Source of the DNA: Raillietiella orientalis
Lineage: Eukaryota
Length of the DNA: 64,000 nucleotides
Direction: 5' to 3'
Assembly (NCBI GenBank): GCA_036172245.1
Contig: JAYWIR010000011.1
Span: forward strand, 3,410,001 to 3,474,000
Part shown: piece after piece, positions 1-64,000 of the stretch
How positions within the stretch are numbered: the first letter of the stretch is position 1
Layout of the letters: each line of letters opens with the position of its first letter
Notes under the pieces: generated by a model
The model's database searches: none
Seen by the model: only the letters and a program-made list of their open reading frames with translations
Told to the model about the DNA's origin: nothing
Translations under genes and position numbers: made by a program

Positions 1-99
1 AGCGGCGCGGTTGTTGTGGCAACGCGTCGCTGTTCTCTCTCCCCTCCCACCGGTCCGAGCAACCGAGTCGTGGCGTCAAGAGAGGTCCCCTTCTTCCCC

Positions 100-880
100 G
101 CTTGCCGGGAGATGAAAGCCGAGAGAGCCCTCCTTTTTTCCTTCTCTCGCCTTCGCAGCAGGGCTGCCACTGTCCACACCGAGGAAGAACCGGGTCGAGG
201 CGATCGACGCCCTCTCCGCTGACCAAGCCTGCGGCGCGACGGTTTGCGCCCGCGGGAGTCGATTCCACGGCGCGTCAGTCCTGGAGGAAGGAACCATCTT
301 CTGCAGCAACAGCTGGCACCATGGAGATTGGGAGTTCATCTGCAGTAGCTCGGCACAGGGCCCTTCCTTCCACCCCCACCTTTCCTCCCCACGCACCCTG
401 GATACGGCTGCCTGCAACACCCGCCCGCATTCGGCAGGGCGGCTGGCTATGCGAACTGCGTACCATCTTACGGCGAGTGCAGGAAACGCGCTCTTGCAAC
501 CGCAACCTCGCCGCGCTTCCAGAGGGAACGGAACGGAGAGTCTGATCCTACAAAGAGATGGAGGGGCTGAAAAGACTCAGGAAGCTGGGGAGGAGTGGGA
601 ATTCTGCGCAGGTTTCGAAGGTCTTCCCGCGTTAGAGAGGCACGCGACCGGGAAAGCTCGGAAAAGTCGTGGAGCGAAAAGGAAAGACTGCAGCTGAGTA
701 GGGAGAGGGATGGGGGGGGGGGAGCCCGTCCCATAGGAGGTCAGGATTTCCACATGGCCGAAGGTGAGGGAGAGGATTTAGTAAAGAAGAATCTCGAACG
801 AGACGATCTAGTCTACGTGAAAATCCACGTCGGCTCCTTGCCGTCGCTTTCCCCTGAGGCCGTGCTCCCAGCGTTGTGGA
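100..880 (-). mobile_element. Decayed L1/Tx1-like ORF1 (gag-like) remnant
   Basis: Frameshifted minus-strand peptides (IVSFEILLY*ILSLTFGHVEIL, PLHLFVGSDSPFRSLWKR, IQGAWGGKVGV) resemble the order of Tx1 ORF1 blocks; heavily degenerate. Confidence 0.3.
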
Positions 881-899
881 CCTCTCCCTGCGTACATTT

Positions 900-1571
900 A
901 ATGCTGATGGGAATCCTTTTGGGTCCTCCAGTTTTTTCTTATTTCCTTCCAGCTTTTTTTTTCGGAATTGCTTTTTTAGGGGGCCGCTAAGTGCTTAAGA
1001 ACCTCCTTAGGGGAGGCTCACGAAACTCTTCGGCGCTGTCCACGCCACCCGAGGGTGAGTGTTGACTCTTCAGTCAGAGGGTCTCCACGTAGGGACCACC
1101 TTGTGAATCCACAAAGGGATCCGGAGGAAGGAGTCCATTCCTCTTACTCTTGGGAGGACACCTCTTCCTTGCTCCTTCCGGAGGGACCCCTCTGTTTGTG
1201 GGCGCCACTCCTGATTCCCTTTCCGAAGGGAACCCGGAAAGCTCCTGACATTTATTCTCCAGAAGGGCCCCCTCGAAATGATATGCTATCCTTTTCTTTC
1301 TCCTGAAGAGAACCCGAAGGGATACCTTCAAATTCTCCTGAACGGTGCTCCCCGGAGGGAGCAGCGCTCTTCTTAATACTCTGGAAAAGCAATCCCCCCG
1401 AAGGGTTGATCCCTCAGAGTGATACCCCTCTGGGCTGTTGACCCTGGTACGGCTCCCTTTTCAAAACCGAATGCGAACCCCGAAGGACTCCTTGACTCCT
1501 GCAAAGAATCCAGACGGTCAACTTCTAATCCCAGTGGGTCAACGGGGAGATCCGGTTTCCGGCTTCCACCA
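900..1571 (-). repeat. tRNA-headed repeat family, copy A (body and A-rich end only; head missing)
   Basis: Aligns by eye to 49420-50170, 16250-16645 and 56280-56732; contains degenerate ~40-bp units with CCGAAGGGAACCC cores and a T-rich (+) tract at ~930-980. Confidence 0.75.
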
Positions 1572-1575
1572 TAGG

Positions 1576-1898
1576 TCTGCCTCCCTTAGGAAACACTTGG
1601 AGAGCAGCCTTACGGCTAGATTGGAGGTTACTGTGGAAACCTCCGGAAGGAGGAAAAGACGTGGACGACGGTCCAGCTCACCGACGCTGTGACCCCGATT
1701 TCTCGATTACATGGACTTTTGCACTAGGGCGGGCTACTAGGTATTTCGGGGGAAGACCTGCAGTGGCTCCCGGTGCTCATGAACACCCGCATCCTCCCCC
1801 TAAAGTGGCGGAGTCGGCATTGATGCTGCTGCATTGCGGTCTCCCGTGCAACACCCGCCGGCAGCTGTGGACACGGGTGTGTGGACCCAAACTGTACA
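1576..1898 (+). mobile_element. Fragment of the Tx1-like ORF2 3' region inserted in repeat copy A
   Basis: Highly similar to 56834-57165 (shared ESALMLLHCGLPCN..R.LWTRVC coding); begins just after the host sequence TTCCACCA. Confidence 0.8.
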
Positions 1899-1989
1899 TA
1901 CTCCCGACCCGCAGATCAGCTGCACCGAAAGAGCGGATGAAGAAGGGAACGGGCAACAAACAAAGAGCAAAGGAGAGGGAGGTAAAGGA

Positions 1990-3750
1990 TAGGAGTCATC
2001 GGTTCAACCAGTCCCTGTTTTCTGCTGCCCACGCGAGCTGCAGATGATCTCCCTGAGGATTCCCTCCCTCGTGAAGGATTCTCCATGCCGCATTTTCCAC
2101 GAGCGGAGTCTCAGCCCACATCCACAACTTCGTGGATAGGTTAGACGCGGTTGCGATAGCAGCGGCAGGCGGAAGCGCGCGAAAAGCCACGAGATGAAGG
2201 TTGTCCTCCGTGTGTAGAGGCTGCCTCGCGTTGCTGGAGGGGACCCGCACTCCACTGGCAGGTGAAGGAACGATTCGACCGTCACGCTCCCGGAACTCAG
2301 GGTCATGCCCCCGCCAGGGACACGACACGCCAGTGCTCGTTCTACCGGAGACCCCAGCATAAATGTAGAGCCACATCCCTTGCGGATTCACGACCTTACT
2401 TGAAGCAGAGGTACTCTTTCCCAGACGAGGTCACGCAGGAGGATAAGGGGAAGGGGATAGGCTCAAACCAGCTCGTGTTCCATAATTTTGGCCATGAGGA
2501 CCAGCTAGGAGCGGACCAAAAGCCTCTCTCCGCTTCTTAAGAGAAGGGGAGACCACACTTCTTCGGCGCAAGTCTCCTACCAGTACACTAAGATCCTTGG
2601 AGCGGGTGTCCATGGGGATAATTCAAGCAGATTCGTCTCGGATGCTCCTCCCACGACGCTCCAAAAGGATCGACCACCCTGTCAGCGCTCCTGCCTGCTA
2701 CCCGACGAAGCAGCTCGAAGGACGTCTCGAGCTGTACCGCTGATCGTTAAACAGACGTTGAGGAACGCATTGTATCAGCTGGAGCGCAGACGGGACATCA
2801 GATGCCGTGGGAGACGTAGGTGCTGCAAAAGCTCCAGAAGGAGTTTCTGATCGACTTAGTTGAACGCCTTAGGCAAATTGACTGCCACTTCCAACACTTA
2901 CTCCTGCATGGGATCTCGAGGATCAGGGTTTATGGTAGAATCAGCAGCTTTGGAGCTGTCTATGCAGCTGCCGCTTGCAGTCCCCGCGAAGAACAGGTGG
3001 GCATCCGTAGTTCGTCCCGGGACAGCATAGGTGTGCTCTTAGCTCACCAGGGATCCCACAACCCTTCCTATCCGCACAGTCCAAAGCCTGGGGAACTTGA
3101 TCGCTGAGTGCACTGCCGTGATTGGACGCCAGCCTTCCGGGATGCACAAGTTCCTCTGCCTGTCGGCAAAAGACGTCTTCAGGCTCAGTGGGAGAAAGCT
3201 CGTAGTGCCTGTATCAGCATCCAAAACCTCTTGGCTTGCCTTCGCCTCGAGACATTGAAGGAACTCCTGAAGTCTTGAAGTCTTCCCTCCCTCGAGTCCA
3301 CTCACACCAGGAAGAACTTCCTCGAAAGAAATGAGCCTGCGAGTCCAATCTGATCCTCAGTCAGCTACTACCTCGAGAGATGAGATGATGGCATCTCGGC
3401 ATGGAGCTCTTCACCTCGCGGTGCGGACCATCACCAACGCCACTGCTCCCTCACAGCCTTCCTAAGCACCTGATGTCCTGAAGTCCCTCTGTCGCTGCAC
3501 CCAGTTCCAGATGCAAAGTTGGCAACTTCGTGAACCTCACTTACGGACAGGGGCCACGCCTTCCGCATCCTGATTCTCACTGCTGCCTGCTCGTGGCAGG
3601 ACCGAGGTCTCACGTTCTTCAGCCCACCTTGCACAGAAGAAGGGAGGGAAACGTGGATATAGTGGATGGGTCAATCTTTAGTTCCGTCCGCTTGAGCGCC
3701 GCACGAGCCTAAAAATTGACCTTGGTGCCCTTTCAGGAACCCGACCGCGC
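1990..3750 (-). mobile_element. Decayed L1/Tx1-like ORF2 reverse transcriptase region
   Basis: Minus-strand peptides SGLEGGK..., GWRPITAV, RIGRVVGSLVS*EHTYAVPGR and NLPKAFN*VDQKLLLELL match the conserved RT blocks WRPI / Q..VPGR / KAFD.V; multiple stops and frameshifts. Confidence 0.75.
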
Positions 3751-5619
3751 ATGCCCGCGCGCTGCCCTTCGGAGGGCATCCCAGCCGGTGCATCCTGCAG
3801 ATGTCCCGGTCGTGCTGGACTCTGGGCAGCACCCGAATCTGCATGTCTACCTCGCGGACGAGGACATCCGACTTGGGCGCTGTATCCGCGCTACTGATCC
3901 TCCCAGTTAGGGGGTCGCGAGCGGGGTCCTCGCATGTTGAACACCTGCCTGGGTCAGGCTCTCCCGCACCGCCTCACCGGCCAACAGGCGGCCCCTGCAG
4001 CCGTTTCGTACCTGAAGAGGGCTCTCCTGTCTCCACTCGGATGAGGAACTGCGCCAGAGGAGTAGGATGGCCGTGTCCCTTGAGAGCACCCCTGATACTC
4101 GTGGAAGGGGGTGCCTGGGAAAGAAGGCAAAGAGGCTGCTGCCTCCCTGTCCATTGCAGAGGTCCAGGGGACCCCACGAGCCACAGCTCCTGTCTCTCAT
4201 GTGTCCCCCAAACGAAGGGGGAGAGCTGGAGACTCCCCAACGATACGAGTCTGGATTCATGGACTGGGACGTCTCCTCGACGGAAGGGCCTCCCAGGGCA
4301 CGGACGCCCAAGAAGGCCCTTGTCCGGCCGAAGCGCACAGACAGACGAAGGATTTTCGGGAATGGAGCCACCACGACCTCGTGCGGATGTGACAAAAAGG
4401 CGACTCAGATTGCGAGGATCCCGGCCCCTTCCGCTTGTAAGTGAGTGGGGCTGGTTTGCTCCGGCTCTTTCCGAACCTTTCCATAGAGAGTATGTGTCGT
4501 GGAAGGTCACTTCGCCAGAAGATCATCCTCGCTTCTCACCGGCTCGGCGCGCGCTCTGAGGCGTCCCCTCTTCCTCCCCCTCGAGAGGATGAAGACCCGA
4601 CCTACGAATGTCATACTCAGCAGAGGACCTCTCCTGCGTCAGTCATCGATGCTTGGGGGGGGTCCTCTTCCCAAGCTTCCATTGGAGTAATGGCTTTCGA
4701 TTCCTGTTTTCCATTTCTCCCGTTCCCGTGTTGCTCCCCATGACGACCGACCTCTACCGATCTCCAGGAGGGGTCTCAGGAGTCTCGGGAGCAGCAGGTA
4801 GTGCGCTCTCTCTGCGATTGGTGCGGCGAAAGTGGCAGGCAAGCCTCCTCTCTCTCGCTGTCTTTCCTATCGGGGGTCACCTGCGGCTCTTTCGACCCTC
4901 AGAACCGCCCACGAGAAATCCGAAAGAACGCATCCTCTTTCCGAGCTCGAAGCACGCAGTTTGGGAAGAGGGTGAGGAGTGTCCAGATTGCCACCAAGCG
5001 GAAGAAGGGTCGCTCCTTACGCCCGTGAGAAGACGGGAGGGACGAAAGACCAGCCTAGGGTCCGCACATAAGCAAAAAGTCCCCTTGCCGTCGCAGCTGC
5101 AGTCCGCGTAGGTGTTCCTGTCTCCTGCTCTTGGACTCGACAGGATTCCTCGAGGGCCAGATCTGAAGTGCCATCGAAATCCCAGATAGCCTCGGGGGTC
5201 TGCGAGGAAAGTTGATGGATCGTTCTGTCTTTGGGAGAGTGCAGTGACAAAGTACAGAGCCCTATGGCAGCCCGGGAGCCCCTCTGACTCTCCTCTCCAT
5301 GAAAAGCGGAACACCTCCTGCAGTGGAGGTAAGGGCAGCCCTCAGCTGCCACTTCCTCGGGATCGCGGAGGCCCGAAAGCAATGCCAAAGGAGAGCGCCA
5401 TCTCCAGTGAGTCCTCTTCCGCTAGGAGAAACTCTCCAGCATCTCGAAGAGGATGCAGGGGGCGTAAGAGAACCTGCTGCGATTCTCTCCCTTGACCCCA
5501 GCCCACCCACCTCACCTCCTCCAAAAGACGTCCCTCCCGCCCTTTTTATTTCTTTGGTCTTTTACGTCTATTTTTTTCTCCTATCACGAGTCCCCCTGCG
5601 TAAGTGGACCCCTCTCGCG

Positions 5620-6200
5620 TGGACATAGCTTGCGGGCAGGGGCGCCCCCTGTCGGCGGAAGGATGCAAGAGGCGTTGCGCACGAATGACCTGCTTCACCT
5701 TGAAATTCCCAAGGTGGACGCCTTGGCTCGACCTCCTCATTGCGGACAGCTGGACCAATCATTTCAAGTCAGTGCATGAATCGAGACAAGGACGGTTGCT
5801 GACGTCCATGTGTCGGTCCGTATCCACGGGGATGATGCTGGGCGCAGAACTGAGAGGAAGAGGAGGGAGAGGAAGTGGGGCAGCAGATAAGCAAAGGAAC
5901 AGGGAATGGGGAGGGATTGAACCGGCTCCCTGGTGTTGACTGAAATTTCCGAGGACCCGTAGGATAGGGAATGAATGGGAAGGACTGGAGCTGCAACCAA
6001 CGGTGTCGAGACGGTCTGCCCACAACCGTCCGAAGGGTCCCCCGAACCGCACATCCCGGATCGGGCCACTCCATCGCCCTTCGCATGCAGACGGTGGAGA
6101 TCTCACATCCCTCCCCCCGTTTTGGAGGTCTCACGTAGCGGAGAATCGGCGTCCACCTTGGGAATTTCCATAGGGCGAGCCTAGGAAAGTGGACCTCCAT
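5620..6200. mobile_element. Two oppositely oriented AP-endonuclease fragments of L1/Tx1-like elements
   Basis: ~22-bp inverted match GAAATTCCCAAGGTGGACGCC (~5702) vs its reverse complement (~6148-6170); + peptide LLIADSWTNHFKSVHESRQGRLL resembles the APE 'GR' block and a similar peptide near 48400 (-). Confidence 0.4.
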
Positions 6201-7514
6201 TGTCTGCGTGAGTCTTCGGGCGCGGAGCCGTAGAACGGAAGTGCCTCAGCGGATGCGCCACCATCCCCGGAGCAGCTTTCAGAATCCAAGAGGTCCAGGA
6301 AGGGTCCTCCCACCATCCCGCAACGGAAGGGGGGGGAGGGGCATTTCTTGGTCGCTCTTCCCTCTGAGGCATCTCCCAGCGAGTCACCAAAGTGGCGGCG
6401 TGCTGGTGGCGAAGAGGAAGGGCGCAGGCGCTCGCCAGGAAGACTAAGATCTCCCAGAGTTCTCCCAGATGACCCCCCGGAGATCTCATCCATCATTGGG
6501 GACCTTTGGAGTGGCTTCGTTCCTGGACAATGAGTCTGGTGACCTCGGAGATGCGTCAGGTCACCTCCCACGCTGCAGGAGCTTCTTCCCGACACCAACA
6601 GTGAAGTTCCAGCATGGTCAGACCTGGGGGGAGGGCGACTGCCATCCCGGAAAGAGGAACTGCCAACAAGGAAGGTAACCAGAAGAACGGTATCCCAGAG
6701 GGACGCGCTAGGCGGAAAGTGTCGACACAGTATGCGGCCAGTCCTCCTCTCCCTAATAGAAATGTCGGCCCTATGAGGGGAGGGTCCGTGGGGTCACTCA
6801 CGATCTCCAGATGCCCCTGAGCTCCCATCCACAAAGATAAGAGCACACCCTCTGTGCACCAGCAGATGCGTTCCTAGGGAGGCTGACTTCCCGAAGTCAC
6901 TCGACAGCTCCACCCCCGTCGTCTCTCGCGCCCGTTCTTTCACGCCCACGGGCAGGGGAGTCCAGACGCACGTCCATCGTACAACAGGAGAGCCGTGCAC
7001 CGGAACACCCTGTTGGCCGGCAATGGTCGCCCGGCGCGTGCGCACTGCGACGACGTGGGACGAAACCGCAAACCGAGCCGCGGTCCCCCTCTCACGCAAC
7101 CCGCGCGGACTAGAGCCGAACCCGGCGACGCCCCGCGTAGCGACCGGATGGCCCGCCTCCTCCTCCCGGGGGAAACGCGAACCCTCCAGGGAGGACAGCG
7201 CACGCTCCCCGGTAGGACGGCCGTCTGGGAAGAGACCCCTGACCGCTATCGTGGATGGCGTGCCTGAGGGGCATCTCCGCGCCTCTGCCTCGTGCTCCTG
7301 GAGAGAGCAAGGTGCGGGTTTCCCGCCTCTTCCCGTGGAAAGTGCCAAGCCGGCAACCTGAGACCCGCTCCCCACGAAGAGAGGGCTGCTTGGCACGAGG
7401 GACCGTGCCCTGGAATTTGCCCGAAACCCTTGGGGGCCGGAAGCTCCGGGGGACGGATGCTACGGGATGTTCCTGTCGTTTCCCTGAGCTTCCAGGGTGC
7501 CGCTGTCTGCTGGC

Positions 7515-7660
7515 ATTTATCCATCGACTCATCCACTAATTCAACCACTTACTTATCCATTTATTTATCCATTCATTTATTAATCGATTTGCTTATCCAT
7601 GTGTTTATTTCTCCATTTATTTATTTGTCTGTTGATTCACTTATTAATTTATTGATTAAG
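7515..7660. repeat. Degenerate AT-rich 4-mer microsatellite (ATTT/ATCC-like)
   Basis: Low-complexity TTATCCATTTATTTATCCATTCATTTATT tract within GC-rich surroundings. Confidence 0.7.
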
Positions 7661-10379
7661 CATACGACTCGGCACGCCCGAGTCCAAGAGCAGCCGCTTG
7701 CATCCCTGCGGACCGCTCAGAATCCGCGCGCCCGGAGACTCGGCGGCTGCTTTTCCTGGGCAACAACGCGGAGTCCAGGCAGCGCATTCTGGGGAGGGGA
7801 AGGGGGGTTATCTGGGAGACTGTCGCGTCTCCTCGCGTCTTTTCGGCTGCGAGATGGCGCCGCGGAAACTGCAGCTTCTGTTAGCAGGAGGAAAGGGGAG
7901 GAAGCTGCACGGCAGGCGGTCCCCTCCGCTTCCCTGAAAGGTCCCTCGCATCCCGAGGAGGGGCACCCAGGTGGAGAAACATTGCCCTAGGGGACGAAAT
8001 ACCCGTGCAGCGCGGGAGGAGACATCCTTGGCCCTGTCCGGAGGCCGTGGGGACCTCCGCGAGCGGGTCGGGGGCGAAGGGTCTCCGGGAGATCAAAAAT
8101 GCCGCGCCTTTCGGGGTTCCCGCAAGAGGGAAGGACAGAGCTGCCAGGAAGGATTCCTCCCCGGAAATAGAGAAGGCGAGGAAATGCCCCCCTCCTCCGC
8201 TTCCTTCTCCCCCACTGCCCCACTAGGTAGCGCCGGCGCTCTGATGGAGAGTGCCCGGGGACGAGGCAATAGATGAGGGTCGCTAGATCGAGAGTCTCTC
8301 ACCCCTCCATCCCCTTTTTTCCGTTGCAATGAAGAAACGACTCCGGTTCCTTCGGCGACTTCTGGAGGCCGTCTTCCTCCTCGGGAGCCCCGTGCAACGC
8401 CCTCGACTTCTCACCTAAACTCTCATCACTCCTTTGACGCGGGAGGAGGTAAGGGATCGGAGGGAAGACTCCTCGAAGATGGGGCACCACGTCCGATGGA
8501 AGAAAGCGGTCGTCCCCTTCTCCCGATCCTCGTTTAGCCTGGAAGGCACTGCCGCCACCTCCGCCACCGCCGCGGAGAGGAGTAAACTAGAAAACCCGAC
8601 CCTCCCTCGACCTTTCTCGAGGCGGTGGCCGATGGTCACTAGGGGTAGTTCGTCTCAGCAAGGAGGTGTCAGCGCATGCGTTCCTCGAACTGCGTTGACG
8701 GCGGCAGCAGCATCGTGTCGGCAACGGCAACGGCGACATCAGCATCATCCACCCCTCCTTCACTGCCTCGCTACTGCTGGTGCCCGCCAGCCTTGTCCAC
8801 CGTCTCCTCGTGGCGTCACCTCCGTGCTGATGGCCCCGCAGAGCTAGCCGGCCGAGCGGAGAGTGCTGCCATCTCATCGCCGGAGTCCAAACGACGCTTA
8901 AGGGTGAGGGCGATCCAGCAGGAGAAAGGGAACCAGAATACGGGACGGAGGGAGAAAGACGGAGGGAGGGAGGAAATGGAGAGGAGTGGGCGTGACCGGA
9001 GCCACCTCTCTTGGACCCCTCCCCCCTCATCCGCACTCACCCGCGGAAGCTGCCACACGCTTCGCGGTAAAAGGACGAGGTTACCTGGAGGTCAGCGGAG
9101 GACCCTTAGCAACCAATGGAAGCTCTAAGCATCACCGCCTCTCTAGCTGGAGCCAGATCACGATAGCGGAGACATAGAGATCCCTAGCCAAGCTCACCGG
9201 AAGGCCGACAGTGGTGAGGGGACACTCTGGCGAGAGATGGGGGTGCTCAGGGACATGCCTCCTCTTCTTCCTCCTGCAGGAGGAGTCAAGAGGGCTTTAG
9301 CCTGCGGGAGAACTAGCCGCCGAGCTGCTTCCCCGCCTCTCACTGGGCAGGCGCTCGGCTCCCCACAGCGGAAGGGTCTTCTTTGAACGACCCTCCTTCC
9401 CGTTTCCGCTCCCAGCCCCACCATCATGCTTTCCCGGGAAGCTTGGAGTCGTGACGCGGTCGCCGTCGCTTGCCGCGCGCCGGACCACCGGGCTCCAGGC
9501 GGGCGCCGTGAGCAAAGCCCCTGCAGCTCCCCCCTTACGGCCAAGGTCACTCTCCCCTCGCTTCTCCCTCCTTCTGGGGCGGGCGGAGGAGGCGCGCGGC
9601 TTTCTCCGCTCCCCTCCGCGGGAGAAGATTAAGCTGGCGCCGGATTAGGGGCGGCGGCACCAGCGCGGCAGACGGAGGGAGAAAGATTAAAAGGCTTTTG
9701 AGGACGATGGGGGAGGGGGAAGATACGCCCGTTCCTCCCCTTTCTTCCTCCTCCTCTTCCCTTCCGAGCGGCGCCTCTCCTCCTCTTCCCCGTTTGTGTT
9801 CCGTGGCTGCGGCGCACTTTCGCCGCCCGAGACACCGGCAGGCATTTTTTTTTTTTTTTTTTTTTTTAGTTCCCCCTCCCCCCTTCTTCTGCCGGATCAC
9901 GCCGACTTTATCTCGCCTCCGTTTCCTCCGCGTGCGGAGAGACGCCCTCCCCCTGCAGGAGCTCCCCGCCGTCCCTCCACGGCGGCTCCTGCTGCCTCCG
10001 AAGAACGCCTTTCCCTCCTCATCCCCATCACCCTGGCACGTCCCGCCCCAGCTCCCAGCATTCGTCCCCACAGCCCGTTAGCTGCAGGCTCACCACGTGT
10101 CTCCAGCAGTCTCGGCTGCCCGCTTCCTAGGAGTCCGCGCGCGTCCTCCACCCGCGCGCGATCGAGTGACGAAGCTTCCTCTCTTTCCCGCGGGTAGGCA
10201 GGGCAGGCCGCGCTCTCGCAGAAGGCGCATGTCTGGCGCGCGCTGACGATCAGCGCTCGCTATTCCCACTTCCTCACCAACTGCGGAGCAGGAAAAGATT
10301 TTTTCCCTCTTCCCCTCCGGTCCTTCATCCTGGACATCCTCAGCAACCGGGCCAGGGGACGCTTTCGCAACTCCTTCCC

Positions 10380-10850
10380 TGTTCAGAAGATCCTCTTTCC
10401 TTCCTGGCATCGCACGCTCCCGCTGCCGTCACCCTCCTCTCCTAGGCGGCGAAAAGCAGCGACAGAAACCATAAAAGGGGGAAAATCCCCTCCGTGACCT
10501 CCTTCCCGCCTATATTCCCCTGCTCCTCCCCCTTCCTCGCCAATGTTACCACACTTCCAGCATCGCCTAACTAGTGCACCGGCCGTGGATCCAGAGAGGG
10601 GAGACAGCAAGTTCCGGGTTGGCAATCTCTCCCTGGCTAAATCCTACGGACCCAACCGTCGGGAACGCAAGGCAACCTGCAAGCGATCGACAGAGCTGCG
10701 TGGGCGGTTACTGCGACCTCTTTCGCCCCACCTGCGCCCACACGTGGCTGAGGCTGTCAACCCACCCCACTGGAGGCGCTCGAGACGCGGTGGCTGTCGG
10801 CGCTGAATGTAGGCGCAGCCAAGCAGAAACCACCCCAAGGGTATGACCGT
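10380..10850 (-). mobile_element. Decayed Tx1-like ORF1 remnant with zinc knuckle
   Basis: Minus-strand RRCWKCGNIG (start of a CCHC knuckle) and upstream VSAWLRLH block. Confidence 0.45.
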
Positions 10851-11229
10851 TCACAGCGGACTGCCGAGACGAACGCGCCACGACCGCGGATTCTAAAGCC
10901 GCGAACCACGGGCAGACGTGTTCTCCCGAGAACGCGCTTGCGGTGGTCGCTTCTTCCACTGTCGCCTCCCCGTGCTGCGAAGTTGGACTCGGCGCATGGA
11001 GCCGCGTCTTACCGCAGTACGCGCCCCGATGAACGGTGGCCAAAAACAACGCCCGTAAGTCGAGATAGTCAAACGGCCTCCCATCTAAGTAGACATGTTC
11101 TTTTTTTGTTCTTTTTTTTTTTTTCTTTTTTTGCGGATGGCTCCGCTGATTTGACGACAGTTTCGTTTGTTCCTCGTTTTCCCACCCTCTTTGTTTTTGC
11201 CCAGAACAAATAGTGAGAGCTACTTCTGG

Positions 11230-13500
11230 GTGCACGGCTTCCTTTGGTGTGCAGGGCAGAAGGGAACACGTAGCGTCGCCCATGAGATTTTGCCGACATT
11301 CCGCCCAGCGTGATTGTAAACTGGTCCTGCTTAACAGAAAAGCGTGTGCTTCCGGAGGTTCGGGCCAGTACTAGTGGCATACCGAATAGAATGAGCGCCA
11401 GCAGTGGCAGACTGCACCAACCGTTGTACAACAGCCGTAAAAGCAACAGGATTCTAAAACACTTTTGGCTTCAAATCAGATGCTACACCCCCAAAGGATC
11501 GTTTTTCAATACCGGTGAGGCATCTCGGGGACTTCCAGAGCAGAAACACCTCGGGCAATCGGGAATCGTCGCATTAAGGGGCTTCCTGGACTGTCAGTGG
11601 AGAAGTGCTCACCCTTCTGAGATTTTCCGAGGAACGGTACACTTCGCCGACAGTCAAACTGGCCAACACGCGAAGCTCCCTTGTACCGTTCTTTCCCAGC
11701 TTTTCTCGAAGCAGTCTCTGCGCTGTGATTTTCCCTCCATCTTCCGGATCGGATTCGGTGCAAATGAATCAGCCAGCCGGCTGCTTGGGTGGGAGCCGAC
11801 GCTTTCTCGAACTCGGCACAAGAGATCGCTGCGGACCTTTACAGCGAGGATCTCCGTGGATCCTTGGGGAAAAACTGGGACTTCAGATGAGGGCCATGCC
11901 TCCCCCGCATCTGAAGGCGCTTTCGTGACTGATGGTGGCGATTCCCGACCACAGAGTGCGCTCGCAGGGGCGTCGCTGGCTTCTCGAGAAGGCGTCTCTG
12001 GAAGGCAGGTACGGTAACCTCCACCGGGCATCGCCCGCTTTCGGTGCGGGGCCGAAATCGAAAAAGCGACGGTTGCGAATCCCGAGAGTGCGAAGACAGG
12101 AACTCGGAAGGGGCGGCCATTTTGTTTGAAGGGCGGCCCCGTAGCTTCGGGGTGCCCGTCTGGCGACGTTCCTGGGTCGTTCGTCTTGCTGGAAGCGAAC
12201 CCGAACTTGTCCGGGTTCGTTTCCCGCAAACGAGCGAAAATTCGTCATCGGGAGGCACGCAGTCTTTTCGTGGTTGCCCGCACCACGCGGGCGTCCAAGG
12301 ATTGCCGAAGTGGAGGAATCCTCTTGCGCCAGAGCTTGCAGAGATGGCAGACGTCGCACGTTTTTGAGAAGGAAAAGAGTGCTTTCCTTGAGCCTTCTTC
12401 CTTCCTGAGCAGTGAAGAAGGATGGCGGACGTTTGCTCCGCGTTCGGGGACTGCTCCCATTTCGCCTCCGGCCCAGAAAAAAAACAAGCGAACGGAGAAG
12501 GTGCAAACCGCCCAGCGGAATGATGGAGAGGAGCGCCTCTGAAAAGAGTATGAAGAGAAATGAGATAGAGATTGGAATAAAAGATGGTTTAGGGTGATTC
12601 TGTGGTTTGTTTATTGGGATGGTGGTGAAGGATGGTAATCTAATATTAAGGTTGATTAGAAGGGAGATTGAAGAAGAGATGATTAGGGTGATTGCTAGTG
12701 GAGAAGGAATTCGTTCTAAAGTTATTCATTTTGGAAGGAAGCCTGGAAGAGGGGGCATGCCGGAGAGGTTTAGTAGTGTGAGGAATAGTATGGGTGGAGT
12801 GTAGGGAGTGAAAGCTGGTGAGGACTCGAGAAACGTCCGTGCAAAAATCGGAGCATCCTGGAAAGTTCTTGCACCGACGACGCGGGTGTGGGAGGTGCCC
12901 CTCTTGCTGTTCTTTGTGGCAAGTACACTTATCGGCAGGTGTTCATCCTAAACGGTAACCCACGGTTACAGGAGCAAGCAGAAACACCAACCAGGATTCA
13001 AATGGCGATTGCATTCGGCGCCCACAACAGCCAGGAATCAGTTTCCGGGGAAGCATTTCCCTTCTGCGTGCGCAGGAGAGTGTTGCATTTGGCGAGCGAG
13101 GTATCAGTGGAAGGGATGAGAAATGTTTTCATCTCCCCACGCGTCCATTCGTTTCCATTCCTCCAGGGTTTCTCAGCGAGCACGAAACTTTCAGCGCCAG
13201 AGAGGGGGTCAGCGACGTCGGTCGATTCGAACCAAAGTGGAGCGGGCAGAAGTTCGGTTGAAGAGAAACACTTGATTTTCATGCGTGGCTTCGGAAGATC
13301 CCGTGGGACGAGGTCGCAGCCCGGGTGGGCGAAGACTTGGATAGGTGTGCAGTAGCAGGGCAGTTGAATGGGAGCCACCCTTGCGACTGGGAACCTTGGG
13401 TCACGAGAAAGCTGAGTCTCCACTGGAACCTTCGACGAAGGATGATTGTCGGCGTTTCCGAGGGGGTGATCAGAAATGGCCACGAGGATCAAAGGACTGG
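11230..13500 (-). mobile_element. Decayed hAT-superfamily transposase
   Basis: Minus-strand blocks in hAT order: TFLIPSTDT, SPETDSW (first catalytic D, TxDxW), IIPLGGLHLLRSLV (CxxH-like), PPLRQSLDARV (PxxTRW-like) and C-terminal LPLLALILFGMPLVLARTSGSTRFSV (dimerisation-domain-like). No TIRs identified. Confidence 0.55.
12535..12828 (-). pseudogene. nad2: NUMT: 3' part of mitochondrial nad2
   Basis: In the invertebrate mitochondrial code the minus strand reads PPMLFLTLLNLSGMPPLPGFLPKW(TGA)MTLERIPSPLAITLIISSSISLLINLNISLPSFTTIPMNKPQNHPKPSFIPISISFLFMLF, matching the ND2 motif G.PP..GF.PKW; strong C/A strand skew unlike the flanks. Confidence 0.85.
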
Positions 13501-14519
13501 ATGTTAGCAAAGAGTGCTGAAGTAAACAGTCCTAGTCGAGGCCAACTTCCGAGAACTTTGCCGCCTTTCCGACCGTCCACTTCCTTGTCGAGCAGCGGGA
13601 ACGAATTCGGGTCCCGTTGGTGTGGGGTATACCCCACGAGAAGCGTCGATCGCGTTCGGGCGTACCTCGTTCTACGCCCTTTCGAGTGATCAAAGTGGAC
13701 CCAGGGGAGACGTTCCGCGCTATACGAGCCCTATGGGCTGTGCGTGGATAAAAAGGGTAGTGTTTGTGAAAAAATGAAAAATACACCTTAAAACATTATA
13801 ACGCGAGAGTATCTATCATCTCACTTGGAAGCGAGATGGGAAAAAAAAAATCAAAGAATTTGCTTCTTATTTAACTTGAAAGTGGAAAAGAAAAAAAGAA
13901 GCTGGACATTTTAACCGATTTAACCATTTCTGTGGTTTCACGCTGTTGGAAAAAAATGGTCAGTCATCCTGCGCCATTTTACTCACGGAGGTCTGAACGG
14001 GTCGTAACCCACGGGACACCCACGTGCTCGTCGATGCCATGCCTGCACCGCGTTGTACGAGCCCGCGTCGCACCGGAGCCTGCTATACGCAGATGTGTAC
14101 GACGGGTTCCCTGCAGACTTCGGACCAATAGGCGAGAAAAGAGGCATTCCGACGTAAATGTTCTTTTTTATTTCATCGAAAAGCATTTCTCCCCTCCCCC
14201 CCCCCCCAAATACCGTGCAAATCAACGAATTCTTAGAAACGATGACGGCAAACCCGTGTGTGTGTACTGTTCAGCAATTTGTACATTTTCACTTCGCCGC
14301 TTACCGCGTTGCGCGGTGTCACGTGGTTTATCAGTGTTCTAAACATGTGTACGGCATGTACAAACTTAAACCATTGTCTCTCCGAGACACCGCAGCGCAT
14401 TCTGCGCCAGGAGTAACGCAAGCGCCCTCAATAAAAACATCGATCATTCGGTTTCAGAATGCACCTGCACTGCACCGTACACACACCGATGACAATCCCG
14501 GACCGAACCGGAAACGGAA

Positions 14520-15300
14520 AGGGAATGGAATACCTTGAATGGCATCGAATATTGTACATGGTTGTAGTACATGGTAGGCAGCCCGCGGTTCGTGTGCGCA
14601 GCGTAATTCGCTCGGTGAAGTGCTCGCGCTGTTGTCTGCACCCTTCGCAGTGTACGCAGAAAGCGCAGCTGGCCCCAGCTCGATGGGAATAGGGCGATGC
14701 CAGATTTTCAGGATAACTTTCTCCATGCCTGTCGAGGAAATCTACTTAAATAGAGAAATAAGAATGTACTGAAAATCCGATCTCGTTTCCGGCAGACTGG
14801 GAACTGGGTGCCGTACGCCGGGAACAAAACGAAATTCTACATATCACCCACGAAGGCGACCTTGCACGGACGAATGTGCCCCTATTGGCTTTCGACACAT
14901 TTTCAGCAGCGTACACGTTTTTACTTTTCTTCAAATCCTCGCAGACGTGTTCGTACACGCAGAATTTTGCGTGCCTCGTGATCGCAGTTCGCGTCCTCGT
15001 CCGTAATTTTTTGCCCCGCAGCTAACGCAGTCTGAAAGGTATCTTCGGGTTCCTCGAGGGTGAGCCCCTCCTCCTGCACACCATCCCATTCTTTGACGTT
15101 ATCCTTTGACGTCACGGCTTCCTCAAAATGCCCTTCGTCGATCCGAAAAAAAAAAAAGACGATCGTCAGCCAGTTCTTCCAAATGCGAACTTCGTTTCCA
15201 AACTCATCAGATCCGAGTGCTCTTCCCGAATGCGCTGTTTCTTCTGGAGCAATTTTGTCCTCGAAATCGAAATTTCGCGCCAGCGCGACGACGTGGCTTT
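14520..15300 (-). mobile_element. Possible piggyBac-like transposase C-terminal remnant
   Basis: Minus-strand RIWKNWLTIVFFFFRID resembles KW.K.FF..+D; downstream Cys-rich CAFCVHCEGC...CLPC...CHSRY resembles the terminal cysteine-rich domain. Very degenerate. Confidence 0.3.
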
Positions 15301-16645
15301 CCTTTGATTGGTTTTGCTCTCGTAGTGCTTTTGTCCGAAGAAGCAGTCCTCTTGCACGTTTTCCTGGAGCGTTTTTCAAGGCAGTCGAGACAGATGGAAA
15401 GTTCAGGTCGAGGCGCCCCAAACTCCGGCAGTGGCAGTTTCGAGTGCGCAAGCGCCGACCCACGTGATGGCGGTTCGCTTCCGACACGGTCTGGATTCGC
15501 TCTCGCAAGGATTCGCTCCCGAAATCGCATCCTAACGAAACGCGTCCTTCCTTTTCACCAGCTAAATACGACGATAGGAATAATACTTTTTTTTTTTTTT
15601 TCCTTAGAAATACATAAAATCTTTTAAAATGATTGCAGCTTGAGTTGAGGGCGAGAAATTTCTTTCCTTTTTCTTTTGTTCGTTCTCATGAACAAAAATG
15701 AATCCTCCACTCTTTGACCGTGGCATCCCAACTCGTTGCTAGGGGCGTGACGGAAGATTTCTGCTTGAGATGCACCTCCCCCCTTCCCTCCCAAAGACCG
15801 GGAGCCACGGGAAAATAGGAAACACGAAAGCCTGCCCCGGGGCTTCTGGACGCAACTGAGATTCCATGGAGAACGTCGTGGAAACCTCCCGATGCGAGTG
15901 CACCACTTTTTCGACCCCGAACTTTTTCCAGCCACCCCGCTCCCCTGTGAGAAGGAGCCACTGCCGGGCGCTCCGGGCCTGCTGTAACGCATTTCCGGGT
16001 GCGGAATGCCCTGTGTCCCGTGCCCTGCTCGAGATGGCGGCGCAGGGGAGGCGCCGCGCCGAACGTGCCCGCGCTTGACTAGTGCTGCCATCGAGGGGGG
16101 AGGGACGAAACCGCCACATTCCCGTCATCCGCACGCAGACTTTTCCTGAACTCTGAGGATATACTGGTGATCCGACAGGACAGGGGAGGATGGCCCGTTT
16201 CCCAAAAAGACTGGAAATCACGGGAAAATAGCAGACACGAAAAGAAGGAACCTTCTCTCTGGTTGTCTCCGAAAAGAAGCTATTCCTTATTTTCTCCGGA
16301 GAGACCCTCGAGGGAATAAGGAACTCCTTGTTTTTTCTCCGAAGGGAACCCTCGGAGGGGATAGCTCCTCGCTTCCTCCTCTGAAGAGAACCCCGAAGGA
16401 ACACTTCCCGATTTCTCTGAAGGGGTTGCCCGAAGGGAGCAGAGCGCTCCTTGACACTCTGGAGAGGTCATCAATCCACCAGCTCCATCATGCGAGATGA
16501 AGGGCCCACCCCATGAGGAGAGGACGGCTCTGTTTTCACAACCAGGGGGAACCCTGAAGGACTTCATGGTTCTTGAAAGGACCCCGAAGGGTGAACGTCC
16601 AATCCTGTTCAGTCAACGGGAGCATCCAGTTTCTACCAGTATCAC

Positions 16646-17193
16646 ACCAGTACTTAAAATACCCGGACGTTCCGTCGGGAGACTTCTGCTCCGCAGAAGC
16701 ACCCTGGTCCGGCCGTCTCCAGAAAGCACTGCAGGCTCTCCGTCCCTTTCAAAGATGCAGGTTTTACCTGCCGGAACAGGCTGCTGTGTGGAACATTCGT
16801 GGCCTCCCTCCTCCGCCCTCTGCTTTTTGTTTGTCCACCGCCCCGCAGCACCAGAGGAGGCCAGGACGACAGGCACGTCATCTATTTTGCCGTACTCTTC
16901 ATGAGAACAGCGTCAAGATGGCTCTGCCTGGGACATACTCAAAAGGAACTTGCCGGTATTCTTACAAGGACGCCCTCCAGAACACAGTAATCCCTTCCCG
17001 AACCCTCCCATTCTTTGACTGGATTTCTTGTTTGTCTCCCCTTCTCCTGTGCTGCCGAGGCGACCCGATGGCCTGCCTTCCAGATCCCTACAGTTCCTTC
17101 TCGTAGTTATAAGTAACGTGGCAGGATCAGACGTCCTGTTACAGACATGTATATTTATTTCATAAATAAACGCCCCGGCGTGACAGGGTGTTA
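16646..17193 (+). mobile_element. 5'-truncated Tx1-like retrotransposon 3' end (~550 bp)
   Basis: 16862-17193 is essentially identical to 57389-57720; ends AATAAACGCCCCGGCGTGACAGGGTGTTA; flanked by ACCAGTATCAC (16635-16645) and ACCAGTACCAC (17194-17204). Confidence 0.8.
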
Positions 17194-17295
17194 ACCAGTA
17201 CCACACTCGGAGAGCCCATAGGCCAATCGGAATCATTTTGCCGGGAGAAGAGCATTCGTAACCCACGACGCACCCTTTTCTTGTCATCGATCCTT

Positions 17296-17368
17296 CCTTG
17301 GATGGGATTCGAACCCGCAACGCTTGGTACCACACACGGAGACCGCGGCTACACGGCAGCCAATGCGG
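17296..17368 (-). ncRNA. tRNA-like head (Pol III A/B boxes), copy B
   Basis: Minus strand has an A-box-like TGGCTGCCGTGTAG and B-box GGTTCGAATCC with tRNA spacing; homologous to 57823-57895. Confidence 0.65.
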
Positions 17369-17379
17369 GCTTGCGGGAA

Positions 17380-17900
17380 CTTTCTGGCTGGCGGTATGCC
17401 ACATGGCATTCTTCAAAAGTGTGGCCTTCCTTCTTCCAGGAGCTTCTCCTGTGCCAGGAGTGTGATGACGACGCAGCGAAGGTAGCAAGATGCTCGCTAC
17501 CGTCGAAGTCCACTGGGGAAGGAACAAACTTCCCACATGAGTAGGAGGAAGGAGGGGGGGGGGATGTTGCCAGCTGGGTGCGAGAGGGCTGCACCCGCCC
17601 TCTCCCATCTAGAAAGGACACGAACCAAACGGTCTAGCAAGAGGTGAGGGGGTCGTTCACCACCCTACCCGCACCTCGATTCTTCTAGATCACCAGTTCT
17701 TCGGAGAGACTCAGAAGGTCTGATCAAGGGCCCCAGACTCTGGCTCGAAAAAGGAGGAGGGGAAAACTCACGCAGAGGTCTCCGGGATCGAAGAGGCGGA
17801 GGAAGGATGGAGGAGCCAAGACAACAAAAGTTCTCGTTCCATCTGCGCGCGACGCGCGCACGAAGGATGCGGCGTGCCACAAGCTTCGCCGAAGGAGCGT
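17380..17900 (-). mobile_element. Decayed Tx1-like ORF1 zinc-knuckle region
   Basis: Minus-strand SYSCGK...GSEHLA...WKKEGHTFEECHVAY resembles tandem CCHC knuckles. Confidence 0.5.
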
Positions 17901-18299
17901 GGGGGATCCCCTTACTGGGTCCTACGGATTAGGGGAAGGCCGCTGTCTCGATCTGGACGGCATAGTGTGTCGGACCATCCCTGCACAAGAAGAAGAGGGG
18001 TAGGGGAGGGGGTAGTTCATCCGAGATCCTCCGACTGCTTTTTCCGCTGCACGCTGCATGCACTGGTGAGACGCAGCGCCTGCGCGAGCGGTGGCGATAC
18101 CTCCAGAAGCTTCTCCGCTCGAATGGAACGAGCTTTGCGCGGGAGCGACTTGGTCTCTGTGTGCGAGGGAGACGAGTAAGGAGGTTGGATGACCTGACCA
18201 CGAGGGGTCGTTTTAATGATGGAGTATCCAACTTCGGAACGTCCGGAGCTGTTCGAAACGTCCTAAACACCGTTGCCCCCCCCCTCCCCCCCGAGAACT

Positions 18300-18920
18300 G
18301 CCCCTCCTGTCTACGACGCTCTACTTTCCCTTGCTGAAGGAGGCTGAACGACTTTCACCTTCGAGGGGCCTCTCCAGAGGGCATCCAACGACGCGCTCTT
18401 TCAGCTCTTTCAGAACCCCGAGGGCAAAGCCAAAGACGTTTTAAAGCACGTCTTCTTGCGCGACCTTTCACACTGGCCGCATCCCTAGAAGCACTTTGCT
18501 GCCTACGTCGGGTTGTGGCTTCACGGAGCTACGTCAGGGGAGGCCAGAACGACAAGGATGCCATGTATTGTGCTTCCTCCTGATCATGAGGATAGCGTCA
18601 AGATGGCCTCATCTGGGAGCCTCTAAACAGGAACTTGTCGGTATCCTTACATGGTTGCAAAGGACGCCCTCTAGCACACAATGATCCCTTACCGACCCTT
18701 CCGCCCTCTCCAGCAATTTTTTGTATTTTTTTGCTTTATTTTTCTTTCTGTTTGTCTCCCCTTCCCCTGTGCTGCCGTGGCGAACCTCGCCGGCCTGCGC
18801 GCCGGCTCTCGGCAGATTCCTTCTTCACATTTTTTAAGGTAGCAGGATCACGCATCTTACCACTGACGTCTTAAGTTTTATTTTCAATAATTAAACGCCC
18901 CGGCGTGACCGGGTGTCAAC
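18300..18920 (+). mobile_element. Diverged copy of the same Tx1-like 3' end
   Basis: Aligns to 57270-57720 (e.g. GATAGCGTCAAGATGG, AAGGACGCCCTCTAG, terminal TAAACGCCCCGGCGTGACCGGGTGTCAACC) with clearly lower identity; its flanks are not the tRNA-headed repeat. Confidence 0.75.
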
Positions 18921-19499
18921 CTCTACGGCCGACTGCGGGCTGCCTGAACGTTTGACGAAGACGAGCCAGGAATCACCGTCGGCAAAGTTGCCTTTGCCGA
19001 GCAAGCACATACGGAGGAGACTCATCACTGGAACGCCATCAACATGCTTTGCCATTTTTCTTAAATAAAAATTTTTCTCTCAATCCTCTCATACTATAAA
19101 AAGTTCCATCATCGTCTAAAGATGGAAACTAACGTGGTTTACGCCGATCTAAACTCAAATCATGTAGGATTTTCAGCTGAACAAGCTGCTACCACAAATC
19201 TTACGAATCCCCATGGATACTCGATTCAATATGGAAGTGCCAAACGGTCCCACACCAGTTAACGCTCTCCGTGGAAATTAAGCGCTTAGCTAACAATTTT
19301 CCCTTCATTTCAAGGTCAGCATTACTTCCTAATTAATCACTTCGCTATGAGGATGCATTTTGTATCATCCACCTCAGACAATTCCTTGAGGTTCCATCTT
19401 ACCCCATTCTTCTTACTAGGGAGACACTTAGGTTCTCCTTGTGCCCTAAACTCACTACGAACTTTCAACTATGAAATCAAATTCAAAGCTGCAAATCTC

Positions 19500-20390
19500 A
19501 GCAGCCTCTTTGTGTACTTTCCGGAGCAGGAAAAAAACGTGGCTTCTCAGAAAATCACCCAGATGAGCGGAAGGGCCCCGCGTCATCCTTTTACTACTGG
19601 GGTGGCCGTCCCGTGTACAGATCGGAAAGGGTCTCTTCGACACATCTCTTAGCACTGCAAATATAACTTTTCTGCAGCCATGAAGAATCACGACGAGTAC
19701 GTCAACATGATCAAGAGAGTAGCGGCATGAGAATGAGATCGGTTGTTGGCTTGCAGTCTGCCGATCCTCCGAGCAGACTCCGGGCCCCGGCTGGATTCGG
19801 TTCTTCGAAGTGATCACCATACTAGAAAACTATTTGAAGGCTTTAGAAGATGCCAAGATAAAAAGAGAAGAGCAAATACTGTGTCATGGCTGTGTAATTC
19901 TCCTTAAGACGCGTCCTGCATCACGTGGTTGTGACCACAGACAGCGTTCAAAAATGACCAACTAGCACCCAACGAATAAGTCCTGAAGCACCTGGAGGCC
20001 CCTATGGAGCCAGCCCCATCGACCAGTAACAACATCGAGCACCTTTCGCTGTTCTACTGGTGGCATTGGATGGAACGCCGTCAGATCCTCCAGCAGCACT
20101 ACATCATGAGATGACACAGAAGCAGCCGTTTAAGAAAACCATTCAAGATTACAAAGAGTTTCATCTCCGGTAATCTGTAAAACACCTAGAGGACTATTTC
20201 TCATTAGGTGAATAAAAACTTCCTGGAACACATAGTGGAGGCATCGACTGGGTAGCCATCCTCAAAGAAATAACTCCTGGAAACGCATCTCTTTGCAGGC
20301 CGAATTGCCGAGAACACATTTAAAAACAGACTGATTGAGAAAATAGTACAAAATATCCCTATCATATGTTGTCTGTGACCTCATTAGCCA
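19500..20390 (+). mobile_element. Decayed BEL/Pao LTR-retrotransposon integrase and C-terminal region
   Basis: Blocks in BEL order: DRKGSLRHIS*HCKYNFSAA (RRG.P..I.SDN..NF), EEQILCHGCVILLKTRP (LNSRP), WMERRQILQQHYIMR, WVAILKEITPGNASLCR (W...I.E..PG.DG..R). Confidence 0.6.
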
Positions 20391-20399
20391 CAATCAGTG

Positions 20400-21080
20400 C
20401 AATCGAACGGCGATCATCAATTCCACTCTGGTGACACGAACGAAATAATGCAACGTTCTATTTTGAACACGCATGGCTGAATAGATGCAATGAAAATAAG
20501 GAGGGAAATTCCGCCTATACAAACTGATGGCCAGCTGGAAAGTCATGGACCCCATGGAATCAGCAAACGAAGCAAGAAACAGACACTCTATCCTTCCCAA
20601 ACCTACAACTCTTCAGCACCGCATCGCCATATGTGACCGCAAGCAGCTAATTCAATAAGCTATTGTGTCGTGTTACTTAACAAGCGCCGTGAGCGTTCGC
20701 AGTCTGTCTGTTTCAGATCACTGCTCTGGAAACGTACACTCTGTAAAGTTCCAAACGTGACCTTTGAAGTTTGTTTTTTCCGAACGGGATTTCTGATCAG
20801 GCAGCTGCAAAACAAGTAAGCCCCATAGGAACGCCTCCTAATTTCGTAGTGATCATATACCAGCTGAAAACAGTACAAAGGAACTTGCAAGGAACCTCAG
20901 TGGAATCTTTTAAGGAGATCGTCCTCATGCTAGTTAATATGCGAAGATTTACTATGGATAATCATCAATTAATGTTATGAGGTCATTTCTGAATGCCGAA
21001 AATTCATTGTTAAAGCGAATCATTCTTAAAATTCAAACTCCTTGCAAAGCCCTGACGAAGAAAAGTTTGAAATACTAGTT
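20400..21080 (+). mobile_element. Possible Penelope-like element 3' remnant
   Basis: Peptides KLMASWKVMDP...PKP...HR and LCKVPNVTFEVC resemble the post-RT linker and GIY-YIG start; ends in a CTGACGA..GAAA motif. Weak. Confidence 0.3.
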
Positions 21081-22141
21081 CAAAATTAAAATTAATTTAA
21101 AATTTAATAAAGTAAGTAAATATTTAAGTTTAGTTAAAAATTAATTGCTGATTATCTTCTGACCAACAAGGAATCAGTGATTTAAAAATGACCGAATTTC
21201 CCTCCGACAAAAAGCAAACACCAACCAATTTTCAAAATACTGATGGACTGAAAAAGTGCAACTCTTTACAACCTAAAATTTATCTTAAAAAAATCCTCCA
21301 GAGTCCAGAAAGCAATGTCATAAGTAGAACTCGATAAAATTCAAGGTATTTGAAATAAAATTAAATAAATTCAAGAATTTGAAATCATATTGCTAACACT
21401 GTTTGTGCTTATGATAAGCTAAACAGCAGATATCACTGCCCATAAACATATAGCATTAGATAAAACACAGATCCGTATAAACCCGCATAGCACACATCCA
21501 TGTATCTAGTAGATGGTACATATTGAAAATACATTTGTTTATATAAGTGAGCTGTACATAAGAATTGGCTTATATTTTGAACGGTATTTACGAATACATC
21601 CGCCAACATATAATTAGATGTCAAAGTTAAAATGGCACAAATAACTTACAGAGTTGGATCTGAAAAGGCATCCAACTTTGTAAGCATGCTGAGTAGTTTA
21701 CGTAAGCCATGCTTACAAATTCCAGGTGGAGGAGCTGAAAAGATTAGCTTTAAGGTTTAACCGACTTGCTCTTTTGAGAATTGAAATCAGGTACGGTTAT
21801 TATACAAGTGTGCATGTTTACTTTATGAAAATCTGAAAACTATTTACTCATGTATCCATACTGATGTCTTAAGCATATCTATACTTATGTCTTGAGCATG
21901 TATGCAAGCAATTTTCGAAAGTTCTTTGTACGTGCCACATGATAGTAGGTTAATATGTATAGTCACATGTACGTGATCAGGAATCGAATTAACAAATGAG
22001 AATTTAAAAATTTATCTAGACGCATGTTAAGCTGCAGTGTAGAATTACAGAGCTGAATGCACACGTGGAATTAGTTGGTGTACTTGTTGCCCTGCGAAGA
22101 TTGCGTCCGCAGGTCGCGCTCGCCAGGAAAGTAAACACAAG

Positions 22142-22157
22142 GCGCGCGATGTTTGAA
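22142..22157 (+). promoter_or_regulatory. CDE-CHR (DREAM/E2F-type) element upstream of DNMT1
   Basis: GCGCGC-GATG-TTTGAA: GC box, 4-nt spacer and canonical CHR TTTGAA, 43 nt upstream of the ATG in a small CpG-rich patch. Confidence 0.55.
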
Positions 22158-22199
22158 TTGAAATAGTTGCTTTTCGTCAAATGCCCGGATGCAGCAGAA

Positions 22200-25100
22200 A
22201 TGAAGTCACCTGTCCCGAAAGCAGCAACTGACAGCAAACGGAGGCAAAGCACTGTGTCTGATAAACCAGTTGGAAAGTCGTAAGCTTTTTAAAATACTAG
22301 TTTAAAATCTGTTTGCAATGCATAAAATTTATGATTTCGTGTGATTTTAGATTCCCAAAGAAAGCGAAAAAATCAGAATCTTGTTTTCACTGCCGTCAAA
22401 AGTTGGATGATCCAAATTTATTAATATATCCAGGTCATCCCCCAGATGCTGTAGAAGAATTTATTGCTCTAACCAATCCCGTCTTGTCTGTATTTACTGG
22501 AAACGAAGAAAACATTACAGAAGCAGATCAGTTACCGCAGCAAAAAATTACTCAGTTCTGGTATAAGAATTCGTGTTGCATTTAAAGTATCATTTGATAG
22601 TGATTTGCGAGAAATGATGCTGCTATTACTTTGATGAGAAGTAAACAGTAGTTTATCAATTTTTGTATTGTAATGCTTCCCATTTTCTGTTGCATGATGG
22701 TAGCCTTCGTAAATGGAATGGCTTTTACTGATGCTTAAATTCATGATATCTTCTATGGTGAAGGCTTTGAATTGCACTATGAATTCATGTAAAAGTATAT
22801 AAGGTCCATATCAGTTTTCATGAGATCTTTGATATGGAATCAGCATTCTGTTGAATATTGCTTTACAGCTCCCAAAGTTTTATTCTTCAAACTCCTTTAC
22901 CACTCAAGTATGGGAAAAGACAGACTTTCATTCAATATGAGATGTATTTGGAAAAATACCTGAAAGTTATCTGCTTTTCAGTGTGTATGATGAAGTGGGC
23001 CATTTATGTCCCTTCGATTCAGGACTTATTGAGCGCAATGTGTTTCTCTATTTCTCAGGTTTCTTAAAGCCTGTTTATGATGAAAACTCCGATACTGAAG
23101 GTAAGAAAAAAAAGAAACATGTAATGTCAGTTTGTCAATCTTTCTCTTAGGAGGTGTTCCTGTAAAAGATTTGGGACCTATCAATGAATGGTGGATATCT
23201 GGTTTTGATGGAGGTGAACTGTGCATTATTGCATTCGCCACACCTTATGCAGAATACTTTCTTATGGAACCACATGAATGCTATTCATTCTACATGCTAC
23301 AGGCAAAGGAAAAAATTTACTTAACCAAGCTTGTGATTGAACATTTAGAAGACAATGAGGACTCAGATTATGAATCACTGCTGCACAGAGTAGAAGTAAG
23401 TGTAATTACTCGTGGAGTTTGTATAAATATTTCAATGCAGACAGCAGTTCCGCCTCTTGGAATCAGTACTTTTACAGAAGACAGTCTACTTTGTCATGCT
23501 CATTTTATCTGTGAGCATATCCGTAACTATGATGCTAATGGCAATGGAGAACGACATTTACTTCTTGAACAACCTGTGCAGGAGTTAATGAAGCTTTCTG
23601 GTGTTGATCTAAGCAAAAAGTGCGTTTGTTTTCTTTGATCTAGCTTATTCTGAATTCTAGAACAACACTCAAACTCAGTTGTCGGTTAAAGCAGAGTGTA
23701 TTGTCTTCGTTGATGCAGCAAAAGAAGTTTAGTAAAGCTGCTACAACTCTTTTAGTTCGCGAAGTATTCGAAATGTTCTTCTCAGAACAAATCGAAGATC
23801 AAAAGGATAATATGAAGGTGTGTAATAGGAGAATTCGAGGCGTGAGGACATATCTTTGTAGGGACCTAGGAGAAAACGTTGTGGTTTGTGTGAAGCTTGC
23901 CAGCTGTCTGATTGTGGAGAATGTGTGGCATGTCGAGATATGATTAAGTTTGGAGGCCCTGGACGTGGTAAACAGTCGTGCATCCAGAGGCGGTAGGGTT
24001 TTCTAGAATGAAAACTTACTGAGTTTCGACCAGTTGTCCGCATATGGGATTAGAGGATGCTGATCTGGAGGATCACACTTTGAGTCCTGAAATTTTGGAT
24101 AAAAAACCAGCTGAACGTAGATGCAGAGAAGTTGGATCTTGGGATGTTTCTTGGATTGGTACTTCCATTCAGGAAGAAGGACGTAGAATTTTTTACAGGT
24201 AAATTGTCAAACACTTGAATGATGCAACAATACCCAGAAACAGATCTGTCTCCATTAATGGGAAAGATTTTACGTGTGGTGACTTTGTATCCATGGAGTC
24301 ATGTGATCCTACTGCATCCTTGTATCTTGGCCAGCTTATGTTTCTGTTTGAGGACCGACATTCTAGCATCAAATGGATGCACATTCGTTTCTTTGTGTGC
24401 GTTCTGCATGCCAAAATGGGCAGCAGCTGGTATCTTACAGAAGGGGACAGGAGACTGTTTTGGGTGAGACTGCTGATCCACAGGAGCTGTTCATGGTGGA
24501 TGAATGTGAAGATATGTCAGTGAGATGCATTAAAGACAAGGTAGTTTATACAGTATCTGTGGGAATCTTGCATTGTAGCTTAGGTTCATGTGCAACAATT
24601 GTCTGTGATGGACAGAATAGGGGACCAGAATTGGACCATGCCAGCTACTATAGATGGCAGTTTTTATTTTAGTAAATTGTAAATTATACCTTTTGAGTCA
24701 GTTGCTAGTTGTTATTTACTGCTATTAGATATCAGACTATCAGTGGTCGTTTCGAGGATCTGCCCAAACCCAGTACTAGCATTCAGCATTCTCATAAATT
24801 TTGTCCTTCCTGCGAAAGAATCAAACGACTTACAAATCAGGAAACGCCTATACTGGGACCACGAATACCAGGGCAGTCTGAGGGAGAACAGGTAACTTGT
24901 TTTCATGCTTCTTACCTGTAATGCTCTTTTTTAAGGTGACCTACAGCTATGTGATATGGAAAGAACATCGTTACCAAGCAGGCGATTGTGTATATTTATA
25001 TCCTGAAGCCTTTTCATTTGTTGTGCAGGAATATCGCAACCATGCTTCCAAGGAGGAATCCGAGGAAGTGGAAGTAGTAGACCCAATTGCTTGTTTTTCA

Positions 25101-27461
25101 TTTTTTGACACTTATTTTGCAGAAAGACGCAAATATTTACTCTGAATATTACCGTAAAGCTACAGGAGCTCCTAAAGGTAGTGGAGAAAGTATGCAGTCT
25201 CCATTTCGTGTTGGTTGCATTTTGTGCATTTTTACCTGCCAAGGAAGCTCAGATTGGGATCAGCCAATCTTTATCAAAGTGAAGAAATTTTATCGCCCAG
25301 AGGATACCCATCGAGGATGGGCAGCTAGTCATCGCAGTCCTCTGACTCTCCTGTATTGGAGTGATGAGGGTAAAAGAAAACTTTCCTTTTGTGGACTATG
25401 TGTTTCTTTAGAGGAAATAGTTGATTTTCACCATGTGTCTGGAAAGTGTTATGTTGTTTGCACTCATGCAATAGATGGTCCAGTGGAGGAATGGCTAACA
25501 GCTGGACCTGATAGGTTTTATTTTGATCAAGTATACAATGCTGGCACTGCTTTACTGCAAGATCCTCGGGGTGAAGCTAGATCTTTTGGTTGCTTGGGAA
25601 AAGTAAATACTTCTGCTTTCTGTGGTTGTCTCATTCTGAGGTTTTGCTAGAAAGGAAAAACAAAAATGTATTCCAAAGTCTCGCCACCACCAGAGCTACC
25701 TCAGTTTCCTCAACTGAAAGTTCCTCTTAATTCTCTGGATGCTTTTGCTGGATGCGGAGGTCTTTCAGAAGGATTTCGTCAAGCTGGACTCTGCCATTCT
25801 CATTGGGCAATTGAACTGGACGAACCCAGTGCTTTTGCTTACAAATTAAACAATCCAGGTTGTGTGGTGTATGTTGAAGACTGTAATACTGTTCTACGTG
25901 ATATTTTGGATGTTAGTATAACTGTCGTAATTCCGAGAATTCATTATTATTTCAGGGAAAGCAAGCTAATCTCAAAGGCCAGAAATATCCTCAAAAAGGT
26001 GATGTTGAATTGCTTTGTGGAGGGCCTCCTTGTCAGGGATTTAGTGGAATGAATCGTTTTAATTCTCGTCAGTACTCCTTATTTAAGGTCAGTTGTAGGG
26101 GATGAATGTTGTGAAAATTGTTACATGTGTATCCAGAATTCCCTGATTGTCACTTTCCTCAGCCTGTGTGACTACTTTCGTCCACGCTTTTTTGTTTTAG
26201 AAAATGTGCGTAATTTCTTCTCTTTTAAAAAAGGAATGGTTCTTAAATTAACCTTACGTTGCCTGCTGAGGATGGGATATCAAGTGTCATTTGGCACCTT
26301 GCAGGCAGGACAATATGGAGTACCACAAACTCGCCGCAGGTTTGTTGGTGGTTTCCTCACACAAATTACATCAAGTGTCCAGAGCATTTATCTTGGCAGC
26401 AGCTCCAGGTGAAACTCTTCCCAATTTTCCAGAGCCATTGCATGTATTTTCCATGAATGCTGGTCAACTTAGTGTTCAAGTTGATGACATTCGAGTAAGT
26501 TGGAAGTTTACTTTAACATTAGATTGTTTGCTTAGTACACCAACAACCATTTATGGGTGGAGTCTGCTCCTTACCGTATGATTACTGTGCGGGATGCTTT
26601 GTCTGATTTGCCTGACATTGCCAATGGTGAAAATAGAGAGGAAATGAATTATGGAGGTGATCCTGATTCAGATTTTCAACGTCAGGTGTATAAATTATTT
26701 ATCTGTGGAGTACTAACCTTGTGCAGATGAGAGGTTATCAGCATCAGCCACTGCTTAGAGATCATATTTGTAAGAAGATGAGTGCACTGATGGAAGCTCG
26801 TATTCATCATGTCCCTGTGGAAGCTGGTGCAGATTGGAGGGATCTGCCAAATATTGTTGTGCAACTGAGTGATGGCACTTACACAAACAAGCTGTGAGAC
26901 ATTTGAGCACACTTATCCAATAATGTTTTCAGAGAGTACCGGTATCATGATCAGAAGAATGGCTTTTCTTCAAGTAAGGCTTATCGTGGAGTATGTAGTT
27001 GTGCAGAAGGACATCCATGTGACCCGAAGGATCGTCAGTTTAATACACTGATACCATGGGGATTACCTCACACAGCAAATAGGCACAATAATTGGGCTGG
27101 TTTATATGGTCGACTGGAATGGGATGGCTATTTTAGCACAACAATTACCAATCCAGAACCTATGGGAAAACAGGTTTGTGCTATGGAGAGTCTAGCAGAT
27201 ATGTGTGTCCAGGGTTGCATTCTTCACCCAGAACAACATCGAGTGGTTAGTGTACGTGAGTGTGCACGCTCTCAGGGATTTCCAGATACCTACCGTTTCT
27301 ATGGAACTATTTTGGACAAGCATCGCCAGGCAAGTAGCTTTTAAGATTTTCAAATTCATCATCCATGTGTATAGGTGGGTAATGCTGTTCCTCCACCTCT
27401 GGCCAAAGCTATCGGTATGGAGATTATCAAAGCAATCACCACAAAGTATTGTGATCAATAA
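22200..27461 (+). CDS. DNMT1: DNA (cytosine-5)-methyltransferase 1, multi-exon
   Basis: Spliced translation gives RFTS ([28 protein letters not shown]), CXXC ([30 protein letters not shown]), BAH1/BAH2 and catalytic motifs [43 protein letters not shown]. First exons 22200-22279, 22351-22560, 22982-23100, 23151-23395, 23441-23619; last exon 27375-27461. The start codon is inferred. Confidence 0.97.
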
Positions 27462-27477
27462 AACGAGCTTTATTTAT

Positions 27478-29069
27478 TTAAAGTAGTGCGCAAGTTTCAT
27501 TTTGCTGAATCCCAAAAGGAACTTCTTTTACAGCTGATAGCATTTTTGCACTTTTTTTGGGATTTGCAGAAACACCTCCTTGGAAGGCAGCGTAAGCTGC
27601 ATCTGTCCAATGGGGACTCATGGATGGTAATTTAAATGGCTGAGCCAAAGTAAGAGTTGAGATTGGCTTTATATTCAGCTCTGGGGCGGATTGAGGAACC
27701 AGCTGATGATAGCTATATGATAACCAGAATAGCATACATAAGATTGTATAGGTTTACTCACATCATATTGTTTTCATGTTCACAGTGTTTCAGACCCAGA
27801 TGTAACAATGAAGATAACTTTGTGATGATGGGCTGAACATGGCAATGAACTCTTCCTATTCCCTTGGTGTTGTTGTACTGGTTAGTCAATTTTGTTAGGC
27901 ATTCCAAGTCTGCATTTTTTTTATAAACTGCTTCCCTTTCTGTGATAACCTACATTCCAATGACTTCCGAAGAACCGCAACTGCATCCCCAGCTTGCTCT
28001 TTTTTAAGTAGCATCATACCCTGGTAATGTTGTGCCTATTATGCAGCAGAGTTCTTATGCTCTTCAAACATTCTGCATGCATACATAAGCCTGATAGATT
28101 ACAGCTTTGAGCTGCAAATAGATTTTCCATTTGCCAAGTGGATGTCCCTTCAAATTTTCTAACGTTGCCTTTCCTTTTTCAAAGTGCTGACTGGTGTCCA
28201 GTGCAACTGATGCAAGCAGTTCATTGTTGTGTCCTTTTTCCAGGGCTTGGGAGAATGTAACTGCAATTGCCTGAATGCCATCAAATCAATAATGACAGGA
28301 GATTACCTTCTTGTGCTTCTGCTGTGCATTGCAGAATGTATGCCATGCAAAGGGATGAACTTAAATCTGATCCAGGAAGTCCTTTATCTGACAATAAAGG
28401 AATAAAATCATTCTGCATGCCTTCAAAGACACCAGCAGCTTGGCGAAGAGAGTTATGAATCATTTTAGCATCCGATTCAGTTACTGTTCTGATGTGGCCA
28501 AAGAGGTCATGGACAGTTTTAAAGCCAGAACTCTGCTTACTGTTTTGCAGATAAAAATGCTGCATGTTTCATCAACCAGATGGCTACATTTTGACACATG
28601 GAGACCAACTCAAACACAGCATCATCTAATGTGCTGAAACAGCCTTGCCTGATGTACTTTAACGTTTTGTACCTACTCTGCTTTGTTACCCAGAACTGAG
28701 TGGGTCCACTTGAAATATATGGCATTGCGCAATTTGCTGTCCTGTACCTGAACGAAATAATTGCTCCATCACCACAAGTTAGTCGTTTTATTACTTCGCC
28801 AGATCCATTCCAATGAATTAAGCCCGCAACAAGTGATAAGTACTTCCTCCACAAAGTGTCGACGCTTTCCCATTCCAGCGTTGGGTTGGCGAGTAACTCC
28901 AACAATTTCCTCCGTGTGATCCGTAGCTCACTACAATTCGTATATTCCAAGTATTCCAAAAGTGACGCTACCTGCATATTCGAACTGCTTCAGCATTTGC
29001 TACAGTAATCTGTAGCTCGAACTTTTCGGGTGCAGTGGCTTTCAAGTTGTTGCGGTGAAACCAGTACAT
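27478..29069 (-). CDS. BROX: BRO1 domain-containing protein BROX, multi-exon
   Basis: N-terminus MYWFHRNNLKATAP, internal DAVFELVSM, SLRQAAGVF, AYILQCTAEAQE, and C-terminal CAAX box CALL*; short GT-AG introns. Confidence 0.93.
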
Positions 29070-29099
29070 GATTTCTTAAAATTACGTAAACCCCAATAT

Positions 29100-29900
29100 T
29101 TTAATGAGCACTTATGGGAGTGCGCGTGTGCGTGCGCACACGTACAGACGTGCACATTTACGCATACATGTGTATACTTGCACAAGCGTGAATAGAAACA
29201 CAGTTTACACGTACAAATAAACACTCGAAACAGGGCCGTAAAGTGAACAATCATACTTCGTGGCGGGCTGGTGGGACGGGCGCAGTGTGCTCTCGGCGAA
29301 CCGTTCGGCACGGCCCGAACGTTGCCAGAAGGCACGGAGCACGTCGACTTGAGAGTTTACTGATGGTTACGACTTTCGTCGTTTCCCAAACGCGGCTCCC
29401 CGCCCCCACCCCCCTTCCGGGGGGACACGCGCCTTCCTGCGAGCGCGGCGGCGCCTGCCCACCTTTCTGCACGCGCCACTGCGACCCGACTCGCTCGCGG
29501 AATCACCGAGGGCAGCCTGGCGCCCCTGTATTTATTGCGAAACTGCAGTACTGCCCCGTCGATAGTACTCTGTTTCACGTACGACTTTCGTACCCATTTT
29601 TTCCTGCGGTGACGTCACGAAGTGGGATCTTATCGAGCAGTCTCGGTTTGTAGAATCCGAACGCGGTGGGCATCGCGTTACGAAAACTGAGCTCTGTTTC
29701 GGCTGAGCCATCAGTTACCGCCTTGCTACGCGTCAGCTGTGCACGCTGGGCGCCCCTGTCCACGACTGTGAGTTCGTATCCCATCCGGAAGGATCACTTT
29801 TTTGTCCGTCCTCCGGCGATTTGGATCGCTTCCGGGGGCCTTTTGGCTAGGACCGTAGCGTGGGTTGGTCATCGCCGATCCGTCCTTCCTCCTTCTTGGG
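29100..29900. promoter_or_regulatory. CpG/GC-rich island, likely promoter of BROX and possibly shared with the DOR-like gene
   Basis: Abrupt CpG-rich patch directly upstream of the BROX ATG; contains the palindromic CRE GTGACGTCAC at 29609-29618. Confidence 0.6.
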
Positions 29901-32326
29901 GACATTGACGTAAACCTAACACGTATCTGCGAACCAACTGAGAGAACAAAGTTTTCCGTGGCGGTAGCTGAGTTGCATGTTTCCCCAGGCAGCGTTCTTT
30001 CCAGAAATTCTCAAATGTTCGTAGCTGTAGCTGCGACGAAATCGAGGCATTCCTCAGAACGGCGTTTCCCAAACTTTTCCTACGACCGAACATTTCACAA
30101 ATGCCGACATTTCAACGCAATACCTTGGTGATTCCACAGGGTAGGTAGATAGCAATAGTAAGTAAATTAAACAAGCAAATATAAGAGTTGAGAAAACAAA
30201 GCGAACATTCATTCTCGTAGTTTTACTGATGTAAAACGAAACACATGAGAACGGAAAAATAAACTTGATGGCATTTGAAATATATTAATTTTCATAAATT
30301 GGCGATTTTTCGCGGAAACCTACCTTAGTACATCACAGGACCATAGATTCTTCAATGGACTCCGCAGCCACTACACAAAGAAAGTCTGTGATTACCATAT
30401 ATGTTTTAAAACTGCTAGATTTTATTGAAGGTTTCTTGTTTCAGGCTTTGTTGTTCGTTTATCATCATTTATATCAATAATTAAATTGCATCACAAATGA
30501 TCCTCTAGTTAAGATTAGATAATGAACAGTCAGTGCTCAAGCATGCCATAGCAGATGTAAATATCTCTCTCGTAGAAAATTCACTGCAACTCTGAACATT
30601 ACACTTTGGTTCGTTGTCTACATTGATTGATTGTCCGACTGATTTAAAATTGCTTTAGAGTGAAAGCCAAATTCTGTGAATGTAATAATTAAATTGTGAA
30701 GGTGACGAATGTAAGCTAACTATGACATTGCAATAGAAAGAAATTTTGCTCTCTTGGAACTTCCTTTTCCATGTGAGAACTAGTAACGATAACGTACGAG
30801 TTTTCTGAGATGAAAAAAAAAATCTAATCAAAATGATCTGCAGCTCAAATATTTTCCATATTTTCCAAGTCAGCAGAGGAGTTGTTTTCCTGGTTGAGAG
30901 GTAGCTAAATACGTCACGTGTCCCGGGCCCCCCAAAATAAGTACTTCTATTAAAGTGACTTTGAAACTTTCTCAAATGTTACTTTTTATAGTTCTGGCAC
31001 ATATTGATCCAGGAAATCTGGTAATTATTTGCCGTTTGGGAGAACAATTTTTCTCTCCTTGATCATTGCTTGCATTTCATTTCATGCTTTAATTTTGGAT
31101 TTTAGTTTCTATGATTGTCGTTAGTATTTTCAGCTTTTTTGTTTCAGCTAGGAAGTATAGCTGAGGTGTACTTAGAATATTTGTTGTATTTTTGGATTGC
31201 AACCAGGAAAAGGTTGTACCCTAATTAGCATGGACTTGTGATACTGTTATCGTTAAATTACTATCCGCGATTTGTAGAATACTTAGTTTCAATCGTCTGA
31301 ATACCACTGTAATCATGTGCTCAATAGAAATAGCTAAATGTTACTGAGTCATTTGTGTCCTTGGTGATTTTTCCCTGAAGACATTTCGAGGTAAGATCAA
31401 TGAAATTGCAAGCTTACTATTTTCGAGCCAAGTAATGCGTGGTAGGAGTCCCAAAATGCTCGCAGGGGAAAAAAACATTGTCGACATTTGTAAATTGATC
31501 TCTAAAGTATTTTTAAGGATATTCTGGACGAGTGGGGTTTGGCGGCTTTCTGTCCGTGCAGTTGATGGGAAACTGTGATATGTGGCTTTATTTCATAGAA
31601 TCACGTTCAATCTTCGTTCAACATTTCTCATATTCCAAATCACCCGAAACGTACGAATAGCTTGAAAATCGTACATGACTTGTGTCGTTTCTGCTGAAAG
31701 ACATTCCTTTTGCTGAGGAGTGAATTCAGGAGATTGGCTTTCAGAATCCAGATCGGCAGTTTTGTAACCACTCGGACCGTGGTACTGAGCTTGATTTCAA
31801 CGGGAACATCCGAGCTGCCTCCGAACGCGTTTCATGGAATGAGCTTTGCCGAGGAACAGTTCGAAAGCAAACGAGAATTTCGATCACTCGTAAGTGTGAA
31901 ACATAAGAACCGAGAGAAACTGCTCCAAGAGTATGAGGAAGGCTCCAGACGAGCAACGTTCGTGGGAAACACACATGGGGCAAAACAAAGCACGCGACGT
32001 ACGATCCTTTCGAAAATATATATATATATATATATAAACATAACTCTAAACTACAGATAAATCGAGAGGAAAGTGACGGACGTGCCAGAGAGTAAATCGA
32101 AACTCATCCCGGATACAACTATTTCTGTTTCATGGGGAACGTTGACAGTGATAGGGACGTCTCATGCGAATCCTTTTGTTTTGTTCGATGATCTGGCGAT
32201 GTAGCGAGCGTTGCCGATAACTGCCACGGTCCGATAAGTGGGGCCGGAATAGCTGTGTGTGTGCTTTCATGGGATGTTTGTATTTTACCAGAAGTCCCCA
32301 CTGGAGAATCGTTCGAAGGGATCATT

Positions 32327-33536
32327 ATGTTTCGCAGCATCTTCAACTTTCTGCTGAGTTCATCAATGGGTGAAGAGGAATCGTCCCATTTCAGTGAAAG
32401 CGACGAAACCGAAACCGGAGATTGGGTTGTGGTGACAAAAAAAGGTGAACCGTACACAATCATTTTGTTTGCCGGGTTATGCTTTCGCAGTCACTGTTCT
32501 GTTGTGCATTGCAATTTTGGCTTGCATGGTTTTGTAACTTTTGAGTAGTGGAAACGAATCTGGCAGTAACGCTTATTTGGGCAAGACGTTGGGGAGCATC
32601 ACAGGATACAAAAGTATCCTGAAGTGGAGAATGTTGTTTCCGATTATTTGATCGTCTTCCCATTTAGAATTTGCAAAAAAGGTACATTGTCACCGGAACA
32701 CTGTCCAAGTAATTTTTACATGAAAGGTCCACGCAGCCAATATTCACACTGTCCACATTTTCAATGTTCTGATTTTAGTGCGGTTTACTTGGCCTGCATG
32801 TACAGCTCAAGCTATACATTAGCTCGAGCTGTACATGTAAACTATACATTCTGCCCATCAAACCTCATATGGAAAATGGCATAATATTCTGTTCCTTCAA
32901 AACATCACTAATGATATTTTGTTTTAAGAGTTTTTAATGAAATTACTGTTTATTTATGTTTTTCAAGCTGTATTCTGTTTAAGAAAATAAAGATGAAGAA
33001 GAAAATGCATACACAGCAACTCCAGCTGAGTCTTCACCTGATCAGATTTCAAACAACTGTTTTAAGAGCAAACCAACTGTGGAATCCAATGTTTCACAAG
33101 TAAAGCATTTAGATGGATCCGAAAGATCGAAAATGCAGATTCCACCCAATGTAGCACATAAATCTTACGTACTAAAGTATTAATGTGATGCGCATGTGGA
33201 TGTTGCAAATTGTTTTTCTAGGAGACGAGCAAAAGCTAAGCAGATACATGAGGGAGTAGCACGAGAAGTAACAGTCCCTAAAGTAATTTTGCAAAGTCCT
33301 GCACAATTGATTTCTTCAGGATCTGTAAAATTCAAGGTAGAATGTGCCATCCTATTTCTTATTAAAGTTGATTTTCCTTTTAGAAAGTATCACCTGAGTG
33401 GAAGCAAACCTTAAATAAACCTAAACATTTGAAACAACTGAATAATGTAAAGAAATACAATCAAAGAAAACACAAACAACCCCGTAAAGATAAGATGCAA
33501 CATCCTTCAAGAGTAAATAATAACAGAAAATGCTGA
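32327..33536 (+). CDS. TP53INP/DOR-like protein (192 aa, 4 coding exons)
   Basis: Exons 32327-32444, 32984-33176, 33222-33336 and 33384-33536 splice in phase; N-terminus MFRSIFNFLL followed by an acidic LIR-type motif ETETGDWVVV; basic C-terminus ending SRVNNNRKC, as recalled for arthropod DOR proteins. Confidence 0.7.
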
Positions 33537-33564
33537 TTTTTTAGGATATAGTTAATAACATAAA

Positions 33565-36500
33565 TTAATTGGTTATATTATCTGAAATAACTGCCATTAA
33601 GTCTCTTTGTAACATGCTGTAGTATGGTTCTAATAAAGAAATTGACTTCCTTCTTGCTAGTTGAGTGATTAAGAGCTTATTGATTTGGCCTATTAGTTCA
33701 CTTTTTGTTGCACAAGGTTGTGTTCTCAACTGATACAAGTTGCTTATTAATGTGCATATGTGTTCTACCATTATTTCAGTTTCTTGCAAGTTTGATAGCA
33801 ACTGTTTCATAATACACAATACTGCCACCGAAAATTGTTTTTGGATTGCTTGGGGCAAATATTCCAAGAATATTGGAGCTTTTTCTTTTAGGCTTATATA
33901 ATCTAAGTATCCAACAAGAGAAGGTGAATTCTGAAGGAGGAGGATTACTTGATTAAAAGAATGTTTCAGGGATGCTGGGAGGGAATTGAAATCACATGTA
34001 GTTGAAGGATCTGCAAAGTGTACACTTAACTGTGCCACAGTTACATGCAACCATAAACAAGTTTGTTGCACATCTTGGTTGGGTTCATGAAGAACCCATG
34101 GTTGAATCGATACTGGGTTCACTGAATACCATGAAACCCCACTAGCCTCAAGCTGAGGTAGTAACTGTTTCTGATACATCATAATGCTGACTGATAATGG
34201 GGGGCAGCTAGCCAGTAATTGCTTAAAGCCAGAAATATCGTGCAATTCACAAAATCCCAAACATATGTGTTGCACAAAGCTTATTGTGAGTAATGCACCT
34301 GAGGACAGGTCATTAACCTAAAACCCTCTGAGATGTATTAGACAAATTATTAGTGATTACCAATTCTTGCTGAATCCACTCTGACCACCAACAAATGCTT
34401 TCTGCAGTTAAAGCTGAACCAGGAAGTTCATTGCAAAAAAGCATCCAAGGAGGAAAGTAAGTTATCAATCTGCAAGCTGTGAAATATAAGAGGAAAACTG
34501 ACAAATCAAGAAATACCGGAAGCATTCCTGATTGGAAAGCATTCTAAGTTTTGAACCTATGGGTTTTGCTTGTGATTCCTTTGACCACTGATCTGTCAGC
34601 CATGATTTGGAGCCTGGGATTCTTGGACTTTGAGCAGGAGCTAATGATCGTATGTGGCACAATAGCAAACAAAGACTGTAATAGGTGTGAACCGCGCCAG
34701 TGGATGAGATCTAAACAGCATTAAAACTTTCAAGTTTTATGTTTACTTGCTCTTTCAAAGACCAGTGAACAAGATTCTTGAAAATAATTTCTGCAGCAGC
34801 ATCAATATCGCCATCCAGACCTCCTGTATTTGCAGGCTCATAGAGGAATAATGAAAATACGATGTCTCGTTGGTATTCAGTAAGAGCAAGTCCACAAAAC
34901 ACATCTTCATGTTGCAACAATTCATATGTCAGCCATTCTTCCAATGTCATCTGCAATCAACCAAGCTATTTAGTAAAAGTTCCAACTAGCTAAAAATTAG
35001 GCTATTAACATCTGCCATTCAAATCATTTTTTGAATTTAAATTCCACACAATAAACATGTCCCAGCAAGTATACTATTGTTTTTTGATTTCAACAGAAGC
35101 ATTATGTGGAATGAGAATAAAATGCAACCACACTCAGTTGACCATTCTTAGAACTAAGATGCTAAGCATGGACGTACTAAAGAGAAGGCTGCAACCTGAA
35201 GAGCTTTGCACATATCCAAGCATTCCAAATGGAAAGGCAAAGTGCTTTTAAAGCCAAGACGGTGTGATAAATAGACAAATTTCTTCACAAGTATAGGAGA
35301 CACCCACTCAGGTAAAGAGGATTCACAGGTTATTTGCTTCACCCAGCAGATGCAACTATGACAAAATCTTAAAAAACGCTAAATGTCATCATACACTTTA
35401 TTGATTGACCTACTTCAATGCAAACGGAGCATTTCCATTGAATGCAAGATGTTCAAAAAACAAGTTGGCAAATGATGTTTGCATCTGTGGTCTGCCCTGC
35501 AACATCACAAGGGCAGATAATTCATGTGCTGCCATAAACACTGCAAGAAGGCAAGAAAACAAGGAGAGCTGTTCACTATCACTAGCAGAATATTCCTCTA
35601 ATGTAACAGTAAAGATGGAATTAGGAGTTCCTTTCAGATTCTGATGACTCCATTTCCAAATCAGTTGATAAAGGGCCAACTGAAGACTCTTGAACAATTG
35701 TGCTATTTTCCATGACTGCACAATATATTTTACAAGTTGTGAAGACTGTTGCAGCCACTTGGTCCATGCACATAAAAGTTTAGAGAGAACCTATTCAAAG
35801 TTAAACTTGGCCATTGAAGAAATACCTATCAATACGCTCACCAGCTGAACTGATTTGCTGAGATCAGTATTCAAGTTTAACTCCAGTACGGATTCCGTAT
35901 GGTCATTTTTAGCTAGTAAACTTTGCAGCAAACATTCAAATTCTGAGATAAAAACAGTGTCGAATCCCTCATTTATTGCTTGCGGACACTTTTTCAGGAA
36001 GGATTCTAGATGTTTTAAAGAAGGTAAAAACTGACTATCTTTTGAAAACAGATCACAAGATACATTGGGTTGCTTTTCTAAGAATTTTTTATACAAGCTA
36101 GATGGTATTCGTTTCGCTTCATAAAGACTTCTGATCAGTGCTCCCCGTAGTTCATCTTCAGCAGCATTCCTGCAAATCTATTTTATGATAAGTTCAAAGA
36201 AGAAACTCACTTTGATTGCAAAAGAGAAGGCAGAAATTCTCCTAAATAATAACTTTTCCTAAAAATGCTATCCTCCAGTAAACTATTTGGTAATTTGTTG
36301 CTGGTAGCAAACTCATGTAGCATATTAGCAACATGGGTCTCCACATTACAAACAGTTTTCTATAGTTTAACGTCATTTCAATAAATTTCCTTATTTTGTA
36401 TCACCTGTTCTAATTCTTTCAGACGTTCTTGTGCCTTCTTCACATACTTATGATAGTACTGCTGACAAGAACCATGAAGATTGGCAGTTGCTCTTATCTG

Positions 36501-39140
36501 TGCTATCATCGCAATGTGAATTCTGTTCTTATTCACCAACCTCGTATAATATTAGAAGGCTCGAACGAAAGCAAACTGGTGAGGAAATCAATAAAGTAGC
36601 AAATCGAATTTGATCCTCTAACTGCATGGTTCACATCTTCACCGAATAAGGTATTAAACCAGTTTGCATAATCACTACCTCCCAGCTGATAGCAGGCTTG
36701 CCTTGATATCAACAGCACAGCCAGAAGCTTTTCATTTAATTGATGGGTGACTGCTTCTTGCATCAAAGCATTAAGAAATTCTGTAAAAAAGAATGAACGG
36801 CATATTACAGAACATGTGTTAAATTTTCTTTAAAAATTTACAGAATAGTAAATCTGAAACTCACTTTTGAATTCTGAAAAAAAATTATGCTTCCTAGACA
36901 CTGCTACTGATACAAATGATAGAACCAGCTGCCAATTAACCTCTTTATATTCAATCACATGCTTCAATGCATCGAGTATATCCTCTTGCCCAATTGCGGA
37001 TACAAGCTAAAAATTATGTCAACTATCTTACTTGGAAAAATTATAGACTACTTTCTCTATGAACATCCTCAAGTTTGGGTTAAGTTGATTGTACATCCAT
37101 TCATGCTGGCAAGTTACAGCTAATGAAGCTTTAATATGTGGATTGCAACAAATAAACAAACTGATTACTTTGCCTAAAAATTTTTGTGCTATTCTATCAT
37201 TTGTCTCACATGATGTTTGCATAAACATCAGAAAATTATTAATATTAGGGCAAGTTTCTCCGGAGCTTTTGGTGTATCTCTGTTCCAAGTCACATAAGCA
37301 TTGTTTCAAAATACTTTCTACAATGGTAGTGGCAAGTTTATTCACAGCTTTACTTTTGGATGCCAGTTCTTTATCTTCACAAGTCACATCCGCAAATGCT
37401 TGATGTATCAAATGTTGCATACATTTTGCTACTTCATTATCATTACATGAGGAATAATCATCCTTCATTAAACAAACAAGATTAACAATAAATTCTTTGA
37501 TATTTTGGGGATTTTTCAAGTTACTGCAACATAAGTCATGAAAATATTTGATAAATGCAACAATTACTCACTAAAAAAGATATTCAGCGATTAACAAAAT
37601 CTTACTGCTATGAAGATTCCACAGAACCACAGTGGATAGCACCTACAAATCAAAACTTATAATGAGATACTATATTTTTGAATTTTTGCCTTCACACACT
37701 CTTCATTTTTTTTATGCAGGTAATTTTCATTTTTTCAAAAATACTTTGAGCATAACTCGCCATCACAACAAAAGGTGATTATCTATTAAAAACAAATTCT
37801 TAAATAGATAAGCTGTTTCCTTTTGTCAATCTTTTTGTCCAAGATGCAAACAAAGCCAACATGCAGATATGCACAAATGACATTAACATGAATTTGAAGA
37901 TAAACAATTTCACCCATGCAAATCCATTCATTTTTAATTCTTCACAAATCTTAGAAGCATTTTGAAATTGCTTACAAATCTCGATCTTGGAAATGTTCTC
38001 AATTACCAATATAAACAAAATTCATTACATGCAACATGATTTCAACTATGAAAAAATGTTGAAAAACCAAAATTTCACCATCCTATAAAGTCGGTAAAAT
38101 ATCCACTTGGAGAGGTAAACCAAACAATTTACATTATCAAAACAATCAAATATCACATTTAAAGCAAAACTTAATCCTTTTAAAAAATCTGCACTTCCTG
38201 TGCAGTGTTTTGCAGAGAGAGAGAGAGGAGGGAAGTGAAAAAAAACCTTCACAACATGCTATATTCTTTTTTCCTATTTGAAGCACTAAATAATTAACAG
38301 ATCACTTTTGGTGTTCGGTAAAGTTTCATTATATGATCTAAAAACTTGATTTCATATGCATTTGCAAAACACACCAACTGCACAAATAATTCATCTGCAT
38401 TTCGAAAGTAACTAGATAATAGTGTAAAAAGAATCAACCATGATTATTTTGTACAATTAATCAAATTTGGAATTTCAGAAGCAATTTACACAAAAATTCA
38501 AAAGCATTTAACTTATTAATCGCTACCTAAATTTATAATGATTCTCTACAGTCACTGCTTACTATGTAACATATCCCTTCAACATTAGTTTACATTTTTA
38601 CTGATTGTTCCCTTGATACATACTGCATCAGACAGCATTTTAGATAATAATCTTCGATTACAAGAATTATTTTTATTTGAAGCATTAATCACAAACATGA
38701 TTTTTGATAGTCTCGTTGAACATTTTTCTGGTAAATGGTCGTTCTTGAAATCCAATATGTTGTAATTTTCATGTTCCAATTTTGTTTTCATTGGTGAATA
38801 ATGTTCATTAATGAGTTTAATTTCTTTAGCGCACAAATGTGGTAGTAAATCTTTAGGGAGGATTTTGTATTTCAAGGAAATTCTATTAACAAATGAATCA
38901 ATAACATGGAATTCTGAAAAGTTCTCAGGAATAGTGATGCTAAGCTCATCAACAAGTTTCCTAAAATTGTTAGATATCATTTCATCAACACTTATGGGAT
39001 TTGGGCTGCTGCTCTAGAATACAAAAGGAATTCTGAATATGATCAAAGTGTTATCATCTACATACTTCATTGATTACTTCTTGAAAGTCCTGATTGCAAT
39101 CTATCAATTCCAGTGCTTCCTTCTTAATTTCATCCATCAT
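33565..39140 (-). CDS. FANCA: Fanconi anemia group A protein-like, multi-exon
   Basis: Peptides IKKEALELIDCNQD, LLISRQAC...DYANWFNTLFG...FIDFLTSLLSFEP, KIPNSLLEDSIFRKSYYLGEFLPSLL and WLTYEL...GGLDGDIDAA match conserved FANCA blocks in order. Not all exon boundaries were resolved. Confidence 0.85.
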
Positions 39141-41428
39141 GCATTAAAGCTGCATTTGTAAACCACTCATGCCAGATGGCATGATTTGAGAACATATCTT
39201 CCCAAGTAAAAGCAATGCTAACAGGTCTGCTGATTATTGGTAAGCACCTTTTGTAATCCACAAGTGCGTAAAGGCAGAAAATACGGTCTCAAGTTAATTC
39301 CACTGATCACTTCATCATTTCTGTTACCGGATTACAATAAATATATATCTTAGTTCATGGATCTGCATTATTGTGGTTTGAATATTGTAAGTCAACATGC
39401 CGCTAGAGCAAAAATTATGTAAGTCGGCCTTTACAAGCTCACCACGGTTAAAGTTCGAAAGAATTTGCTTATACTCTTTTGTTCTATACTGATAAAATCG
39501 AACGCTGTTATACTGAATTAAAAGTTTACTTCAGGAACGCATTCCTACTCATAAGAATGAGTGAATAATTGGAGCTTTTTGGGGGGAACTAGTTGAAAAC
39601 ATTCGAAAGGTATATTTGTATGGGCATTATTGGAATCTCAATGCTTCCTCCCGGATCTGCTAGCAGTTACGCAAAACTCTGTCCGAAGAACACTTCACAT
39701 ATTAGCGAGCAAGCAAAGACATAAGGCTATGTGGGTTTTCATTAGTGCACGAGTCAACTCTAAAATGAAGTAACTTCGGTTTCCCGCTGCTTGTTCCCCA
39801 CAACGGTCGCAGGAAGAGGCAGTGTTTCCAGGCTTGCTTCTGTATCTATTCTGTTATTAAGCAAAAGAACGTGTGCGTTGCTTTCCAAAGTTTCTTCATG
39901 TCTTGCAGTACAGCTCAACACTATTTCACGTGAACTTATTACTAACCACTGCACCTATTTTGTCCAAACGGTAGTGATGCCCCCCCTCCCCCTACCATGG
40001 ACAGCATAACGATTTCTATGGCTTTATTGTCTGAAATGGCCAAGGCAGGACCGTGAAGATCAGCAAAATGAAAATCTCAAAAGAAAGTAAAGATGTGCAA
40101 TATATCTCTATTCATTCTCCTCGAGAAGGCGTTTTTTTTTCCTGCTTGAAAATCGGTGCGGAACTTCTGGAACTCCTTTGCTATGTCCGAGTTTGATTCG
40201 TGCCACCTTTTTCCTACTCCCTGACTGAATGTCAAAGCGGGTGTGGACTAAACGTTGTAAATGCCATTTCTCAGTTGTTAAATACTCATCATCTATACTC
40301 TTGAATTTTCCTTGCGTTCACTCTTTCCCTCCTCACTTTTAAGGTAAAGTGAGTACCATTGAAACTGTTTTTCATTTTCGTTTGTATCGGTCGTACGCTT
40401 ACCACTTCGTACTCACCCTTTTGGAGTCAAAGGATCTGAGCAATAGTAAGGCTACATTTTTCTACTCTCATCAGCTATGTAATTCAGCTATTAATGCCGA
40501 GTCTTTTTGTTTTCCTAAAAAAGGGAACAACTTACTTATTCGTGAATTATAAGTAATAGAAAATTGGCATCGAATACGTCTAACATAAAATTAGTTCCAA
40601 TGAATACCCAATTAGTATCGGTAATTGCGACCTGTAACATCAACCGAATAAAAGCATGGTGAGCAACTCGGTCTTCCAAGTGAGAATTGTAGTGGAGTCA
40701 AGTTATTCTTAGGAACTACACGCATGGCAGAGAAGGTGTTTTATCGAAAAAATCCTTTAAAATAAAGATTGAAAGTTTGAATCGAGAATCCTTTTCAGGA
40801 AGTTTGGAGCACTTACAGCAAAGGATATGCTGAAATTTGCAAAGAGTTCAAGTACTTAGTATGTTTCCATGAATAGATAAGCAAGCTTGCAAAATGTTTT
40901 CTGGTTATTTGTACTCTAGTGATGCATATAATAATATTTGATAAACACATATCACCAAACCTACTTGTCATTACGCATGTTTTTCTGTGTGGCTTGTTTC
41001 GAAAAGCAAAAGCCCCACAAGCAAAACAAAATGAAAATAGTTGAAGCATGAGTGCATATCTGATATGAATTTCCGATGATCATTCGACGCTTAAAAGCAG
41101 GGTAAACACATGCCTTGCAGAATTTGGGTTATGTGTATAACCTTTTGGCAAAGTGACTAGCCCAGATAAATGCACAACTATCCATCGAATACATGTTCAT
41201 CAAAGGTATAGGAAGAAAGTAAGTGGTTCATACATACAACTACAAACATTGCATCATTTCGAGATAAGGGATTTTTTCTCAAAAGAAGCTGCTGTCAAAT
41301 TAACCAATAAATTGTTCAGAACACAGATAAGATTGTCTGAATAGAAACAATCTTATCAATTTGGGTACATCGCGTTTTTTTCTTCTCTTTTTTCCCCCCC
41401 CCCCATCAAAAGTTGAGTGAACAACATA

Positions 41429-44400
41429 ATGAAGCGAAGTATTCCTTCATATTTAGTTTTGACTATTTGGATTTTATCGCAGAATTTTTTGGATGCGAGT
41501 GTTTGCACATGCCATGGGAATCATCATGGAGAAAGCGAATGCTCGATTCACGAGAATGCTGTGCGGAGAATGTTGGGCACAATTTCAAGCGGTTGTGAAC
41601 AAGGTACGTTGTTTCTATATGTCTGATTCACGGTGGTAAATCGAGTTTGCCCTCTACAGGATAATAAATGGCGTGCTTTTTTTTTTTTTTTTTTTTCTTT
41701 AATAATAAAGCGAATCAATCTCTCGCATATCGAAACTGGTATGACTTTGGAAACAAATCTGTTCCACTTATCTCTTGTTTTGAATTTGTATTACCTGAAG
41801 TCTTGTGATTCTCACTTACAATATACCTCTTCAGCCCTTGAAGCTGCATGTTTGGATGCGGTGGATCTCTTACTACTTCTCTTATAATGTTACTTTTTTA
41901 TTTCAGTTCCGAAAGTGTGATAATCCACAGTTATTTAGAAGTGCACTCTGATTCAGGACTTTATCATATCTGGAGCATTCTAGCATTTTGTCGCTTCTCT
42001 CCTTTCTTCATTGGGGCACCGTTTCTTTTTGTGGTTGGGATGTGCATACCTCGATTCCGAATCCACCAACCATCCTCTCAAGTGACTGAGACACCGGTCA
42101 TTTTCCGAGACGGTTTTTCATGCTACTGAAGTCCTACCTGCTCCTTTGAGATGGAGCAGTAGCTTCACTTTGAGTGAAATTCTTTCGATTCTGTGTTCCC
42201 GTACTTTCAAGCAGGTTGACAAGAGACTGCATATCTGTCGGACGCGAGGTTGTTGGCCAGAGGAACAGCGGTGCTTTCAAACAGAGACTCGTGGCGCGTC
42301 CCAAACCGGCTCTTACGTGTTGGGTTCTGAACGCCTCTAGTGAGATGATCTCAAATCCTGCGGAAAAATTGGGCCATTCTTGGCAGTGTTCAGCTCGCCA
42401 CTCACTGCCGACCATCGGAGGCGCACGGACTGCCTCGAACCTTGGTTTTCCTCTTTCTTTCCATGTCCCAAAATCGATCCTCAAACCTTAGTGATGTCTT
42501 TCTGTTCCTCTTGGAACTGCAGAATAAAGAAGGCTGGAAATTGTGGAAGAGAAGGAAGGAAAGAGGATGTTGCTTTGGGGGCTTCTGATATCCTTCCATT
42601 CCATCGATGGGGGCAGTGCGAAGAGCTGGCCAGGTTCTTTCCAGACTCCACCCCAGAAGAACTTCGTGCTTTGCTCCAAAAGAGAGACATGCCCTGTAGG
42701 ATAGTTGCCCTGCGGCACCGTGACCTGCATGAAGAGGCTGGTGAAGACGGTTGGCCTGTTGATCGAAGCCGTCGCGACTGCCTCCAGCCAATAGCCGACT
42801 ATTTGCCAGACCATCCACGCTTCGCCGACGGCTCCAGACCGCACTTGCGGGTGGAACTGCTTCCCGAGAAGAGCGAATACCCTTTGGTACAGGACCCATC
42901 GCTTGCGTTTCATCAGAGATGCAGAGAGACGGTTCGAATGGCTCTCTCGGAGGGAATCCTCGATCTCAGTCCACACAAAGGCAGAAGTTTCCAAGAAAAG
43001 AGCGGGACATGCACCCTTTGCAGAACATCCTGAGGCCACAGGCTGCTGAGAAACGAGGATGCCTTCAAGAACCCTCTCTTCCCTCGCTTCCCTGATGAAC
43101 CAAGAGCACGCGGAAGTTCCGTGAGGAGCTGGATGCTACAGCTTCCGAGAGCGGAGACACCCTGTGGCGCGCACTCGACAAGCCTTCTCAGATTTGTCGG
43201 AGGTCAGACGTTGATGACATCCTCCTCTCACACCATCTCACAGGGACACGAACGCGACGAGGCCTGGAGGTGCTCTCCAGCTAGCTGTCGCGCCGCCGGG
43301 GAGAAGGTGCTCCAGCTCCTAGCAGGAGACCTCTCTCTGGAGCAGCTCTCCCTTCTCCTGAGTTCGCTCGTGCTAGTGATCAGTTCCAAGGGTCTCTGCG
43401 TTCCCGATTCCTCTTCTTTCCGAGCCACAAGGGTCGGTCAGACGTCAGAAATCTGCCTTCGTGCCCGGGGGCAGCCTTCCTAGGGGCTTTCGAAACTAGC
43501 GTTTTGCAATCTCTTTTCACTCTGGGAAAGAACTCGTTATTCTTTCCCCCGCCTCCCTCCCTCTCCTCATCCTAACTTGCACGTGCAGGAGTCCCTTGCG
43601 AGAGCGCTCGAAACTTTTCCCATCTCGCCCTGAATTTGGGCGTCCTTGACTGATAGGTTCGTCCTTAAGGAATCGGGTGGAAAACTTGCACCCCTGACCC
43701 TTCCCCTAGGCTCACTGATTCTTCCTGTCGAGGGGAAAGGGAGGAACAAAGAGAGGAACGGAGGAAACTGCGGTGTGGTTTATCCGGGAGGCGATCCCGG
43801 TAGCACTTCTCGGGAGTCACTTACAGAGCACGGCTGCGCGCAGCCCTGCAGCTCAGGGCACCCATGTGCGGTTTGCACGGCCAACGTGCGAGGCAAGCGG
43901 AGCCTCTGGGACACGGGTGCTAGCGGCGCGCGGCGAAGATACCCCCTGCAACTGGGGAGGCCTGGTCTTCCCGCTCGTCCGCTTCTCACGTTGTCCCCGA
44001 TAGCTCGGCTCGAAGGCGGAGCGCGGCGGGGATGGCTGAGGAGGAAGGATCGGGGGTGATCAGACTTAGGAGTCAACCAAGGAAGGAGAAGATCACGAGG
44101 CTCAAGAGGGAGGAAGAGGAGTAATGAAGAACCACTGCGGAGGGAGAGAAGCAAGGAAAGAAGAGAGGGACGTGGGATGGGCTGGAATGGGGGTTGCTGG
44201 AGGGCTGGTTCTCGTAGGGTCGTTAGGACAGGGAACCTCCTCGCCGCGGTGGAGACCAACAAGCCGCCGCCCCTAGGGATGTGAGTGGCAATTTCTGTTG
44301 TCCTCTCCCCCACGAAACCCCTCCGACAACCCACCGACCAGCCGTTCGCGGGCGCGAAAGCGCGCGGATTTGCCAGCTACCAGCTCCGCGGCCAGCGGGC

Positions 44401-45570
44401 CGATTGGAGAGCTGCTCCCGGACACAACAAAAGAGCGCGAGGTGAAGCGGCAAAAGGTTAGGGAGGGGGGAGATCCAGGGCCCTTCCTCCCTGGAGGTGC
44501 TCCTTGCGAAGGACAGGATGGCAGGATAAGGGATGCGGCGGTCGCTCCGATCACTCTCCCGCGGGTGGTTGGGTTGTCGCGCAAGGCGGCGTGCTTTATC
44601 GAGGGTATGCCGCCTCGCTCTTGCAGCCCCTCCCTCCCTCCTCAAGTAAACTCCTCCTCCGTCCCTCCCGGACGGAGGCACGTGCGTTTCCACGGAGCCT
44701 CACAAATTCCTCCCGGAGAAAGCCGCGAGGCAGGGAGGGAGGTTGGGGTGTGGTGGCGCCGTCTTGGAAGCGACTGCTGAAGGCGGCGTGTCATGCGTTG
44801 CAGGTGCAGCGACCTCCTCGTGGCAGTCGAAGATGCTCTCCGAGTTCGCTGTACTGAAGAGTCTGCTGATCGACATGGAGAGGAGGCTGAAGAGGGTCAT
44901 GGAGCCGAGCCGAGATGGTGGCGCCGCCGTTCCGGAGATGTTGGCTCCAGTGCGTCCCGCGGAAGAGTCTGTGCTGCCGCCAGTGCGTCCCGCGGAAGAG
45001 TCTATGCCGCCGCCAGCGCCTCCGACGATGCTGGAAGAGGTCTCGGATCCCGCGGTAACGGCAGCTGCCGTCGAGCGGGAGGAGGAAATCCGCCGGTTCA
45101 ACAACTCGGTGACCTCGCGGGGGGGCAAGGAGCTCTTCCGGTACTACTGGCGCGTGAGGGACGTCCTGCGCAAGATGAGGGAGGTGGAGGAGGAGTACTC
45201 GGAGAGGAGCACGGACTTCTACGTGCTGCCCCACTACTACCGTCTATACCTGCGGGCCTTCCCAAGGGACGCTGACGGCCAGTTCCAGTTGCGCGTGGGG
45301 CTGACCCCGGGCGAGTTCGACGACCGAATCGAATGGCCCTTCGCCCTGCGCTTCCGCGTCTCCATCCTAGACCACTCTCCGGAGAGGGAGGACGTCTCCT
45401 CGAGGATCTGGAACCCCAGTGAGCTCTGCTCCGAATGGAACTGGAAGAGGCCGGAGAAGAAAGACAACTTCGAGTGCGTCCGGCTGGGCATCCCTCACTC
45501 CCTGCTACTGGGCAGCAACCAGTATGTGGCCGACGGCTCCCTCGTGATCCGGCTGACGGTCTTCGTGTGA
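41429..45570 (+). CDS. Putative secreted coiled-coil + MATH/TRAF-domain protein (313 aa, 2 coding exons)
   Basis: Exon 41429-41603 (signal-peptide-like MKRSIPSYLVLTIWILSQNFLDASVC, phase-1 donor AAG|GTACG) joins exon 44804-45570 (acceptor TTGCAG|GT) in phase; the C-terminus has MATH motifs YYWRV, FYVLPHYYRLYLRAFP, GEFDDRIEWPF, YVADGSLVIRLTV. Confidence 0.8.
42100..43450 (-). mobile_element. Decayed Tx1-like ORF2 (post-RT region) inside the MATH-gene intron
   Basis: Minus-strand RVFALLGKQF...W and LLEQSTKFFWGGVWKE...LPPSMEWKDIRSP resemble the KYLG and F.W.G...P...GG blocks. Confidence 0.55.
43780..44075. repeat. Dispersed repeat segment, direct copy at ~50945-51240
   Basis: Shared sequence such as CGGGTGCT.GCGGCGCGCGGCGAAGATACCCCCTGCAAC.GGGGA.GCCTGGTCTTCC; probably part of a retrotransposon. 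Confidence 0.8.
44947..45012 (+). repeat. In-frame 33-bp tandem duplication (PVRPAEESxxP x2)
   Basis: CCAGTGCGTCCCGCGGAAGAGTCTGTGCTGCCG followed by CCAGTGCGTCCCGCGGAAGAGTCTATGCCGCCG. Confidence 0.95.
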
Positions 45571-46849
45571 ACGGCTGTCCGGGAACGCCGGAGGGGCCGA
45601 GTAGGGCAATACACGTGCGGTCGTCTCTCCTCTTCACTGCCGCGCGGGGGTGCTGGGCCTCCCCGCTCTCCAGAGAACGGAGGAGGAGGGGAGAGGAAGA
45701 TGGCGAATAGCGCTTCGCGTCCTGACAGGCGACCTTCCTTCTCCTCCCTCTCGGGACACGTGATGACCCGTGGGCCCCTTTGCAACATGAAGAGCCGGAG
45801 ACCCTTGAGAGGGGAGCCGAATCTCGACGCATCCTCCCTCTCCCCCCTTCCCTTCGTTTGCTTGCGGTCTCAGGTTCCGCCCACTGCCTGGCGCTAGTGG
45901 CTCGCACGCGCGGGAAGCGGGGAGAGAGAGAGCTGCCCAGAGGCCAGGCGCGAGAGGGAAAAGGTGACCCCCTCTTCTGGAGGCACGTGGCGCGCGCTTC
46001 CTGGAGCAGTTCCTTCCTCGGAGAGGGTGCAGTAAGGGCGGAGGCTAAGAGGATCGGCGATCGCAGCACGGACCGACCCAGGGAACCCATCAGGTGGATC
46101 AGTGAGGCGCGTCGTTGTCATGCCCATCCCATGCTGATGACCACCCCTCCTCCTTTCCCCTCTTCCTCTCTGAGAAAAGCAGAGCGCGCGGGAAGAGGGC
46201 GTCGGGTTCTTGTGGCTCTCCTCCTTCCCCCTCACCGAAGGGAAGACGATGTACGGCTGCGTTTTCCTCTCCTTTCCGTGGATCGAAGCCTCCGGCACCT
46301 GCCAGAGCGGCAGCTCACTTCCACCCACGTTCTCTTTGCCCCCCTCCAACCTCTCTCCTGACGGGCGCAGCCTCCTCATCCCTCTGAGGGATGTGACCTC
46401 CTCCCGCCTCCCTCCTTGCCCCTTCCTCTGCTCCTCCTTCTTCCTAGAGAGTCTGGCCTCGCATCTGGCACTGATGCGGGCAAATCTTCCGGATTTCGTA
46501 GGAGCGCGGGCAATAAGGAGACACAGGAGAAAATCCTCAAGCACAATGAGAAGACCCAGCCACCACTACCAAACATCCGCGTTGGCGCTCCCTATGCGAC
46601 GGCAGTAAGACAAAAGCAAAACGAACCAGCAGAGCAGCAGGGAGGGAGAGGAAGGAAAAAACTTCTCCGTTCCGAGTGGAAGGCTGTGGGTTGGAATACC
46701 GGCGGCGCGAGCACTCCAGAAAGTCCTCGCGTCGCAGCACAATTTAGCCTTGGGCTGGCACTGCTGGCCGAGCAGTGAAAGACCACTTGCACCGAGTGGA
46801 AGCCCGAAGAACGCCTTTGACGCCAACGAGGAGCAGCATCCCTGAATCT

Positions 46850-48700
46850 TGAAAACTTGGACTTTTTTTGCAGATCCCACTTAGCCCACAGCGACCGCAT
46901 TTGCGGAGGGTTCCGGAAGGTGCGGAAGATTCTCTCTCGCGCGCTTGCGAAATTTCCCTAACGCAGTGCCGAATCCGAAACAGACCCTCAGGAAGGAACG
47001 CGTCTGCCGCGCTTCTCATCTCCACGGCCACCGCCACCACTGAGCGAAGACACGACGAGGGACCTCTTGCGAATCGGTTCTCCAGGCATTCGATAGTCCT
47101 CGAAAATCCACTACTCGTGCGGAGGACCGAGAGCACGCCTCTCCTGCGCGTGGAAATTCTGCGTGAAGTCACCGTTACGACTTGACTTAGGTTTCGTAAA
47201 GGGAAACCCTTCATCCCTTGCACGCGACCATGGGTACTGCTCGTTTGGAAGCCCAGAAGGAGAATGGTGCAGGAACCCTTCTCGCTGTCGGGGACCCTCC
47301 AAGGACCGGTTCGCGCTGGTGGTGGTCGGCTCTCGTTGTCTTCAAGAATGACGGCGCTCTGCAAGAGATAAAATTTTCAAGAACGCACGCAGACCACCTC
47401 CGGGAGATGATGGTATCGTCCAACGTGGACGGGGAATCCATTGCATGCATCCACTTGGGGATGGGAGGATGGGAAGATGGAGGAAAGAAACCTACTAATG
47501 GACCTTCCGCTACCAGGAGACCAACTCCTAGGCTCGAGCCAACCAGGCGTGACCCAGCCGAAAGAAATACTAGGTGCTGAGTGGAAGTCAGAAAGTTCTA
47601 ATTCAGGGAACGGACCCGCTCAACGAGAGCAACAAATTCCCCCCCTTTACCTGTTCAGCGGCATTCAGCACATCCTCTTTTATTCAGTCCTATTCAGAAA
47701 AAAAAAATAAAACAAACACAGAGTGCAGCACAAGTGGGAGGGTCGATAGAAGGGAGGTGTCTAGTGAGCTCAGCTCCACGCTGTGGGGGAGTAGAGGAGA
47801 GCGAGGCGGCGCTGGATGCACAGTGAAGAGTAGGGTAGGGTGGCCGGAGGCAGCAGTGTCATCCCACTGACAAGAGGAGCAGAAAGACGTGAAGTCCTGT
47901 TAGCTCCCGATCCCTCCGCCTTCCCTTCGTCGCACTTAGAGGTCCTCGTCCCGTGATACAAACGGCGTGTTCTGCTGCCTCCACAGTCTTCCCTAACTTG
48001 TCAGGTCTTCGTCTCTTCCGGCAGTGATCTTCTTCACGATGGAGTCCGGAGATTTCAAGGGAGAGTTCAAAACGGTACCCTCTTGAGGGTGAGGCCTCTT
48101 TCACTACTCTCGATCTTCTCTGCCCGTCAACGACATCCGGGCGAAGTCTGGATTGAGCAAAGAATGAAAGTCTGGACACTGGTGTTCTTGGGGTGACTCA
48201 ATGTCCTAGTGCGTGCTGGGTGTGTCTTGTGCGGTGCCTCGGCTGTCATCAATGGACGGACCTTTCTGAGCTGTCGTGCGCTCTGCTGAGTTTCCAGCTA
48301 ACATGGTCTTTGCTGGTATCTTCGCAACCCAACGAGCCGACAATGATCGTGAAAAGTGATGACCCCTTCCTGAGAGCGGGCAGGAACGCGCATGGTCCGG
48401 TTTCCTTTCCCTCCACGGGACTTCCCGAACGCTTTTGAAGTGCTGTTCTAATGGTCAGCACTCATCGAGGATGATGGCAGGCGTGGCTGTCTTCCCTCGG
48501 GAGAAGGTCAGGTTGCAGCGACGACCAGCACCTCCCATGGTGCAACGCCTTCTCGATACGGTCGATGCAGGTGTCGTGCTTTATAATGCCGCACGCAATG
48601 ATAGAAGGCTTCAGCAGCGTCCATTCCTATCCTGGGAATCAAAGGCTGCTTTCCGGTGCCGACGACAATCCCGACCTGTTATCCATCCCCTAGCTGGTTC
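46850..48700 (-). mobile_element. Decayed Tx1-like ORF1 and endonuclease fragments
   Basis: GTLRKCGRCGLSG (GQP..C..CG..GH-like knuckle) near 46880-46920; APE-like TPAIILDEC*PLEQHFKSVREVPWR near 48400-48490. Confidence 0.45.
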
Positions 48701-49419
48701 CCGGTGCAGCGTGGGTGAATTTGTCCGCAAAACACAGATGGTCTCCATGTCGCTTGGAGCCGCAGTTCACTGTCAGACTTCCTCCTCTGGTAAAAAAAAA
48801 CAACCATCAGAGCTTTCGCATAGTAAGATAAAGAACACCGCGAACTGCTTGAAAGGAATTCTGGGAAGTTTCTCGACCTGCCACAGACAGAAAGCACTCT
48901 AAGAGCGAAGTGTCCCTGAATTTCAGATTTTTCTCCATCTTCGAAGGTTGCAGATTCGTTTCTGAAGATAGCAGAAACCTTGGCGACTTCCTGCCTCGCA
49001 AAGACGTGGGTTTTGGACCCTTAGCTCTGTATTCTTGCCTACACCAGGACAACGTGACGCCCACGACCAAATCTTGCACTTCTGACTTGCTCTCACAATC
49101 CTCCAAGGGAAAAAGAAAAACGGATTCGTTGACCCATATGAATTGGTGGTCCAGGAAGATGGCGCAGCTTTGCTGACAAGTATGAAGGATTCGAATGGAG
49201 CTATTTATATGGACGCTTGGATGATCGGATGCCTAAATAAAAAGATCAGAAGAATGAATAATGCCAGATGGATGGTCGGATACGTTTGTGTGCACGAGAT
49301 GCTGTTTCTATTTGCCACGATTGCTGCTGCATCTGGATGATTGGATCTGCAGGAGGGAGCGTGGAAGAAGAAGAGAAAAGGCTAGGCATCGAGAAGCATC
49401 TTTCTGAGAAAACCCAAAG

Positions 49420-50338
49420 GATGATGGAAATCCTTTGGGTTCTTTCTTTTTCTGTATTCGCTGTTTTTCTTCCAGTTTTTTTTTTTTTTCTCGGGTTTTC
49501 TTTTTTGGTTCACTAAGTATCTCAAGAGCCATAGCGCTCCTGGTGACGGCTCATGCAGTTTTTTGACACTGTTCACACCACCTGAGGGTGCATGTAATTC
49601 TTCAAGATAGGGGCTGCCCTGGGAAGGGTTCGCCCTATGAATCCAGGAAGGGATCGGAGTCTGTTCCTCTCACGCCTGGGGAGCATCCCTCAAGGGAACC
49701 TCCACCCTGGTTGTCTCCAAAGAGGAACCCCGAAGGAAATCACACTTTCCTTATTCTCTCAAGAGGGACCCCCGAAGGGGTCCGCTCCATGTTTTCTTCC
49801 TCGAAAGGAATCAACAAGGATCCCCTAGTAGGAATTTCTTCTCCGGAGGGGACCTGCAAATGAACCTCTCCTGTTTACTCCCCTGAAGAGGACCCCGAAG
49901 GGATGCTTCCGAAATTCAGAAGGTGCTGCTTCCCCGAAGGGATCGTTCGCTTTTCTGCACTCTGCAAGATTGCAGGAAAACGAGCAATCCCTGGAGAGGT
50001 GATTCTCACACTTACTCCATCAGAACGACGCGGAGGGGCCCCCACACTGGGGAGTCTGCTCTCCTTATCACAACCGGAGGGGGAACTCCCCAATCCTTGA
50101 TTTCTGAAAGGACTCGCAGGTCGACTCCCATTTTTCCGGACACTTCCGGCATCCGATTTTAGCCTCTACCAGTGCCTCACCCGAATGAATAGAGGTCAAC
50201 CAGCGTCATCTCGCGGGGGGAACTCAAACCCACGACGCACCCCCATCTCTCGGCGTCGATTCATTTCGGAGTATTCGAACCCGCCACGCCTGGTGGCGCC
50301 ACGCACAGAGACCGTAACCACAAAGCCCCTGACGCAGG
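49420..50338 (-). repeat. tRNA-headed repeat family, copy C (complete, uninterrupted)
   Basis: Head with B-box GGTTCGAAT (~50263-50338), spacer AACCCACGACGCACCC, a single target-like ACCAGTGCCTC (50168-50178), minisatellite body and T-rich (+) tract at 49440-49510. Confidence 0.8.
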
Positions 50339-51979
50339 CGGAGGCTTTATGGTTACAGTGAAGGATTGAGGTTATGGATGTAGACAAAGAACAAACCGTC
50401 TCCTTGTGGTCCATCAAGGAGGAAGAATGAAAAAGATTCACGAAAAGGGGAAAGCAGACCGACGTTCTAACTCAGTTGCTGAAAGTTCCAGTGCCTCCTT
50501 GATGTTGCGCGTCGGGATTGGGACTTAGAGGCATCGCTTAAGCCGTTCCGGGATTCCACTCTTCCTTGTTCCCACCAGATGGTCGGTTTGAGGAGCTTTG
50601 GATTTCGTTCAGGCCAAGGGGGTAGTGGTGTGCCCTTTCTCTTTGCCTTCCGCATCTTCCTCCCCAACCTTTCCTGAAGAAACTGCGTCTTTCTTAGAGT
50701 GCTCTCTTCCTGGGGAGGAAGCGAAACAGGAACAGGAAGCGGGGAGCACACGGAGACCCCGACTTTCCCGAAAGAGTCCTTTCACCGCCAGGCGGTGCGG
50801 CATTTTTCGACTTCCCCGTCCGATTAGCCCTTGTCCCAGACCCTCCTCCGGGGATACTCCGCCCATGCACCTCGCAACTGAACGGGGAGAGTCTCCAGAC
50901 GGTGAGAAACCGTAGTGAACTACCCTCTTCTGAAGGGATTCCTGTTCCATCCCAGGAAGGACCTCAGTAGCACCCCTCGGGAGTCATTTCCAGGGCACGG
51001 CTGCACTCAGCCTCGCAGCTCAGGGTGACCTCGTGCAGGGTACGCGGCCAACGTGCGAGGCATGCGGAGCCGCCTCTGGGACGCGGGTGCTGGCGGCGCG
51101 CGGCGAAGATACCCCCTGCAACCGGGGAAGCCTGGTCTTCCTTCTCGCCTGCTTTTCACGTTGTCCCCGATCGCTCGGTGCGAAGGCGGAGCGCAGCGGG
51201 GGTGATGGAAGGGGAGGGATTGGGGGTGTTCAGACTAGCCGTCTCAGGGGTCACGCAGGGAAGGGGCGGGGCTCGAAGGGGAGGAAGAAGAGGATGCTGC
51301 CCAGGGAAACCTCGCACGTTCGGCCGCGCGCGCGCGCAGGCCTCCCGTTCCTTGCGCTTCTACCTCTCCTGCAGGATCCGTGGCCGCCGTTCAGCCCGTG
51401 CCTTAACCTGCTTCCGCCGGTCCCCTCTCCTTGCCTCGTGCTCCAAAGGAACGAAGGGCTAGGTGGGTGGTGGCTAGTCCTCCATCCCTTCTAGGCCGCG
51501 TTCCTCTCCCTGCCGCCCTTCTAGGGCGCCGAGCGGCCCTGCGCGCGATCCTTTTCTCGGTAGCCAGCGGACGGACAACTCTTCCTCGAAGCTCTCTTTC
51601 GCTGCTACACAGCGTTGCGTCTCCGGAATCTCCAAGGAGGTCCATGGGAAGGAAGCTGCGCTAAGGAGGGACTTCCTTGGGGAGAAACCCTTTGGCTTGC
51701 CACTCAAAGGTCCCCTTCGGACTGCTGCTGCTTCTTGCGCACAAGCGCCTCGGTCTTCCCGTCTTCCCGGCCCGATTCGTGTCTCGGCACTCCCACAGAA
51801 GACCGCAGGGAAAGCAAACCTTTCGTCCTCGTAGATAAGGGATGACCACTTGACATTGCTTCCCTCCCGCGCTCCCTCAGCCGATCCCCTCCATCTCTAG
51901 GCATTTATGGAACCTCGCGCCGCGGTTGTTCGAGGTTTCCCCTGATTCAAGGACCACATCTGTCAACATACATCCGTTC

Positions 51980-54900
51980 CAGTGGGAAAGAAGGGGCCGT
52001 GGCCGCGACAGCGGAAGAGTCATCTTCTCCAGCGTCCACGCCATCCGGGACATCCGGGTTTCTTTCTGGAGTCTGTTATCTTAGCGCAAAGTTCTTTTAA
52101 TGGAAAGAAAACATTCCTAAGAGTTTCTCGACTGCATGGGGAGGGGGGGGAAGAGGAGAGCCAGTCGAGGCGGGCGATCCCACGTGCGGACCGGCCCTTA
52201 AACAAGCAAAGGGAAGGAAAGGAAGAGGATCTTCTGCAGCAGGACAGCGTTCACGCCCTCGCGGGATCCGTAGAAAGGGTGCTCGAAAAGGGGAACCGCG
52301 GGACAGAAGCAGGGCCGCGAGAGTTTCGGCAGGGTTTTTCCCTTCCGAGGCGGACCGGGGATTCAAGCAGGACTCCTCCAGAACGCGTGTTCCGGGAAAG
52401 ACGCAAAAGTTGGGTCCACGATGCACGGATTGACAAAATCCATCTCCAGGCGCGCGTCCTCGGACCCTCCGGCAGCAGGTGCCTTTGTCTGGCGCTTCAT
52501 GCGATGATGGGTGTGAGGAGCAGAAGGGATTGGATGGTGAAGGGGGCGGGGGAGGGAAAAGGCAGAGTTCCCTTTTTGCTCCATCGAGCTGCTCTCACTC
52601 TCGGAAGACCACGGGGGAGAGAAGGGATGGAAGGGGGGAGCTCTCAGCGGCTCCTTCTAGCATGCCGAGAATACTAAGGCAGAAAAAAAATGCCCTTTGA
52701 ACGCAGGGTGGGCTGTCCGTCTCCCTAGAAATCACTGCGTTTGCGCTTTCTCCTGCCTCCTCATTAGAAAGCAGTAAATCTCTCTGGACTGAGATTCATC
52801 TCACAATACGATAAAATCGACCTCTCTGTCGAAGGATGCTCCATGGTGCAGCATGATGTGAAGCAAAAAATCGATAAAGGACTAATGCTGCGAAGCGCAA
52901 CTTTTTAAGATCTCTTCGATCGGTCCAGAGAACTGGAATCAACTAAGCCATGCTCGAAGGCCGTCGTCATGGACCTCTCCCTCCCACTGGACCTCCAGAG
53001 TCTCTGCGCAGTGCTCGTCACCATCCTCGAGGAATGGTGCTCCCAAGCTCTTCTGCGTGCAACGTCGAGACCTTCCTCCTGCTGGCTCTCTGGCTCCCTG
53101 GGAACCGGCTGCTCCCCTGGACAAGGGTAGCTGGCAGGGCAGGAACAGCCTTGTCCTCCGGATGCACGCATCTTGAGGACCGGTTGCTTAGCCGATCATT
53201 CCTCCGTTGGATTCCCGCTTCACTGGCCACGGTCCCGTCGCCCGCAGCAGACGAGCACCCTGCTCGGGATTTGGTGAGCACCTCGACGTTTGGCTCGTCA
53301 CAAAGCAGAAACCGAGCCGGCGCTCCATGCACTCAAGTTTGCTCTCTGGGGCATTGCGCACAGCATGCCAACGTTCCGTGCTTCGGCTCCAAACAGCTCG
53401 GACTTCTCACCCACCGAAAGGTCGAGAGTGGGGTCGAGGTCACTTGGACCACATGATCTACAGTCATTTCCTCAGTCATCCCTAACTTTTGCCTCTCTTT
53501 GGTCCATGACTGAGACCTTTACGATGGATGCAGCAGATCTGAACGATGGATTTCAGCTTTCCTTTTCTGATTCTGTCTTGGAGATGCTGTTGCCTTTGCA
53601 GGGTCGGGAGGCAGTAGTTGCTCCTGGACCCCGCGATGCTACCCCAGCTCGAAGGTCCTTCCTTGCCCATGTGAAAATTCGGCAGTTCGCCGTTCGGGAA
53701 AACGTCCAAGTGTCTTGGACCAGCTTCTTCACGAAGCCATTTTTTTTTTTTCTTACTCTCAGGACCGCTCGACCGCCTCTGTCCCTTCACCCACCTCGAG
53801 CGTCAGCTGGTCGCTTTCGCCACCGCCCGCACGTGGACCGGCCTCTACCTTCCGGATCTGTCGGTGGAATGTTCTAGTCGCACCGGGGCCCGCGTGGCAG
53901 GGGGCGACCGAGTCGTCCAAAGAGTGCGGTTCGCCGCCGCCTCCACCTTGCTCCACTTGCTCGCCGAGCACCTCTTCCCACTGGCGGTGCGTTCTCAGGC
54001 CTTTGTTCCGGGTCTCTCCGAGCGTCCTCCGCGCGGGGCGGGAGGCGCGGATCGAGCTTGCCAGACGCTTCCTCCCGCTGGCGCTCTCTGCCTCGGAAGA
54101 CCGGCGAGCAGGAAGCGGGAAAGTTTTTGGAATCTCTCGAGATGCTCGCTGCTTTCGCCTAGGATGCTGTTGGGGTCATGTGAACAAGCAGGCAGTAAAG
54201 GGAATGCGGAGCGCAGTCTCCTGAGCTCAAAGAGCTTCGATTCTTCCAAAGAAAGTCTCGTGGATGTATCCAGGAGGTCGTCTGTTCGGTGAAACTTTCT
54301 GAGCTAACTGCCTCTAGCAGCAGAAGACTCACCACTGTTCGATGCTTTTTTTTTCCATCTTTGTCCGTATCCACTTCCCCACATCAAGGGAACCAGCTGC
54401 CTTGCTGAATATTCTAAGCAAGTTGCCCAGTCGGCGAAGATCGGTGAAGGCTCCTCTTAAGCGAGGTGGTCTTTAAACAAGACTGTTCCACTAGCAAGGA
54501 GCGAATGTAGATGAAGGGCATCAGACTCAGCACCTTTGACCTGATCCGTTGCATCCCATCAGCTCTGCGGTTGCGCTAGAAGTGACATTGAAAGCGTATC
54601 TAGTTCAAGGCATAGTTAAACGTATATGGGGAGTTAAAATTAGGGGATGCACTTCAACCTCTAGGAGATCGATCTACAATTCTCCTGGCGTGCTCGTTCC
54701 AGCTCACACAGAAAATTCCAGGTGCCCGAGGCCGCAACTCGCTTTCCATGCGTCAACCGCCCTTCCCGATCAAAAGCATATGTTCTGGAAGGATCTCCGC
54801 TCTCATAAGCTGTTTAAATTACAAGAGACATCCCTGTATTTTGCTAAACGGATGACGTCATCTTTGCGATGAGCAGTGCTCCCGAACCCTGGATCGAGTT

Positions 54901-55250
54901 CCTCCTGGAGTGATCGGGGAACAGTTCTTGGAGTCGACTTCCAAACTGTGAGGAGTGCTCAGAATAGGATCTCGTCTGTTACCATCCTACGAACACCTTC
55001 TGCGGTGTCTGACTCCATCGTGGATGTAGAAGAAGATCGTAAGTGAAGGCGAAGAGATCGTGTCTTTGCTTCAAAGGCGAATTTCAATCGAAAGGCGAAG
55101 GTGAATGTGGAGGCGAGTCGGTACAGCCGAGTGAGATGCACACGCAGATGCACCGTTCGTGTTCCTTTGGGTCCCCTTTATCTCCCGGAGTCTCCCACAC
55201 CCTAGCGAGGAGTGCTCACTGGCCAAATTGTAAAAACAGAGAAGTGCTAC
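51980..55250 (-). mobile_element. Decayed L1/Tx1-like endonuclease and RT fragments
   Basis: RLEMDFV...ASFPEHAF and RIVDR...LPEHMLL (R.D / SDH-like APE motifs); IAGSRSNYCLPTLQRQQHLQD RT-like block at ~53500-53700. Confidence 0.45.
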
Positions 55251-55519
55251 TGACGAGTCTAGTACGGCACAACAAACACATTCCAGAAACTGCAGCGAGT
55301 CGCCCGTGGTACGAATGCTGCATCCGTGGCCAACGCGTTGTGAGAATTGCGGCTGCATCTCTGCTCATCACGCGCGTTCCCTCAGAAACTTCCACTCGAT
55401 GCCATTCCAGGATTTTTTCTCCCAGGTTCTGATTGCTTAAAACGGGCGCTCTCCCATTCCGAAATGCTTGGAAGCCGTTCTACAAGCGGAAGAAAACCTC
55501 GAAAGAAGATTCGAGAATC

Positions 55520-55835
55520 CTTCTGAAACGGAAACGAACGAAAGATTGACGAAATTTGACATCAGAGAGCAAGGACTTTCGAGCTGGGGTGGTATCGCGG
55601 GATCCACGGAACAACCACTGTTTCTGACTCTGCAAGGACAGCAGTATATCCAGGACGGAATCAGAGAAGGAAAGCTGCAATCCATCGTTCAAATCCCCTT
55701 CATCCATCGTTAAGATCACAGTCATGAAACGAAGAGAGGCAAAAGCGAAGGATGACTGAGGAAATGACTGGAGACCGTGTGGTCCAAGTAACCTAGACCC
55801 CACTCTCGACCTTTCGGTGGGTGAGAAGTCCGGCT
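55520..55835 (+). repeat. Inverted copy of ~53395-53710 (RT-coding fragment)
   Basis: GACTTCTCACCCACCGAAAGGTCGAGAGTGGGGTC at 53401 is exactly reverse-complemented at ~55796-55830, and similarity extends ~310 bp. Confidence 0.9.
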
Positions 55836-56732
55836 TGCTTGCCGCCGAAGCTCGTACAGTTCTGCGCTCATCCTCGCGTGGTAGAGCACAGGGATGCTCT
55901 CTGCATCGGGTCTTCCAGGGAACAAGACGCCACCGGACGGGGGAGCAGTAGAGCTGAACTTGCTTAGGTCAGGGGCAATCGAATCGCTCTTGCATCTGTT
56001 GTCAGACTTCGGTTCCTCCCGAAGAAGAAGAGTGAGGGGACCAGCAGAAGCCTTCGCGGGACAGGGGGGGGCAGCTGCCTCTGGAGAGCTGCGCCGCGAG
56101 CAGCGGACTTTCAGCCCACTTCCCCGATCGCGACCCCGCTATGTGTCGGAGAGGTCGCTCTACCTGCTACTCCCCTGGAAGAGCTAGTCCAACAAACAGA
56201 GGAAGACCATACCCCAAAAAGGGGACAGAATGACTCCATGTGAAAGAAGGAGTGAGGAAGGGTGAGGTGTCTTGGAGTTCTAGTGGACACCCCGGGAAAG
56301 GGACCACCCTATGAATCCAGGAAACCACCGAAGGAAGGAGTCCCTTCCTCTTACTCTTGGGAGGGAACCTCTTCCTTGTTTTCTCCGGAGGGACCCCCCT
56401 AAGAAGAGGGGACTACCCCTCTTTTCTTTTCCGAAGGGAACCCCCAAGAAAACCGTTCCTTGATTCCTCCTCTAAAGAGAACCCCGAAAGGCGCTCTCCG
56501 AAGGGAGCAGCTCGCTTTTTGACACTCCGGAGAGACGAATCCCCGAGCTCCACGGTACGCGAACTTTCTCAACGGTCAGGTCGCCTCCCGAAGCAGGGAG
56601 AACCAGTTTTGTTTTCACAACCAGAGGGGGCCCTCCGAAAGAAACCAACTGCTTGATCCCTGGGAGGACTCGAAAGGATCAACGTTCAATATCGTTTGGT
56701 CAATGGAGGTATTTAGTTTCCACCAGTACCAC

Positions 56733-57720
56733 GACCGTTTCCTGTACGCGCGCAACAACAACTGCACGGTCCGGGAGATCCTGGAAGACCCAACGAAGAG
56801 TGCATGGGCTAGCAGAACCTCCCTCGCAGCCGCTCTGCCCCCTCTTAGGAAACACTTAAAGAGCAGCCTTACGGCTAGATGGGAGGTTGCTGTGGAAACC
56901 TCCGGAAGGAGGAAAGGACTGGGCGAGTGGATGACGGTCCAGCTGACCTGCGCTGCGACCCCGATTGCTCGATTATATGGACTTTTACACTGGGACGGGC
57001 TACTGGGTATTCCGAAGGAAGGTCTGCAGTGGCTCCCGGTGCTCATGAACACCCGCATCCTCCCCCTGAAGTGGCGGGAGTCGGCGTTGATGCTGCTGCA
57101 CTGCGGCCTCCCGTGCAACGCCCGCCGGCATCTGTGGACACGGGTGTGTGTAAACCCAAACTGTGCAAGGTGCGGGAGCGGAATCTCTCCTACATTTACT
57201 AGTGAACTGCATTGCCCTAGCTTCTTTGAGGAAGGTTTGCAACCCTTGGAACCCCCGGAGGCTATTCCCGAGACATTTTAAAGCGCCTCATTCTGCGCGA
57301 CGTCCTCACACCGGCCGCATCCCTAGCAGCACTTTGCTGTCCAAGCGGCGGGACCGTGGCTGCATGGAGCAGCAACAGCAGAGAAGGTCAGGACGACAGG
57401 CACGTCATCTATTTTGCCGTACTCTTCATGAGAACAGCGTCAAGATGGCTCTGCCTGGGACATACTCAAAAGGAACTTGCCGGTATTCTTACAAGGACGC
57501 CCTCCAGAACACAGTAATCCCTTCCCGAACCCTCCCATTCTTTGACTGGATTTCTTGTTTGTCTCCCCTTCTCCTGTGCTGCCGAGGCGACCCGATGGCC
57601 TGCCTTCCAGATCCCTACAGTTCCTTCTCGTAGTTATAAGTAACGTGGCAGGATCAGACGTCCTGTTACAGACATGTATATTTATTTCATAAATAAACGC
57701 CCCGGCGTGACAGGGTGTTA
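56733..57720 (+). mobile_element. 5'-truncated Tx1/L1-clade non-LTR retrotransposon (988 bp) with 11-bp TSD
   Basis: Encodes a zf-RVT-type C-terminus LPLKWRESALMLLHCGLPCNARR...NPNCARCG / ESLLHLLVNC (one frameshift); AATAAA at 57692-57697; flanked by identical ACCAGTACCAC at 56722-56732 and 57721-57731. Confidence 0.88.
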
Positions 57721-57822
57721 ACCAGTACCACACCCGGAGAGCCCATAGGCCAATCGGAATCATTTTGCCGGGGGAAGAGCATTCGTAACCCACGACGCAC
57801 CCTTTTCTTGTCATCGACCCTT

Positions 57823-57895
57823 CCTTGGATGGGATTCGAACCCACAACAATTGGTTTCATGCGCAGAAACCGCGGCCACACGGCCGCCAACAAGG
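57823..57895 (-). ncRNA. 73-nt tRNA-like cloverleaf (repeat head, copy D)
   Basis: Minus strand CCTTGTT-GG-CGGC cgtgtg GCCG-C-GGTTTC tgcgcat GAAACC-AATTGTT-GTGGG ttcgaat CCCAT-CCAAGG shows four stems. It lacks U33 and has no oligo-T terminator, so it is not called a functional tRNA. Confidence 0.7.
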
Positions 57896-57999
57896 GTTGG
57901 TAAGGAAGAATGAAGAATTTTCATAGGCAGTTGACCGAGCAGGAGGGGCGTAGTGGTGAGGAAATGGACAGATAGGCACGGTAGGTCAATTTCCAAGGG

Positions 58000-60900
58000 G
58001 TTTTTGGATTGGCCTGGAAGCTCAGGACCTTAATGTTGCATTAGGTGCCTGCAAAGCGAGAAAGATTTGCAGTAGCGGTCTGTAGACGGCAGATGGCTTG
58101 TCTCCACCACTGCTCCAGCCTTCAGACGCGGCTGACATCCGAGTGGACTGTTTCTATCAGATCGCACGAGGGAGCAGGTTGCCTGCACTGAGAGTTCACG
58201 TCGGCAGACAGACGTCTTCCCTGCACGACCGAGATGGAAGATCCCAATAGGGAGCCGACTCTCGCAACGCGATCAGTCTATCCCTTTCGAAGCCGAATCC
58301 ATAATCGTAACCAAGGAACCAAGAAGATGCAAGAGAATGGTAGAAGTCACAGCAGCACGGAGTTTGAACGAACAGAGTCCGTTTCCCCGATTGGGTTCCA
58401 AGTGCGCTGAACGAATAAGATGGCTTTCGCTGCCGCTGTCTAAAGTGGCTAAAAGAAAAAAGGAGAGGGACAAAAAAAAAAGAGATCTTGAATGCAAAAA
58501 CGAATCCTCTCAGACTGCTGGAAGAAAGCTTTTCGCTCTGGGGATGGATCAGAGGATCGAAAGCTGCGTCGTGAATCATGTCTCTTGAAAGGGTTGGTCC
58601 AGAATTCAAAGGAGCTGTTCCGCGTCTGCATCCTGCTCGGGGAAGCAATAAATCCGATTTAGGTCTCCTCATACCAAGAGACAGAAGCTTTTGACTCCGC
58701 GTTCGAATCGGAACAAATTATTTGCAGCAATTATTAAATTGCTGCACTCTTTCAGGAGAACGGGCGAAATCATCAGGGCGAACACTCGAGCTATTCCTTG
58801 CTCTGCTTCCAGAGAAAGAAGGGATCCCTGAGAGCACGAAACCCATTCGATGAGAAGAGACCGTTCGCATTCCTCGTGCGTCTTCCTCATTGATTGCTAT
58901 TTGATCCTCTGTGTCCTGCACGTTTGAGCAGGATGAGGAAACTGGATGAAGGAGGAGGCAGAGCGCTTTTGTAGTGTGCCCCTTCGCGGATGCATGTTCG
59001 AGAATATCCGACGATTATGGGAGATTTGGATCCAGGAGGGAGAACTGTAGTCAATCACTCCTTCGTAGAAGAACGAACCCAGACAGGCTAAGAAAGCGCG
59101 AGATAAACCGTGAGATTTTTCTGGAGCTCGAGAGAAACGTTCTTTCGTACCCGTGTCGGATCAGGACCCTCACCTTACGGAAAGCATGATGGAGGTGTGC
59201 AAACAAGAAAGCTACGCTAAAGAATGGGGCTCAACACTTCGCAGCATAAGAAGACCCAAGGAAGGAAATCTCTAATGAAAAATCCAGTTTCCTCAGTGGA
59301 CCATTAGCATATGAAAATAACCTCTTACAAAAAAAAGAAACACTGCAAAGCTCCTGAGATCGATCTCTGAAGTTCCTCATTTCCCGTAAATCCCGAAGAG
59401 AAAATTATTCCATACCTGGTGGCAGCACCCCCACCTTTCTTCCTTATCCAGTAGGAGTGTTCCGAAACTGAAACCCCGATTGAGTTTCCGATTTGAATCC
59501 TGAAGGAAGAGGATGTGCAAGACCACCGCCGAACTTCGAAATCTCGATGTTTTCGGTGGCTTTACTACCGAAGGGTCACGGGAGTTGCCCTCAAGACCAC
59601 GCAGCTCCTGTGCCTTGGTCTAGCTCCCCAAGCTGCTTGGGGATGTAGAACTTTTGCTTCAGCCTGGCTTCAGCCAGCGAAGATAAGCAAGAGACCAGAG
59701 ATGCCTGCGAATGATGCTTGTAACTCTGAGAAGTTCCCTGATACTTTCTTGGATCCGATGCGCCGGAAGTGGATTCGAGAAGGCGCCAACGTCGCGAATT
59801 CCATCCTCTTGAATACTCAGGTAAACGACCTCAATAGGCTTCTGTTGGAGCAGCTAGTGCGAAGACACCGTTCAATTATTAATGATCTTGATCCTACTAT
59901 GGGTATCTTCTCAAGGGAAGTCATAAAAGATTCAAGTACCTCAATAATCCTCTCTGCAGGAATCGGAGTCTCTGCTATGTTTCCTCCTCTCAAAGGTAAC
60001 AGTTCCGAGCGAATGCGTTTCCCCGTACCCGCCAAACCACTGAAAGAGGCCGATAGATTCGTTGCGACGTGACAACCGGTTTAGACGGTTTAGCATCTCG
60101 TCACCGAGATGCTGCGAAACTTACAAGGCCTGCTCTGATCGCAGTGGTTGCGAAATGCATCCAGCCTTCACTTTTCAGAGGCGAGGATGCTCACATTGAG
60201 CGTCTTGTCCGGAAAGACGGATCCAAGAGTTCCGTACCCTCAAAGGCGACGAAAGTAAGATAACCGGATGCAATACCTTTTGGCACAGGAGGCTCAAGTT
60301 AACCTGCGACCTGCGCTCGCTCCGCCACATGGCTGACGTGGTCATGGCGCCACGTCGGTCGGGAATCAACCTAATCATGGTAAGACTCTGTGGTCTGCAT
60401 GTCACAGCATAGCGAAGAGAGACATTCTTTCTCCGCTCTGGAGATCGGCTCTTCTATTTGCCGCCCATGCAAGTGGTGCATACGTCGCTTTGCACGGAGG
60501 TTGCACCTTAGAATGACCATGAACGCAGTGTCATACCTTTGGCCAGAGAACCAGATGGTGGACATCTTGAGGGCTCCACCTGATCTTTTGCTCTGAAAAG
60601 AAGAATGGGAGTAACGACTGGGGGGTTTCCACGGCTTCCCCAGCCACCTGCCTTTTTTTAAGCAGGCACAACTGGACAGCCTCGGCGGACAAGCAATCTG
60701 TTGGGCAGACCTGGGTCAGTCAGTGTGCTCCAGGAGTGTGGATCTTGCAGGTATCCAGGCTACTCGAGGCCTCGTGTTTTCAGGTTCTGGATCGAGAAAT
60801 GGGAGGAACGCAGAGCTGAGTTCGGAGGAGAAAGCAAGGCTTTCGGTTCGCGCAGTTCTTGTGCAGAATAGAACACTGGTGGATATATGCATTGCCATTT

Positions 60901-61000
60901 GCTAAGTGCCTCGAAGATCCGTAATGAAAACAAACGCAGGAATGCGGCGGATGGATGCGCGGGAAGAAGTAATTACTCATCAGCCTTTGCATTGATCAGA
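58000..61000 (-). mobile_element. Highly decayed L1/Tx1-like ORF2 remnant
   Basis: Scattered weak blocks (CIREGA, RLIALRESAPYWDLPS) in RT order; no intact ORF. Confidence 0.3.
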
Positions 61001-61899
61001 TGCAATCGACCCACAAAATGAGGAATTGCCTCCATGTCTTAAACGAATATGAAAAAAGGAATAAAAAATGCCTCGAGGGTATACGGAGGTGACAAAATTG
61101 ATGTCACGGAACACCCAAGGGACACATATTGGGCCACCTTCCAGACAGACAGCAGAAGACAGAAAATGCGTGGTCTAGAAGACGATACGAGCGAGGGTAG
61201 CAAAGAGATTTCAACAGATTAGCTTACGGTTAAGGTAATCTGTATGTAATGAATGAGGTTCTCTGTTGATTTATGAATTCCACACTCCCATTTAAATAGA
61301 ATAGCCACTTCCAACGATGCCGAATTTCTTGTATTCTAGAGCTAATTTTGGTTACAGATTTGTCGAGCTTTTGATCGATTTCCTCCCAACATCCAAGTCG
61401 CAGTTTGATTCCCCTCAGGCTGAACGCTCTTTTTCCTTGGAGAATTTCACACTTTACGTTTAAAATCAGAATGTGGATTTCGAATTTCTCTGCTTCTGAG
61501 ATTCAAGTCAGCTAAAGCCTGCTCCGTTCCAATTCTCTTTAGGTTCGAGTCTCCCTGGAATTTTCTCAGCTCGTTTTGAGTCAGTCTAGCACAAATTCTG
61601 GATCGTCAAAATTTGCAAACACTCACTATTCTATGCACCGGCACTGATCTGAATACTGTGGCGATTACCTTCTAGGACAGATGCCTAGCATTTTATATAA
61701 ATACCAGAAAAATCTACATGATCATTCAAACTTCCAAATATTCCAAATGTTCACCTCATTGATCTACCTCACTCTATCCCACAAGCAGATAAGAGATTCT
61801 CTATTACTTGGAGTTGCTTCGGCAGACGACCTGCTACCCCGTAGCAGTAGCAGACTGCCCAATCAAATCAATTCAGCTTTGGTATCAGTCACTCCTTGC

Positions 61900-64000
61900 A
61901 TAATGAATCGTCTGCTGTGCTTCGAGATTTATCCGAAGAAGCAAAATCGTGCTCGTATGTCGGTATCTATGCAAATCACCTGCTGCTGTGTCGAATCTTT
62001 TGTCTCATCCCTGCTTGTTACCCTGAGCCATAGTTGTGACACTTGAAGAAAGGACTTTGCGCTCCTTGCTAGACGTGCTCCTTTCTTTTTGCAATCAGCC
62101 GGCCACACTGTGCTGGTGGAATAAAATCCGCGTGTGAGGCTCCATTGGTTGCGAATATTGTGGACAAAAAAATTCCATCCGCGGAGATGCGAGTGAATCC
62201 AGGTTTCCAAGTGACAACAGGTCTTCTTCAATTCAATTCTGCTCTTCAGGCTGTAGAATTCCAACCATTCAAATGTTGAGGTCAAACACAAGATTCGTTC
62301 CAGGCAGGGTTTGCTGGAAGCTGGTTTCCTGACCTGTGTATCTCTCGGCAGAGACAAGGCACCCAGTAATGGTAGTGTAGAAAAGTTGCTGAGGTTCCTT
62401 CTGCAAGGCAGCAAGGAAGCATAATAAGTGCCGCAGTGTTCTCCTTTTCTCATGAAAGAGAATCAAGAGAATGGTCCTGAGAGCACCTTTACTATGCAGG
62501 AGGTGTAGCGGAACATGCTTCTCGGCCTTTTGGCTAAGATCGGAGTGGAGTAGGGCCTCTCAGAAGTCGGCGATGAACGCGCTTTCGCTAACAGTTCGTG
62601 AGGTACAACACGCTAACCTTTTCCCCTTTCGACACGGATGCGCGGTCACTACGTGGAGCCGTCAGCACCACGAAACGGACGGCATGGATGATTTTTTTTC
62701 GCTTTCAAAGGCAATTTTTTGACCTTTCTATTACACTACATCCATGGTTATTTATTTTTCATTTTTTTCCCTCTCTGTCTTCCCTGAACGAACCTCGCTG
62801 GCCAGCAGTCTGCTTCCACATTACCTACCCTCTTGTGGTTAGCCCTTTGCATGAATTGGGGTCCTACACGAGTTAAATGTTTGTAGTTTACAACAGCCAC
62901 CTCGAAGAAACTAGGTTCAAGCCGGGTCAAATGTATTTTCCCCCTCAAAGCCGCGTCTTTCTATGGTGAGGTTCACCTTCTATTCTCATCCGTTCGCATC
63001 TCGCAATTTCTTCCGATGGACCTGCGGCAGGAGAGTTCCTGTCTATTTTTCAAATTCCGAAGAGCAATTTCCCAATACTGTTAATTTTAAAGAGGTTTTC
63101 ATCATGTCTTCTTTGCTAAAAGTAACTGAAGTAATAGTTGCGATGCTGCCCTGAAAGATGAAGCCTCAATACTGAGTTTTCACCGCTGCTCAAAGGATTT
63201 GTTTGCTTTGCCTTTATTGAATGGATCCGCACTAACCTGGGGAGACTAAATTTAATATGCTCAATTTATCTAGAGTACATGAGAGGTCAAGAGAAGGTAA
63301 GAGGTTTTGTGACCTGCAAAGGGCATCCTGTTGTTGGAATTCTTTTTGATTAACGCAGTCCTCTCCTTTGTTTGCTTTCGAAGACAATAAGACATTCGTG
63401 AGGAGTGAAGAAAGAAATCTTGGAAGAGAGGACCATTTCAGAGCAAGATGGAGGAATCAAAGAAGAACTGGTATTATTAATCGGAATTATGGAATCGCAT
63501 CCACTCATCCCACTGCAGAAACTATTCTTCCTCGAAGCGATGGCTCCTAGAAAAATTGCCAAATACGTTGCTGCATTTCCATGGGAACATTGCCTTTTGC
63601 GTCGTGGGATTTTGAATTCATACTGTTACAGCGACTGTTATTTCGAAGGTGATTTCTGCTTCCTCAAAGGAAAGTTTCCAGCAACCCTCCGCGTTTGGCT
63701 CTTCGCCGTTTTGTATTCTTTTTAGAAAGAAGTCCACGGCACTCTGTATTGAGCTACTTTTAACAGGCGTTCTGGGAGCAACTATCCCCTGCTCAGAGCA
63801 TGGGTGGAGCAGTCATACATAGCAATGATATTTAGCAAAGTCACTCATTCAATTTTATCATCCTAGTGACCATGGAATGCTCTCAAATGGATCTATTGTT
63901 TTGTGAAGAGGAAAATTTCCTTGTTTGACGTCCAGGAAACGAACGAAAGCGCAGGTGGACATGTTGCATCATAGGAGCAGAATGATAGAGCAGGGAAGAG
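61900..64000 (-). mobile_element. Decayed L1/Tx1-like ORF2 (RT to zinc finger)
   Basis: Minus-strand KRIPTTGCPL (GIxQGCPL-like, ~63320-63345), DAALRGKIHLTRL (LSL.G+..+ block, ~62920-62960) and a downstream LP.D...C..C region. Confidence 0.55.

Follow-up and report, generated by a model that had tools for sequence, protein, structure and literature searches.

How does one position of an old repeat come to be occupied, in one orientation, by pieces of another mobile sequence in most of its copies? The question arises from a stretch of 64 kb, hereafter the window, in which alignments of the copies A, B, C and D bear out the four occurrences of a host repeat claimed by the initial annotation. The repeat is diverged, about 0.9 kb long and carries a weakly tRNA-like head. 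In three of the four copies (A, B and D) an insert occupies one and the same host site, always in one orientation; C is empty. The sample consists of four host copies and four element copies, all within 57 kb of this single 64-kb window. The host features are the following.

905..1566, minus strand: host copy A, A-rich tail end and body; ends at ...TTCCACCA (1566), 7 bp before the junction position of B and D
16247..16645, minus strand: host copy B, body; ends in ACCAGTATCAC (16635-16645)
17194..17366, minus strand: right duplication copy of B (17194-17204) with host flank and head; B-box at 17305-17315
49422..50339, minus strand: host copy C, empty; target-like ACCAGTGCCTC at 50168-50178, B-box-like GGTTCGAATAC at 50271-50281
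56262..56732, minus strand: host copy D, body (left part on the plus strand); 72-76% identical at ungapped positions when aligned to A, B and C
57823..57895, minus strand: decayed tRNA-like head of host copy D; best Rfam match tRNA-Sec at 17.1 bits, E = 0.62, gathering score 47

By its sequence divergence the host repeat is an old family; the host left parts, compared in six pairs, are 72-79% identical when only ungapped positions count and 58-65% identical when all columns do. The A-rich tail end is seen in A and C, and D is without about 150 bp of it; on the host body, Tandem Repeats Finder reported a T-rich tail array in C and nothing else. Duplications of at least 8 bp flanking a host copy were found neither for B nor for C, and for D they come down to one 8-bp word; the copies are old. 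Designation of the head as tRNA-like holds weakly. Its best Rfam match, tRNA-Sec, stays below the gathering score (17.1 versus 47 bits) and is obtained in D only, with no match in B, and ARAGORN detected no tRNA gene anywhere in the window. B and D carry the B-box GGTTCGAATCC (57832-57842 in D) unchanged, and C carries it with one mismatch. A B-box with one mismatch at 13223-13233 was considered as a fifth host head and rejected, since by eye it is unlike the host. A metagenome scan with the host-head pattern returned no loci.

The inserts, together with the host flank that B and D have in common, comprise these features.

1567..1898, plus strand: element fragment in A; matches D 56826-57167, 297/330 ungapped positions identical
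16646..16844, plus strand: segment X, the 5' side of the B insert; opens with a partial third target copy, ACCAGTAC
16845..17193, plus strand: element 3' part in B; 98.8% identical to D 57372-57711
18399..18919, plus strand: copy E, 3' end of a diverged element relative; 68-69% identical to D
56722..56732, plus strand: left target-site duplication of D, 11 bp, ACCAGTACCAC; exact match
56733..57720, plus strand: 5'-truncated LINE-like retroelement fragment in D, 988 bp; bounded by perfect duplications
56733..57210, plus strand: open frame that starts at the truncation point and reaches a Cys-X2-Cys-X6-His-X4-Cys motif (57162-57210)
57692..57720, plus strand: element 3' end, with AATAAA at 57692-57697, a possible hairpin at 57697-57718 and no poly(A) tail
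57721..57731, plus strand: right copy of the 11-bp duplication of D; exact match
57732..57843, minus strand: D host flank from the insertion site to the B-box, a "young patch" common to B; 109/112 identical to B 17205-17316

The clearest picture is offered by D, where the previously described 988-bp fragment between perfect target copies was recovered with an 11/11 duplication. Parts of its insert recur in A (1567-1898), B (16845-17193) and E (18399-18919). Within the window, ACCAGTACCAC is present as an exact 11-mer at 56722-56732, 57721-57731 and 17194-17204, and each of these three places is a junction. When up to two mismatches are allowed, there are 16 matches, a number reached in none of 100 shuffles (mean 8.4). 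In B and D the insertion site lies 101 bp from the B-box and 92 bp past the tRNA-like 3' end; the latter distance, already given by the initial annotation, agrees with the D match at 57823-57895 on the minus strand. The annotated antisense arrangement was likewise found in A, B and D, so that the element runs against the tRNA-like head of its host in every filled copy. Copy C contains one ACCAGTGCCTC (50168-50178) and no insert, as the initial annotation states, in an uninterrupted host that aligns across the junction and represents a paralogous empty site. It is no more diverged from the other host copies than A, B and D are among themselves.

Projected on D coordinates, the 5' ends of the element copies fall at 56733 (D), 56826 (A), about 57237 (E) and about 57385 (B). 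The element 3' end is identical in position in B, D and E, the three copies that retain it. Within this one window, three of the four element copies thus occupy one host site and the fourth (E) lies elsewhere.

In A, the host stops at 1566 and the element continues from 1567, which confirms that the fragment begins after ...TTCCACCA; neither the element 3' part nor the host head survives there. Mismatches between A and D amount to 125/440 (28%) in the host left part versus 33/330 (10%) in the insert (Fisher p = 1.6e-10). The insert differences are distributed over the three codon positions as 11/9/11 and include 24 transitions among 31. We read this spread as neutral decay after insertion, so that A would represent an older hit. 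Measured by sequence divergence, the inserts prove to be much younger than their hosts.

The insert of B (16646-17193, 548 bp) lies between ACCAGTATCAC (16635-16645) and ACCAGTACCAC (17194-17204). It had been described as a fragment of about 550 bp with the same 3' end as D; the length and the 3' end stand, and the first roughly 200 bp are not element, whose share is confined to the 3' roughly 335-350 bp. Segment X, which makes up the remaining 200 bp or so, has no other match in the window, and its alignment to all element parts on both strands yielded z <= 2.2. The two duplication copies of B match at 10/11 positions, yet the element part shows no difference from D in 343 bp: B 16862-17204 and D 57389-57731, comprising the last 332 bp of the element and the duplication, are identical at 343/343 positions. 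The left breakpoint of B falls at the same host nucleotide as that of D, in B's own sequence variant, and the host left parts of the two copies are 75.8% identical (89/368 mismatches, 24%).

The right flank behaves differently from the rest of the host. Its 112-bp patch is 97.3% identical between B and D and keeps 8/8 CpGs in both, versus 58-79% identity in 18 other host comparisons (pairs or segments). B and D are 40 kb apart, and outside this stretch their identity is no more than 75% (past the B-box) and 76% (left side). The right side of B (element 3' end, right duplication copy and 112-bp host flank) evidently shares recent ancestry with D. Because of this similarity, the 3' junction of B is not independent evidence, and B is no clean independent insertion into an old host copy. 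Two routes to the shared right side can be imagined. The long stretch of identical element sequence might have seeded ectopic gene conversion, or a read-through transcript that included the donor flank might have been reverse-transcribed.

Copy E provides one of the three visible 3' junctions (B, D and E), and it does so in non-host DNA. Its right flank resembles the three host heads no better than shuffles do, and its left flank does best with two of the four host bodies, where it attains no more than a nominal 12-14/300 shuffles. No target-site duplication was detected at E, where the flanks share at best a 7-bp word. Its 3' flank matches the target at 7/11 positions (p = 0.0076, noticed post hoc). 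The terminal sequence of the element end in D is also kept in E. Compared with shuffles, RNA folds of the 3' ends were no better in either copy (z = -1.44 for D, whose fold shows the hairpin, and z = -0.05 for E), and a metagenome scan with the element 3'-end pattern returned no loci.

What kind of element is it? Hallmarks of LINEs are present, namely a common 3' end with variable 5' truncation, and target-site duplications of 11/11 in D and 10/11 in B. The initial annotation went further and called the insert zf-RVT-coding and Tx1-like, labels that our searches did not uphold. Pfam showed no match to zf-RVT, either for the frames taken separately (E up to 1) or with the frameshift bridged (E up to 10), and neither Pfam nor 1.84 billion proteins nor PDB lent HMM or sequence support to a Tx1-like identity. 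With the frame of 180-234 aa, Pfam returned chance-level rows only (zf-NPL4, E = 0.038; CYLD_phos_site, E = 0.11) and PDB one 31-residue chance row and nothing relevant. The two phmmer matches among 1.84 billion representatives were discarded, since both align to tandem repeats within unrelated proteins, an MHC class II alpha chain among them. The AlphaFold2 model of the frame as a single sequence was unusable (pLDDT 32.7). Neither an RVT nor an endonuclease family was detected in 336 scanned ORF translations of the window, and 0/248 ORFs of 70-119 aa from its GC-rich parts had a Pfam family at 1e-4. The sole pointer to the identity of the element, which we treat as a lead only, is its resemblance to zf-RVT as predicted by a language model in the ESM Atlas, where 27 of the 30 named matches belong to clusters with 29-35% PF13966 (zf-RVT) members (score 0.96). 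The frame in D is broken, though D is young: a +1 frameshift at about 57177-57180 splits the Cys/His motif.

A sequencing run of a relative contains 0.06 of the sampled words. At 80% likeness it yielded 89 short contigs, 73 of them under 90% alike, and 95% ran on into unlike sequence. They cover the host body and the element in part, and almost none lies just past the right duplication; being short and from a relative, they say nothing for or against a host flank there and were set aside on this point. The element is multi-copy, with the diverged subfamilies D/B, A and E.

We suggest that these observations probably reflect a site-preferring non-LTR (LINE-type) retrotransposon with a new target and a known kind of behaviour. 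The insert would be a dead, 5'-truncated copy of such an element, integrating by target-primed reverse transcription. The element would strongly favour one short site (ACCAGTACCAC and its surroundings) in an old SINE-like family, always antisense to the head, and an endonuclease presumably reads the site. We infer that the element is a LINE and that B began as a separate insertion. The best explanation requires at least two separate hits on the site, an older one in A, whose insert is 10% diverged from that of D, and one or two very recent ones in D and B. The differing 5' ends had earlier been taken to indicate independent insertions. They do differ, and divergence of hosts and inserts is incongruent, but the right flank of B is shared with D. 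Since the target is itself a repeat, effects of sequence and of position are inseparable. Three filled copies from a single window make up the case, and we hold it with moderate confidence. If confirmed, it would offer a dated series of hits on one site (A older, D and B recent) from which the duration of such specificity could be studied.

An unlikely, more elaborate reading is that retrotransposition is guided by homology, each insertion overwriting the recipient flank and the right "duplication" with those of the donor. Source copies would reside in host repeats and their transcripts would continue at least 110 nt into downstream host sequence. Priming at a new host copy would then take place inside the flank near the conserved B-box, not at the element 3' end. 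If this reading is true, the locus represents a natural, homing-like footprint of read-through annealing, which to our knowledge has so far been demonstrated in engineered R1 and R2 assays only. Anzai et al. 2005 is among the works cited on such read-through (PMC6530143).

Homology could also have acted on DNA. One or two chance landings would be followed by movement of the filled state between host copies, through ectopic conversion or one-sided homologous repair. All host and element copies lie within 57 kb, which makes ectopic exchange between the repeats likely, and the identical 343 bp of B and D, followed by a 112-bp flank at 97.3% and a sharp drop to 75-76% outside, are what such exchange might leave behind. 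The insertion of the relative E outside the host repeat agrees with chance landings as well. We nevertheless consider this spread rather improbable. Conversion copies junctions and does not alter them, whereas the three filled copies have three 5' junction structures; the left breakpoint of B is at D's host nucleotide but in B's own variant; and the 10% divergence of the A insert from that of D still requires at least two founding insertions at the site.

Could the insert be something other than a LINE, such as a processed transcript, a non-autonomous element or another retroposed or mobile sequence, in which the Cys/His motif is a coincidence? Its frame is recognised by neither sequence nor profile searches and is broken in the youngest copy. 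The common 3' end, the variable 5' ends and the 11-bp duplication in D argue otherwise, as do the multiple copies with subfamilies D/B, A and E, the many 80-90% alike pieces in the run of the relative, and the ESM lead to zf-RVT clusters. Such an origin seems to us decidedly improbable.

Very unlikely is a single ancestral insertion whose composite with the host was duplicated and later suffered deletions at the 5' junction. The site and orientation are alike in all three filled copies, and B and D have the right duplication copy, the 3' junction and the proximal flank in common, as such descent would predict. Against it, the 5' junctions differ, with joins at or within 7 bp of one host position, and divergence of hosts and inserts is incongruent (28% versus 10% for A and D, 24% versus 0% for B and D). 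Given these differences, copying of one ancestral insertion along with its host is unlikely; C, moreover, is empty yet no more diverged than the other copies.

Hardly credible, finally, is targeting by RNA polymerase III machinery on the tRNA-like head, as in TRE3, and not by DNA sequence of the site: in both B and D the site does lie within the 40-150 bp of TRE3 (92 bp past the tRNA-like 3' end, 101 bp from the B-box), but the orientation is opposite to that described for TRE3 (PMC5911963), the junction is at one nucleotide and not scattered over a window, and the head is decayed (17.1 bits in D, no match in B), with no ARAGORN tRNA gene in the window and so none near E.

How does the proposed site-preferring retrotransposon compare with known systems? 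Targets of site-specific LINEs listed to date are rDNA, snRNA and tRNA gene arrays, microsatellites, DNA transposons and LTR elements. If the pattern holds genome-wide, a SINE-like retroposon would join them. Elements of the Tx1 clade hit fixed sites in other transposon families, Tx1L in Tx1D of Xenopus and Tx1-Mar in Mariner-N4_AMi of crocodilians, the latter by antisense insertion near position 240 (PMC4494074). A LINE aiming at a fixed site of another transposon family has been published already, and the habit is known even if the target is new. As in those families, we observe a preferred position and a fixed orientation inside an unrelated transposon family. The clade is described there as found in animals (PMC4494074), and the present genome is animal-type, its DNMT1 being 71-79% identical to metazoan DNMT1s. 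Unlike in Tx1L and Tx1-Mar, the target is a SINE-like retroposon with a tRNA-like head and not a DNA transposon, and three filled copies stand against the dozens to hundreds published. With no RT or endonuclease in the window, membership of the present element in the Tx1 clade would be putative.

Dictyostelium TRE3, an L1-type element targeted to tRNA genes, takes the orientation of the neighbouring tRNA gene and lands within a window of 40-150 bp (PMC5911963). In both systems the insertion lies some 100 bp downstream of a tRNA-type B-box. Of the parallel drawn by the initial annotation, the distance of 92 bp fits and the orientation is opposite. TRE3 spreads its insertions near functional tRNA genes (PMC5911963), whereas here they are antisense and at a fixed nucleotide, in the decayed tRNA-like head of a repeat.

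That the right flank of B might have arrived via RNA has its closest precedent in R2 and R1, the rDNA-specific LINEs whose template RNA includes downstream target sequence. In assays with R2Ol, target sequence read through at the 3' end of the template pairs with the target, raising integration from 12% to 96% (PMC6530143). Overwriting of the recipient's own flank is not reported for those systems, whereas here 112 bp appear to have been replaced, by a mechanism that we propose from one pair of copies. The B/D pair may be a rare natural footprint of downstream target sequence in template RNA aiding integration.

Taken together, the sequence facts on the host copies and their inserts are real and far beyond chance. 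We consider it rather probable that they record a non-LTR retrotransposon which strongly prefers one site of a SINE-like repeat, with at least two separate events in the window. All counts on the host repeat and the element cover this 64-kb window. Four copies of the host repeat (A to D) and the copies of the element are arranged as follows.

905-1566: host copy A
1567-1898: element copy in A, aligned with D 56826-57167, where 297 of 330 ungapped positions are identical
16247-16645 and 17194-17366: host copy B
16646-16844: segment X, the first ~200 bp of B's insert, between host and element 3' part
16845-17193: element copy in B, matching D 57372-57720
18399-18919: element copy E, outside the host repeat, 68-69% identical to D 57237-57728
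49422-50339: host copy C
56262-56732 and 57721-57895: host copy D
56733-57720, + strand: element insert in D, 988 bp long and flanked on either side by a perfect copy of ACCAGTACCAC

The host copies are old; the six pairwise comparisons of their left parts give 72-79% identity at ungapped positions and 58-65% over all columns. On the minus strand, the repeat consists of a degenerate tRNA-like segment, ~90 nt, the target 11-mer, a ~750-nt body and an A-rich tail, the last being present in copies A and C only. The B-box GGTTCGAATCC is found unaltered in B and D and with a single mismatch in C. The best Rfam match of the head, obtained for D only, is tRNA-Sec, whose 17.1 bits fall short of the gathering score of 47; ARAGORN finds no tRNA gene in the window, and a search for duplications flanking the host copies found none. 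"SINE-like with a tRNA-related head" is a fair label, the repeat being no more than a candidate member of the tRNA-derived SINEs. A 16-nt block within the ~90 nt, which reads GGGTGCGTCGTGGGTT on the minus strand, does not vary among the otherwise ~25% diverged copies B, C and D (17256-17271, 50222-50237 and 57783-57798, coordinates read by eye) and contains a second B-box-like motif, GTGGGTT. There is also a 10-bp perfect hairpin, CCCAAAGGAT ... ATCCTTTGGG, across the tail-end boundary of copy C (49405-49440), with a partial counterpart at the same end of copy A.

Of the four host copies, three carry the element, which in each case lies antisense to the host head. The fourth, C, is uninterrupted across the insertion point and has a single ACCAGTGCCTC. 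This makes C a paralogous empty site and shows that the 11-mer is a true target-site duplication. The left junction lies directly after the host 11-mer in D, after B's own variant ACCAGTATCAC in B, and 7 bp earlier (...TTCCACCA) in A. The insert of D has an open frame on the + strand that starts at its first base and leads to a Cys-X2-Cys-X6-His-X4-Cys motif, split by a +1 frameshift; the insert has an AATAAA 24 nt from its end and lacks a poly(A) tail. The 5' end differs in each of the four element copies and B, D and E keep one common 3' end, which is the usual picture of 5'-truncated LINE copies.

Inserts and hosts disagree in age. Between A and D, the left host parts differ at 125 of 440 positions and the inserts at 33 of 330 (p = 1.6e-10); between B and D, there are 89 mismatches in 368 host positions against 0 in 343 for the element 3' part and duplication. 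Between the inserts of A and D, the differences show no bias for codon position (11/9/11) and are mostly transitions (24 of 31), which reads as neutral decay after insertion, so A is an older insertion, and D and B are very recent. Independent insertions at one site, as claimed in the initial annotation, are partly supported by the different start positions of the element in A, B and D and by the disagreement of insert and host ages, with the reservation that B and D are not cleanly independent.

This reservation comes from the right flank shared by B and D, the most interesting detail of the case. Identity between the two falls in steps, given here in D coordinates.

host left of the insert: 279/368
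57389-57731: element 3' part and right duplication, 343/343, all 16 CpGs intact
57732-57843: next 112 bp of host flank to the B-box end, 109/112, 8/8 CpGs intact in both
57844-57893: tRNA-like part beyond the B-box, 36/48

Compared with the 112-bp flank, the steps are significant for both the tRNA-like part (p = 4e-5) and the left host (p = 1.5e-8). Hence the element 3' end, the right duplication copy and the 112-bp flank have a recent common ancestry from which the rest of the hosts is excluded. That the right side of B shares D's recent ancestry also explains the one-base difference between B's duplication copies despite its D-like element part. Two processes fit. Firstly, separate insertions in B and D might have been followed by ectopic gene conversion that started from the long stretch of identical element sequence and reached ~110 bp into the flank; the two copies are only 40 kb apart. 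Secondly, B might stem from a read-through transcript carrying donor flank, with reverse transcription primed inside that flank. For this there is experimental precedent, since integration is promoted when the template includes target sequence from downstream: with 100 nt of 28S sequence added in this way, R2Ol integration rises from 12% to 96% (PMC6530143). The flank is slightly more different than the element (3/112 against 0/345 differences, p = 0.014, counted from the alignment), which neither process outright predicts. A single ancestral insertion copied along with its host does not fit the host and insert divergences of either A-D or B-D.

The case is further weakened by segment X, which precedes the element part in B. 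Its start is a third, partial copy of the target 11-mer, and it resembles nothing else in the window. It could be the element's 5' end, in which case B would be an internally deleted derivative; it could also be another element, or filler that was picked up at the 5' junction.

The case for site preference is also weakened by copy E. This copy, absent from the list of the initial annotation, is continued beyond its 3' end by DNA without likeness to the host: aligned with the three host heads, its right flank does not rise above shuffled sequence in any case, and for its left flank the best outcome is a nominal 12-14 of 300 shuffles, seen with two of the four host bodies. One of three visible 3' junctions is thus off-target. 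E belongs to a subfamily only 68-69% like D, and 7 of the 11 bases directly after its 3' end agree with the target (p = 0.0076, for a comparison chosen after seeing the data).

The labels "zf-RVT" and "Tx1-like" found no support in any sequence or profile search. Pfam zf-RVT does not match the D frames, whether kept apart (E <= 1) or read through the frameshift (E <= 10). When the 180-aa frame was compared by phmmer with 1.84 billion representatives, two matches were returned, both to internal tandem repeats of unrelated proteins; a PDB search with the element frame gave nothing relevant, and its single-sequence fold prediction (pLDDT 32.7) is unusable. The sole pointer is an ESM Atlas feature search, in which 27 of 30 named matches fall in clusters with PF13966 in 29-35% of members; its scores are 0.96, its recognition value does not reach the benchmark set by the tool, and it counts as a lead and not as a test. 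Among 336 ORF translations scanned, no RT or endonuclease domain is present in the window, and the only families at E <= 0.01 are DNMT1 domains, FANCA-N and MATH. Metagenome scans with patterns of the element 3' end and host head found nothing. A public sequencing run sharing words with the region yields short contigs that are 80-95% similar to the element and host body, 73 of the 89 being below 90%, and that evidently come from a relative.

The window itself shows a sharp split in composition. An AT-rich, gene-bearing block at ~20-42 kb (20000-42000; 33-41% GC) lies between repeat-rich, GC-rich blocks (50-64% GC) that contain every repeat discussed here.

23.1-27.3 kb, + strand: exons of a DNMT1-type methyltransferase (RFD, BAH and methylase domains; introns ~55 nt)
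37.0-37.6 kb, - strand: weak FANCA-N profile match
43793-44066 and 50960-51236: direct repeat in the GC-rich block, two copies, 79-87% identical, ~7.17 kb apart
44650-45567, + strand: 306-aa open frame with a MATH/TRAF domain (E = 5e-12) in 64%-GC sequence
53370-53605 and 55626-55861: inverted repeat arms of 236 nt, 84% complementary, 2020 nt apart, directly upstream of host copy D

The catalytic exon of DNMT1 has 71-79% identity with its counterparts in insects, cnidarians, sponges and vertebrates, none of which is closer than the others, and the genome is therefore of animal type. The two inverted repeat arms possibly mark the termini of a further mobile element.

Full-text literature searches, which were not designed to prove absence, brought up no LINE that targets a site inside a SINE. 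The closest known cases come from the Tx1 clade, whose LINEs, according to PMC4494074, choose fixed positions in other transposon families: Tx1L in the piggyBac-type Tx1D, Tx1-Mar in Mariner-N4_AMi (antisense, around position 240), and further families in Harbinger or LTR elements. The window element would be alike in its working, but its target is a retroposon. The parallel drawn earlier with TRE3 holds for insertion distance, 40-150 bp downstream according to PMC5911963, but overall, like the Tx1 and zf-RVT labels, it is not supported. It fails in two respects: TRE3 lies in the orientation of the tRNA gene, whereas the window element is antisense to the head, and the insertion site of the window element is sharp.
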